A DNA stretch of 63,657 nt, counting the filler, from Rozella allomycis CSF55 (lineage: Eukaryota), in the NCBI GenBank assembly GCA_000442015.1. It is 5 parts of 5 records of this genome, joined end to end, with 100 filler letters (N's around TTAATTAATTAA, not from the genome) between each part and the next. Parts side by side here need not be neighbours in the genome. Positions count along the whole stretch, not along the records: positions 18,758 to 30,995 come from KE561321.1; 4 more parts are not named here. One strand, written 5' to 3'. The notes below the pieces were generated by a model that was given only the letters and a program-made list of their open reading frames with translations, was not told the DNA's origin and did not search any database. Positions 1 through 63,657 of the stretch are shown here, one piece after another; position 1 is the stretch's first letter; each line of letters starts with the position of its first letter. The position numbers were made by a program, and so were the translations under genes.

Positions 1-3000
1 AGAAAGTCTATTTTAGAGGAAGATTTGAAAGCCACTTCATTGATAAAGAAGAATTCTAATAAAATATTGCCACCAACGCCTGCACCAAGAAGATTTTCAA
101 TTGCATCTTTAGGCGTGAGACCAAAGCAAGATGAATTGATTATTGAGAGTGTTAAAGAGCCAAATTTAAGCAAAGATCAAGATGAAATGGAAAACAACGA
201 TTCAAACGCTCTATTAAACGCAATAAGTGTGGCAAAACAAGGAAACAATGCAAAGGCAATTGAAATGTTGAATAAAATAATTTTAATGAATCCAATCAAT
301 GTTGAAGCTCTTTGGTATCGCCATTTAATCTATTTAGAAGAAAATGATTTAGAAAATGCATTAAAAGATTTAGAAAGTATTTTAAATGAAAATAAATCTT
401 ATATCCCTGCGTATCAGTCAAAAGCTAAAATAAATGAAGAAATGGGACACATCAAGCAAGCCATTTCATGTTTTACAAACATTATCAAGATAAAACCAGA
501 TTCAGAAGCTCATTATCAAAGAGGCTTATTATTTGAAAAAGATAATGTAAAAATAATTGAATTTATTTAAAGGATACATTTTTAGCTGCAGAAGATTTCA
601 AAATTGCGTGTGCGTTGGACTTTAACAACATCAATGCAGCCTTCAAATATGGATTAAATTCATTCGAAAGAGAAATGTGGGATGAATCTATTTTATATTT
701 CAATAAAGTTTTGGATGTTAATCCATCGAATGCAAAAGTTTTGTCTTTTAGAGCAAAGGCATTTTCGTCCAGAAGAAATTACGAAAATTCATTCAAGGTA
801 AATACACTTTCGTCTATTGAAAATAGGATATATGTAGTGCTATTCAATTAGATCCAATGAATAAAGATTATTATTACTTTAGAGCTTGTCTAATCAGAAA
901 GATTAACCCAATTCAATCGATTCAAGATTTAAGCATTTCTTTACTATTAGATTCATCAAATACAAATATATCAGCGTACTTTAAACGAGCTCTCGTTTAT
1001 TCTGAATTAAATCAACATGAACTTGCTATTAAAGACTTTCTAAAAGTTTTGTCATTTGAAGAGGGCGATTTCAATTCTCATATTAACATTGCTTTAATTA
1101 ACTTGAAATATCTTTTTGATTATGAAAATGCTTTAAGTTTTATTAATGATGCTTCACTGATTGACATTTTAAATCATAAACCATTAATATACAGAGCTAT
1201 ACTCTTTCATGGAATATATTCAAATAAATTTGCTCTGAATAAACTAAATTTGAAACTTAATTTGGATCAATGTATAAATCTAGCTATTAGAGACTATTCT
1301 CTTGCCTTGAAATTGAACCCAAATTTACATGCAGTTTACATTTGCAGGGGTCATTTACTTTACAAATTAAAGTAAATTATTATTCTCAAAGTTAAAAGAC
1401 GATATAAAGATGCCACGAATGATGTATCTGCGGCATTGAAAATTAAACCAGATCTCGTCAGCAATCAACTTGAAGTATTCTTTTTAATTTATGCATGAAA
1501 GAGTTTAACTGTGAAATTATTCAAAAAAGAGTATCAACAAGCTTTAGAAGACTTTAAATCTCAGATGAGAATTCAATTGAAGCCAACAGCTACAGACTTT
1601 TTATCGGCTGTTAAAATACACTTCAAAATGAAATCATATCATGGTAAGACATTATAAAAATAATCAAAAGGTAAATTCATCAACAAATAATTCAAAGACG
1701 CAATAAAATATTCAAATGATGCTCTAGAATTAGTTCCACTAAATATTGTTGCTTTAAACTATCGAGGTCTATCATTATTCAATCTCAGATTGTTCAAAGA
1801 AGCCTTAAATGATTTCTCTTTCATTATAGAGTTAGATAAATCAAATAAATATGCTTATTATCAAAGAGCTAGATGCAAATTTAGATTAGATAATGACAAG
1901 GGTTTACTTGACATTCAAAAAGCTCTAAAATTGGATCCTGATTTTGTTGATTGCTATTTAGAAAGAGCGTCATATCTTCAAAGTAATAGGAATTTAATGC
2001 AACTAAATAGATAGTAAATATATAGTTTTTCAAATTGAAAGAAAATGAAGAATTAAATCAAGCAATAACTGATTGTTCTGATGCTCTTGTAATAAATCCA
2101 AAATGCCTGAGAGCTTATTTATTAAGAGCCCAAATAAGGTATAAACTTGATCAAAAACTGCAAGCTATTTCTGATTACACAAAGGCAATATCAATCGATC
2201 ACGTAATGAATAAATTAATAAGTTATTTCACAGAACTCTGTAATTGCTTACTACAATAGAGGCGTCGTATATCAATCAATGCACAATTATTCGCTTGGGA
2301 TAAAAGATTACAGCATTTGTCTCTTGATTTTACCTGCTAAGCATTCTCTAGTCGCTGTAATTTTATTGTTATTATGCAATCAATAGAGTGTCTACAGAAA
2401 CAGGGCACTGCTATATTGGCGTCAAGGGTACCATGAATTTGCATTGTCAGATCTTTACTATGCAAGAGAAAGGTTTCCGAAAGAAGCTAAGCTGCACGCT
2501 CTATTGGGAATGTGTCTAGAAAAATTAAAAAGATACAAAGAAGCCCTCAATTCTTATTCAACTGCCATCAAATACAACCCTTTTCTCGTTGAAATTTATC
2601 TATGCATGGGTAATGTGCAAACCGCCATGGATAATATTCAAGCTGCAAAGTACCTATTTTCAATAAATTTTATACCAAAGGAGTTTGTATCAAAATGCTA
2701 TTAGAATAAAGGTCGACTATTATCCCGCTTATTTGAATCTGGCTTATACGTTACAAATGCAAGGAAAGTTTAAAAGGGTATCATTAAATAAATCGTTATA
2801 CTAGGCGTGGTCGGTTTTTACTTCGGCTATAAAAATCAATCCATTTTGTGCAGAGGCTTATGAAGGTAAACCAGTAAATTCTTCACCACAAAGGCAGATC
2901 CATTGTTTATTTATTCATGAAAAATTCTTTTGCGGCCCTAAATGATATTACAAAAGCTTTGGTAAATACACATTCATACCTTAACAGCAATTGGAGCCGA

Positions 3001-3639
3001 AGAGTGCAGAAATTCTCACAAACAGAGGCGTTATACTACAGATTACAGGAAGCAATTCTGAGGCCATGAAAGATTTCAAAGTAAAGTTTTGACTTAAATT
3101 TACTCTGATGTCTGTCGAGATTAATCCAAAATATCATCTAGCTTACTTTAACATGGCAAATCTGTATTTTTCACAGCTTCAATATGAAGTAGCTTTAGAA
3201 AATTACAACAAGGTATCTAATTATTAACAAGATTATTTCAAGTGCCTAGAAATTGTGCCAAAGGATGAAGAATCTCTTTTAAATAGAGCAATTACATTTG
3301 CTGCGCTGAAAAGTAATTTAAAGAGTGTAATTTCCTAGATTATCAGGATTCACTATCCGATTTTAATGCTGTTTTAGCGCTGAATCCGAACAATCCTCAT
3401 GTCTTTTTCAATAGGGCTCAAGTTTACCAAAAACTTGGTATTATTCATAAAAAGTTCCATATAGGAATGTTCTACTTTGCTGAATTGGATTATAAAAGGG
3501 TATTGGAATACATGCCTCAAGATCAAATGACAATGATGAGATTGGGCGATACGTAAACTGTTATAAATTCAATTATAGAATCGGTAAACAATCGAGGATT
3601 ACAGAAGCTATGGAGTGGTATGCTTCAATGGATGAATAA
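1..3639 (+). CDS. Multi-TPR protein (TTC6-like), 5'-partial, about 20 introns
   Basis: Successive TPR motifs (e.g. AYYQRARCKF, AYLLRAQIRY, ILTNRGVIL) join in frame after removing 26-31 nt introns (547-572, 798-826 etc.); stop TAA at 3637-3639. Confidence 0.85.
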
Positions 3640-3720
3640 AACATTTTTTCTTCTCCTTAATTTTATGTCAAACGCATAATAAAAAGATTTGGTTTTGATA
3701 TTAACAACCCTGGTCGATCA

Positions 3721-4455
3721 ATGTTTAAACGATTACAATTCGCGAAAAAACTCGCTAGGACTAAATACACACTCCCTGACCTCTCATATGACTACAATGC
3801 GCTCGAGCCTTACATTTCAGCTGAAATTATGCAACTTCATCATCAAAAACATCATCAAACATACGTGACCAATTTAAACAATGCAATGGACAAGCTATCT
3901 ACAGCGTTCACAAAGGAAAATTTGGAATCCCAAATATCTTTACAACAAGCAATAAAATTCAATGGCGGAGGACACATCAACCACACAATCTTTTGGACAA
4001 ACCTCGCAGGGAAAAGAAATGGCGGTGGTGAATTGGCAAATAGTATATTGATTTTCCTTATTTTAATAGATGATCTAAAGGCAGCTATCGAAAAACAGTT
4101 TGGATCGGTAGATCAGTTTAAAACTGCATTTAACAACCATGCTGTTTCTGTGCAAGGATCTGGTTGGGCCTGGCTGGTATCACATAATTATCAATGCAAA
4201 GTAGGGATTCAAAACTGATTCGAAAACATTGCAGATTGCTACTACTGCTAATCAAGACCCATTGCAAAGTACTACTGGTTTGGTTCCATTGTTGGGCTGT
4301 GATGTTTGGGAACATGCGTAAACAGTTTTCTTTTGTTTAAAAGATATTACTTGCAATACAAAAATGTCAGGCCAGAGTATTTGAAATCCTTTTGGGAAGT
4401 TGTCAACTGGAAGAACGTAACTCAAAGATATCACGACGCTGTACAAAAGGTCTAG
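3721..4455 (+). CDS. SOD2: Mitochondrial Mn-superoxide dismutase
   Basis: [39 protein letters not shown] after three introns (first is 4043-4069); short N-terminal presequence; TAG at 4453-4455. Confidence 0.95.
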
Positions 4456-4477
4456 TGAAAAATGTTGGCAATAAATT

Positions 4478-5503
4478 TTATTTGGTTTTGCTTTGTGGAA
4501 TTGTTTTGTCATCTTCATTAACGGTCACTTGTTTTATTCCCAAAGCACGTCTTTCAGTTTTCACTAGCTTTTCCAACTCTTCCTGAGGCAGGGCTTTACG
4601 TAAATCTTCTTCCCTCAAAACCAATCTATCAGCAAGGTGATGATTAACGTCTCTGTGGGCTGCCTCATCCGCGCGAACCGCCAAAACAACGTCTTTCCTT
4701 TATTAGCAAATATATTACCTCTAAGAGTAGCATTTTTATCCAAATTCCAGTAGTCAATGGCCATCTTTGGAGCTTTGACATTTTCTATCTTTCCTCTGTC
4801 GATTTCTTCCAAAAATTTGGTATATGACACAATTGCCTCTTCCTCTAAATAACCAACCACACGGTGAGCAGTTTTTGGGAAAAATACATACAAAATCAAA
4901 TAAAGATTGAAGAAAACTCCTTGCGTAATCAGAACCAAAAATCTTTCAAATCTGGAAGGTTGCGTAATTTTCATCCATGTCATTAAATGCATTCTTTCAT
5001 TTTCAGCTTCGTGAAGCAAATGATGGATCCAGCCACCGTCATGTTTCATTTTTCTAAGAGATGTCAGATGGCGAACCATACCGGCAACCATTCCTAAGTT
5101 AAGTAAATTCGAATGAAATACCGGGAACAGCTGCAACAGTTTCTAACACAATAGCTCTGTGAATATAATGTTTTTGGAAAAATAGATCTGCAAAAAATCT
5201 CATGAAGCGCACCGTTTTGAATGCAATGTAGTCGGAGGGAATATCTAGGTATAATATTTTGGATTATTTACGGGGAACTCGATGGATATCTAATGAAATA
5301 TCCAAATTTTCTAAATCTTTTGTTGTCAAAGACTGCTTGTTTAGAAACTCTTTTCTAACTGGAGATGGAAAGCGGGGTTCAATGTTCGTGAACTTAAAAC
5401 GTTTAGATGAGACATAAGCAAAATTAAAATTCGATCTGTTCACACAGAAATGCTGCACTTGATGCGGAATCTTAACAAAATTGAATTTGGAAATTGTAAA
5501 CAT
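4478..5503 (-). CDS. AOX: Alternative oxidase
   Basis: [46 protein letters not shown] di-iron motifs; three GT-AG introns; presequence-like N-terminus. Confidence 0.95.
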
Positions 5504-5673
5504 GTGGCTTAGCAGATCGAGCGATTCAGGCTAATAATAATTTTATCGGACGGGGAGTTTACGACCCGGACTTCAGAAACGATTATTGGCAAGTTGAGTT
5601 AATGCCATTTTCACTTCGAATATACACTCACTTTAAGGGATTTACACCGTGAACCAGGGTGGTTGTCGAGTGN

Positions 5674-6267
5674 CCTGGTTTTCGATTGCCCTCACTACTT
5701 TCATTCCCTCAATAACTTTTCCAAACACGACGTGTCTTCCATCTAGCCACTTGGTTTTGACTGTGCAAATAAAGAATTGAGATCCATTAGTATTTGGCCC
5801 TTTGATTTTAAAGTGTATTTCATACCTGCATTTGCCATTGAAACGGTACCAGGACCTTCATGTTTCAAGACGAAATTCTCATCCTCGAATTTTTGACCGT
5901 AAATGGACTTTCCTCCAGATCCATTTCTATTTAAAGTTTGCTTACTACATTACCTATTGGTAAAATCACCTCCTTGAATCATAAAGCTATTTCAAATCAA
6001 AATACTTCATTACTCTTTTATCACTCTATGGAATGGAGAGCCTTTGTATCCAAACCCCTTCTCACCAGTAGCTAATGACAAAAAGTTCTGGGTTGTTTTT
6101 GGAACAGCGTTGTCATATAACCCTATAATAATACGACCAGCTGGGTTTCCGTCAATGTCAATATCGAAAAATACTTTTCTCCCAATTTTATTAAGGTCCT
6201 TGTCTGTTGACTTGCATGCAGAGTAAGCAGCAAATGCTAGTATTGCACACGTCAATATTCTTTTCAT
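5674..6267 (-). CDS. Secretory cyclophilin (cyclophilin B-like), C-terminus cut by the N join at 5673
   Basis: Signal peptide [51 protein letters not shown]; three introns. Confidence 0.9.
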
Positions 6268-6299
6268 GTTTCTGATTTTTCGGAAATTGACAAACATAG

Positions 6300-9200
6300 A
6301 TGAATGCAACTTTTGTAGATTTAAAAAATTCAAACAATTTATATATATCACTACAAAAAATAAACGACAACGAGTTAATATATCTATCAGAGAATTATGA
6401 CAAGCATTATTCACTGTTGCATCTAGCGGTACTTCAAAACAGTACAGAATCTGTCGAATTTTTATTATCAAAATACTCCAAAGTGGACGAATTAAATTCA
6501 GAAAACGAGACACCATTGTTGATCGCAAGTTAAAAAGGCTTCTCAAAAATAGTCGAAATTTTGGTTGATAGAGGAAGCAACATATTGCATCAAGATAAAG
6601 ATGGATGGACAGCCTTTCATAATGCCGCTGCCAAGGGTCACTTGAAAATCTTACAATTGCTGCTAGCGAAAAATTTTCCAATTGACAAAAGATCTTTTAC
6701 CGGAAAGACGGCTCTGAGTAAAAGGATTATAAAAATAAGACAGTGCTTGCAGCGAGCAAAGGAAATATCGAAGTCATCAAGTTTTTACTGGAGAATTTTG
6801 CTAATCCATGTTTACAAGACACCTATGGCGAATTTCCATATGAAATGTGCGCTGGATTACCATGTTTGATGGCCTGCGAAATGATATTGGAGGCTGAATG
6901 TAGATGGTGCTTATGTGCTGCTGTTTTAAACAATCCAAGTAATCAAACACTTTGTTAAATGAGCGGAAAATGACGAGCTAATAAATAAATTGCAAGAAAT
7001 TGAAAATGAAGGCGTTTCACTGATTAGCTGTCAGCCAAAGAAGGTCGAATTACAACTTCCTGTCCATCAGATTGATTTAAGCCTTTTATCTGTAAAAATG
7101 ATAAAAGGAAAGCGTACATTTTGTTACAGTGAAGACGGCCGATCACAAAATTTTCAAGAAATGCCAAAAGAAATAGACCCTCCGATAGGTTGGTTTTGGA
7201 TTGATGATTGGATTGTGGAAGATCCCAATATTTCGCTTTCTTCGTTACAGCCAAAGGAAGAAACGATCGATTTAAATACAAAAAAGATTGAAGAAATTTT
7301 AAAACTTCGAATGCCGAAATTCAAGGCAATTACAAATAGAAGAAAAAGTATCGATAGAATTTTTGTTCGTCCAAGGCGAAGAATAATAAATTTTAAAGAC
7401 TTCAAAACCCCATTGCCGATATTTTGGAATTCCATTTGCAGGGGGGATTTTGAATCATATTTCAAGGGTGTCAATCATGAAAAGTCCAAATCTCCGAGAG
7501 TTGAGAAATATCTTTTTGAATCTATAAAGTGGATTATAGACTTTGAAAAAGATTACTTATTAAATCAAAAATACCTTTCTCGGGATGATATTTCCAGCAT
7601 ATCCTTATCTCCCGAGGAACTGTTACTAATCGCCCAAAAAGGTATTAAATTTATATCAATCAAGATAAGAACCTTATAACCAGAAGCTTTTTAGATATGA
7701 AAAAGCTTTATCACAGCTCTCTTCGTGTATCGGTGTACTTCCAATTGATGAACTATTCGATTATATACAAGCGCAGATCGATGAGATAAAATGTTCAAAT
7801 AATAATCCGAAATCTCTTAATGGGATTATGAATGAAGAGGAAGAAATAAGCCGTGACTTTGAATCGGATTTGGGAACTGACACTCCAACGCAAGATATGT
7901 TTCAAAAGAAACCATTGGCAAAACCAATGCTCGAATCTCTGAAAGAAATAAATCAAGAAGAATCAGAGGAATATATGTCTCTATCAGAAACAGAATCTAA
8001 AAACCCGTCACAATCAAACTTTGAATCAACAATTAATCTCGTTGAAGAGACAATGGATAAAGCACCAAAATTGCTAGAAGTTTTAATTAAAGAAATTTGC
8101 GATAGACGCTCACAGGTCTGGGAAGTCGATGACAAAGTTAATCAATGTAAAAGTTGTCGCAAGCAATTCCACATTTTGGCGAGAAGAAGACATCACTGCC
8201 GTTGGTGCGGTCAAATATTTTGTGATAAATGTTCTGGAAATAAAGTTTACGGACTTTCCAAGACATCGTTGTCCAGGGTCTGTAACGAATGTCTCCTTTT
8301 GTGGAAAGAAGCACATTTAGTAGACTTTGGAGAAAATCTAAAACTAAACCTAGATGCATTAATGACCTACAGTTGTGTTAATGCAGAATTTCCTGATCGA
8401 TCGGACGACTTGCTTGAACTTTGCCCAGTTTGCTCATTCAATTTTGAAAACATGAAGGAGATTGAAGTTCAAGAGCATTTAAGTCAATGTTTTTCTCAAT
8501 CATCCAAATGTACAATNTTCATAAGCCCATAATTCAGCTTCGTAAGACTTTTTGTCAGTCGTTTTCAGTACGTATAAATCATTATCCTTTTTAACCAAAC
8601 TAACAACTCCGTAAGCGCCTCCTCCCAATTTACGTTCAATGCGATAATTAACGTTTTCACATTTGAATATATCCTTTTCGTCAATGGTTTCANCTCATAA
8701 GCCCATAATTCAGTTTCGTAAGACTTTTTGTCAGTCGTTTTCAGTACGAAGAGATCATTATTCTTTTTAACCAAGCTGACAACTCCGTAAGCGCCTCCTC
8801 CCAATTTTCGTTCAATGTGATAATTAACGTTTTCACATTTGAATATATCCTTTTCGTCAATGGTTTCATCACTGTTATGAGCGAGAGCCACTATCAAAGG
8901 AAGACATAACACCAAAAGGACCAAAAATCCATTATACTCATCAGTAATTAATAATAAGTCTGGGAATTCATTCCTTCAATGATATTAAATAATGGCAAAA
9001 TGTTCACTCACGTGAACAAAATCTAAAAATAGACCTTTGTTCTATTTTTAAATACTTTCAATTTTTGAATTAATTTTCTCCATGATTTTCGTTTATATTA
9101 AATTAGAATCTTGTGTTGCCCCACAATTTTTAGATAATTTACCTTACAATGCNAATGTACAATCGGGGATCGCTATTTAGTGAAAATTTTGGACGAAGAT

Positions 9201-9368
9201 TTAATGGATAGAGAATGCGGAATATGTTTCGAGGAATTCCTTAAAGGCCAATCAATCGCAACTCTGACATGTTTTTGTCAGTATCATGAAGATTGCATAT
9301 CGCAATGGTTTGACCGGGGTAAATTGTGCCCAGTGCATGAATATTCCTATTTGCAGCCATTTGAATAA
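6300..9368 (+). CDS. Ankyrin + DysF-like + FYVE + RING-H2 protein (Pib1-like C-terminus); has an in-frame TAA and is split by misplaced contigs 8518-9152
   Basis: Ankyrin repeats; [11 protein letters not shown]...FVRPRRR; FYVE WEVD...[27 protein letters not shown]...[13 protein letters not shown]...CPVH. The AATGTACAAT overlap at 8507-8516 and 9154-9163 rejoins the halves. Confidence 0.8.
8518..8692 (-). pseudogene. Fragment of a diverged third variant of the secreted kinase (N-lobe only)
   Basis: Aligns to about 14850-15025 with several substitutions ([22 protein letters not shown]); bounded by single Ns. Confidence 0.7.
8694..8941 (-). pseudogene. 5' fragment of a second kinase variant with a frameshifting 19-bp deletion in the signal-peptide region
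   Basis: Near-identical to about 14850-15116 but lacks TCCAAAATAATGTAATTTC. Confidence 0.7.
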
Positions 9369-9717
9369 TTGAATCATCAATAAACTTCTCTGTTATCTCT
9401 GTTAANCTTTAATTTTTTAAATTAATTGGGGCAGATTATCTTGTGTTGCCCCACAATTTTTAGATAATTTACCTTACAATGCTGATTGACATCCCAATTT
9501 TTGTTTCGAGTTTTACAGCAAAAGAATAATAGTTTTTTAATTTTTCAAATTAATTGGGGCAGATTAGCTTTCTAGGCTCTCTAAAAAAGTAAATGTGCCT
9601 TTTGAATAAAAGTCCCAAAAAGAACCTTATAACCAGAAGCTTTTTAGATATGAAAAAGCTTTATCACAGNTCTCTGTTAAAAAAAAGTTTGGGTCTGATT
9701 TCCAATTTTCAGAAATT

Positions 9718-11829
9718 ATGACCATGCAAAACTTACTTAAAGGCAATAGATCCGCTGTTATTTTTGGGATATTTCTATTAATTGCAGTAATTATCATAAG
9801 ATTATAATAAAAGGGTATAATATCGCTTGCTACAATACTAATTACAAGTCAATTCAGAAGATTAGATGGGTGTCCAAAAACAATCCCCATAAATAACAAT
9901 ATGAATTATATAAATCCTGAAAGGATACCAAAATCTGCTTCAGCGCAGCTCTTTTATGATCGCTTACATAGAACGGAATTCATGATACATCATTTGAACT
10001 TTTCTTACCACGAAAAAACATTTGATTTGCTAAATGAATTTTCCTCCTCACTTAAAAACTTTCATGTGAGACTATCTAATAAGTTTTCTCAGTCATATGG
10101 AGATATTGGAAATTACATTCTGCAAAATTATACGAAACAAGACTTTATACCCAACCTAAACAATCAAGCTCGAGAAATCGCCAAAGTCTTTATTGATGAA
10201 TGTCAACATACCGTCCTGACAGTAAACGAATTTCTGCAAGATGAAACCCTTTCAAACAATGAATCATCAAAAAATAAAACGAATTCTATGGTAGATAATG
10301 TCATTAAGAATGTAGCAGTGGCGGCAAATGATCTGGAAAAGTCTTTAAATGATCAGTCATTTAAGAAGAAACAGAATGAAAAAGGAACGACGTTGGAAAC
10401 AGTTATTAAAATCAAAGAAGAGGAAGAAATAAAGAAACAAGGAAGTCAAGGAAATCTAGCATCTACTATTCTAATTGACAATGCCAATAACCAATATGTT
10501 TTAGCAAAGCCAAGCGATATTACAATTCTCTACGCTGATCCGAGATTTTTACAAGAGTTAGTGGCTGTGAGTATTACTTCATTCGTATTATCATGGTTGA
10601 TTGAAAGAATCCACTTGCCCGGATTTCTTGGTTACATTTGTGCAGGTATCCTACTCGGACCGGCTGGACTTAACTACATCAAGGTATACACTCGACAAAA
10701 GTATTTATTGTAGAATCTTATTCAATTTGGAACTATTTCTCAGCTGGGCGTTTTGTTTATGATCTTTTTTCTCGGTTTAGAATTTGAGTTGGACCGATTG
10801 AAGCAAATATGGCATGTCTCAGTGTTAGGAGGGATCGCATTTATGTTATGTATTATTTTTTCTACTTTATTGTTTGTTTTTCAGATAAATAACAATTTTA
10901 TGGAGGGACTTGTAACCGGGTTTTGTGTCGCTTTGAGTTCTACAGCAGTAGCATTGAAATGCATGGGACCTTCTTCCGAAAATGATTCAGAGAGTTTCGT
11001 TAGTGGAATGGTAGGAATTCTAATTGTTCAAGATGTATTTCTTTGTCTTTTCCTCGCTGTATTCCCTTCTTTGACCGAATCGTCAATGTCTTCTTTGACT
11101 ATAAGTATTTCAGTCAAACTTCTCCTTTTAGTACTATTTTGTGCTGCCTCGATTTATTCCATTAAATTTCTACCAACAGTTCTAAATCTACTAAAGAAAA
11201 TCCAATCAAAGAGAAATTCTAGGTCCTTGAATGTTGTTCTAATTGCTCCAAAGCATCCATCAGAAATAGAAAATTCTTTAATTGGGAGTATCTCATTTTG
11301 TTTCATATTGGCATTTATATCTGAACATATTGGATTGTCAATGGAATTCGGTTCATTCATGGCTGGATTTGCTTTGAACTCTCAATCAAAGAATATTCCT
11401 TCTTCTATTCATAGAATTATAATTCCTGCTATCGAAGCAATATCAACTTTCTATTCTGTCCCGTTTTTCGCCTCGATTGGCCTCCACGTGTATCCACCTT
11501 TTCTTTTTCATCAATGGGATGTATTATTTACCTTGACAATTATAATTTTACTATTAAAATTCAGTGTTCTTTTTATTATTCTGAGAATAGGCTTTAAACA
11601 ATATTCTGTTTCTGATGCCTTTTTCATGTCTCTAGGTTTGTCTCAAATTAGTGAGTTCGCTTTCGTTCTAGCTTCAAGAGGCAAAACTTTGGGCCTAATA
11701 TCACGTGAAGTTTACTATTTACTTGTTGGAATCACGTCATTAACTCTTATAATCGTTTCTATCATCTGGAATTTAGTCCGGTTTTTTAACCCAAGAAGGG
11801 ATGTTCAATATCGAAGCGTTATAGATTAA
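9718..11829 (+). CDS. TMCO3: TMCO3-like CPA2 cation/H+ antiporter, copy 1
   Basis: LIDNANNQYVLAKPSD, GYICAGILLGPAGLN, LSSTAV, LSQISEFAFVLASRG; two introns; ATG at 9718. Confidence 0.85.
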
Positions 11830-11940
11830 AACATTAGCCTCTAAATCTAAAATAAAACATTAAAGTGCTTTGGAACATTTCTTTTTACAAATTTCTGATT
11901 CGATCTTTTACCGATTTTTTACCCCAAGCGCTTTAATCAT

Positions 11941-12762
11941 ATGTTTTTTGATTGCCATTGTCACCTAGTTAATCGATATTTCTCAAAAGAAGCCATAGAA
12001 ACAATCTTAAAGAGATGTGTTAATGATATCCATCTCGTTTGTGTGGCGGAAAACGAGGATGACTTTGATGAGCTTCTACAGCTAAAAGCTCAAAACTGTA
12101 ATATTTCTATTTGTCTCGGCTTACATCCTATACAAGCAGAAATAAACAATGATCTGCAAATACATCGATCAATTTGCGAAAAGGACTGGGAGAAAATACA
12201 ATTTAGATTCGCTGATTGTTTGCACATGTCTAGGTGCGACGGAATCGGTGAAATAGGGTTAGACTTTTCTCCACATATATTCCAAGCCAACAAGAATGTA
12301 TCTATTGAGAAGCAAAAAGAAGATCAGCTACTAGTTTTTAAGAAGCAACTCGAACTTGCAAAGAAGTTTGATCTTTTTGTAAATGTTCATTCACGACAGG
12401 CAGGACATTATGCTATTGAGGTTCTTGAAGAGTACGAAATTCGTAGGTGTATACTTCACGCATTTGATGGGAAATTTAAGTATGCATTAAGAGCGTGCGC
12501 AAATGGATGGTTTTTGTCGATACCGGGAAATGTAAAGAGGAGTGATAAGTTTCAAAAGATGGCCAGAGAATTGCCATTAGAGAATATACTCATCGAGAGT
12601 GATGCTCCAGCTCTATCTGCTTTCCCAGGGGAAAGATCGTCACCTTTAGATGTTATAGATACATTGAATTTCGTTGCAGAATTAAGAAAAATCGACAAGA
12701 ATACATTAATGCGTCAAATTGAAGCAAATTTTGCTCGATTGACATCAAAGTCTTATTCATAA
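11941..12762 (+). CDS. TatD-family nuclease (TATDN3-like), copy 1
   Basis: DCHCH, GLHP, IGEIGLDF, VNVHSR, LHAFDG, ESDAP; intronless. Confidence 0.92.
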   Translation: MFFDCHCHLVNRYFSKEAIETILKRCVNDIHLVCVAENEDDFDELLQLKAQNCNISICLGLHPIQAEINNDLQIHRSICEKDWEKIQFRFADCLHMSRCDGIGEIGLDFSPHIFQANKNVSIEKQKEDQLLVFKKQLELAKKFDLFVNVHSRQAGHYAIEVLEEYEIRRCILHAFDGKFKYALRACANGWFLSIPGNVKRSDKFQKMARELPLENILIESDAPALSAFPGERSSPLDVIDTLNFVAELRKIDKNTLMRQIEANFARLTSKSYS

Positions 12763-12889
12763 TATTAGACGGTATATGAATTAGGAAAATAGTTAATAAA
12801 TATCTTTTTATATTTAATTCACTATTCATACAAATTTTCTTGTGTGCTTATCTGAGTTTGTAAAATGAAATTTCGAATTTAGAAAAGGC

Positions 12890-13127
12890 ATGTCACTGAA
12901 AGTATTTACGCATTAAATTGGTAATTAGGCGGAATTGGTTCAGTGGAATGAGGCAGTAATTAGCATGGATAGAGGTAACCTTCAAGAGGCCATAGATCTG
13001 TTCATTGAAATCGCTGATTGTGCAAAATTTAACTATAATTTGGGGAGATTATTTTTTCAACAACATGAATATGAAAAGGCTATAGGTAATATATTACAAT
13101 AAGAATAATAGCAATGTTCAACAAGTG
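12890..13127 (+). CDS. noxR: NADPH oxidase regulator NoxR/p67phox N-terminal TPR region, truncated by gap
   Basis: Spliced (intron 12902-12928): MSLKAELVQWNEAVISMDRGNLQEAIDLFIEIADCAKFNYNLGRLFFQQHEYEKAI, matching the p67phox/NoxR N-terminus. Confidence 0.75.
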
Positions 13128-13732
13128 NNNNNNNNNNNNNNNNNNNNNNNNNNNNNNNNNNNNNNNNNNNNNNNNNNNNNNNNNNNNNNNNNNNNNNNNN
13201 NNNNNNNNNNNNNNNNNNNNNNNNNNNNNNNNNNNNNNNNNNNNNNNNNNNNNNNNNNNNNNNNNNNNNNNNNNNNNNNNNNNNNNNNNNNNNNNNNNNN
13301 NNNNNNNNNNNNNNNNNNNNNNNNNNNNNNNNNNNNNNNNNNNNNNNNNNNNNNNNNNNNNNNNNNNNNNNNNNNNNNNNNNNNNNNNNNNNNNNNNNNN
13401 NNNNNNNNNNNNNNNNNNNNNNNNNNNNNNNNNNNNNNNNNNNNNNNNNNNNNNNNNNNNNNNNNNNNNNNNNNNNNNNNNNNNNNNNNNNNNNNNNNNN
13501 NNNNNNNNNNNNNNNNNNNNNNNNNNNNNNNNNNNNNNNNNNNNNNNNNNNNNNNNNNNNNNNNNNNNNNNNNNNNNNNNNNNNNNNNNNNNNNNNNNNN
13601 NNNNNNNNNNNNNNNNNNNNNNNNNNNNNNNNNNNNNNNNNNNNNNNNNNNNNNNNNNNNNNNNNNNNNNNNNNNNNNNNNNNNNNNNNNNNNNNNNNNN
13701 NNNNNNNNNNNNNNNNNNNNNNNNNNNNNNNN
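13128..13732. other. Assembly gap (about 605 N)
   Basis: Run of N; the ORFs spanning it are artefacts. Confidence 1.
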
Positions 13733-13993
13733 CTTCATTGGACATGTTTAAACTATCCTTTTCGTCTCGTTCTTGGACTCCTTTGTTTCTAACGACTTTT
13801 GGGGCGATTTTCTTAATGAAATACATTAATTCAATGTTACTTTTCTTTTTTGAGATCCTTTGTCAAGTTTTTCTTTCTCAAACTCTTGTTTTCTTTTAAG
13901 TAATTCAGCTTTTAATTCTACGGCCTATTTTTAAAAATACTAAGGTTTTACTGACGATGCACTGACGTTTATGGACTTGGGTACTTTCCACAT
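13733..13993 (-). CDS. CCDC174-like protein, 5' part
   Basis: Spliced: MWKVPKSINVSASSAVELKAELLKRKQEFEKEK...RNKGVQERDEKD, resembling the CCDC174 N-terminus. Confidence 0.7.
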
Positions 13994-14180
13994 TTGTTTA
14001 GCCACGATGGTTTTTCAAACTCAGAACCACTTTAATTACTTGAAAAGAAGTCCCCCATTTCTTGGATATAAAACACTGTAGATTCTCGTGTTTAAGCAAA
14101 TTACTGATGAAAGAAGTTGTGGAAATGGAATATTAGTATTTATTAATTTAATTATAACGTAATGCTCTTTGAAGTCTGAA

Positions 14181-15116
14181 CTAGTATAGGTAATTTTTAA
14201 AGAGCGGCATTCTCTTAAGTTTCTCTATAGACTCGTCGTTGTATCCTGGCCTTAATGATTGTTTCTTTTGGAGTAATAACTTTAAAACGTCGAAGAAATC
14301 TTGATCCATATATGAAGGCTTCTGGATTTCATCTAACTGTCCGTTTGAACACAAATTTTCGTGTTTACGTATTTCAAAATTGACCGTATACGGCAGCAAA
14401 TACGCTCTTTTAATAGCAAGCTGTGAACGTTTTTTGGCATCGATGCTATTCCAGGCATGTACTTGATACATCATAACACCAAGTGCAATCCAATCTTTGT
14501 TACCACCATATTCGTTGCAGGGATAGTGCATTGCAACGTCATTCCATTTACCATTATCCCAGCTTTCTGCGAGCCCAAAGTCTATCAAGTTGAAGTCTTT
14601 CCCGTCCCAAAGGACATTTCGATCTTTGATATCATTATGAACAATTTTTGCGCGGTACATATCTTCAAAAGCAAGGATCGCTTTAGATAAAAGCCTTATT
14701 TGTTCATCTCTATCCATTAAAGCAGTGTTGGATTGGATGAGCTTTAATCTGTCATAAAGACTCTCCGACTTGGAATATTCTGTGACAAAAGCATTTTGGC
14801 TTTGACATGGCTGGACAATTGGGGCCACATATGGACTATTTTTAAGTAACTCATAAGCCCATAATTCAGTTTCGTAAGACTTTTTGTCAGTCGTTTTCAG
14901 TACGAAGAGATCATTATTCTTTTTAACCAAGCTGACAACTCCGTAAGCGCCTCCTCCCAATTTTCGTTCAATGTGATAATTAACGTTTTCACATTTGAAT
15001 ATATCCTTTTCGTCAATGGTTTCATCACTGTTATGAGCGAGAGCCACTATCAAAGGAAGACATAACACCAAAAGGACCAAAAATCCTCCAAAATAATGTA
15101 ATTTCATTATACTCAT
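14181..15116 (-). CDS. Intronless Ser/Thr protein kinase with N-terminal signal peptide or anchor
   Basis: Hydrophobic [50 protein letters not shown]. Confidence 0.9.
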   Translation of the reverse strand: MSIMKLHYFGGFLVLLVLCLPLIVALAHNSDETIDEKDIFKCENVNYHIERKLGGGAYGVVSLVKKNNDLFVLKTTDKKSYETELWAYELLKNSPYVAPIVQPCQSQNAFVTEYSKSESLYDRLKLIQSNTALMDRDEQIRLLSKAILAFEDMYRAKIVHNDIKDRNVLWDGKDFNLIDFGLAESWDNGKWNDVAMHYPCNEYGGNKDWIALGVMMYQVHAWNSIDAKKRSQLAIKRAYLLPYTVNFEIRKHENLCSNGQLDEIQKPSYMDQDFFDVLKLLLQKKQSLRPGYNDESIEKLKRMPLFKNYLY

Positions 15117-15470
15117 CAGTAATTAATAATAAGTCTGTTCATTCATTCAATGATATTAAATAATCGCAAAATGTTCACGCACGTGAACAAAATCTAAAAA
15201 TAGATTTTTGTTCTATATTGAGTTATTTTCAATTTTTAACTAAATTATCAAGATTCAATAACACAAGTATGTTAGAATCTTGTGTTGCCCCACAATTTTT
15301 AGATAATTTACCTTACAATGCTGATTGATATCCCAAATTTTTGTGTCGAGCATTACAGCAGTTGATAATATTTTTTTGAAATTTTGGGGCAAATTATGGC
15401 GCTCTCTAGGCTCTCTGAAAATGTGCCTTTTGAATAGAAGTTTGGGTCTGATTTCCAATTTTCAGAAATT

Positions 15471-17582
15471 ATGACCATGCAAAACTTACTTAAAGGCAAT
15501 AGATCAGCTGTTATTTTTGTGATATTTCTATTAATTGCAGTAATTATCATAAGATTATAATAAAAGGGTATAATATCCCTTGCTACAATACTAATTACAA
15601 ATCAATTCAGAAAATTAGATGGATGTCCAAAAACAATCCCCATAAATAACAATATGAATTATATAAATCCTGAAAGGATACCAAAATCTGCTTCAGCGCA
15701 GCTCTTTTATGATCGCTTACATAGAACGGAATTCATGATACATCATTTGAACTTTTCTTACCACGAAAAAACATTTGATTTGCTAAATGAATTTTCCTCC
15801 TCACTTAAAAACTTTCATGTGAGACTATCTAATAAGTTTTCTCAGTCATATGGAGATATTGGAAATTACATTCTGCAAAATTATACGAAAGAAGACTTTA
15901 TACCCAACCTAGACAATCAAGCTCGAGAAATTGCCAATGTTTTTATTGATGAATGTCAACATACCGTCCTGACAGTAAACGAATTTCTGCAAGATGAAAC
16001 CCTTTCAAACAATGAATCATCAAAAAATAAAACGAATTCTATGGTAGATAATGTCATTAAGAATGTAGCAGTGGCGGCAAATGATCTGGAAAAGTCTTTA
16101 AATGATCAGTCATTTAAGAAGAAACAGAATGAAAAAGGAACGACGTTGGAAACAGTTATTAAAATCAAAGAAGAGGAAGAAATAAAGAAACAAGGAAGTC
16201 AAGGAAATCTAGCATCTACTATTCTAATTGACAATGCCAATAACCAATATGTTTTAGCAAAGCCAAGCGATATTACAATTCTCTACGCTGATCCGAGATT
16301 TTTACAAGAGTTAGTGGCTGTGAGTATTACTTCATTCGTATTATCATGGTTGATTGAAAGAATCCACTTGCCCGGATTTCTTGGTTACATTTGTGCAGGT
16401 ATTCTACTCGGACCAGCTGGACTTAACTATATCAAGGTATAAAATAGAAAAAAGTATTTATTGTAGAATCTTATTCAATTTGGAACTATTTCTCAGCTGG
16501 GCGTTTTGTTTATGATCTTTTTTCTCGGTTTAGAATTTGAGTTGGACCGATTGAAGCAAATATGGCATGTCTCAGTGTTAGGAGGGATCGCATTTATGTT
16601 ATGTATTATTTTTTCTACTTTATTGTTTGTTTTTCAGATAAATAACAATTTTATGGAGGGACTTGTAACCGGTTTTTGTGTCGCTTTAAGTTCTACAGCA
16701 GTGGCACTTAAATGCATGGGGCCTTCTTCCGAAAATGATTCAGATAGTTTCGTTAGTGGAATGGTGGGAATTCTAATTGTTCAAGATGTATTTCTTTGTC
16801 TTTTCCTCGCTGTATTCCCTTCTTTGACCGAATCGTCAATGTCTTCTTTGACTATAAGTATTTCAGTCAAACTTCTCCTTTTAGTACTATTTTGTGCTGC
16901 CTCGATTTATTCCATTAAATTTCTACCAACAGTTCTAAATCTACTAAAGAAAATCCAATCAAAGAGAAATTCTAGGTCCTTGAATGTTGTTCTAATTGCT
17001 CCAAAGCATCCATCAGAAATAGAAAATTCTTTAATTGGGAGTATCTCATTTTGTTTCATATTGGCATTTATATCTGAACATATTGGATTGTCAATGGAAT
17101 TCGGTTCATTCATGGCTGGATTTGCTTTGAACTCTCAATCAAAGAATATTCCTTCTTCTATTCATAGAATTATAATTCCTGCTATCGAAGCAATATCAAC
17201 TTTTTTTTCTGTCCCGTTTTTCGCCTCGATTGGCCTTCATGTGTATCCACCTTTTCTTTTTCATCAATGGGATGTATTATTTACCTTGACAATTATAATT
17301 TTACTATTAAAATTCAGTGTTCTTTTTATTATTCTGAGAATAGGCTTTAAACAATATTCTGTTTCTGATGCCTTTTTCATGTCTCTAGGTTTGTCTCAAA
17401 TTAGTGAGTTCGCTTTCGTTTTAGCTTCAAGAGGCAAAACTTTGGGCCTAATATCACGTGAAGTTTACTATTTACTTGTTGGAATCACGTCATTAACTCT
17501 TATAATCGTTTCTATCATCTGGAATTTAGTTAGGTTTTTTAACCCAAGAAGGGATGTTCAATATCGAAGCGTTATAGATTAA
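15471..17582 (+). CDS. TMCO3: TMCO3-like antiporter, copy 2
   Basis: Near-identical to copy 1. Confidence 0.85.
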
Positions 17583-17693
17583 AACATTAGCCTCTAAATC
17601 TAAAATAAAACATTAAAGTGGTTAGGAGCATTTCTTTTTACAAATTTCTGATTCGATCTACTACCGATTTTTTACCCCAAGCGCTTTTATCAC

Positions 17694-18515
17694 ATGTTTT
17701 TTGATTGCCATTGTCACTTAGTTAATCGATATTTCTCAAAAGAAGCCATAGATACAATCTTAAAGAGATGCGCTAATGATATCCATCTCGTTTGTGTGGC
17801 AGAAAACGAGGATGACTTTGATGAGCTTCTACAGCTAAAAGCTCAAAACTGTAATATTTCTATTTGTCTCGGCTTACATCCTATACAAGCAGAAATAAAC
17901 AATGATCTGCAAATACATCGATCAATTTGCGAAAAGGACTGGGAGAAAATACAATTTAAATTCGCTGATTGTTTGCACACGTCTAGGTGCGACGGAATCG
18001 GTGAAATAGGGTTAGATTTTTCTCCGCATATATTCCAAGCCAACAAGAATGTATCTATTGAGAAGCAAAAAGAAGATCAGCTACTAGTTTTTAAGAAGCA
18101 ACTCGAACTTGCAAAGAAGTTTGATCTTTTTGTAAATGTTCATTCACGACAGGCAGGACATTATGCTATTGAGGTTCTTGAAGAGTACGAAATTCGTAGG
18201 TGTATACTTCACGCATTTGATGGGAAATTTAAGTATGCATTAAGAGCGTGCGCAAATGGATGGTTTTTGTCGATACCGGGAAATGTAAAGAGGAGTGATA
18301 AGTTTCAAAAGATGGCCAGAGAATTGCCATTAGAGAATATACTCATCGAGAGTGATGCTCCAGCTCTATCTGCTTTCCCAGGGGAAAGATCGTCACCTTT
18401 AGATGTTATAGATACATTGAATTTCGTTGCGGAATTAAGAAAAATCGACAAGAATACATTAATGCGACAAATTGAAGCAAATTTTGCTCGATTGACATCA
18501 AAGTCTTATTCATAA
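17694..18515 (+). CDS. TatD-family nuclease, copy 2
   Basis: Near-identical to copy 1 (four amino-acid differences). Confidence 0.92.
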   Translation: MFFDCHCHLVNRYFSKEAIDTILKRCANDIHLVCVAENEDDFDELLQLKAQNCNISICLGLHPIQAEINNDLQIHRSICEKDWEKIQFKFADCLHTSRCDGIGEIGLDFSPHIFQANKNVSIEKQKEDQLLVFKKQLELAKKFDLFVNVHSRQAGHYAIEVLEEYEIRRCILHAFDGKFKYALRACANGWFLSIPGNVKRSDKFQKMARELPLENILIESDAPALSAFPGERSSPLDVIDTLNFVAELRKIDKNTLMRQIEANFARLTSKSYS

Positions 18516-18657
18516 TATTAGACGGTATATGAATTAGGAAAATAGTTAATAAATATCTTTTTATATTTAATTCACTATTCATACAAATTTTCTTGTGTGC
18601 TTATCTGAGTTTGTAAAATGAAATTTCGAATTTAGAAAAGGCATGTCACTGAAAGTA

Positions 18658-18757
18658 NNNNNNNNNNNNNNNNNNNNNNNNNNNNNNNNNNNNNNNNNNN
18701 NTTAATTAATTAANNNNNNNNNNNNNNNNNNNNNNNNNNNNNNNNNNNNNNNNNNNN
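18658..18757. other. 100-bp scaffold gap with artificial TTAATTAATTAA linker (also 30996-31095, 49575-49674, 51447-51546)
   Basis: Identical 12-mer with stops in all six frames, centred in four N runs. Confidence 0.95.
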
Positions 18758-18778
18758 TCCTTGGTTGCCAACAAACAA

Positions 18779-20712
18779 ATGGGCAAAAAGGTAACACCAG
18801 AAAAATATCACAATGATGGTCCAATACATCACCGAAGATGCCGTGATATTTTCTTTCTGATTGTTTTCCTTATATTTTGGGGTGGTATGGGATTTGTTGC
18901 CTACTTTGCATGGCAATTCGGATCAGCAGATTCGATAAAGTACGTCGCTGTTTTAGATAACAAAGATATGGGAGCGATTCACTAGGAAATATATGCGGTA
19001 TAAACAATAGCTTAAAAGATAACACCAAGCCCGACTTGACCAATTATACCCAATTGTATTACTTTAACCCTTTGAGTACAAGTTCCACTAAAGTTTGTGT
19101 TCAACAATGCCCGAACACAACTCAATTGGCAAGTTTAACAAATTTGGTAATACTAATCAACTTTGTACATAAGATTTGCAAGCATGGAATAACTTTGGCG
19201 GGTGCCAACGACGCCGCAAAGCTAAATGACTTGTCCACACAAATAAGCTCAAAAAATTGTGCCTTTGCCTCTGTTTCATCTCGTAGTGTGGTTAACCGAT
19301 GCATACCAAATCTTGACGCTACTACAGTGGATTTCATTTTATCTAACGATAACGCTTTCAGTGATGCTTTAGCCTCAAATGCTGGTCTAAGTTTGAGCAA
19401 TGCGAAAAGTATAGCCATTCAAGCTTTGGAAGATGTTAGTAATTCCGCAACTGAAATGGCCATAGCTATGTCTGTTTCATTAGGTGCTACGTTTGTGTGG
19501 GTTATTCTATTGAGGTTTACAGCAAGTTTAATAGTATGGGTGCTACTGCTGGGAAGTGAAGCAGGGATAATAGCGTTTTCTGTATGGTTATATTTTGAAT
19601 GGCAATATAAAGTTAATGCATTAACATCGATACCGATTATGGAACAAACAAGCAGCGAACAAATGATGGTTAAAGCATATTTAGGGTTCTTTATTACATT
19701 TACATCAATAGCAGTGTTAATGTTTTTCGTTATAGTTGCTCTCAGAAAAAGGGTTAAAATAGCGGTTCAAATAATTAAAGAGTCTAGCAAGGCCGTTATG
19801 GCTCTTCCTACCTTAATATTAATCCCTGTATTTATGTTATGCTTGTCAATTGCACTATTATCTCTTTATTTGATTGGAATGTTGTATCTTTCAACAATAG
19901 ATGTTAGCAAGGTTGGTGCAAATGCTCAATTCAATGCACTTGCAGTTACAGACATAGGAAATTATATGCAATGGTATTGGCTATTCGGTTTGCTTTGGAC
20001 GTATTTTACAATCAAAGCTATTAATCAAACATCCATTGCAGGATCCATTGCCACATGGTATTTTACACGAGATAAGGGTGCAATACCTACTTTCACTGTT
20101 GCGATGTCTGTTTGGAGGTGTTTTCGCTATCATTTGGGTTCTTTGGCCTTTGGTTCTTTAATTATTGCTATATTCTATTTGGTTAGAATTGTACTGCTCT
20201 ATATCGAGAAAAATCTTAAAGTAAGTCAAAACAAATTCTTAAAATTCCTCTTTGCTTGTCTACAATGTTGTTTTGCCTGTGTGACGCGTTTTATTGCATT
20301 TCTAAACAAAAATGCATACATAGAAATTGCCATTTATGGGAAATCATTTTGCGCTAGTGCCAAGGATGCATTTCAATTGTTAATACGAAATGCGTTAAGA
20401 TTAGCTGTAGTGGATAGTGTAAGTGGCTTCATACTATTTTTTTCCAAATTGTTTATTTCGAGTTGTGGGACTTTTTATCTGTTTGCTCGACTTAGGGATA
20501 ATGCCTCTGTTTCTTTTTACACTGTTCCTCTAGTTATCGTATTCATTTGCTCTTACTGTATAGCAACGTTCTTTCTTTACATTTATGAAATGGCAATAGA
20601 TACTATTTTTCTTTGTTTTTGCGAGGACTGCGAGAAAAATGATGGCGTAAACAAACCATATTTCATGTCTGATAATCTGAAAAAAATAATTGGCGATCCA
20701 GAGAAGAAATAA
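18779..20712 (+). CDS. Choline transporter-like protein (SLC44/PNS1 family)
   Basis: RRCRDIFFLIVF, RYHLGSLAFGSLIIA, FLNKNAYIEIAIYGKSFC, AIDTIFLCFCED; two introns; the true start may lie in the gap. Confidence 0.92.
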
Positions 20713-20872
20713 AATGTGATTACGTTAAAAAATTCCAGTAAAATGGATTTCATTAAAGTTTATTTTTATTTTGTTGATCTGTATAATCTAANGATAATTG
20801 GCGATCCAGAGAAGAAATAAAATGCGATTACGTTAAAAATTTCAGTACAATGGATTTCATTAAAGTTTATTT

Positions 20873-23210
20873 TTATTTTGTTGATCTGTATAATCTAAAA
20901 AGGACAAAGCCCGCGGTACCCACTAAGGCTGCCGTTAAAATAGAAATTGTTGTTATTTTAGCAATGTTAACAGACGCTAGTCGAGAATTTACATTAATTT
21001 GTGAAGAAATGATTCTAAAACATCTAAATTTGAGGTTTACGGTTCCATTGCGTTTGCGGCAAGTAAATTATACAAATCGTTCATGAAATTATCTTTCACT
21101 GAAACAGACAAGGGGAAGGGTAGTGAATATTTGCGACAAAAGTCGTCTGGTTGAACTGGAAATCTTTGGTGGACAAGATCGCATTCGCTTTTTGTAGCAA
21201 CTACTACCAGGGGGTAATTGATCAAGTTAAATTGTTCCTTTAAAAAAATCACGTGTTTAGTACTGTAATTTGTGCGATATATGAAAATGAATTCACATCA
21301 GCAGAGTCGTAAAGTAGACATATCAAGTCACATGCATTCATTTTCGATGGATTTGATAAATACTCATGATCACAACATGGTGGAATCTCAGTCATTATCA
21401 AATATTTTTCACTTCCTTTGAATTCCGCTGTATTCACAACAGAATATGATTGAGTGGAGGGAGTGTAATTATCTTCCATCGCTTTGCCAATGAATCGTCT
21501 CAGGAGGCTTGTTCTGGAAATCAAAAATTCTAAAATTTTACTTTCCGGATCCTGTGGCGCCAAAAACATAGCAGTGGAGAGTNTAAATATTTTTCACTTC
21601 CTTTGAATTCTGCTGTATTCACAACAGAGTATGATTGGGTCGAGGGAGTGTAATTATCTTCCATCGCTTTGCCAATGAACCGTCTCAGGAGGCTTGTTCT
21701 GGAAATCAGAAATTATAAATTTTACTTTCCGGATCCTGTGGCGCCAAAAACATAGCAGTGGAGAGTGTTCCTGGTAACCCGGCCTTTCTTTTTATCAATT
21801 TGGCGACTTCTTTTGACTTTTACAGCCTGTGTTGTATCCTATATTTAAGCTTTCGTTTCTAATACCCCTTCATAGCCGAGGTATGCCAAGTATTTCAAAG
21901 TAAGACGATAATCTAATAAAGTAGTCATGCTAAATTGACATGTCTTATTTTAATGTACCTCCATTGAGCCAAGAATCCTTGGAGCGTCAGAAATCCTTGA
22001 TCGTTCGTAACCGTGGACCCTTGCCCCTGCTCGTCCCAGGGTAGCGTTGGACATATTGAAAACATTTTATTTAATTCTTCATTATTCAAAGCGCCATCTT
22101 TGTCCTTTTTAAAATTATTATTCTAAATACTTTATCAAATACATAAAAAAGTTCAGTGAAAAATTGGTATCCCTTCGGGCTCAATTCTACGCAGCATTCA
22201 TCATCAACATCAAGTGGAGGATGAAGAAAATCATGGCGTAAAATTAAATCATCGCCATAGCCAAATTTACGAAGAACAGTCCACGTGGTTTCCAACCTAC
22301 CGCGCTGAATGAAGAGGCGGTGAAGATAAAGAAAACCATCAAGTGTTAGACTATCATTTAAGACACCTTCATTGCCACTAGATCTTACAACTTCCTTTAT
22401 TCCCTCCAATTCTTGTTGTTGAAGTGGTGCCAAAAAACACTTTCTTTGGAAAAGGTTTAATTCTTCGTCATTTAACAAACCATCCTTGTCCAGATCACAA
22501 ATTTGAAAAATCCTTTTTAGTGCATCTTCGCAAGCTGCCTTTAATACATGCTCTCTGGAATCATAGAGTGGCGCGGTCGGGTGAAGGACTGCTTTTTGAG
22601 CAAAATAAAATGCTTCGCTCACATTTAATAAAGTTTTTGCTGAGCATTCAACGCATGTTTCCACTTCCTAATATTATATTTCAGTAAGTATTGGTTTTAC
22701 TTTGTAGTCCGACATTATTGGTATCATTTCTTCTTCTAACATTTCATTTGTGACATCTTCACCTCTAATGTCAATTTTATTTCCAATCAACACAATTGGG
22801 ACATTCACTCCCAAAGATCTTATACGTGGTAGCCAGTAAGTTGACACTCGCTTTTTGGTTTCATCATCGTCCACTGCGTAAACAATACATATAACATGAC
22901 ATTTTTTGATTTCATTTTCTATATCCTCCCTATCTTCAGGTCTTGCTAAGAAAACGATAAGCCCATCACATTTACTAGATGTATCTACAATTTGAGTGAA
23001 AACATGGTCTGGTGTCGCCTCAGGTGGAACAGTGACAACCGGCAAAACTGGCTCTACCTTGAATACATTTTTATTTTGCTATTACTTGTGCAACAAACGC
23101 TTCTTTGACCAAGGTCATAATTAAAGTGGATTTGCCTACATTTTCAATATTATATTATTAATATATTTTTTACCATCTCCAAGAACGAGAATTCTAACTT
23201 CTCTTCTCAT
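20873..23210 (-). CDS. GEM1: Mitochondrial Rho GTPase Miro
   Basis: GTPase-EF hand-GTPase-TM layout; CVECSAK, FYFAQKAVLHPTAPLYD, QRGRLETTWTVLRKFGY; eight introns; allelic duplicate around N at 21583. Confidence 0.95.
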
Positions 23211-23657
23211 ATTGAATCACAAAGAAGTTGAGAAATTTCCCTTTACCTTTCGTGCGCATGCTCCTTCCAAATTGAAACAAACTGCGCATGAGTATTTATA
23301 TTTTAAAGTAAAAGGGGGTTTAGAATTTCCAGATTCCAAAAAGTCTATGAAAGGTAAGTGGTAATTGTAATGGGTGAAGTAGTACAATTTCTATAGAAAA
23401 AAAGATGTAAAATCTATCAGTTGTGTTAAATTTTAATACATGTCAATAAAATATATCTTTATTCATTCAATACAGGTTTGTACCGACGCTANATGTTTTA
23501 AAGTAAAAGGGGGTTTAGAATTTCTAGATTCCAAAAAGTCTATGAAAGGTAAGTGGTAACTGTCATGGGTGAAGTAGTACAATTTCTATAGAATAAAAGA
23601 TGTAAAATCTATCAGTAATGTTAAATTTTAATACACGTCAATAAAATATATCTTTAT

Positions 23658-25482
23658 TCATTCAATACAGGTTTGTACCGACGCTAGGACAACTTTATCT
23701 TTGCTGTAAGGATCGAAAAGACGTATTAAACTATCTCCCAAATTGTCGTTCAACGAAATATGCCCAGAAGAGGCAAACAATTTTGTTTTCTCTTGAACAG
23801 ATAATAGGTCAATGCAACATTTGCTATAATTAGATCTATTCTTAATAGTCAATATTTTTACGAGATTGAAATATAGACATCCTTTTGCCTTTTCAGTACA
23901 AAAAATTGGGAAAATATTGGATCACAACCTTCAAATTTTACGCAAATCATGTAAATAGCATTTGAAGGTATATCATCTGACAAAGAAACACATTTTATAT
24001 ACAGGGTAAAAACTTTTTTAGGGTCTGAAATGTCGTATTAACAATTTACTTTTACCCGCCACAATTTCTGGTTGATGTTTGTCAATTTGTTCCATTTGGA
24101 CAAATTGATTAGACTTTATCCTATTAATTTCTTCGTGCAAAATACAGTTTTCTGATTTTAATTCTTCTTTCTCGATTTCTAGCTGAATAAAGATCACACT
24201 GAGGATTACTGATTTAAATTGATTAATAAAGTCACAAAAACTATGATCTGTTCGAAGATTATTTGANAAATTGATTAGACTTTAGCCTATTAATTTCTTC
24301 GTGCAACATATAGTTTTCTGATTTTAATTCTTCTTTCTCGATTTCTATCTGAATAAAGATCACACTGACGATTACTGATTTGAATTGATCAATAAAGTCA
24401 CAAAAACTATGATCCGCTCGAAGATTATTTGATTCTGAAACAAATTTAAGAAAATCTTCTTCGGTGAAATATTTATTCTTCACTTCTTTTTCTACGAATT
24501 GACAAATATTCTTGTATTTTAAGATATCCAAATTTCTGTTATTTTCGTTGGCTATTCGTTTATTGTCACCTTTTATTGTCAAATACAAGGAAAACCTTTT
24601 ATTTTCAATAATTCCGCCTCAAGTGATATTATTTTCTGCTGCTTGTCGGATAGGTTTTTTGTTATTAATTGAAACTTTTTTTCATCCTCCATGACCTGAT
24701 TTTGATACCTTAGCAGTAAATCGTCACACCTTTTTTGTAGAAATTGTTTTTCGTTATTTATGGAATCTAGAAGCTCGGTTACCTAAAAAATCGATAATCT
24801 ACTATTTACGTTTTGATATGGGAACAAATCAGTGTTTTCTTTGGACAGTGTCTTTTTTGCTAGTACAAGCTAATGTAAGTTGTCATTCATGATTACTTCA
24901 GCAAGTTCTGAAGCCGAATTGTTTAATTCGTTGGACAAATGCCGGTTGAGAGTTTGTAGATGAATATTTCTTTCTTCCATAATCCGTATAGATTCTTCAA
25001 GCGAGTAGTTTTTACGTCTTAANGCAAGCTAATGTAATTTGTCATTCATGATTACTTCAGCAAGTTCTGAAGACGAATTGTTTAATTCGTTGGATAATTG
25101 CCGGTTGAGAGTTTGTAGATGAATATTTCTGTCTTCCATAATCCGTATAGATTCTTCAAGTGAGTAGTTTTTACGTCTTAAATCATCAATTTCAATTTGG
25201 TATTTAATCAATTGATTTTCCACTGCACTTTAATGAGTATTTAAGTAAACCAATACATTTGGGTTTCACTGCTTCTTTCTTTTAATTTTTGTTGTGCTTC
25301 ATTTAGCTGTGACCTTAATTGATTGGCGAGGGTTTGTCTGCCTATTAACTCATTGTCTAGGCTTTACAGTTTATATATTTGGACGTTTGTTTGCCTATGT
25401 GAGGAACGGAATATTAATACTCGGAGCATTTATCAAGTTTTGTGGGTGGAATTCTAGACCTCACAGATTGCAGCACAGGCAT
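23658..25482 (-). CDS. Uncharacterised coiled-coil protein with beta-rich (possibly C2-like) C-terminus
   Basis: Spliced frame MPVLQSVRSR...LANQLRSQLNEAQQKLKE...YQIEIDDLRRKN; interrupted by allelic duplicates at N 24267 and 25023. Confidence 0.55.
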
Positions 25483-25861
25483 AAAAAATATAAACAAAAT
25501 AAACTTAATCGTATATTTATTCGGACTTTATTTTAAACAAGTACATTGCCAAATATGAACTGGGGACCCTGGGCTCAGNATTGGCTAGGCTTTACAGTTT
25601 ATGAATTTGGACGTTTGTTTGCCTATGTGAGGAACGGAATATTAATACTCGGAGCATTTATCAAGTTTCGTTGGTGGAATTCTAGACCTCACGGATTGCA
25701 GCACAGGCATAAAAAATATAAACAAAAATAAATTTAATCGTAATTTATTCGGACTATATTTTAAACAAGCACATTGCCAAATATGAACTGGGGACCCTGG
25801 GCTCAGGGGCTGAAATTCTTCCATAAATTTCCATTCAAACAACATCAACCCCTGCAATAAA

Positions 25862-26384
25862 ATGTCTAACCCAAAAGGTAATTTTAATTCTATAAACTGA
25901 TCAAGTTTACTTTGATATGACTGCTGATAGTCAACCTATTGGAAGAATAGTCATGGAGCTTCGCGCTGATGTCGTTCCAAGAACTGCTGAAAACTTCCGT
26001 GCCTTGTGTACTGGAGAAAAGGGCTTTGGATATGCAGGATCAATTTTTCACAGAGTTATTCCACAATTTATGTGTCAAGGAGGAGACTTCACCAACCATA
26101 ACGGTACTGGTGGCAAGAGCATTTACGGAAACAAATTCCAAGATGAAAACTTTACCTTGAAGCATACCGGAGAAGGAGTTTTGTCAATGGCCAACGCTGG
26201 GCCAAATACTAACGGCTCCCAATTCTTTATTTGCACAGTCCCATGTCCATGGTTGGATGGAAAGCATGTTGTGTTTGGCAGAGTTACTGAAGGAATGGAT
26301 GTTGTTAAGAAAATTGAAAGCTTTGGATCCAGCAATGGAAAGACATCCAAGAAAATTGCCGTTGCTGCTTCTGGACAACTTTAA
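25862..26384 (+). CDS. Cyclophilin A
   Basis: [40 protein letters not shown]; one intron. Confidence 0.95.
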
Positions 26385-26403
26385 ATAAATGACATTTAAT
26401 TTA

Positions 26404-27356
26404 TTATGTGTTTACCTTTATAGATTGACATAAAGGTGGGTCATCAGTTAGGACATAATCAACCTGAAAATCAACAATCATTTCTTCCATTTCGTTTGGT
26501 TTATTCACAGTCCAGACTCCAACCTCTTTATTTATAGAATGAGCCCATCTATCATACACACATTAAAAGTAATACTCTGTGTATGTTCGATTAAATGTTC
26601 CTTTTAAAAGACTAAAAATTTGAGCTCCCTGAAATTCGTGAAAAGTTGGTGACGTCGTCTCACCGATAAAAGCAATCCGAAATTTGTCTTGAAAAATGTC
26701 ATGGGCATTTTTAAAAAACATGAAATCCCACACACCTATAATAATGATTGGTTTTAACCTTTCCAATGCTCTAANGCGTCTCACCGATAAAAGCAATCCG
26801 AAATTTGCCTTGAAAAATGTCATAGGCATTTTTAAAAAACATGATATCCCACACACCTATAATAATGATTGGTTTTAACCTTTCCAATGCTCTAATTCCG
26901 AGTGAATCCACTATGGTATTGATGGCGGTTAAGATATTCAAAGAATTATCATTTTTTACATCTAGGATAACAGTACATTCCTTCTGGTGACTATACAATA
27001 TCCAAATTAACAAATCAATGAGGAGAGGAACACTCTCGCTTTCGCCCGCTTTTAGATATTCAACATACCCTTTATAAGTAGATCGGTTTACAAGTCCAGT
27101 TCCATTTGTTGTTCGTTCTAGACTCTACTTTGCAATTACGTTAATAGAGTACCAAGTCATGCATAAGAATTACGAAATTGTCCTTTGTGAGGCGCAAGTC
27201 CATTTCAATGCCACTACCATTGTTCATCAATGCTTCTTTCATTGACATCATTGTGTTTTCAGGATACTTTGATGAATATCCTCTGTGACCTACACATTTA
27301 GCGCTACTCACAGCTTTATACAAAGAGAAGAATACATAAAATAGAATGAGACACAT
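26404..27356 (-). CDS. Glycerophosphodiester phosphodiesterase with signal peptide
   Basis: GHRGYSSKYPENT, EMDLRLTKD..ILMHD, WTVN, VLTDDP; allelic duplicate at N 26775. Confidence 0.9.
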
Positions 27357-27388
27357 TATTTTGTAAATTTCGATTGGATTTTATTATC

Positions 27389-28816
27389 TTAGATTCCTTT
27401 CACCATTCTCGCATAGAGGTTTTTTTGTTTTAATTCAAAAGCGGCTTTGAGTTTTTTAGCATTTTCAATCTCAACGCATATACCTTTATCTTCAAGATCT
27501 AATTCTCTTGCTTTTTCTAATGTCTCAAAAGATTCATCAAACTCATTAAGTGCCGCGAGTGCTGAACCTAAATAAATGCAATACAAACAGCATACCAAGT
27601 CTGAACATCGCCTTTACATTTTTTGAATCTATTTCTAATGCTTTTTTACAAGCAGTTTTGACTTTTATAAAGTCCTTGACTTTCAGGCAACAAGCAGCGA
27701 TGTTTAGCAAAATGGACAGTTTCAACGACTCAAATTGTTTCTTTTCATTTTCATCTTCAACACCCCANGTCTTAGATTCCTTTTACCATTCTTGCATAGA
27801 GGTTTTTTTGTTTTAATTCAAGAGCGGCTTTGAGTTTTTTAGCATTTTCAATCTCAACAAATATACCTTTATCTTCAGGATCTAATTCTCTTGCTTTTTC
27901 TAATGTTTTAAAAGATTCATCAAACTCATTAAGTGCTGCGAGAGCCGAACCTAAATAATTGTATTACAAAAAGCATACCGAGTCTGAATGTCGCCTTTAC
28001 ATTTTTTGAATCTATTTCTAATGCTTTTTTGCAAACAGTTTTGACTTTTATAAAGTCCTTGACTTTAAGGCAACAAGCAGCTATGTTTAACAAAATGGAT
28101 AGTTTCAACGACTCAAATTGTTTCTTTTCATTTTCATCTTCAACACCCCATGTACTTTCTACATATTTCAACCCTTTTTCGTAAAAATTCAAAGCTGACA
28201 CATATTTTTGTGCTTTAAACTTTTCATTGCCCAATAACTTTCTATCAGTGGCAAATTTTATTTTATCAGCATTCGTGTCAGCAATTTTCTCGTAATCAAT
28301 CAACTCTACCTCAAATTTCAAAGTAGAGTTTGGAGGGATTTTAGGAGGAGATCCACTNGTGGTGTCAGCAATTTTCTCGTAATCAATCAATTCCACCTCA
28401 AATTTCAAAGTAGAGTTTGGAGGGATTTTAGGAGGAGATCCACTTGCACCATAAGCATATTCAGGTGTGCATATTAGCTCAGAAATTTCACCAACCCTCA
28501 TTGTTGAGACACCTTGATCCCATCCTAGAATTAAATTGTAGTCATGCACATGCCTTTTATGACTTGTCCTTTCCCAATCTTGAATGTGAAGGGATCATTC
28601 CTGTCCCGACTTGAGTCGAATTTTTGACCATCTAATAGAGTTCCTACGTAGTGAACTTTTCTTAAGCATCTTTTATATATGTGTACCGTATACTTCAGTA
28701 TTTGGTTCTACCAACGGTCCAGCCCCCTCGCGTATTACTTTCTTGAATAATCCTTTGTCCTCAGTCAAAGTTTCATAACCAACAAATTCATTAGCATTAA
28801 ACTCAGTTGTCGTCAT
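27389..28816 (-). CDS. FKBP-type PPIase with TPR domain (FKBP4/5-like co-chaperone)
   Basis: [52 protein letters not shown], then TPRs; duplicated allelic pieces at N 27768 and 28358. Confidence 0.9.
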
Positions 28817-28925
28817 AAAATAGAATATTCTCGAATCTAAAAAGCCACAATACAATTTTATCTTGTTTAAGCCATAAAAAACTATTATTGAACATACTTT
28901 ATTTTTTTAATTCATCATCTCAGGC

Positions 28926-29736
28926 CTAGAAATCTTTCTTTTTGACGGCCATGTCATCTTCCATTTTTTTGAGAATCGTTTCAAAGATTTTCTTTATTTC
29001 CTTTTCCACCCTTTTCTGATCATCAAGAGTAAAAGCTGGTTTGATTTCTTTGACTTTTTTGAGCATTTTCTGCTCATGGGATTTTAATTGAATTTTATGC
29101 TTGTCAAATAAAGCTTTCACATTTTTAAACATTGCCTCCCTATATTCTTTATTCATTCTATTAAGTTAATAAAATTCATTTACTTTGGAACAGGGACAGC
29201 AATAGTTTTAGCATCACGCATCGAAGGCACTATATTTAACTTTGCCTCAATTAAGGATTTATAGATTAATTTTGTATTCTGTGTTTACAGACAATAACTT
29301 TTACCTTTTCGTCAAATACCTTGATGAGCAAAAGATCATGATCTTTAACCAAGACCTGGGCTATCTTACAAAGCGAGTGAAAATGACCATCATCAAGTCT
29401 GACTTCAATAAAATCCAAAAATGTAGGAGCTGCCTTGGCAATTACAAACTTTGTCAACTGTTTCTTGTATACCATATAGTCTTTCATGAAGCAATCTTCG
29501 ACATGCTGAAAATTAAAAGAATTGAAGGAAACAGTCTTAGCGTCAGGCTTGAAAAATATATTCAATAAATTATCTTCATAAGAATCTGAAACTGATTGGT
29601 CTTTTTTCGCCTTTTTAGAATAATTGCACACTCTGAGTAAATTTATGCTGCATGCTATACGGTCATGAGATTTCATTAATCCACTGTAAAAAGTGGATAC
29701 AGTATTTGCCCGTATTTGACAAAGTCGTGGTAGCAT
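28926..29736 (-). CDS. Mitochondrial ribosome recycling factor
   Basis: PTFLDFIEV...LCKIAQV...IKVFDEK, VPVPKMNKEYRE, helical C-terminus ending KKKDF; two introns. Confidence 0.7.
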
Positions 29737-29886
29737 TAAATATTTGTTCAATTAAGGAAATTGCTCAAAAATTTAAAAACTTGTAGCGGTCATTCCTGCA
29801 AAATTAAGCGTAATCATTCATTAGATAGACTAATACAAAAGTAAGCCGACTTTCATGGAACTTTGTAAAAATCGTTAATACTTTGA

Positions 29887-30265
29887 ATGACAAAAAGCGG
29901 ACATTATTTGCACCATCTTCCCTGTAAAATAGAGTATAACGGCGAGGCTGATATTTCAAACTATTTTGTTATCAACGATAAACTAGGTACTTGAGTCTTT
30001 ATTGTATAATCAGAAACATCGTTCAGAGGCCGTAAATTAGTAGGAAAAAATATTGTTGTTGAAGGGAAATCTCTTCAAGTTTGTAAAGATTTTGAGAATA
30101 AGATTGAAGTTCTCTCAAATTGTTCTAGTTACACAATTTGGTCTCACGACTATATGGATGCGAACCACCCTCATGTCTTGGCTCTTAAATTACTAAATGC
30201 TTCGGAAAAGGTAATTTAATATATTCCATTCAACGTAGTTGAAAATTGCTTGTCGAGACATTTGA
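29887..30265 (+). CDS. RNASEH2C: RNase H2 subunit C
   Basis: Spliced: MTKSGHYLHHLPCKIEYNGEADISNYF...ETSFRGRKLVG...IWSHD; absent from the ORF track. Confidence 0.85.
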
Positions 30266-30417
30266 CATTGAAGAAATACTCTTGTTAAACACTAAAAAAT
30301 AAATTATTGCCACTCCATTTTTTGCAGCCTAGTATTATTATAACGATTTATTAAGATACTTCTAAGGTAACTATTTTAAGGACTTTCGGATTAGCTTCCA
30401 AACGCCAGCCACAAAGA

Positions 30418-30826
30418 ATGAGAAGCAAATTCAAAGATGAGACAACATTTGGTAATCATTGCTCATTATATAGATTAAGACAAGAGACATGAAGAATCAG
30501 AACGAATACGTCAAAAATACCCTGATCGTGTCCCGGTAATCGACATTTAGCAATTGGAAGAGGTTATTTGTGAGCGGGCTGAAAAAACAGATGTTCCATT
30601 AATTGATAAGAAAAAGTACCTGGTCCCTGCTGATCTTACAGTTGGTCAATTTGTATATGTTATTCGGAAAAGGATCAAACTCTCTCCTGAAAAAGCTATC
30701 TTTATATTTGTGAACAATGTACTGCCACCTACAGCCGCATTAATGTCCACGGTGTATGAGGAACACAAAGATGAAGATGGTTTTCTTTATGTTACGTACT
30801 CTGGTGAAAATACCTTTGGAGTATAA
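30418..30826 (+). CDS. ATG8: Autophagy ubiquitin-like protein Atg8
   Basis: [39 protein letters not shown]; two introns. Confidence 0.97.
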
Positions 30827-31451
30827 TAAATGTTTATTGAAAATTGTTTGCAAGAAGTCTTATTTTTTCATCCTTGATTTTACCAAGATTATTCTAATGA
30901 TAGCTTTATGTTATTTTTACCAATTTTTGTTCGGTCTGAAGTACTTTTAATCTTGCCAAAGAATTGTCCTATTTAGAAAGGAAAAAATATGCTTTNNNNN
31001 NNNNNNNNNNNNNNNNNNNNNNNNNNNNNNNNNNNNNNNTTAATTAATTAANNNNNNNNNNNNNNNNNNNNNNNNNNNNNNNNNNNNNNNNNNNNAATCC
31101 ATACTAAAAGAAACCAATTTATTAATTTTAAGAGAAGTACTATATCTTGTTTATTGTCATCTTGGTTATCAGCTCCTGTGTCTTCACCGACAACATCTTC
31201 GTTCTTTAGTTCTTCTTATCTTAGTAATTACCCTTCCTTTATTTCATGAATAAGTATCAATTCTCAATTCGCTTAATCGGGCTTGAAATTGATCTTATAA
31301 GAACAACCAATTCGAGTAAGAATTAAGATCAGAGTGTTTGAAAAGCCGGAAACGCAATTTATAAATATATCTATTTCAACTTCTTAAAAAAGGAAAACCT
31401 CATTTATTACTTTTAAGAGTAAACTCCCAGTCCGATAAAGAATAGATTTAT

Positions 31452-32627
31452 TCAATCAATTAGTATTCGTTTGAGAATTTGCGCTTTTCGTTGGTGATCG
31501 ATTGGGGTTTTGTCCAAGCTATTTTCTTTCACAGTATATAGTTCGGAGGGTTGAGTTTTTAAGAGCTTCGGTAGAATTATATTGCCAGGTCTTAATAAAG
31601 AAGTGTAATGAGATCGATAATCCACTCTGGAAAAGGTAAAGTCCACCAATCGATTTGGGAATTCTCGTATTAAAGGATCATAATCAGCTTTAACTTTTAT
31701 AATGTCACCTTTAGATATAAAATCATCTCCGTAATATTTTTTAACTATATAATCATTCTATTAACTGAGTACTAAGGTCGTTGTAAACTGTCGTTTCTTG
31801 TATATCTACCTTATCCACTTCTGAATCTACTATATTTTCAAAATGCAGCCCGCACAAGTACATTAATCTTCTCTGTAACGATCGCACCATCAAATCTTCC
31901 ACCAAATATGATGTACAATAAACATCAGTAAATGGGTGTGATAGATTCAGCTCATTTATCGCCTTTTCTATAACTTTCTTTTCAATCGTTTTAATATCCA
32001 TTTGATCTTTTCGTGTAAACACAATCGTTAATATGAAATTGAGAGTATTACTATTATTGGCAATTTTGTTCTCTTCAGGTGACTAAAGACATCCCAATCT
32101 AGCTCTGAGGTTTTCAAATCTATTGGCAGCACGAAAACAATGCATCGAAGCCTATTTAGCCAACTTATTGGGGATACTTGACAGATAAACTTGTATACTC
32201 CAGCACAAGATCTTTCCATTGGTTGATAGTATCCTTCGAATATCCTGGTGTGTCGACAAAGCTAAATATTGGATTTGATATACCAACGTCAAAGATATTT
32301 AAATACCTTGTGGAGCTCTATTTTCGCCAATTTTATCACTTACGTCCAAATTTGATGTTGTCACTCGAAATTTGTATCTGAATAAGTTGCGAAGAAGAGA
32401 TGACTTGCCTGATTTCCAAGGCCCGACAACAATTATCTAACTTGGTGAAAGTACACCCTTACTTCATCCGTTGAATTGTGACTTTTGTACGCGTGATAAC
32501 CAGGCTGGTAACTGCTCATTGCCATGTGAAATCTAATTATTCTCGTGAATAATCTTTTCGCCTGTGCCAATTCCCTTAACGATGGATACCAACGCATCCA
32601 TGTATTTTCTACGAGTATTTGAGGCAT
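31452..32627 (-). CDS. EngB/YihA-like GTPase (GTPBP8/Mrx8-like)
   Basis: G1 GPWKSGKSS, G3 FVDTPGY, G4 IVFTRKD; five introns, one needing a CG acceptor. Confidence 0.75.
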
Positions 32628-32964
32628 TGTGGTAGCTTAGCCACTACGATAATTTCAAAATTCAAATTCAAATAGCATGTGTTAATGAAAATTGTTCTGC
32701 GTAATTTCATGACAGAGGGAGTTTGAGTGAAGCGCTATTATTTGAATAATGCATGGTTCATTAAAATAGTTTGTTGCCTGTAACTAAATTGAAAGAAATG
32801 CTAAAATCCGTTTGTATAAGTAAAATGTATTCTATTTTTCATGATTACGTAATACTTCCATTTTCTATAACTAAATTGATCTAAAATCTCATTAATCTCA
32901 AGCACGTGAATATCTTTAGAAATTTGAAATTTCGAACACTATTGATCTGGTCTAGACTCTTGAC

Positions 32965-33276
32965 ATGACATTTCAACATGATAGATATGTAAACGAAGAA
33001 CCACAAAAACGCCAAAAGTTTATTTTTGTGTTCAGCAATATTTCATTTTTACATTTACCAATGTCACCAACAGCACCTGATCAATCCCAGCATTCCCCAA
33101 GCGAATTTACGCCAAGACAAAAAGGCCCTCTACGAAGAAGCCTTTTTGGTCCGATATCTGATGAAACAAGGATACTTCTTTCGGAATTTTCAAAGCAATA
33201 TGTATCTCAAATCTCTGATATCTCTGATAAAGATCAAAACAAATCATCTATGCCTGCAGACGCTGTAATCAAATAA
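32965..33276 (+). CDS. Small hypothetical protein with an RxLFGP motif
   Basis: Isolated ORF whose stop lies in AATAAA; alternative ATG at 33061; SP/TP sites. Confidence 0.5.
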   Translation: MTFQHDRYVNEEPQKRQKFIFVFSNISFLHLPMSPTAPDQSQHSPSEFTPRQKGPLRRSLFGPISDETRILLSEFSKQYVSQISDISDKDQNKSSMPADAVIK

Positions 33277-33615
33277 ATGCATTTATTAATCCTATTCCTT
33301 TTAATTAAATTATAAGTACGGTTGGGCAGAATTTTGAACTGGCTAAAATTTGCGAAAAGAATACAATGCGTCATGCGTGAATATTGAATAAATAATAATA
33401 ACATAAAAAGGCAAAGACCTTAAATTCCACAAAGGCTGGTAGGATATATCGTGGCCGTTGATCACCTGGCATGGCGGGACGGCGATAGTAATCCGAGAAA
33501 ATTTCGAGATAGATGTTTTGCAAATATTATTTACGCATTATATTAATAATATTATATGAAAAAAACAAAAAAGTCGACCATTGCCCTTTTGGTAAAATTA
33601 CTTTGCCACTCTTAT

Positions 33616-34482
33616 ATGGTGAAACCTATTGCGCCTATCGCAGACGCTATATCCCGTGTCTCTTCAAGTAACAATTTTTTCAATGACGGGAGAAAAATTG
33701 TCTGCGTTGCTCGAAATTACAAGTAACCAAAAGGCAAAGATATATAGCAACTAGGTCCCATTGCCAAGAAACAGGAAAGCCTATACCTGAAAAACCAATA
33801 TTCTTTTTGAAACCGCCATCCAGTATGGTAATGTTTCCTCGCCCAATATTAATACCTGAAGATACATTGGTCGAGCATGAAGTGGAATTTGGAGTTGTCA
33901 TGGGTAGAACAGCCAGAAATATTCCAGAAGACCATGCAATGAATTACGTTCGTGGTATGTTTTATTTAGACGTTGAAAAGGATATACCTTGGCAATTGAT
34001 GTGACTGCTAGAAAGATGCAGCGAGAATTAGCGAAAGAAGGTCTACCATGGACCATAGCCAAAGGAATGGACACCTTTTGCCCAGTTACGTAATTTTTTT
34101 AGCTATCTTTGTCGAAGAAAACTTATCGATGTTAGCGAAATTCCAGATCCACAAAATGTAAACTTTGAGCTTTACGTATGTGGAATCCATTTTTAATAAT
34201 AGGTGAATAATGTGCTACAGCAAACGGGCAACACATCTCAGATGATTTTTCCAATTACAAAATTGATTAGTGAAGCATCAAAGTATATGACACTTCAGAA
34301 AAACGATTTAATGTTGACAGGTACAATTTGATGAATTAATTGACGTAGGTACACCGAGTGGTGTTGGTCCACTGAGGATCGGCGATAGAGTGAAAATCGC
34401 ATTGAACATTGATCAAGCACATTCAGAGTTTTTCTGTGTACCTTTTCCTACAAAGCATCAAGGTTATGTTCAATTTAAATAA
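33616..34482 (+). CDS. Fumarylacetoacetate hydrolase-domain protein (FAHD1-like)
   Basis: KIVCVARNY, PIFFLKPPSS, HEVEFGVV, DVTAR, WTIAKGMDTFCP, LTGTPSGVG; five introns. Confidence 0.92.
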
Positions 34483-34893
34483 ATGTTATATATTATTAAA
34501 TCCTTTGTGTTCAAGTAAATTGGGATATTTTAAGTCATTCATTCAAATATATAACATAAATACTAGGATACATTTATGAATAATGTACAAGATCTATATG
34601 TTTATTATTTGCTTCCGTCTGATTAAAGGAATTAGCGTGTCATGGGAGATCACAGCCACAAAAAGACCCTGGTCACCTTTTTCGAAGATTGTATTAGCAC
34701 AGAAAACATGAATGCAAGTGGACAGCAATATTACTTTACAGTCGGAGAGGAAGCTATTATTAAAGTGAAGTCAATACCGTAAGAATAACACGATTTGTTC
34801 CAAGTTTAGGTAAATTAATTTTGTAAAACCAAAAAAGATATCATTGCAAAATCGTATCAGTCCTTCCTAGGAAAGAACTGAATAACAATTATN

Positions 34894-36208
34894 CTTGCAA
34901 TGTTTTTCCTTTGCTGAAATTAACAAATTCCAGCCAATTCTTTTTTTCAGAAACTACTTTATGAATTAAGCGTTTCCTTTCATCCAAAGTATCGTCAATC
35001 AAACATTTTCCGTTAATCAAAAGTATATCAAAAATTATAAAGCAAGGGTGAACGGAATCCTCACTATCATTTAGAGCTGCAGTCTTTAAGGTTCCAAAGG
35101 GCAGAATTTCTCCTTTGTTTTCATCCATCACTACCATTTCTCCATCTAAAATCGCACTAATTAATTGAAATCGATAATTTTACTTTTCCACTTTATCGTT
35201 AAACAATTCATGAATTTTCTTTGTCAAGGACCCATCTGATTTGGTGGCGCCATACAAAAATGTATAATCCGTTCCATTTCTACTCCAATATTTATATTCG
35301 TCTCCATTTTTATGAAGCTGTATTCGTTCTCCATCAAGTTTAGTTTCAATATAAAACTCTTCATTACTCATCAGCTCTATAACCTTTTCAAATTCCTCTC
35401 TGTCAGCCAACATTGGTTTAAAAGGTTGAAATATTTGAAGCGCATTCGTCAAATATCGCTTGGAAGGATCATTCAGTGTTTCAACCAGCTGCTTCAAATC
35501 AGAACAAACATAGTAATACTCAACTGCATCAACATGATAACTTTTCAATATCGTTTTTTCACTCACGCCAAGTTTCAAGTCTTTTAAAATAATTCTTATA
35601 ATCCAAGAAAGTTCAGTTGCTGTTAAACTTCTAATCATTCTCGTAAACACTTCTCGTCTTTATTCATTGAAAAATCATATAAATACTTTTCGGATGATTC
35701 ATTAAGTTCATTTAATAAATTATCAACATCTTCCAAGTCCAACTTTGATTCAACTACATTTCTTTGAGCAATAATTGGTTTCGCTACACCGGCAAAATCA
35801 TTAACACCCTTGAATTTCAAAAAAAACTCAATTTTCGTACTTTGTTTATAAATTTTTTCCAATTCTTTAACACAAAAGCATCTTGAGAGCTTTTTGCTAT
35901 CGACAATGTGTCAACAATAACATCCCCTAGTTTTGACTCTTTCATTCCATAACCCGATCTCTCTTTATCCAGCTGCATTTATGACTCCTCAAAGTATTAC
36001 TTGCGGTAACAAAAGTCGCATCAACAAATACATATTTTTACATTCTTGAATTCGTATATTCTAAAAGACAATCATAAAAATTCAATACTTGAATTAACTG
36101 ATTCACTAGTGATCTACGCTGGTCGACTTTAGATGTCTTTTTAATGGAATCCAAAACCTGAACAAAATTTGAAAATTTCATTAAAAATTTTACACGGCGA
36201 TTGGACAT
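34894..36208 (-). CDS. LIG4: DNA ligase IV, 3' part lost at N 34893
   Basis: LDKERSGYGMKE, WIIRIILKDLKLG, KPMLA, ETKLDGERIQLHK, WSRNGTDYTFLYG, ILDGEM. Confidence 0.9.
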
Positions 36209-36278
36209 GTGTAATCAAATATCAATCTTTTAATCGACTATAATTGCATTTTATTTAATTCTTATTTTATTTCAGTAT

Positions 36279-36865
36279 TTATTCCTCTAAAGGGTATGCT
36301 TTTAAAATAAATACATCTTCAAGTGGACGGTCACTACTAAATACATGATAAATAACTTACTTGGAATCAGTTGGAACAAGACCAAGACGTTGGATCACTT
36401 TCATGCCAGAATACACTCTACCAAAAATTGTATGCTTTCCTATCAATTAAAAAGATATCAAAATACCATCCAGCCAAGGGGTAGGCGCCAATGTAATGAA
36501 AAATTGAGAACCATTTGTATTTGGTCCGGCATTTGCCATGGATAAAATACCAGCTCCAGTGTGCTTCAATGAAGATTGAATTTCATCCTCAAAAGTTTCA
36601 CTATTTCAATTCATTCCTCTATTTTACCCGTATATGGAAGAACCCCCTCTTCCAGTACCTGTAGGATCTCCTCCTTGAATCATGAAATTCTAATTTAATG
36701 CTGCTTTCATAAAATTACATGAATGATACGGTGAAACTTTGTATTGTTATAGTATCCTTTCTTTGCAAGCTCATAAAAATTCTTGCAAGTCCTAGGAGCC
36801 TCGTCTACATACAGCTCCAATACAAAATTTCCTGTCGATGTTTCTACAACTACTTTTTGAGACAT
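36279..36865 (-). CDS. PPIL1: Spliceosomal cyclophilin PPIL1-like
   Basis: [49 protein letters not shown]; four introns. Confidence 0.9.
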
Positions 36866-36919
36866 AGGTACAAGCCACAGGTAATGTAAAAGTAGCTTTA
36901 AGCCGCAAAGTTTATTCTA

Positions 36920-37360
36920 ATGGCATTATTCTATACTTTGGAAGTTGTTTATCCCGCTGTAAAGTCAATTATTTCACTGCAAACTAACGATATTATGCTT
37001 GTAAAGCCTTGGTTGCAATATTGGATTTTGTATGGATTTGTGCATTGTTTTCCGATAAATGCCGCGTCATTGTTTGTTTCCACGATAATGAGATGGATTT
37101 TTAGAATTGCTTGGGATCTTTGGCTGGTAGAAATGAATGGACACGTAACTGTGTTTGAATATTTGGTGGAACCATATGTGCTACCGTGGGCTCCATTCTT
37201 TATTGATATTGTATATGTTGTAAAGACTAATTGCAAGCAAATATTGAACAAGTACGTCGAGCAATTCAATTTAGATACTTATTGGGACAAATTGGCAAAT
37301 TTTAACGATACATTGGTTACATTCGTACAAACCTCATTTAGAAGACACAAAGTTGATTAG
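36920..37360 (+). CDS. TB2/DP1/HVA22 (REEP/Yop1-like) membrane protein
   Basis: VYPAVKSI, WLQYWILYG, NG..VFEYLVEPY. Confidence 0.7.
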   Translation: MALFYTLEVVYPAVKSIISLQTNDIMLVKPWLQYWILYGFVHCFPINAASLFVSTIMRWIFRIAWDLWLVEMNGHVTVFEYLVEPYVLPWAPFFIDIVYVVKTNCKQILNKYVEQFNLDTYWDKLANFNDTLVTFVQTSFRRHKVD

Positions 37361-37432
37361 ATTATTTCAAATAAATGATGTTTTGTTTAATTTTACATTC
37401 GTGAAATTTAGGTTTCCTAATACAGTTAGAAA

Positions 37433-38830
37433 ATGTTTAATTCTACGCTTAGATCGCGATTTCCCTCGATTATTCAAAAACGATTTCTAAATGCATTAGC
37501 TCCAAAGCATTCTTTTTCCTATGAGCAAGGATACACAAATGTAACAAAGTTGTCAAATGGAATTACGGTGTGTACGGATCCTTCAGTTGGAGAAACACTT
37601 GGCTTAGGCTTGTTTATTAAAAAAGGGTCCAGACATGAAACTGAAGAGACAAAGCACGCAGCCAATGCTATTGGAAAACTTGCACTCCGTCGTACAAAGA
37701 AACACAACCCACTTGAAAGAGCACAAAATCTTGCTTCTATAGTAGGAAATTTCACGGTACAGGCGGAAAGAGAATATATTCTGGTTAATTCAATCATTGA
37801 GCCAAAAATGTTGCAAACAACGATGGAAACATTTGAACAAATTATAAAAGACATGGAATTTGTAGAAAAAGATCTAGAAGAAGTAAAGAGCGCCATCAAT
37901 TTTTCAGTGGAAAAAAAGAAACTAGAGAAAATGGAATACGTTCCTGAATTGATTCATCGCGTTGCTTTCAATGAAAGAAGTCTTGGTCGATCGATAACTA
38001 TGGCGGATAAGTTGGACATAAATTCGATACAGAAATTCTGGAATCAGCATATCATTCCCGAAAACTTGATGATTGTTTGTGCAGGGGGTGAACATGAAGA
38101 AATTATAAAGTTGGCGGAAAAGAGTTTTGGAGATTTAAAAAATCCAAAATTAAATAATGAAATAATATACGAAGATCCAATTTATACCGGCGGGAATCAC
38201 TTTTATCCTGACAGTTCCTTGCAGTTTGGCAATGTCGGGCTTGGCTTTAAAATCCCTTGCGCTCTTGATTTAAAATCAATGTTTGCTTTCTCAGTGGCCA
38301 ATCAAATTCTTGGCGGTGGTTCTTCGTTTTCAGCTGGAGGTCCAGGAAAAGGAATGTTTACTCGTTTATACCATGAAGTGCTTTCTGTGTATTGGTTCAT
38401 GGAAAGTGCTTTTAGTCAATCTTTCGCCTATAAAGATTCGAGTTTATTTACAATATTTGGCTCATCTGAACCAAGAACACTCCCTAATGTAGCAGGGATT
38501 TTAGCTGACAGCATTATTAATTTGGATCGTGGCATAACTCCAGAGGAACTTCAAAGAGCTAAGAATATGATCAAATCAAACGTCCTGATGAATGTGGAAT
38601 CAAGGACTGTCCAAGTTGAAGATATTGGTCGGCAAGTCATGACCTATGGTTCAAGAATGTTGGCAAAAGATCTAATGAAAAGCGTTGATGAGATTTATAT
38701 ACATGATATATCAAGAATAAAAGAATACATGCTTTCACATCCAGTGACTCTGGTAACAACTGGCAATTTTACAAGCAATTTGGATTGTCTGTATCCTTTG
38801 GAAAAGAGAAACTTTAAATTAAGTAAATAA
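37433..38830 (+). CDS. MAS2: Mitochondrial processing peptidase alpha subunit
   Basis: M16 fold; Gly loop GGGSSFSAGGPGKGMFTRLY; EDIGRQV; intronless. Confidence 0.95.
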   Translation: MFNSTLRSRFPSIIQKRFLNALAPKHSFSYEQGYTNVTKLSNGITVCTDPSVGETLGLGLFIKKGSRHETEETKHAANAIGKLALRRTKKHNPLERAQNLASIVGNFTVQAEREYILVNSIIEPKMLQTTMETFEQIIKDMEFVEKDLEEVKSAINFSVEKKKLEKMEYVPELIHRVAFNERSLGRSITMADKLDINSIQKFWNQHIIPENLMIVCAGGEHEEIIKLAEKSFGDLKNPKLNNEIIYEDPIYTGGNHFYPDSSLQFGNVGLGFKIPCALDLKSMFAFSVANQILGGGSSFSAGGPGKGMFTRLYHEVLSVYWFMESAFSQSFAYKDSSLFTIFGSSEPRTLPNVAGILADSIINLDRGITPEELQRAKNMIKSNVLMNVESRTVQVEDIGRQVMTYGSRMLAKDLMKSVDEIYIHDISRIKEYMLSHPVTLVTTGNFTSNLDCLYPLEKRNFKLSK

Positions 38831-38946
38831 ATTATTTTCTTTTCACGTCTAACTCAATTCAGAAACAGGTTGTTTTGCTGTTTCGTAATTTTGCCAAACT
38901 AAGCCACGTATTTTTATTTTCGGGTTTCTTCCTACCCTGGCTAGAC

Positions 38947-39454
38947 ATGTCTGTAAGTATTTTATAAAAGTATAATTATTTAGAAGCAAGTCAAGAAAGT
39001 CGAAGAAAAAACCACACTTGGACCAACTGTTCGCGCCGGTGAAAATGTTTTCGGTGTTGCACACATCTATGCTTCATTTAACGATACTTTTGTCCATGTA
39101 ACTGATCTTTCAGGAAGAGAAACATTTGCTCGTGTTACTGGAGGTATGAAAGTCAAAGCTGACCGTGACGAACCATCACCATATGCTGCTATGGTAAGAA
39201 AAAATAGTTTTGTTTAAATAAAGTTGGCTGCTCAAGATGTTGCTGCTAAATGCAAGGAACTTGGATTGACTGCTCTCCACATTAAGATGAGAGGTGTTGG
39301 TGGAACTGGACCAAAGACTCCAGGACCAGGTGCTCAAAGTGCATTGAGAGCTTTGGCTAGATCAGGAATGAAAATTGGCAGAGTTGAAGATGTTACTCCA
39401 ATCCCAACAGATAGCACACGCAGAAAGGGTGGTCGCCGTGGTCGTCGTCTATAA
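38947..39454 (+). CDS. RPS14: 40S ribosomal protein uS11
   Basis: [30 protein letters not shown]-like [23 protein letters not shown]; two introns. Confidence 0.97.
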
Positions 39455-39522
39455 ATAAATCGACCTTTTTCATTCAAAAATAGTTTAATGGAAAATCAAA
39501 TTTATTATATATAAAATTATAA

Positions 39523-41900
39523 TTATTCGAGCATTGCATACTAATGTTCACTAATGATAATTGGTTTACCATGTCGTCATCTTCTTGTTCGTCTTTGGCT
39601 TCTTCCACTGGCGCAGCGGTTTCAATTTCATCTTCCAAAAACTTATGTAAGAGACTAAATTAGTGTACCTTGGATTTTTCTTCTGGTGAAATGGAAGATG
39701 AACCACATTCAATTGAGCTTATCAAAGAGATTTCCTTTGCCTTTATAACTTGCCAAAATCCATCTCTTCTTTTAGACCCCTTGAATGATGACTTCAATTT
39801 ACCAAGATAATTGTTAAATTCTTCCCATTCTTGTTCTTGAACAGATCCTTTTCTCAATGCGACTACACATTCACAAGCCTTTGCATACATTTGATCACCA
39901 AATGATTCATTGACAATTTTTATGATCATTTCAGACATTTCCTTTATTGCTAACAAAGTTTAATTAAATCCATTACCTTTAGAAACTAAATCACGCTTTC
40001 GATTGTTAATCATTGAATTAAAATCGCCAATTGGATCAGCAGTTCCTACACTAGATATTTCTGCTGATATGGAATCCTTGATAAATTAGAAGCAAATTTT
40101 GTACGGCTAATGATTTTTCAGTCACATCTCCAGGGCGCACACCTTCCAATGATTTCTCCAATTCTTCAAAATCATTCGAAGCGAAGATTCTAGCGGCTGG
40201 AGCTTCTTCTTTCTCTACCATTTCCAGCTTGTACAGATTATGTAATGTAAAGGCACTTTCAGCTGCCTTTTTCGATTCTAATGGAGAAATATGTTTTATT
40301 AGTTCTTCATCTAATTCCTTCAAAGGCTTATCGGGGTGTAAAACCCTTTCTTGTATTGCTTGATAAACTGCCTGATAAGCCACATTGTAAGTATCCCTTG
40401 GCTTGAAAAGTTCCATCGGATCACCATCCTCATCTCTAGCTGCAGTCATCAAATCCATCGATCCCATCCACTCATCAAAAGCATTGCTTTGTTCAGCGGT
40501 CATTTCTTCCTTTGGCAGCCCCGGGAACGTAAATCTTCTTACATCTTCTGAAAACGGAAGAATATTCATGATCAAACATTCTTTTTCAGCTTTTATGTGC
40601 GGCATTAAACAAACAAGCTTTGGACTTGCATTATCATGGCGAACATATCGCGCAATGGCACATGCGTCTTTTTCAAACATTGCATGGATAAAGGAAGATA
40701 ACGAAACTTGAGCTTCAACTATTTCAGGGTGACATGTGACAGCGTAAGTGCTACCCATGAAAGACTCCCGGTCTATTTCTGTTACAGGAACAAATCCGAT
40801 AATCTCAAGGCCTTTCGAAGTCTCCAATGACATTGCTTTCTCTTCAGACTCATTAAACGGAACTAGAGTCTTCCCATATCTATAAGCCTTAACGAGTTGT
40901 TCCTTTTCCACAACGTCGCTGGCTTCGTCTTTGGTGAAATATGAAGTGTTCCTAATCACTTCCATTGTTTTGTCTTTAATTTCTTCACTTTGCATTGAAA
41001 TCGCTGACCCTTTCTTTGCAGTTGGTAAAGTTCTTTGTGTTGATTGAGTGTACATGAAAATTGGTATTTGAATTGACTTTCCAATGCTCAAATTCCCTCT
41101 AAACGTTGTCACTTGCCTTACAGTCTTTGATCTGAAGTGGGAAAGAATTTGTAGCGCTTCATTGATTGGCAAAACCTGTCCATCCACTTCTTTCACCAGT
41201 TTGTACATTGCCAGTTGACTCTGTTGACAACCACTCATTTCTTGTTCCAAAGATTCCATCGTTTCTAATTCTTCTTCGGTGTGAAATCCAAATCCACTAT
41301 TTCTTATTCGTAGATGAACTTACATGACTGTTAGTTGTATCTCCAGAGCTTTCATTTCACCGACAATATCAGTAAACCCATCCATGTTGACAGGCCCATT
41401 CGCATCAGTCAATAAATAAATCTTTCTTGTAAATTTCTTTCCTTTGGTCTTTTTAATTAACATATCCGTGGCCACAACAATCGCATCAATGCAGTCGGCC
41501 TCTTGATTGCCCAATTCCAAGTTTGGGTCATTAATATATCTTATAAAAGACATATCAATACTTTGAAATTCTTTCGCTACCACAATATTTTGATAAGAAC
41601 TTGAATCTTCAGCAAGATCATTGTCAGTCTCTAACTGTTGCACGATACATTTTTTCTTACCGTTAGTTCCCGTCAATATTAGCGCAAGCTGATCGCTTTT
41701 TCTAGCATCCATTAGCTTTTTTACTCTATTATGAATTTCTATACCTTTTGTTGAATCATAACAGAATATGCTTTCAAAGCTTTATCAAGATACTTTATGT
41801 CTTCTTCGGGTGGATTATTCCACATAGAAGATCCTATCTATGCTTTGTCTTTCAAAGAGTAAATTACATCTAAAATAAATACTATAGCGTCTTTTGACAT
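39523..41900 (-). CDS. KU80: Ku80
   Basis: vWA (MSKDAIVFILD, DAIVVA, IYLLTD), core (KAYRYGKTLVP, LPFSEDVRRFTFP), C-terminal DNA-PK-binding helical domain; seven introns. Confidence 0.93.
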
Positions 41901-42059
41901 ATCTTGAAATTTCAAAGGTTCGAGGTCATAAAAAGTTTAAGACCATTCGCATTCAACTAATAAAAAATAGAACTGATTCTTAAATTATTATAGAACTCAT
42001 CATGCCACAAAAATGGTAACAATAGGAAAGATCTAGTAAAATAGGTTAAGGAATGAAAT

Positions 42060-42420
42060 TGGCTTTTGAAATTTAGTCAGAAACGTGGAATCTAATAAAA
42101 CTGGCGAAGTGGCGTTTTATGAAAAGCTTAAAGATTGCCATGTGCAAAACCCGCTAGACTCAAGACTGGGAAAAGATATCTGAAGACGAGTACATTTATA
42201 TTCTTGCATGACTAAGGCCTGTTTCTGATCGTTGCGATCTTGATAAATTCATTAAAGACTCTATCTCAAAATAGGCAGATTTAGAGGCGCAGAAATTCAG
42301 AATATTATACACAGAGACATAAAACCAAAGAGCTTATTACTTGACCCAGAAGAAAAGAAATTAAAGTTAATTGATTTTGATTTAGCTGTGAATGGAGAGG
42401 AGATATGGATTCCCCTTCCT
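42060..42420 (+). pseudogene. Degenerate protein kinase relic
   Basis: 42301-42390 reads NIIHRDIKPKSLLLDPEEKKLKLIDFDLA; stops and frameshifts upstream. Confidence 0.7.
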
Positions 42421-42439
42421 TTAATAATCATCATCGGTT

Positions 42440-42867
42440 GATATATTAAAAGAAATTTCAAACTATAATTACATGATATATTTGACGAGAGTGTAGACCA
42501 TATTATTTATGAACGATATGTCAAGGTTAAAAACCAAAATAACGACGAGAATATCTGATCTTTCTTGGTATTTGAGAATAGAAAAAGAGAATCTCAATCG
42601 GAATGCACCCAGACTTTTATCTAACGAACTACTTTTTAGTCGTTGACTCGTTTTATAAAGAAATTTAATCTTTGCAGGAATAACTTTGACAATTCTCGTT
42701 TTCGCAGAACAAAAACACATGATAGAATTCAAACATCTACATGCCAAAAGAAAGAAATGCTCGTAAAGTATAAATGTAAATTCAAAGAAACTACTGGAGA
42801 AATGTCTGAATTGTTCAATTTGTGCTTAAATGATATTAAGAAAGTGGAGCCAATCGTTAGAAGGGCA
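42440..42867 (+). pseudogene. 5' part of a decayed paralogue of the 46394 gene
   Basis: Aligns to about 46500-47068 with deletions and frameshifts; ends at N 42868. Confidence 0.8.
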
Positions 42868-42868
42868 N

Positions 42869-44209
42869 TAGTTACAGCTTCATTCATCCAAGAAACTGTG
42901 AGATCTGGAGACAGCATTATCACAGAAACATTTGTTTTTAAAGCTACGAGTGAAAGCAGTTCTAATTGATCCTGAACCTTTCTTCTAACATTGACCTCAT
43001 CTTGTAACTTTTTATTGACTTTGGTTAGTTCAAGGGTTCTTTTGTTAACTTCGTCTTCTAATGTAGAACGCATTTTTTCTAAATTTTGCATGGCGTTGTC
43101 AAAGCTTGAATTATCTGATGAAATACCAACTATTCCTACAATAGCTCCAGTCGAATCTTTTATTGGGGTATCAGTGACTCGAACTATGATTTATCATCAC
43201 AAACAATTACCAGAGATTGTATGACCATCTTTATGGCGAGCAAAGAAAGTTCCTTTCCAAGAATTTCCTTTCTTCAAGTTTGATAGAATGTCCATTGAAA
43301 TATCTTCAGTCACTTCATAAGTTAAAAGCCCGTGAATTGAATTGCCATAAGTCTCTTCTTTCGTGTATCCATAAAGATCAGTGGCGTGTTGATTCCAATA
43401 CATGACTATGCCATTAACATCTGTGGCAATAACAGCTTCTTTAACTTGATCTAATAACCAAGTCTTTAAAATGTAATCGTCTAATATCATATCTCTTTCT
43501 GCGGATGAGCTAAACCCAATTACATCAAACTCATCTCGATCATATGGCAACGTTAAGCTTATTCTGTACATGACCATATGCTGCTTTTGTGGAATCAGTT
43601 TATATTCCACTCCTTTAACAGTCAATAATCTAACAGCACTCGACCAATCAGAAAATGGTGTTGTGGAAGTAAAAGGAATAATTAATGATGTTGATAGTCC
43701 GCAATGATCAAGTGTTATTCCTTTAAATTCATTAGTATTCAGATGGAAAGAAAAACACCCACCGCTATCAATTTCGGGTTTGAATGTTTTGAGAAATGAA
43801 TCTCGTACTTCCAATAGTTGTTCTTTTGCTAGGGTTAAATGGCTTCTGCTGAGTTCGTTATTTATTGAATTGAAGAAATTATATTCCAAGCAAATAGAAT
43901 CACTGCTTCTAATCTCCGTTATGTTCCAATCAAAATCGCATGTTAGTGATAAATGACTCGAGCCTTTTGTTTTCGATGTTTGATTGCCTTTGATGCGATT
44001 ATAACCTATCGTATGTTATCGTATTATATACCTAATATCGGAAACGTGACATCGCTCCGTGGTGTATACCATCCTTGCACATCTTCCCTACTTAAATTTT
44101 CAATATATTCAGGTCTTGGATTATCAGTAATATTACGATCGCCAGTGTGACAGGGCGAACCATTAGTGGTATTATTTTCTGAAGAGCTATTCATTCTTGG
44201 AAATTTCAT
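42869..44209 (-). CDS. PAS-PAC / coiled-coil / PAS sensor protein (probable histidine kinase N-terminus), 3'-truncated
   Basis: AVIATDVNGIVMYWNQHATDLYGY..E..G, WKGTFFARHKDG, DTPIKDSTGAIVGIVGISSD, LEDEVNKRTLEL; two introns. Confidence 0.8.
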
Positions 44210-44347
44210 TTTTCATTGCTCGGAACCGCCTTCGCGGAAAGTCCCCCACAATTTGATTATTTTAATAATTTGTCGATAATTTTTATTAATTTAATAAAGT
44301 TGATTATGTAATATTTACGCAATGTTATATTTATTTCCTATATCAGA

Positions 44348-46184
44348 TTAGATCAAGTAAGATTTTGTTATTTCGTAAATCTCATCTATAGTTGCGCTAG
44401 TAGCATTAATCCTCTTTAATTTGCCCTGGTCTTCAAAGTATTTAACAAGTGGAAAAGTGACGTCGTTGAAAGTTTTTATGCGCATTTTTATGGTCTCTTC
44501 ATTATCATCTGCTCTTCCAGATGATTGCCCTCGTTTCAGTAAGCGTTCAACAAGAACTGATGGCTCACATTCATAGTATAAAACCAGGTCGCATTGGCGA
44601 ATCTATAAATGACATGGTTATATAACTGTTACATATTTGGCAAATAATTCGGCTTGTTCAATTTTTCTAGGAAACCCGTCAATCAGCATTTTATGTGAAG
44701 ACGACTTTTTCATAGCATTGCTCAACAGTTGAAGAGTTAAATTCTTTTTAAAACAGAATAGTTGCAAATTACTGTAGGGACCATTTTGCCTTGTTTCATT
44801 ATCGAATCTGCCAATAGTCCAATACTAGTTTTTTGAGCTACCTGCTCTCTTAAAAGATCCCCTGTAGAAAGATGGGCGTAGCCGAATTCATTGGATATCT
44901 TCTCACACTGTGTACCCTTGCCACTACCAGGGCCTCCAAGAACGAAAATAATTTTGGCATCGTCATGTTCAAATTTAGCAATTTTTGGTTCACTCATCTC
45001 TTGAAATACCTTTTTGCTATCTTCGTAGACTTCATCAACGCCTCTCTCTGCTGATATCTTTACCAATTTTCCTGTGGGTTCAAAATGATTAATAACAGGC
45101 AAGGATTTTGCTAAGAAGGTTGCAAATCTTTTTTTAATAGTTTCTTCATTGTCATCAGAGCGTCCTGATGTTTCGCCGCGCTTGATTAGTCTCTCGAGCA
45201 TAACTTTTTCAGAGCAATCGTAAAACAAAACTTTGTCACATGGAGCTATGTTTTGTTCGAATTGTACAGCTTGATCTATTTCTCTTGGAAAACCATCTAT
45301 TAAGAACCCTGGAACTGATTCAGGTGCTGCCAACATGGCATCTTTCAAAAGACCCAAAGTTATTTCCTAGACAAAGTTGAAAAGATATATTACTAATGGA
45401 ACAATTAAGCCATCTTTCATCATTTTATCAAGCTTCGCTCCCAACTCAGTCCCTTTTGCAACTTCAGCGCGCAACAAATCACCAGCTGACAGATGATGGA
45501 AATGTGAATCTTGAACAATTTTCGCACACTGTGTTCCTTTTCCGGTTCCAGGTCCACCTATGATGTCCAAATATGAGCATTACCTAAGACAAATACGATA
45601 TATTTATCAGGGAACAGATTGATTGGTTCACTTGTTTTCTTATCAGATTTTGCAGTAGCAGCATTTCCGTTTTTTTCATTATGCGAGGTCGTCGAATTTT
45701 TTCGTGAAACGGAACCTTGTAATGGTGGAAGGGTGTGACTCGAAAATTTCATGGGTAGAGAATGTGGCAGAGCTGGCAGGTTGCCACCAAGTCCGCCTAT
45801 AGCATGTGCGTCCTCTGAATCCTTTGTTATCTTGACTGGTGGCAAATGTTGCTTTGTAGCATTTTTTGTTTCAAGGATTTTTCCATCAATGTTTTTCCCA
45901 TGAAGCATCGGAACATTGGCACCGGTTTTGCCCTCATGTTTGTAGTGTTGAATAAACATATCCCATTCTATTAATGCGCGCGGGTTTGATGCCCTTTTTT
46001 GTTTTAATAGCTCTACACAGTCTTGTATGAACACGTAAGGGTCGGCTGGCTGCAGTAAGGCTAGTGCTGAAGACAAAGCTTCAAAGAGAGTTGATATTTG
46101 ATGCTGTTCGAAATATGTTTGAGCGGTATGATACTCAAATTGACCGTGGTCATTTAAATGAACTTGAGGATGCATGGTGGGCAT
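44348..46184 (-). CDS. Two-domain adenylate kinase with N-terminal docking (RIIa/Dpy30-like) domain, AK5-like
   Basis: Two GGPG(T/S)GKGTQC...LIDGFPR...R.DDNEETIK modules; N-terminal [14 protein letters not shown]...QPADPYVFI. Confidence 0.9.
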
Positions 46185-46393
46185 TTGATTTCGGAGTTTT
46201 TAATTTTGGTTGCTGGTTTCTATTAATACAAATCAAATTCATTTTTCTATAGTTGATTTACATTTTGATTTTTTAACTGCAGTGTATTGAAATAATAACA
46301 TCTTTCCTCTCGTCATCATATTTCAAATTTGTAAATCATCTTTTTCGGTAATGTCAAACAGTTCGAATTTATAGACCTTGAACCTTTGAAATA

Positions 46394-48117
46394 ATGAAAT
46401 TATATTCTTTAGAAATGTCGGCGACGTTACAACCCAACTTAATATATCTGTTCCCTCGATTTGAAAGCTCTGAAAATATGATAGATAGATTTATTGCTGA
46501 GTATTTCAGGCTAGAATTACATGATTTTTTTGACGAGAGTATAGACGATATTTATGAACAATATACCAGTGTTAAAAACCAGAATCTAGAAGAAAAAACA
46601 AAGTAATATTAAGATATAATCCCAAAATAAATTTTTTCTGCCCTATTCAAGGCTGAAATTAAGCTACCATGATATCTTATTAAGTAGTTACAAAGGCGAA
46701 GTTACTCAAGACATTACGACAAGAATATCTGATCTTTCTTGGTATTTGATTATAAAAAAAGAGAATCTCAGTCTGACTGCACCCAGACTTTTATCTAAAG
46801 AACTACTTTTTAGTCGTTTTATAAAGAAATTTAATCTTTGCAGAAATAACTTTGACAATTCTCGTTTTCGCAGAACAAAAACACTAGAAGAAAGTCCAAT
46901 AATGGATAGTATAATAGAATTCAAACATCTACATGCCAAAACTAAGATGGTGAAAGAATTGCTCGTAAAGTATAGATGTAAATTCAAAGAAACTACTGCA
47001 GTAATGTCTGAATTGTTCGATTTGTGCTTAAATGATATTAAGAAAGTGGAGCCAATCGTTAGAAGGGCACATTGGGCTTCATCACTGTCAATCATTGTTC
47101 ATTCGATGCTCGTAGATTATCTTTACTGTCCTATAAATCCTATCAATGTTCCATTCCCTATATTTTTTGAAGATTACGATGTATCAAAGGTACCAGATTT
47201 TATTAAGAATGGTGAATTGAATATCAAACATTATCGTGATGATGATTCCAATTTGTTAAATTCAATTCGTGTTAAGGATACATGTGACCATGAGCACTTT
47301 GACATCTTCAGTAAAATGGCGCAGGCATGCTTGGATTATCATATCAGCATTGAATGTTTGCCAGAAATGCAGTGCAGACATTTCTGGTGGGAGCTTTTGA
47401 AGCCCATATTTCCGACTCATCAAGGATATTTGGTGAGGTTAGAATATCGGGCAGATAGAATTGCCACTTATAAGTTTAAAAAATATATTGATAATTTAAT
47501 TTCGTTACAAAGTTGCTTTTGTGAAATAAAGGTGTGTGCAATCGAGGCATCAGGTTTGAATAGGCCTTTAATGAACGATGCGGGCTATTTCAAATGCCAT
47601 TACGACCACAAAGACATTCGAAAAATAATGCTAATACTTAGATCCATTTTATTGGATATGCTGTATTCTGTCAAGGATGTGACTGCTGAAGATTTGGAGA
47701 AACTTACTGCACATGGTATGCTCATTTCAGGGATGCAGGTGCAATTTTTTGTCAGATGCGTGTCAGTAACCCAGTAAAGAAAAACAATAGGCACAGAGTA
47801 TTCTTTTTTATCTTGAAGACTGGATAATCACTCTGAATGACTCCATTTCTATTGACATGTCATCTCGTTCGGATGACTTTACAACAAACGCTGATGATGA
47901 ATTACTAGATCTTGAATGGGAAGTTAATATTAACAGAAAGGTTGAAGAGATTTCTGACTTGATTTATTCAAAAACTTATAGAGAAGAATTTAACCTACAA
48001 AAATTAGATGATTTGAATCTTAGAAATGAAAGCTGGGAAGATTTGGGTCCTAAACTCGACAAGCTGTTCCATGGCTGCTCAAAAATCAAGGAATCTGCTA
48101 AAATATTAATATTCTGA
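46394..48117 (+). CDS. Putative PD-(D/E)xK restriction-endonuclease-fold protein (Crinkler C-terminal type)
   Basis: RADRI...VCAIEASG...KDIRKIMLILRSIL...AHGMLISGMQVQFF; three ORFs join through GT-AG introns; family call is by motif resemblance only. Confidence 0.5.
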
Positions 48118-48429
48118 AGTTTTAATTCAAAAAGGATTTAATACCAATAGGAGTGGTGGGATTATTACATTGCCGAAGAAAGGAAAGGGATGTAGTCAAG
48201 TAAAACTAGTGGCTCTAGTAGGAGCGCATCGAATACACAAACTGCGCAAAGAATCAAGGTAAAAAAGAAACAATTTACTAGGTAGAAAAACACTCACTAT
48301 TCAAGGACTTCATTTCATCAAATGAAAGTTTTGCAATTATTTACAAGCAGAGTTTCAATTCCAGTGCCTAGTAGGAGCTGTCAAATACAAAACACCGCAA
48401 AAGAAACAGGGTATTACAAGCGGTGTTTA

Positions 48430-49574
48430 TTGTGGATTTGATCCGCTCCTACTAGAGGCACTAGTTTCATTAGATTCCATCCCTTTTAATGACAATGTAC
48501 TTATTCCACCTCTTATTCGAATTAAATCCTTTTTGAATTAAAATTTCATAGAATATTTTAGCAGATTCCTTGATCTTTAAGCAGCTATGGTACAGTTTGT
48601 GGAGTTTAGGCAATTTTTTCCAGCTTTCATTTCTAAGATGGGAAAATTCTTCTCCAAGAGTGAAATATGGTTACACGTTATTTATATATTGTAATACTTT
48701 AAGCTTCCATCATCTATAATCTCTAGAAAGATCTTTGGAAATCTCAAAGACACTTTCTTCGATCTCAAAACTATTCTTTACATTGTCTCCACCCTGTGGC
48801 AGATTCCTTCTGATATTTGGAGATCAATGTTCCCTTTAAAATAGGATTATCGAGGGTTCCCAATAACGATCAGACTTCAGAAGGATGCTTGTTTTTTCAA
48901 TGAATCAAGTAATACAATTTATCTCCTAAAAATTTCGAATCCACAATGACATACCCATACCGAACCTACTAAAGAGTCCTTGACGATAATATAATAAGAT
49001 CTTAACACTAGTCATTATCAGAACATACCAGTGACACACTTGAAAGTTGATCTGGATAATTTCGAAGACTAGATGTTGGTGACAAATTATTTCTTCAATC
49101 GGTACAATCAATCTGATTCATTATCGCATAACATCCCATTTAATTATTTCTAGCATTATAAATCAATTAACCACTTGTATGAACTTCATCACAACATATA
49201 TGATGACGACATATTGTTTCCTCTATCAGACATTGAATGTGATTGAGCATCACGTTAATACTTAATTCAATTGTATGTATATTTATGCGCTATTTCACTG
49301 AAGATTTCAGAGTACCCATGGTCACATTTAACCTTTAACAAATTGGATTCATCATCACGATAATGTTTGATATTCAATTCACCATTCTTAATAAAATCTG
49401 GTACCTTTGATACATCGTAATCTTCAAAAAATATAGGGAATGGAACATTGATAGGATTTATAGGACAGTAAAGATAATCTACGAGCATCGAATGAACAAT
49501 GATTGACAGTGATGAAGCCCAATGTGCCCTTCTAACGATTGGCTCCACTTTCTTAATATCATTTAAGCACAAAT
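48430..49574 (-). pseudogene. Inverted decayed paralogue of the 46394 gene (3' part)
   Basis: 49335-49574 is nearly identical to 47019-47258; 48440-48655 is a diverged match to about 47985-48240; stops in between. Confidence 0.8.
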
Positions 49575-49749
49575 NNNNNNNNNNNNNNNNNNNNNNNNNN
49601 NNNNNNNNNNNNNNNNNNTTAATTAATTAANNNNNNNNNNNNNNNNNNNNNNNNNNNNNNNNNNNNNNNNNNNNGCCTTTGGAAATTATGGGCGGGATGG
49701 TGAGTTTAAAAGACGGGATGAATTATTTCCCCAAGCCTGCCCTTCCTAA

Positions 49750-51120
<1,371 letters not shown>

Positions 51121-51179
51121 TAAACTCTCTCTCTCAACGTTAAATTTATTTGTGTTTTTAATGTTCTCTTTAATCTTTA

Positions 51180-51446
51180 TCATTGTTCTCTTAATATGAA
51201 TTGTCTATCTGTCTCGTTGCTCCACATCTTAAAGGTCTTGTCCATACTGCCGCTGACAATACATGTTCCATCACCACTAACGTCACAGCTCATCACTTTC
51301 CCTTCATGATCATTTAGCGTTGCTATCAACTTCCAATCTCCACTGCCCCAGAGTTTGCATGTACCATCAAATGAACTACTCATAAAATACTCACCGCTAG
51401 CATGATATTTCACACACGATATTAATGATGTGTGCGCTGGAATTGT
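51180..51446 (-). CDS. PRP4: U4/U6 snRNP WD40 protein Prp4, C-terminal fragment
   Basis: TIPAHTSLISCVKY...SSSFDGTCKLW..DWKLIATLNDHEGKVMSCDVS...DKTFKMW. Confidence 0.8.
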   Translation of the reverse strand, partial: TIPAHTSLISCVKYHASGEYFMSSSFDGTCKLWGSGDWKLIATLNDHEGKVMSCDVSGDGTCIVSGSMDKTFKMWSNETDRQFILREQ

Positions 51447-51546
51447 NNNNNNNNNNNNNNNNNNNNNNNNNNNNNNNNNNNNNNNNNNNNTTAATTAATT
51501 AANNNNNNNNNNNNNNNNNNNNNNNNNNNNNNNNNNNNNNNNNNNN

Positions 51547-54500
51547 TCGATGAACAAACTATTATTGATTCTATAGATCCATATTTTTACAGCCAATGGT
51601 CACCAAATGAAAACAGATCTATAGATGTAATTTTCTCAGTGTCTCTTTACCAAGGATATTGATATTTTCGATCCAACAATTTTGAAATCAAGCATAAGAA
51701 AGTATGAAAAGGCCTTGGACGCTGTAAACAATAAACTAACAAACTATATAATGGAGTCGTCTTCATCGTTTGGTAACGAGAAAGTGAAATTTGAAATTTA
51801 GTCGAAGGATTAAGTATCGTCCATGAAATGAAGAATGACCTAAATTTGACTTTAAATATTTGTAAAAATGGCAGAAAGCATCTGGAAAATACAAAGAAGG
51901 GTTTAAGTGACGAGGGATTCTTGATTATATCAAAGTCGGACATGAAACAACAAGTTATAGTAACGTTACAGCTACATTTGAACTAGCAATTGATTAATGA
52001 AGTGGAAATAATTACATCAATCAATAATTCATATAAAGTAATCATAATAGCCAAAAAATTAGAGTCTCTAAATGAAGCCATAAAGAAGGGCAAATATCAT
52101 GAGGCTGTAGATTATTGTTCTTTCTGTTTTAAAGAAGCCAATAAAATTAAGAAATACTCTTCCGTCGAGAAACTTTTGCCCAAGATATCTGAAGCCTATG
52201 AATTTACAGAGCATACAATAGAAAGCACAATCATTTCTTGTTGTAGCAATTTCAACGCTGAAGCATATGAAAACAGCATTCTTGGGTAATCAATTAAGAA
52301 TAAAGTGGTATTAGTTTTAGCAATTTAGGTAAAGTTGGCAGGATTGCGGAGTTGCATANCTGTAGCAATTTCAACGCTGAATCATATGAAAACAGCATTC
52401 TTGGGTAATTAATTAAGAATAAAGTGATATTAGTTTTAGCAATTTAGGTAAAGTTGGCAGGATTGCGGAGTTGCATAATCAAGCATATGTAGATCAAATT
52501 CATGACATTTGCACCAAAACGATTGCGAAATATGCAGCTTCAAAGACTCCAAAGGAAGAACTTTGCAAGTATCAACATTTTGTCACTATAACGATAGAAC
52601 ACCAATCAAAGAATTAACCATGATGATTCAAACGGAAGAAGATTTTAAGAGTTGTAGCAAAGAGCTTTTCCACAATTTTTTCAATATTTTTTGCTCGTTT
52701 CAAAACTTTATCAGGTGGTTTGAGCAAAGGGAAAAGTAAAAACAATTTTCGTCATAGACAGTGTATCTGATGATATTAAGTCCTTTTTCAATGAGGTCAA
52801 AAACAGGTTGGATAGGCAAAAGAAGCTTTTATGGGAGGTATGAAAATAAGCAGTGTTTGATTTAAAGGATATGCAACGAAAGATTGTTAACTTTATAACT
52901 GCTCGATCCTTGGTTGAATTTAGTATTGATTGCTTTATTGAAATCGCCAACTTGACAAATAAGGTGAATAATACTAGTCGAACTGATTAGATGATGAGAA
53001 TAGGCGATGAATTTTGTCAAAATTCCGCTGGCATCTTGAAGGCGACGATGAAACAAGTTTTACTTGCATATTTCAATATCTTTCATATGAAGCGATTTGA
53101 AGAATTGTATACAATACTTGATAGTGACACTTGGAAACATATCCCCAATATTAATCAAATGCTACTGAATCGTACAATATAGCCAATTTGATTTCAGTTA
53201 GAAGTTTGTGAAATTATACCTTTATCTACAACTGAAAATATAGAGTTTATTAGCCAGAAAAATCCCTTNCGCTACTGAATCGTACAATATAGCCAATTTG
53301 ATTTCAATTAGAGGTTTGTGAAATTATTCCTTTATCTACAACTGAAAATATAGAGTTTATTAGCCAGAAAAATCCCTTTAAATTGGTCAATGAACCCAAA
53401 CCATTGGCGTTTGCTAAAGAAGTTAAACAAGACAAATCTACGAAAGGTAAAGTTTGGCCGTGGATATATTAGACATTATAATCTGCTCATCATCTTTTGG
53501 ATTTATAAAGATTTTAGTAAAATATCAAAAGTTGCTAGAACCATTCAATCTAATTGAAAATGAAATCATTCATTCTGTACAGCAGATACTAGATTACTAT
53601 CTATTTTCAGTTCTTTCCTTTGCATCAATGGATATTAAATCGTATGAAATATTTGGAATATCTCTAAGTAATTCAAATAATTAAACATTTCAGTTTCTAA
53701 TGATCTGAAAGCAGCCATTGGTAGATGGAAAGATATCTATGGTGAAAGTATAACTGATACTGCCCTTAAAACATTGCAGTCTTCATCAGTACAGAAGAAG
53801 ATTAAAGTTCCTAATTATGGGAAATTGGCTGTTCAAATGTCTACTCAAACAAATTCTTTTGGTATTTTAGAAAGGATCACCGCCTCAGAATCCCTCTTGT
53901 CCGTTGCATTATGTCTACAAAACTCTAACTTACCGTCCAATGAAGGATACAAAAATTTAGTGTCTGATGTTTTTGCAATAAGAAAATTGATTTTGCATCA
54001 AGTGTGTAGAAAGGCGATAAACGTAATGAATCCGCTAGCTTCTCATTCAGATGGACGCACTTGTTTCTGCAATATCTGCATCAAAATATGATCTTAAAGA
54101 AATGGGAACTGATAATAGTCCATTCATAGGTAATATAACACCTGATCATGGACATAGATATCGCAGCCAAGGAATTTCAATCGTTCTTTTCAAAATTGAA
54201 TCCATTGAAAAAGGATTACCTTGTCCACAAACTTTATGAACAATTAGGAGACTGCCTGAGTCAGATTGTTAGTTGGTGCATGGTTGAAGGATTTTCGAGG
54301 ATTAAAAAGGTATAGAATTGGTTTAATAAATTAGAAGTGTACAAACGAAGGAAGAGCGTGTATGCAATTAGATGCTAATTTGCTGCTAGCTACAATTGAA
54401 AAACTATCAGAAAGAAAGTAATAAGTAGTCATTTTTTTCAAAGATATGCCAACCATCAAATATTTGTGCAAGAATACATCAAAGCGTATTATCTTCAAGA

Positions 54501-54686
54501 ACATGAAGTGGAAAATTGGGTGAAATCACATCGAGTAAAACTTATTGTAGTTTAAAATAGACCATTTATACAATTAAACAACTTTCACAACTAGTTCAGT
54601 TGCTTATGCAAGCAATACCATCCTCAAATAAAAAATTAAGATTGAAATATCAGCAAGTAATTGACGATCTTTTAATTCAAGCTTAA
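51547..54686 (+). CDS. VPS50: Vps50/syndetin (EARP complex), 5'-partial
   Basis: VEGFSRIKKCTNEGRACMQLD, YIKAYYL, GILERITASESL; many introns; allelic duplicates at N 52359 and 53269. Confidence 0.85.
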
Positions 54687-54733
54687 AAATAAATTTATAA
54701 AAATATATTTCAAGGTTAATTTTTAATTTACTT

Positions 54734-55720
54734 TTAATCTTTCAAAATTTTCCCTTTGTGAGAATGAATCCTTTTTTCCAAAGTTTCGTATGATGCACTA
54801 GCTTCTTTTTCAAGATTACGAATAAATTTATTTGCATCACGGGAACCCGAATCATTGTCTACCTTGACTTGTCTTTCATCTTTCATTTTGTATGAATTTA
54901 TTCTCTCTAATCTAGCCTTTTCATTCCATTCAGCATCTTTTTGCATTTCCTCCAGCTTTTTTCTTTTTTCTTCCTCAGTCATTGATCTTTTTTGGCGACT
55001 ATCGCGATGACGCCCTTCTTCCCTTGAACGACGATATTGAGGAGACCGTGATCGATCCCTCGAATACCTTCCGTTATTAGAATATCTATTATTCCTTGGG
55101 GACCTTGATCTTGATCTTACACGATTCCTATATGGGTCCTTCTCTGGAGCTTCGTCTTTATGGGAATGCCTGTCTTTCTTGCCCTTTTCAGATTTCCCCA
55201 TCTTCACTTTCAATTCTTTAACTTTAGCTGGATTATTCATTAGTTTCTGAATAGCCATCATTTCTCTCTTCTTAATTGCAAATAATGGATCTTCCCGCAT
55301 CTTGGCTTCTAAATCTCTTTCAGTGTTTGCATTGATAGTACCTAATAAGAGTGCACCACCTGCATTTTCAACCTACTAAATACTAAATTAAACAAATACT
55401 TCTTTCAAAAGTGGAGCTGTTTCAATATCTTCATCTACTCTGCGTTTTCCCAATAGATACTCTTCATTAAGCTGTTGAGAATTGACTCCTTGGCCAGAGT
55501 ACATCCATTCGAGTCTATCTGGTCTCCGTTCTATTAACCCGGCTTCTTCTTGCAATCTTTTATACTCTTCCGCTTTTCTTTGTTCCTCCATTTCTTTAGC
55601 AACTTGAAGGGCTTTCTGATATTCTTTTTCAAGTTTTTGCTCTCTTTTCCATACATCCTCCATATTTTTATATGTTCCCGGATGCCAGCTCTTCTTCAAG
55701 TTCAAATCTCCTCCTCCCAT
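54734..55720 (-). CDS. CWC25: Splicing factor Cwc25
   Basis: MGGGDLNLKKSWHP, RLEWMY, MREDPLFAIK; one intron. Confidence 0.95.
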
Positions 55721-56000
55721 TCTCTAGTTGTATTTCTGAAATTTCGCAATGACTTTTAAACGTTATAGGAAAATTATTCCATATCAATAGATGAACAAAT
55801 TTTATTTAAAATTAAATGGTTTATGGAAGGCTCCTCAGAATAATTGACGCATTCCCTTTTGCTAAAGTGAAACTGGTATACCACATTGGTATTTGGTTTC
55901 GATGTTTGTACATCAGTACATGTTTTTCTTTTTACAACAAATCTTCATTACAAGTAACTTAAAAGTTGCCCTCTTATATTTGAATTTTCACAAACTTCAT

Positions 56001-56326
56001 ATGACCCCATGGTTCTTGATCCAGCAATTTATTCACAATGCTATTTCAAAACCAGTATAAATTTATCATTTATTTCATAGTTATCAAGAAATAGGTCTTT
56101 TCAAAAAATAGCCGTCGCTATCCACCAACGATTGGAGAGGTTGCAGGGAAGAAATGGAGACATAAACCCTTACGCAAATAACTATCACATTGAAGATCAA
56201 AGAGACGTAAAGCTTGATGACTTGATCGATGATCCGAAATTGAGAGAACAAATAGCCCGAAAGAAAAACTTTCTCAAATTTTTTGCCGAGGAGTTTATAA
56301 AGGAGTTAAAAGGGAGAAAGAAATAA
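56001..56326 (+). CDS. Small protein, possibly Mrx7-like
   Basis: Spliced MTPWFLIQQFIHNAISKPLSRNRSFQKIAVAIHQRLE...FLKFFAEEFIKELKGRKK; start uncertain (could be 55816). Confidence 0.4.
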
Positions 56327-56416
56327 CATCTTTGTTCAAAGCTTAAGAATGCATAACGTTTATCTCATACAAATGAAATTTTTAATAAATATTGATTTAC
56401 CGATAAGTGATAATTT

Positions 56417-57504
56417 ATGAAAAGTTCTGACGTAATCATAGTAGGAGCAGGTATCGCAGGGCTATCAGCGTCTCTTCAATTATCAAAATGCGGAATTAAA
56501 AATATTCTTCTGGAGAAATCAAATTCTGTCGGTGGACGCCTTGCAACGCGGTGGATCGATAGTCATGGCAAACGATTTGTTTTTGATCACGGTGCACAGT
56601 TTTTCACAACAAGGTCAAATGTTTTTAAATCTTATGTTTCCGAATTGGTTGGAATGAGTGTAGTAAAGGTTTGGTGCCAAGGATTTCCTGTCATCGAAGA
56701 TTGTAACACCGAAACCTCATTAAAGATACCCACTTATGGACATAATAGATACATAGGAGTTAAAGGAATGAATTCTGTTGCGAAACATTTGCAACACGAA
56801 ATATTGACTTTGAACAAGACTGAATTGTTCTTGAATTCCAAGGTAAATTTAGACACAAAGCTTAAAAGGTGTTAAAAATTGTGCCAAATGAAATTTGCTG
56901 GAGAGTAATGATGAATGATTCATCAATTATTGAGGGGAAATACCTAGTGTTAACATGTCCCGTCCCACAATCCCTCGCCATTATAGAAGAGGTTATTTCC
57001 GAACAAGAAAAAGAAGAATTATCTAAAGTAGAATATCAATCGACAATAGCATTGCTATTGGCATTTCCCAACACTAATTCATCAATTATACCACGACCGG
57101 GCGGCATTAGGATCACCTGCCAAAAGAGCCCAATATATTGGATTGCTTCACAGAAATGCAAAGATCTAATCACTGATGGGGATGGTCTCGTTATTCACAT
57201 GAAAGAAAACTGGTCTAATGAACATTACGGAATGTCAGACGAATGGATTATTGAAAATATTAAAGAAGCATTGAAATCAAACCTAGAGAAAATCGGAATA
57301 ACGATTCCCAACGAATGTATACATTCTTTGAAACGATGGCGATATGCTACACCAAAGACCACCGCGACTGAAAGTTTTTTGAGTTTTTATGATGGCACTT
57401 TATTTTTAGCTGGAGATGCCTTTAATGCGTCTAAGGTTGAGGGTGCATTTCTTAGTGGCCTTGATGCTGCAAACACGATAATAAATAAATTACATATTGG
57501 CTGA
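56417..57504 (+). CDS. Renalase-like FAD-dependent oxidoreductase
   Basis: GAGIAG, EKS..VGGRLATR, FDHGAQFFT, RWRYA, AGDAF..SKVEGAFLSG; intron 56843-56868. Confidence 0.9.
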
Positions 57505-57525
57505 GCCATCAATTTAGGTTGTGAT

Positions 57526-58140
57526 ATGTCTCTTTTTTCAAAAACACTAATAAGCAATGAATTGCAAAGTACTCTTCCAAAAGGATTTATTTTGAGACCT
57601 TTAGAGCCAAGTGATTATGAAAAAGGTTTATCTCTGTCCATTTTTCGATTAGGTTTTCTTGAGGTCTTGGGTCAATTAACGGTTGTAGGGAATGTAGATA
57701 AGGATACTTTTATGGGTAATTTCATATGGTAGCTTTAAAAGATCAATTCTACTACATGAAGAATAGAAATAATGAGTATTTCACCATCGTCATTGAAGAT
57801 ACACAAAGGCGTCGTGTTGTAGCTGCTGGAACCGTATTAGTGGAACGCAAATTCGTCCATATGATTGGAAAAGTAGTTTTTTGCAACGAATATATTTTAG
57901 GTTGGTCACATAGAAGATATTGTTGTGAATAAGGAGTACCGCGGTCAAAATTTTGGAAAATGGATTATAGAGCAATTGAAGCACATTGGAAAGCAAGTTG
58001 GATGTTATAAGATTATTTTGGATTGTTCTGAAAAGAACGTCCCCTTTTATGAAAAATGTGGGTTCACAAAGAAGGAAGTTGAGATGGCATGGTACATCCC
58101 GGAAAATGACCCGACTGAAAAATTAAAGGCAAAAATATAA
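57526..58140 (+). CDS. GNA1: Glucosamine-6-phosphate N-acetyltransferase
   Basis: RPL..SDYEKGFLEVLGQLT, ERKFVH, GHIEDIVV, GCYKIILDC, FYEKCGF; three introns. Confidence 0.93.
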
Positions 58141-58168
58141 ATCTACCGATTTGAAGTTTATTTTCGGT

Positions 58169-59570
58169 TTAAAATTCCATGGCTTCTACCTTACTTGTAT
58201 TCATTGTAACTTACGTGGACCATCTTTCGCCATGTCTCGCAAGAAGATATTAAATCTGTTAATATATTTCGCCATTCTAGTCTTTTTATAATCTTTGGCA
58301 AATAATTGGAATGTTTACCTGGTGCTTCTTCTTGAGACTTTTCAAATGCTGTATCGCAAACTTCATAAACTGTAGGTGCACTAGTAGGATCGAATTCATC
58401 GATATCTATAATCGGAACACAAATTCTTCCAGTTTTTGGATGAACACAAAAAGGACTTTTGAGTAAATGGTTCAATCCAATACTCACATTTGTATCGATT
58501 CGTGGATACAGTAACTGAAAAATTATATCCTATTTCATATTTGAGACTCTATTACTCTATAATTCGAATGCTCCAATTTAGGAACTATTCTTTGCCATCT
58601 TTCTACCGATGTCATTGTTGAATTCCAACCTGGTTCCTTTTCAATATTTTTGAGAGCTATATCGTTAAAAATAACAGATTACATTCCTTTGAAATGAGAT
58701 TGAGAATTTTATTGAAATCTTTGCCTTCACCCAAAAGATCTTGATCTACAATCATGGTTTTCACGATGTATTGTTCCAGCAATTTCTCAGCTTCCCTAGT
58801 TGAAATGCATGAGAAAAAAATTACAATAAGAATGGATGAGGTTGTGTTCCAATGTTTACTTTCTTTTTAATATCCGCTCCTCCTTTTATAACTTCCAAGT
58901 AAGAAATAACTGCCTTTCTTGCAGCGGCATCCATTTTCCTTGCACGTTCATCACAGACCCAACAATGTATACCTCTTCTACCTGAGTATACCCATAGAAG
59001 GTGCTTAAAACCAAAATCTTCTGAAATTAAAAGCAAAATATCACAAAACCTCTTAAAGATTTGTCAATGATTTTATAGGCGACCACTATAAACATCCAAC
59101 ATTTGTTGCAAATATTTGCTTCCCTTTTTCATTTAAGAATATACGCTTTACGAGCAGCACGTTCTCACTTCGTCATAATCAGTCAAATCAATATCCACCA
59201 CCATTTCTTTCTCAACTGGCTTAAATACTGACGCGTTTAGAGATTTTTTCTCGGAGGGTTTAGCAGTATAAACAGCTCCAATATCCAATTTTGCAGGATT
59301 GAGTTTCATGATATCTTTCTTGAAATCCTCATCGTTGTCAAAGGACATAAATCTAATGCAGGTGTCATTTAATAATGTAACAGATAATTCTCTCCTGGCA
59401 AAGTAACTATTTGAGGGATCTATAAGAACTTGGCTATTTTTGTACCTCCATAATTTAACCATTTAAAGAGCTCTTTAAACGGAAAGAATTTTTGATAATA
59501 TATTGTCAGATAATCTGATAGTTCACTTAATTCCAAAAGGGATGGATTATTACTGACTGATGTCTACCAT
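58169..59570 (-). CDS. PRI1: DNA primase small subunit
   Basis: [50 protein letters not shown]; about nine introns. Confidence 0.95.
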
Positions 59571-60039
59571 TTCAACTGTGGCTTGTGAAGAAAAGGCCGG
59601 TCCAGTTTTCGGAGCAAAACGTATTTTTGAATTTCTGTTAACAAAGGATTATTTATTGTTCCAGATAGTTTTGATTTACGTCACATTTTGATTCGGAGTA
59701 TGTTTTCCTTCTATAACCATAAGTCTGGACACATATTTTAGAGTTCCCTTAAATGTATGTGTGAATCTTTACGTTAAACATTGACAGAGTCGTATTTTTG
59801 AACGTTTACAACCGTCATGGGTGCGTTCAGTCAATGTGAGAACAAATTCCTGGACGTAGTAAAACAGGTCGGACTAACGAGAGATGACATATGTATACAA
59901 ATCGTTCCAACATGCAGTGCTTCTCCTCTGTCTTAAGATTCTATAGGTGAACTTTTGTTCAATTTTATTAGTGGTCAAACATATCTATAAATAGATTAGT
60001 TTCACATAAAATTTCAGTTGTGGCTAAGCCATCAATACC

Positions 60040-61989
60040 ATGGCAGATGATGAGAAATTTGCAGAGCAAGTTATTTACGACATAATAGGCCAAATATTAC
60101 TTGAAGAAAAAGAAAATGATTTAGTAAAACCGATTCTCGAAGCTGCAAGGATGGGCCGATTTGACAGAGTTTTCGATAGTATTGGGAGTTTTGAAAATGT
60201 GTTCAAATATCAAGATAGTCATGGAATGACCCTGTTACATTATAGTGTTGTCTACGGCAATATTTCAGCTGCTAAAATGTTTATTCAAAAAGGCTCGCCA
60301 TTGAATTTAAAGAATCGAGAGGCAGGAGCGACACCTCTACATTTAGCTGTGAAGTAAGGATTATCTTTGACATAGATAATAGAGATGGTTTTCTGGATAT
60401 TGTTCAAATTTTGGTTGAAAATGGAGCGGATGTTGTTGTCGGTGACCATGTGGGCCATAGTTCTATACATTACGCAGCGATATATGATTACGCTTACATA
60501 TTAAACTACTTAATAATGACTAGCCATGTTCATCCAGATATACCCGATTTGCATGGACGCACGCCTTTAATGTGGGCGTTATTCAAAAATTCTTCTTTGC
60601 TAACAGTTAAATCACTGGTTAGATTGGGCGCAGATTTGAATTACAAAACAACGTTCAATGAATGCCCACTTAATTCTGCGTTGCTGTCGAATTCTGCAAC
60701 TTTGATTGATTTCGTGCTGTGCCATTTGTCAAAAATTGAATTAAACAAAGAGGACATCGAACTCATTGGGGCAATTTACTTTTCTCGAATACACAAAATC
60801 TCTAAAAAGATTTCTTTTCTCGCGGGGAAAATTTTGTCATCAGTAAGACATAATCAATCGTTTTGGGTATGTTGATACTGCTAATAATATAGGAATCTTT
60901 CGCGGAAATATTTAACCTTGTCTGTTCTGTACTATGTTTTGGACTGGTTCCCTTCATTCTTGGTCAGTTTAAAGCACAGTTATCACTGTTTCTTTCACTA
61001 TCATTAGTTATAGTGTCAATAGTTTTCCAAGCTGGAATATCTTATTTAATATCACCAAGACATAAAGCTAATACTTCATCAGCCTTTTCCGCTGTCGTTA
61101 TTGTACTTTTATATGCTACTTTGGCCATTTCCATTATATATTCCACACCGTCAGGAAAAGCGAATATATGGGTGAATATTTCTGAAATTGCAGTACATCT
61201 TTCTTGTATCTTTTCATACCATGTTGTTATGTATTCGGATCCAGGAACAGTCAAGAACGAAATGGACGAAAAATTCCAGTTTATTAGATTCAACGAGGCA
61301 CTACAAGCTAAAAAATTCAACTCGAGAAGTTTTTGCCTCACCTGCATGGTAATTAATCGTGTCTAATTTTAATTAGGCTCGAAAGCCATTGAGATCGAAA
61401 CATTGTCAATCTTGTAACAAGTGCGTTGCAAAGTTTGACCATCATTGCAATTGGGTCAATAATTGTATCGGGTACAAAAATTACAGGGCATTTATTTTCT
61501 TTGTTTTTTGTATGTTCTTAGGTTTGATTCTACTAATTATTCAAACATCTTCTGGTAAGACACGATTTAAATTGACAAATAGTTTTAGCAGCCCATGCCG
61601 ATGGAAATTTTAGAAACATTATAAATTCGACTGATCCCAATTGTATATTTCAGGAAAGTATCTGCTCAAAATTATATCTTCCCGCCATTTCATTTTACAC
61701 AGTGCTAATTGCTAGTTTATTAACAATTTGGACTCCTATACTTCTATTTATGCATATTAGCCTTATTTCCAATAATCTTACGACAAATGAAAGAATGAAT
61801 TTCAAGAGGATAGAATATTTGCATGATCCACAATCTGGGAAATCACATACTCTTGATTTTGGATGTTTAGAGAATTGGATTTTTTTCTTTACTAGAAGAA
61901 AGCCTGTAAAGGGATGGAAAGAAGTCAGTGAATTGGAGGAAATAAAGAAAACAACCAGAATCAAGATTACCAGGCCCGTAATGGTGTAA
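60040..61989 (+). CDS. AKR1: Ankyrin-repeat DHHC palmitoyltransferase (Akr1/ZDHHC17-like)
   Basis: N-terminal ankyrins, TM helices, [33 protein letters not shown]. Confidence 0.9.
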
Positions 61990-62241
61990 ATTCAATTTTG
62001 AATAAATTCTATATAGAAATGTCAACTGCTTCTATCAATATTTTCCCGATCATACAAAACTTCATTATGTCCTTTACTTTAAATATGGTTATTGGAATTA
62101 TTGAGAGCTGCGAAAAAAACACTGGGAACGGTAAACCAGCCTATTTAGTTGAATTATACATCAGCAATCCTCAGGCAATGGGCATGAGTTGTTATACATA
62201 CTCAAATTTATACCAAACTTTACATTTTTAAATTTAATTTA

Positions 62242-63316
62242 TTACAAATCTGCTGACGCTTCGTACGCTCGCTCGACGATAAATTCTGTTCGCTGTTGCC
62301 TCTCCGATTGAGATTCCGACCGATATGGCCAATTAAAAGCAACTCCCGAAACGGGATCATAATTTATATCCTGTGAGATAGTAAATGTCTGTAGAATTCT
62401 AGAAAACCAAAATCCTTTGTTAATTTTGTCTGGCGAGGCATCCGATGTGGTACTTTTAGCACTAATTTCTGAATCTGATCTGGTCCGCTAATTAATTGAA
62501 AACAGCATTTGATTACCATTGTTTTATCTTCAGGAAATAGAAATGGCATGGCGAAGTGAAAAATCTTGGTTGGTAGAGTCCTATTTATACTTTTAATCTG
62601 ATCGAATTAAGATTAGATATGATATTTAATAACATTATTTAGTTTTACTCTATATGAGTCAGTAATATAGTACTAATTAAAGAAAATAGTTGAATAGATT
62701 TATTGGTTTTCTCTCATTTGGTTTGGAGGCGGGGTTACTTTCAATTAGTTGTTTTTTGGGTAAATTATTGGTGTTGTCAACAGAACCTGGTCTTGTTTTT
62801 ATACTTCCATTTGCTAGAAATTGGCGGCAATTTTTCAGTTTTGCTAATGGAGGAGGTTGGTTGGATCTGATTTTTTGCCATAATTAGGTTTGTTCTCGTA
62901 TTTTAGCTTTTTCAGTGATTTTTATCATTTTTTGAAGGGAAACGATTCCGAGACTAGAATGAAGAAAATTCAACTCAAGGCGTTGCTTCTGGAAAACTAA
63001 ATAATGCGATTCAATCAGATTAAAAGTATAAATAGGACTCTCGAGAACAAACCTAACAAAATAGGCCGTATTATCTAAAATCCACTACAGTCCCGAGTAA
63101 ATTCCCCATTGTGGCCGCGTGCAATCCGGTCAGTGGATCTTTATCAAGAAAAATTCGGTATGCCCTTATTATTGACTGGAATATCCCCATGTCCGAATCA
63201 ACATTTACGGAATCCGTCATCATAGTCACCAGATCAAATCGTGACAACAAATAACAATGACAACGGCATACCGATTCCATACTATCTTTATCATTTTTTG
63301 ACATTAGTTTGAACAT
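62242..63316 (-). pseudogene. Unidentified coding remnants flanking the TIR element
   Basis: Open frames at 63071-63316, 62364-62549 and a terminal frame ending ERAYEASADL* at 62242; no recognisable family. Confidence 0.35.
62575..63041. mobile_element. Non-autonomous TIR element (Tc1/mariner-like deletion derivative or MITE)
   Basis: 33-bp inverted repeats with one mismatch (62575-62607 AGAGTCCTATTTATACTTTTAATCTGATCGAAT; 63009-63041); internal minus-strand relic RQFLANGSIKTRPGS with an in-frame stop. Confidence 0.6.
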
Positions 63317-63657
63317 AGCATACCAAAACTACTCTTTAAGCGTTAGAATGTGTAAATAAAATATACTTTTCTTTGGTAACCTCACCTTTTCTTCAAGGCC
63401 ACATCATTTTTCGAAGAAGTATGGTGAAGCGAGTAGCCGAGTAACCGGGATGAGCCAATTAAACATTAAAAATCTAATTATGTGAGCGAAGCGAGTACAT
63501 ACTACAACCGCTAGAACAAAGGTTTTAGCTAAACGCAAAAATNACTACAACCGCTAGAACAAAGGTTTTAGCTAAACGCAAAAATGAAACAGGCGACTGC
63601 AAAATCACTTACTATTTAAACATACCATGCTTATCATATATATTATAGAATGGGTTT

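Follow-up and report, generated by a model that had tools for sequence, protein, structure and literature searches.

A candidate 27-nt intron with TG at its 3′ end in a TTC6-like gene of Rozella allomycis

Results

The TTC6-like locus and the segment 3081-3107

The window, by which we mean the whole 63,657-nt stretch of Rozella allomycis CSF55 DNA that was analysed, opens within a TTC6-like tetratricopeptide-repeat (TPR) gene on the + strand (1..3639). This gene, which we take to be a conserved cilium-associated gene, is open at the left end of the window and closes with the stop codon TAA at 3637-3639; the part present, its C-terminal ~930 codons, was delineated from a standard-code parse, Pfam TPR matches, collinear relatives and matches to named TTC6 proteins. 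In the parse it carries 16 GT-AG introns together with the candidate intron at 3081-3107. Its exons, read with the standard code, are free of TAA, TAG and TGA, the stops that bound them lying inside introns, and they gave matches above the cut-offs to the Pfam families TPR_1, TPR_2, TPR_11 and TPR_17.

The exon upstream of the candidate (2988..3080, +; ...QLEPKSAEILTNRGVILQITGSNSEAMKDFK) supplies TPR positions 1-25 and is preceded by a GT-AG intron of 26 nt (2962-2987, +). The downstream exon (3108..3212, +; MSVEINPKYHLAYFNMANLYFSQLQYEVALENYNK) begins with an ATG at 3108, the position at which the TPR_17 match also begins (M3108), and is followed by a 30-nt GT-AG intron (3213..3242, +) containing an in-frame TAA, for which the orthologues need a 10-residue gap. 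Between the two exons, direct reading of the + strand of the window gives the 27-nt segment GTAAAGTTTTGACTTAAATTTACTCTG (3081-3107; GTAAAG...CTG), a candidate intron of phase 0. Its first four letters, GTAA (3081..3084, +), form the putative 5′ splice site. The sequence-only reading had placed a donor at 3081 and let the 27-nt segment end in CTG, and these coordinates proved exact; it had also claimed an in-frame TAA inside the segment, which was mistaken. The frame of the upstream exon runs GTA AAG TTT TGA, so that the in-frame stop is TGA (3090..3092, +), with which a protein retaining the segment would end ...KDFKVKF*, and both TAA triplets of the segment (3082-3084 and 3095-3097) are out of frame.

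Introns end almost universally in AG. In the candidate, TG stands in place of the expected AG (3106..3107, +) in the context cTG|a, position -3 being a pyrimidine and position +1 a purine. The putative branch-point adenosine, A3102 (3102..3102, +), occupies intron position 22 and is the sole A of the last 9 nt; it lies 5 nt before G3107 and 17 nt before G3119. The 12 nt that follow the segment, ATGTCTGTCGAG (3108..3119, +; 6 G+C of 12), would be exon encoding M-S-V-E at TPR positions 26-29 if the TG is used, and the tail of an intron if the next AG (3118..3119, +; context cGAG) is used instead, which would make a 39-nt in-frame GT-AG intron and delete MSVE. Joining 3080 to 3108 gives ...EAMKDFK|MSVEINPKY..., with A20, F24, S27 and P32 of the 34-residue TPR all in place, and the claim that a 27-nt splice restores exact TPR spacing was thus borne out on the sequence.

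Other ways of removing the segment were inspected as well. Shifting the 27-nt removal by -1 leaves the same protein, but its ends are AG...CT, and no register of the 27-nt removal has GT-AG ends (boundaries inspected by eye). Splicing from GT 3086 to AG 3119 would remove 34 nt and break the frame.

The public gene model of this locus, P0170 (3108-4455, +), is the 367-aa hypothetical protein ROZALSC1DRAFT_28623 [Rozella allomycis CSF55] and matches the locus at ~100% in its exons. It takes the ATG at 3108 as its start codon and joins the last TPR exons to a Mn-superoxide dismutase gene that starts independently at 3721 and carries the Pfam domains Sod_Fe_N and Sod_Fe_C. Since P0170 fuses the TPR tail to the Mn-superoxide dismutase, we treat it as an artefact and not as evidence; it looks like a fused, mis-started annotation model that misses the candidate intron. 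Gene finders restricted to GT-AG introns split a conserved repeat gene at the candidate.

Genetic code and structure of the window

An alpha-tubulin gene without introns (49768-51120, +) encodes a protein near-identical to PDB chain 8snb_AA; its open reading frame (49768-51117) matches solved alpha-tubulins over residues 1-450 and ends in EEY followed by TAA TAA. With this end and the stop-free exons described above, the genetic code is standard. A ciliate code, considered in view of the tiny introns and the many TAA and TAG triplets, was ruled out by the alpha-tubulin end and the exon stops.

Four identical blocks, each made of 44 N, TTAATTAATTAA and 44 N, were found at 18658-18757, 30996-31095, 49575-49674 and 51447-51546, and the middle of the block, TTAATTAATTAA, is a linker with stops in all frames. 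The window is therefore made of artificially joined contigs, and gene order across the blocks is no evidence of linkage. Two stretches of 3220 nt, 9685-12904 and 15438-18657, hold the same two genes each and are 98.4% identical, with 51 mismatches and no gaps; the first ends ~220 nt before a 605-N gap (13128-13732) and the second reaches the N-linker at 18658. They probably represent two alleles that the assembly placed in tandem, and not a true duplication. An Rfam scan of the whole window returned 0 matches.

Ultra-short introns of the window

Introns were predicted with our own gene parser, which combines codon log-odds, GT-AG introns of 17-60 nt and standard stops, was trained iteratively on the window and is unvalidated by RNA. 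It returned 53 gene models with 114 introns over the whole window, all ending in AG by construction of the parse. The introns proved to be very short: 111 of the 114 measure 24-33 nt (one of 24 nt, six of 25, 29 of 26, 29 of 27, 23 of 28, 12 of 29, seven of 30, two of 31, and one each of 32 and 33), three others measure 47, 49 and 54 nt, and none (0/114) falls at 34-46 nt. The modes are 26 and 27 nt, and the candidate, at 27 nt, sits on one of them (29/114). The signals recovered throughout the parse on both strands are an opening GTA and a closing [T/A]AG. In the set of 111 short introns, A stands at +3 in 108 (a GTA donor) and at +4 in 72, a consensus with which the candidate GTAA agrees; at -3 there is T in 66, A in 33, C in 10 and G in 2. 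An in-frame stop is present in 37 of the 39 predicted introns whose length is divisible by three.

When introns were scored without the acceptor dinucleotide, the candidate reached -1.33, above 32% of the 114 predicted introns. Of the 1813 GT sites located within predicted exons, only 52 (2.9%) are as intron-like over 27 nt. The intron-like pattern of the candidate is thus beyond chance, as few exon GT sites match it and homologues show their gap exactly there (see below).

The position of adenosine in these introns is strikingly regular. Of the 111 short introns, 82 have an A as their 23rd nucleotide, whatever their length (26/29 of those of 26 nt, 21/29 of those of 27 nt and 18/23 of those of 28 nt); seven have A22 without A23 and 22 have neither. 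The distance from this A to the acceptor is usually 3-5 nt and rises to about 10 nt in introns of 30-33 nt. The simplest reading of this regularity is that a minimal lariat dictates where the branch point lies, the acceptor following 3-5 nt after it. In the candidate, position 22 is A and position 23 is C.

These figures bear on a canonical splice from GT 3081 to AG 3118-3119, in which 39 nt would be removed and the 3080/3108 junction would be absent or negligible. Here an A>T change at 3106 would have moved the acceptor to the next AG, and M-S-V-E, which makes up roughly one turn of helix B of a single TPR, would be missing from the protein. Such an intron would be GT-AG, in frame and stop-free, and would use the first AG after the presumed branch A3102, yet its length falls in the interval of 34-46 nt that is empty in the parse, and its score of -10.66 lies below those of all 114 predicted introns. 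The acceptor would have G at -3, as in only 2 of the 111 short introns, whereas the candidate has C, as in 10. The last 12 nt of the 39-nt version contain 6 G+C, while all 111 short introns contain 1-5 and none at least 6, and the 17 nt from A3102 to the acceptor compare with the usual 3-5. AG 3118-3119 thus has the poorest context (GAG), at an unseen distance and with an unseen intron length. In its favour, human AG>TG mutants behave in this manner, at least in the part of the TG-acceptor study cited here (PMC2374985), and the loss of four residues would, by reasoning only, roughly keep the helical phase. On balance we consider this reading possible but doubtful, and the homologues described below weigh on it further.

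The parse was also run with any acceptor allowed. At a start penalty of -6, the candidate was chosen only at a non-AG penalty of -4, because a stop at 3092 and a restart at ATG 3108 are cheap under this setting. At a start penalty of -12, it survived to a non-AG penalty of -10, as did 38823-38848. The latter was rejected as a second non-AG intron, being an artefact that bridges the end of one gene and an RPS14-like gene. No second convincing non-AG case was present among the about 111-119 introns obtained in the window with any acceptor allowed.

Two further sites were observed in the course of the parse. The first is another place at which an intron of the usual length would not end in AG: at 46603-46630 (+) there is a 28-nt GT...AA segment with A23 present, where the parser took a 49-nt GT-AG intron ending at 46651 (46603-46651); the 21-nt difference is in frame, stop-free and richer in G+C (FFLPYSR), and the gene concerned (46394-48117) matched no Pfam family. 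At 1644-1697 (+), two perfect 27-nt intron units stand back to back, GTAAGAC...CAAAAG and then GTAAATT...TCAAAG, each with A at position 23 or 24; TPR spacing fits the removal of all 54 nt, which may be either one intron of 54 nt or two introns separated by a zero-length exon. A literature search that combined the name of the organism with short-intron terms listed no paper on its intron lengths.

Homologue alignments and the length to be removed

To align relatives with the locus, P0001 (934 aa, collinear with the window) was searched against 1.84 billion representatives, and P0001 together with its best 150 matches was aligned to 2900-3400. P0001 itself requires a 9-residue gap at the candidate and a 10-residue gap at the intron 3213-3242. 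An alignment was obtained for 139 of the 151 relatives, and 122 of these span 3060-3134. In 119 of the 122 spanning alignments there is a gap of exactly nine codons at the candidate and no other gap, the exceptions being P0036, P0062 and P0164; many of the 151 relatives are generic TPR matches and non-independent, and the top ~40 are collinear orthologues. The same 9-codon gap was found in all three of a further set of matches (3/3), namely TTC6 of Discoglossus pictus, TTC6 of Gekko japonicus and an uncharacterised protein of Anneissia japonica.

The product of the 27-nt removal aligns without gaps over 66 residues. The product of the 39-nt removal, by comparison, needs a 4-residue gap against 151 of the 151 relatives, with loss of conserved residues, and it is outscored by the 27-nt product in all 151, the median gain being 6.5 bits (range 2.3-10.8). 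The sequence-only reading had argued that the next usable AG, at 3118-3119, requires a 39-nt intron that deletes four residues of the repeat and that the protein needs exactly 27 nt out; the position of the AG and the 4-residue gap agree with the former point, and the orthologue alignments and the intron statistics of the genome strongly confirm the argument as a whole. At the place of M-S-V-E the orthologues carry [L/M/A/K..]-A-[I/V/L]-x, which means that the 12 nt at 3108-3119 have been coding. This conservation shows, as far as protein comparison goes, past coding use and is not proof of present use. Taken together, the evidence shows that the ancestral intron measured 27 nt and that 3080/3108 is the productive junction, the only one from which the conserved protein can be made.

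The relatives also identify the gene. Named TTC6 proteins from Discoglossus pictus and Gekko japonicus are 46-47% identical to the predicted protein over the 75-residue junction region. As with animal TTC6, the ~930 C-terminal residues can be aligned collinearly with larger proteins, ~1900-2500 aa long (for example, P0001 3-926 with P0019 1062-1992); of the gene itself, only the C-terminal part lies in the window. By alignment, the gene is TTC6-like and collinear with TTC6. The earlier suggestion that the relatives are TTC6 fits well with these named proteins among the matches of the protein search. Two other searches were less productive: a metagenome scan for DNA of close relatives with the exon 2234-2648 gave 3 loci of 25-36% identity, none of them useful, and a search of the junction region among proteins of near length gave no matches.

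DNA support for T3106

The base at 3106, on which the absence of AG depends, was compared with the contigs of two DNA runs. The contig of run X1 (record 5, 2338-5546, depth 204) spans the site and differs from the window only at 2491; that of run X2, which belongs to a different study (record 13, 1871-5546, depth 59), also spans the site, and all its differences lie at or before 2711. Both have T at 3106, which answers the call of the sequence-only reading for a check of this base, and neither shows any other letter, indel or joint between 3081 and 3119. As these are contigs and not raw reads, a rare variant could be hidden in them, and they carry one organism label and maybe represent one strain. 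T3106 is genuine: an assembly error is excluded, and the T may be a strain-specific mutation. That the true base is A and that T arose through sequencing or assembly error is extremely improbable, given the agreement of two runs from two studies with the window at these depths.

The stretch 2712-5546 is identical in both DNA runs. With no variation between the runs, T3106 cannot be dated, and it may be a young mutation. This matters for the view that T3106 is a disabling acceptor mutation, by which the intron would be mostly retained, so that translation would stop at TGA 3090-3092, or the mRNA would be degraded; ~149 C-terminal residues would be lost, and the downstream TPR exons would be a not-yet-decayed remnant or a separate ORF from ATG 3108. 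A parse limited to GT-AG introns indeed ends the gene at 3092 and restarts it at ATG 3108, where P0170 starts too, but P0170 is itself an artefact with its TPR exons fused to the Mn-superoxide dismutase gene, and it is implausible that a separate gene would begin 15 nt past a stop codon. Furthermore, the frame beyond 3108 remains intact as far as TAA 3639, contains three correct GT-AG introns and aligns to the C-terminal ends of the orthologues, which speaks against this view, as does the presence of T at full depth in both runs. We regard a disabling mutation as unlikely.

The remaining mechanisms by which the segment might be skipped or tolerated are, taken together, highly improbable. Read-through of the TGA, which would leave a 9-residue insert, is opposed by the standard code and by the 122 spanning alignments, in which no homologue has an insert at the site. 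Removal at the DNA level would leave a form without the segment; no joint at the site was present in runs X1, X2 or X5, so no contig skips it, and flanking direct repeats were not found, the boundaries AAA|GTAAAG and CTCTG|ATG sharing none. Run X5 covered 7 of 30 bins, the site being outside them. The donor box of U12-type introns is [A/G]TATCCTT, and the donor here, GTAAAGTT, differs from it, GTAAAG being a misfit for a U12-type intron. Cleavage of the IRE1 type is likewise disfavoured, as the 5′ boundary AAA|GTA misfits the IRE1 loop motif. An RNA run bearing the species label (X7) yielded only scraps of 18-33 nt matching the stretch 1-5600.

The same runs showed some variation elsewhere around the locus. 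Contigs of X2 differ from the window at about 30 places within 45-2711 and at none within 2712-5546. At 1351-1524, two contig versions with 10 differences and about equal depth occur in both DNA runs, which looks like heterozygosity. At 5542-5600, where many contigs end, the summed word depth reaches 38,000-93,000, compared with 59-204 in the neighbouring stretches, and a 40-nt back-joint was seen in three runs; this is a high-copy repeat.

Discussion

Judged from sequence, the segment 3081-3107 is an intron by every test but its last dinucleotide. Of the features of the ultra-short U2-type class, to which it may be assigned, it has the 5′ GTA(A), a length within 24-33 nt, a frame restored by its removal and a stop on its retention; the 3′ AG is what it lacks. 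The reading that we favour, tentatively and at slightly below an even chance, is that the TG is used as a 3′ splice site, as the sequence-only reading had proposed, and probably forms a TG-AG tandem comparable to those on record in human.

Under this proposal, 3081-3107 would be an ultra-short U2-type intron of the TTC6-like gene with TG as its 3′ end. The spliceosome would pair with the GTAA donor, branch at A3102, which lies about 22 nt into the intron, and ligate at the G five nt past A3102, i.e., at the TG, which is the usual distance from branch to acceptor in the window. AG 3118-3119, 12 nt further on, would probably help early recognition of the 3′ end and may serve part of the transcripts, yielding an in-frame form four residues shorter, so that the site would be a TG-AG tandem acceptor such as has been verified for human genes. 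Unspliced RNA would end at TGA 3090-3092.

Several observations tell against the use of the TG. The AG lying in frame 12 nt downstream is the first after the presumed branch point, and the candidate has its A at position 22 instead of 23 and C at -3 (10/111). Moreover, in the part of the human study cited here, mutating an acceptor from AG to TG brought nearby AGs into use rather than the TG, and of all candidate TG motifs only ~0.01% serve as acceptors (PMC2374985). A stronger version of our proposal would have the 3′ splice site set mainly by distance: the branch A would lie ~22-23 nt into the intron and ligation would follow 3-5 nt beyond it, so that a terminal AG would be dispensable and TG 3106-3107 would act as the constitutive and sole productive acceptor. 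We hold this to be decidedly unlikely; if true, this would be the first U2-type intron with a TG for its main 3′ splice site, a role in which the human survey never found a TG.

If the TG is used at all, a spliceosome that handles 27-nt introns devoid of a polypyrimidine tract would be able to ligate at a non-AG end, and to do so for a product that matters; this would bear on how the 3′ splice site is chosen when the branch point is only 3-5 nt away. If T3106 is only a mutation, the case would be one of ordinary acceptor loss with a convenient in-frame AG as back-up.

Among known splicing systems, the closest is that of human TG acceptors. In the part of the study cited here, TG is verified as a non-AG acceptor in human; every such TG is an alternative to an AG no more than 28 nt away, and its position -3 is a pyrimidine and its position +1 a purine (Szafranski et al. 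2007, Genome Biol 8:R154, PMC2374985). The candidate follows these rules of the tandem, with an AG 12 nt downstream (within the limit of 28 nt), the context cTG|a and in-frame spacing. Like the human tandems described there, it would be a U2-type GT intron ending in TG with an AG within 28 nt and in frame, both products being translatable. The human TG, however, is merely an alternative, in introns of normal length with a polypyrimidine tract, whereas in the candidate the predicted TG product alone fits the conserved protein, the intron would be 27 nt long and would lack a pyrimidine tract, and the AG comes after it, within what ought to be exon sequence. The same study, in the part cited, also supplies the best argument for the rival use of AG 3118-3119.

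The intron class itself has counterparts. Ultra-short introns with a median of about 22-27 nt are described in myxobolid myxozoans, Dicyema, ciliates and microsporidia; the signals of these introns have shrunk to a 5′ GTa and a 3′ AG, and a weakly conserved A lies farther from the AG in longer introns (PMC13644364, in the part of the paper cited here). This pattern of A distance in myxobolids and Dicyema resembles the A fixed at position 23 in the window. In the same part, this 2026 survey covers animals, the lineage of the window being absent, and it reports AG acceptors and nothing on TG ends.

Rare non-canonical introns are likewise on record in fungi, where ~0.26% of annotated introns are neither GT-AG, GC-AG nor AT-AC (PMC7072748, Table 1), and most such sites are regarded by the authors, in the part of the paper cited here, as mutated forms of canonical ones. 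The term GT-TG is absent from the main text of that paper. One non-AG intron in about 115 of the window would be of the order of the fungal 0.26% given in that table; the fungal cases were supported by annotation and RNA-seq, according to the same part of the paper, while the candidate is supported by protein homology only. Viewed beside these systems, the candidate is plausibly a further instance of something known but rare, met here in an unusual context for splicing.

What the first reader, a model, noticed from the sequence alone, without database searches (positions are those of the whole stretch)
23145..23173. Candidate GT-TG intron inside the Miro P-loop
Seen (minus strand): splicing the 29-nt GTAAAAAA...ATATTG gives LGD-ENVGKST, the canonical GxxxxGKS/T loop. 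The first AG (38-nt intron) gives LGDGKST, three residues short in the most conserved motif. The unspliced frame hits a stop. This is independent support for non-AG acceptors at the usual intron length.
Basis: partly seen in the sequence, partly recalled or inferred. Interest (0 to 1): 0.78.

Follow-up and report, generated by a model that had tools for sequence, protein, structure and literature searches.

The report
Tiny Miro intron ending in TG
In the mitochondrial GTPase gene Miro of the fungal parasite Rozella allomycis, the first 29-base intron ends in TG instead of the near-universal AG; only a cut at that TG gives an intact nucleotide-binding loop, but no RNA data were on hand to show the cut.

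Summary
On the minus strand, Miro/Gem1 (start 23210) has a first intron, 23173-23145, of 29 nt that runs GT...TG. The only AG lies 9 nt further on.

Both public Rozella allomycis gene models use that AG and read LGDGKST, three residues short. Cutting at TG gives LGDENVGKST.

- **DNA:** the TG is not a sequencing error. Long DNA contigs of two further runs span it unchanged, on two different haplotypes.
- **Homology:** none of 118 homologues has the short loop. A profile of 72 homologues prefers the TG site by 13.8 bits. The same test picks the AG in 8 of 8 informative control introns.
- **Selection:** allelic differences in the first GTPase domain are 7 synonymous to 0 non-synonymous.
- **Second case:** I found a second such intron in this window, 3081-3107 on the plus strand.
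- **RNA:** none could be laid, so use of the TG is inferred, not shown.

TG acceptors paired with a nearby AG are known in humans (PMC2374985). This scan has already noted TG-ending mini-introns on other pieces of this genome. My verdict is a probable real GT-TG intron: a new member of a known kind, of moderate interest.

The parts
20873..23210 (-). Miro/Gem1 (mitochondrial Rho GTPase) gene. It has 11 exons and 10 introns of 29 (TG), 28, 30, 33, 26, 29, 27, 27, 26 and 26 nt. The assembly duplicates part of exons 8-9 around the N at 21583.
   Evidence: 100% and 99% matches to two public proteins named Rozella allomycis CSF55 mitochondrial Rho GTPase, and 67-79% identity to other fungal Gem1/Miro. 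Exon map.
23174..23210 (-). Exon 1: MRREVRILVLGD plus the first base (G) of the next codon.
   Evidence: Other fungi start MRRDVRILLVGD.
23145..23173 (-). Intron 1, 29 nt, GTAAAA...ATATTG: a GT donor and a TG at the 3' end, with T at -3 and A at +1.
   Evidence: DNA confirmed.
23136..23144 (-). Nine bases, AAAATGTAG. They are coding (the rest of Glu, then Asn, Val and the G of Gly) if the TG is used, and intronic if the AG at 23137-23136 is used. Together with the TG this forms a TG-AG tandem 9 nt apart.
23086..23144 (-). Exon 2 as read from the TG: (E)NVGKSTLIMTLVKEAFVAQ. It carries a synonymous allelic difference at 23128 (codon 18).
3081..3107 (+). Second candidate GT-TG intron, 27 nt, ending CTG, in a TPR-repeat gene. 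An in-frame AG lies 12 nt further on, at 3118-3119.
   Evidence: parser; the 34-residue TPR register is kept only with the TG; the TPR-unit profile puts the TG best and the AG 12.2 bits lower. Not checked at DNA or RNA level.

Best explanation
Intron 1 of the Rozella allomycis Miro gene is an ordinary-sized U2-type mini-intron of 29 nt. In this window the intron length mode is 26-28 nt. Its 3' splice site is TG, not AG.

The 5' end is a normal GTAA donor. The last G, the pyrimidine at -3 and the purine at +1 are kept; only the -2 base differs from the rule.

I infer that the second catalytic step takes the TG because it sits at the preferred distance from the donor. These introns have almost no internal signal, so length is probably a large part of how the site is chosen. 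The AG 9 nt downstream may help early recognition of the 3' end, or may serve as a minor alternative acceptor, as in human TG-AG tandems.

The TG product carries the intact P-loop G-D-E-N-V-G-K-S. The AG product would lack three loop residues.

**Shown:** the sequence, its correctness at DNA level, the fit to homologues, and purifying selection on the domain.

**Inferred:** that the cell cuts at TG, in what share of transcripts, and the distance mechanism.
For: 1. **Homology.** Of 118 fungal and other Miro homologues, 78 show G-x4-G-K-S/T in the first 60 residues. The other 40 are N-terminally cut or mis-modelled. None of the 118 has the short G-D-G-K-S loop, and one has the very string GDENVGKS.
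2. **Profile scores.** With a profile of the N-terminal 190 residues of 72 homologues, the TG form scores 317.4 bits and the AG form 309.0. With the full-length profile, the TG is the best of 9 in-frame acceptor positions and the AG at +9 scores 13.8 bits lower. In introns 2-9 the AG is best in 8 of 8, and intron 10 lies in the unconserved tail and is uninformative.
3. **Other cut sites.** Of 224 frame-keeping donor/acceptor pairs around the site, the best mRNA is the 29-nt removal. Three placements give that same mRNA, and of these only GT..TG starts with GT. The only canonical pair, GT-AG at 38 nt, ranks 128th.
4. **DNA.** Contigs of X2 and X6 span the intron unchanged although they carry different allelic differences elsewhere, so both haplotypes have the TG.
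5. **Selection.** Of 23 exonic allelic differences, 20 are synonymous and 3 are not. In codons 1-170, the first GTPase domain, the count is 7 to 0. The domain has therefore stayed under selection while carrying the TG.
6. **Length.** 29 nt fits the other nine introns of the gene, which are 26-33 nt. At 38 nt this would be the longest.
7. **A second case.** A second TG-AG tandem in the window (3081-3107, plus strand) keeps the TPR register only when the TG is used. There the AG scores 12.2 bits lower, and the AG is best in 5 of 5 informative control introns.
8. **Context.** The -3 pyrimidine and +1 purine match what is reported for human TG acceptors (PMC2374985, section 12).
Against: - No RNA junction was seen.
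- Both public gene models use the AG. One of them also reads intron 3 as coding, so they look like predictions from the genome, not from transcripts. I do not know how they were made.
- In human genes, TG acceptors are only ever alternatives to a nearby AG, and AG-to-TG mutants shift to other AGs instead of using the TG (PMC2374985, section 12). The AG 9 nt away could therefore be the main or only site used.
- Introns of 37-40 nt are predicted elsewhere in the window, so 38 nt cannot be ruled out on length alone.
- One haplotype carries a 264-nt deletion that removes two exons of this gene. That allele at least may be decaying.
Confidence: 0.7

Rival explanations
1. The spliceosome uses only the AG, giving a 38-nt intron. 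Rozella's Miro would then have a first GTPase domain with a P-loop three residues short, and the nine bases are a relic of an acceptor that mutated from AG to TG.
For: - GT-AG is the rule, and both public models use it.
- Human AG-to-TG mutants move to neighbouring AGs (PMC2374985, section 12).
- Introns of 37-40 nt are predicted in the window.
- Rozella is a reduced parasite in which some functions decay.
Against: - A loop of that length is seen in 0 of 118 homologues, and the AG form scores 13.8 bits lower.
- Both haplotypes carry the TG, yet the domain shows 7 synonymous and 0 non-synonymous differences. That is not expected for a dead nucleotide-binding domain.
- The other GTPase motifs (NKID, SAK) align without gaps.
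- A second gene shows the same pattern.
Confidence: 0.17
2. Assembly or sequencing error: the real genome has AG at 23146-23145.
For: The scaffold is a poor draft, with 977 Ns and allelic tandem duplications around single Ns.
Against: Long contigs of two further runs (X2 record 14, X6 record 15) span the site. They differ from the window at 13-14 other places but not between 23129 and 23299.
Confidence: 0.02
3. The gene copy is a pseudogene or a dying allele, and its splice sites no longer matter.
For: A 264-nt deletion form lacking exons 6-7 exists as DNA in three runs. The retained form of that segment shows 2 non-synonymous changes among 6 exonic ones.
Against: - The reading frame is open over 623 codons with all ten introns removed.
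- Exonic allelic differences are 20 synonymous to 3 non-synonymous.
- Identity to other fungi over exon 5 is 67-79%.
- No second Miro-like protein from Rozella appeared among the listed hits. The two at 99-100% identity are models of this locus.
Confidence: 0.04
4. The 29 nt are removed by some other route, with ends placed one or more bases away (for example TA..GA, giving G-N-V).
For: Other 29-nt placements score only 1.8 bits lower.
Against: None of those placements has a GT donor or a G at the last base. The GT..TG placement is the top-scoring mRNA and keeps all the rule-bound bases but one.
Confidence: 0.02

Closest known systems
TG-AG tandem alternative 3' splice sites of human U2-type introns (Szafranski et al. 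2007, PMC2374985; abstract and section 12 read)
   Same: - A GT donor, with a TG acceptor upstream of an AG within the reported 28-nt limit (here 9 nt, in frame).
- A pyrimidine at -3 and a purine at +1.
[quoted passage not shown]
   Different: - Here the TG product is the only one that gives a normal protein, so it should be the main or functional form and not a minor variant.
- The intron is 29 nt long, with no visible polypyrimidine tract or strong branch motif.
- There is no RNA proof.
Rare GT-TG introns in RNA-based fungal annotation (Ganoderma lingzhi, PMC11590231; passages read)
   Same: A fungal nuclear intron with a GT donor and a TG end.
   Different: In G. lingzhi there are 22 such introns, 0.024% of all. 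In this window there are 2 candidates beside 161 parser-predicted core AG introns (a count that still includes some false calls on the antisense strand), which is roughly 1% if both are real. That denominator is crude.
Earlier notes of this scan on the same genome (PEPCK, TERT, another gene)
   Same: Mini-introns of 27-29 nt ending in TG that are needed for the conserved protein, also without RNA.
   Different: They lie in other genes on other pieces. I could not read those windows, so they are leads only.

Membership tests
U2-type GT-AG spliceosomal intron | GT (or GC) at the 5' end with a donor consensus | tested here: met
   The donor is GTAAAA. GTAA is the commonest donor start among the 161 predicted core introns (97 have A at position 4).
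U2-type GT-AG spliceosomal intron | AG at the 3' end | tested here: not met
   The 3' end is TG. The G at -1 is kept and the -2 base is T.
U2-type GT-AG spliceosomal intron | Branch point and length typical of the species | tested here: inconclusive
   The length of 29 nt lies within the 26-33 nt range of the gene's other introns. No clear branch motif emerges from the window's introns, so a branch site cannot be assigned.
U2-type GT-AG spliceosomal intron | Removal seen in RNA | not testable with these tools
   No listed holder of the stretch is on record as RNA, and the one RNA run that was laid gave no contig.
TG-AG tandem 3' splice site (Szafranski 2007) | TG acceptor with an AG partner within 28 nt | tested here: met
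   The AG lies 9 nt downstream and in frame.
TG-AG tandem 3' splice site (Szafranski 2007) | Pyrimidine at -3 and purine at +1 | tested here: met
   The context is ATATTG|A. The second case reads ACTCTG|A.
TG-AG tandem 3' splice site (Szafranski 2007) | Both TG and AG products present in RNA | not testable with these tools
   No RNA cover was obtained.
U12-type (AT-AC or GT-AG) intron | Extended donor consensus of the (A/G)TATCCTT type (recalled, from no call) | tested here: not met
   The donor reads GTAAAAAATA.
Miro/Gem1 mitochondrial Rho GTPase | Two GTPase domains flanking EF-hand and EF-assoc domains | tested here: met
   The Pfam families on record for the public model include PF00071, PF08477, PF08355, PF08356 and EF-hand families. 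The alignment to a 72-homologue profile scores 989.7 bits.
Miro/Gem1 mitochondrial Rho GTPase | P-loop G-x4-G-K-S/T in the first GTPase domain | tested here: met
   It is met only with the TG acceptor (GDENVGKS) and not with the AG (GDGKS).

The most novel reading that the evidence does not exclude
Rozella allomycis places the 3' cut of its signal-poor 26-30-nt introns largely by distance from the donor. A TG (more generally NG) at the right distance then beats a true AG 9-12 nt further on. Roughly 1% of its introns would be constitutive GT-TG introns that current gene models mis-splice, often inside conserved motifs. That would make it a natural system in which the AG rule of the second splicing step is relaxed genome-wide.
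Probability: 0.35. Interest if true: 0.72.

Novelty: new member of a known kind. Interest (0 to 1): 0.5.

Why it matters
- **The public annotation is probably wrong here.** If the TG is used, both public protein models of this gene are wrong in the most conserved motif of the GTPase. The same error is likely elsewhere in this genome, because AG-only gene finders will always take the next AG.
- **It bears on how tiny introns are cut.** Several such cases in one organism with some of the shortest known fungal introns would give a handle on how a spliceosome chooses the 3' site when there is almost no room or signal between branch and acceptor.
- **If only the AG is used,** Rozella would have a Miro with a crippled first GTPase domain. 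That would be of some interest for its reduced mitochondrion.

Tried and rejected
- **RNA evidence.** No RNA holder was listed for 21600-23300. The one RNA run with the same species label (X12) gave 0 contigs on 21584-23491 at 85% likeness. This says nothing either way.
- **Whole genome.** None is held for this window, so no genome-wide count and no search for splicing factors were possible.
- **Relatives in metagenomes.** Scanning with the public model gave 139 pattern matches, none confirmed. No comparison with a sister species was therefore possible.
- **Orthologues of the TPR gene.** The search gave 18 hits at 21-56% identity over partial alignments (the two highest cover only 19% and 43% of the query), all generic TPR proteins, and not the public Rozella model. 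I used the TPR repeat register instead.
- **ORF-pair scans for junctions with no AG solution.** These gave 9 groups. The three that lie in genes with a Pfam-assigned strand are antisense to them, and the other six lie where I had no gene to judge them by. None is convincing.
- **Non-AG introns proposed by my crude parser.** Those in the DNA ligase region, in antisense regions and in an assembly duplicate are artefacts.
- **Literature.** Searches for 'Rozella allomycis' + 'intron' (64 papers, 25 listed), 'Rozella' + 'short introns' (2 papers) and 'non-canonical splice sites' + 'fungi' + 'GT-TG' (5 papers) turned up nothing on Rozella splice sites. PMC8476143 (passages) gives only intron density. 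PMC7072748 (passages) mentions neither GT-TG nor Rozella in its main text, and I did not open its supplements.
- One search failed on a frame error and was corrected.

Full report
**What is there**

The window is a draft scaffold of the fungal parasite Rozella allomycis CSF55. Exon 5 of the gene in question matches two public proteins of that name at 100% and 99% identity, and other fungal Gem1/Miro proteins at 67-79%.

The scaffold is a poor draft. It has 977 Ns, and tandem copies of 92-98% identity flank single Ns. I read these as two alleles laid side by side.

The Miro gene lies on the minus strand and starts at 23210. Threading the public proteins on the DNA gives 11 exons and 10 introns. 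Intron 1 is 23173-23145, 29 nt, GTAAAA...ATATTG. It holds no AG. The first AG ends at 23136, which would make a 38-nt intron.

- The unspliced frame stops after LGDGKKYINNIILKM.
- Removal up to the TG gives MRREVRILVLGDENVGKSTLI.
- Removal up to the AG gives MRREVRILVLGDGKSTLI.
- Both public models use the AG.

**Is the TG real DNA?**

I laid the contigs of three DNA runs and one RNA run on 21584-23491.

- Record 14 of X2 (22156-23491) and record 15 of X6 (22118-23491) span the intron.
- They differ from the window at 14 and 13 places, and the two lists do not overlap. I read them as the two haplotypes, with the window a mosaic of both.
- No difference is listed between 23129 and 23299, so both haplotypes carry the TG.
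- X1 has depth in that bin, but no piece of it is listed there and it has none at 23128. I count it as weak support.

A sequencing error is therefore very unlikely.

**Does the protein need the TG?**

- **Loop length in homologues.** Of 118 homologues, 78 show G-x4-G-K-S/T in the first 60 residues. The other 40 start downstream of the loop or are visibly mis-modelled. None has G-D-G-K-S.
- **Intron position.** Several of the truncated models begin just at (D/E)GVGKST, and one reads through an insertion after LLVGD. This suggests that an intron at this very position is old in fungi. That is an inference from protein models only.
- **N-terminal profile.** A profile of the first 190 residues of 72 full-length homologues gives 317.4 bits for the TG form and 309.0 for the AG form.
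- **Full-length profile.** I moved the acceptor of each intron by -12 to +12 in steps of 3. For intron 1 the TG position is best and the AG at +9 loses 13.8 bits. For introns 2 to 9 the annotated AG is best in 8 of 8, with every shift costing at least 4 bits. Intron 10 lies in the unconserved tail and is uninformative.
- **All nearby cut sites.** Among 224 frame-keeping donor/acceptor pairs around intron 1, the best mRNA is the 29-nt removal. Of its three equivalent placements, only GT..TG has a GT donor. The single canonical pair, GT-AG at 38 nt, ranks 128th.

**Is the domain still under selection?**

I classified the 34 allelic differences that I took from the variant table. That table lists 40 and says 3 more are not shown. 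I left out the six at 21629-21715, which lie in the stretch the assembly duplicates. Of the 34, 23 lie in exons: 20 synonymous and 3 not.

In codons 1-170, the first GTPase domain, the count is 7 to 0. This includes a synonymous change in exon 2, at codon 18.

Both haplotypes carry the TG, so the domain has been kept intact while the TG was there. This argues against a dead P-loop.

**Context in the window**

The other nine Miro introns are 26-33 nt long and all end in AG.

I wrote a crude parser based on codon bias and a length prior. Run on both strands, it predicts 218 AG introns, some of them false antisense calls. Of these, 161 start with GTA and are 24-33 nt long, with a sharp mode at 26, 27 and 28 nt (39, 38 and 30 introns). 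The prior favours 24-33 nt as a block but not the peak within it. No clear internal motif or pyrimidine tract emerges.

When the parser was allowed NG ends, it proposed one more credible case. This is 3081-3107 on the plus strand, 27 nt, ending CTG, with an in-frame AG 12 nt further on, in a TPR-repeat gene.

- With the TG, the 34-residue TPR register runs on unbroken, with Pro at position 32 in five successive repeats. With the AG, four residues are lost and the register shifts.
- I built a TPR-unit profile from 113 units of 18 unrelated TPR proteins. It puts the TG first and the AG 12.2 bits lower.
- In the same gene the AG is best in 5 of 5 informative control introns, and 2 introns are uninformative.
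- This second case was not checked at DNA level.

Both TG sites have a pyrimidine at -3 and an A at +1.

**How it likely works**

The intron has a normal donor and keeps the terminal G. My best reading, at 0.7, is a U2-type intron whose second step takes the TG at the preferred length. The downstream AG would be either a helper for early recognition or a minor alternative acceptor.

This mirrors the human TG-AG tandems: the TG always has an AG within 28 nt, a pyrimidine at -3 and a purine at +1 (PMC2374985; abstract and section 12). That paper also warns that AG-to-TG mutants in man do not use the TG. The main rival, at 0.17, is therefore exclusive use of the AG and a Miro with a short loop.

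Error (0.02), pseudogene (0.04) and other cut placements (0.02) are minor.

**Known or new**

GT-TG introns are known but rare. In Ganoderma lingzhi they are 22 of about 92,000 introns (PMC11590231, passages). All minor types together make 0.257% of fungal introns (PMC7072748, passages).

My three searches found nothing in print on Rozella splice sites. The library holds only open-licence papers, and I did not see the 2013 genome paper.

This scan has already noted TG- and CG-ending mini-introns on other pieces of this genome. I could not test those notes.

This finding is thus a new member of a known kind. With two cases beside about 161 predicted core introns in one 64-kb window, TG acceptors may be some fifty times commoner here than in G. 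lingzhi. That denominator is rough, and no RNA supports either case.

**What stays open**

No RNA could be laid, no whole genome was held, and no relative was found in metagenomes. The junction itself therefore remains to be seen.

Noticed in passing
window 21854-22117 (minus-strand Miro gene): DNA contigs of three runs (X1, X2, X6) hold a form that skips these 264 bases. The break points lie inside introns 5 and 7 and leave a hybrid 28-nt GT..AG intron. Exons 6-7 (210 coding bases, 70 codons, around the second EF-hand) are removed in frame. X1 and X2 also hold the full form. X6 holds only the deletion.
   Followed up: partly
window 3081-3107 (+), AG at 3118-3119: A second mini-intron that must end in TG (CTG) to keep the 34-residue register of a TPR-repeat gene.
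   Followed up: yes
window 1644-1697 (+): A 54-base interruption in the TPR gene reads as two complete 27-nt GTA..AAG introns placed head to tail. This is the same kind of stacked mini-intron that earlier notes of this scan describe elsewhere in this genome.
   Followed up: no
window 21400-21766, 23298-23686 and nine other places between 18760 and 30990: Tandem copies of 50-300 nt at 92-100% identity, most of them flanking single Ns. They are probably two alleles laid side by side by the assembler. One of them duplicates part of Miro exons 8-9, and public model P0002 carries the repeated peptide.
   Followed up: partly
window about 9700-13000 and about 15450-18750: Two copies at 94-100% identity of a roughly 3.3-kb block holding a Na/H exchanger gene and a TatD gene, offset by 5753 bases, with a 605-N gap between them. 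This is either a segmental duplication or an assembly artefact.
   Followed up: no
window 22946-22975 (minus): Public model P0002 reads intron 3 (30 nt, in frame, no stop) as coding, giving SSKCDGLIVFLA. Model P0003 splices it out.
   Followed up: partly
window 23213 (run X1): One X1 contig runs on beyond 23213, three bases upstream of the Miro start codon, into 24 or more T on the plus strand. Two others start with sequencing-adapter letters (table 7). The meaning is unknown.
   Followed up: no
window 54737-55723 (minus): A gene for the splicing factor CWC25 (Cir_N and CWC25 domains) lies in the window. It is of note only because the finding concerns splicing.
   Followed up: no
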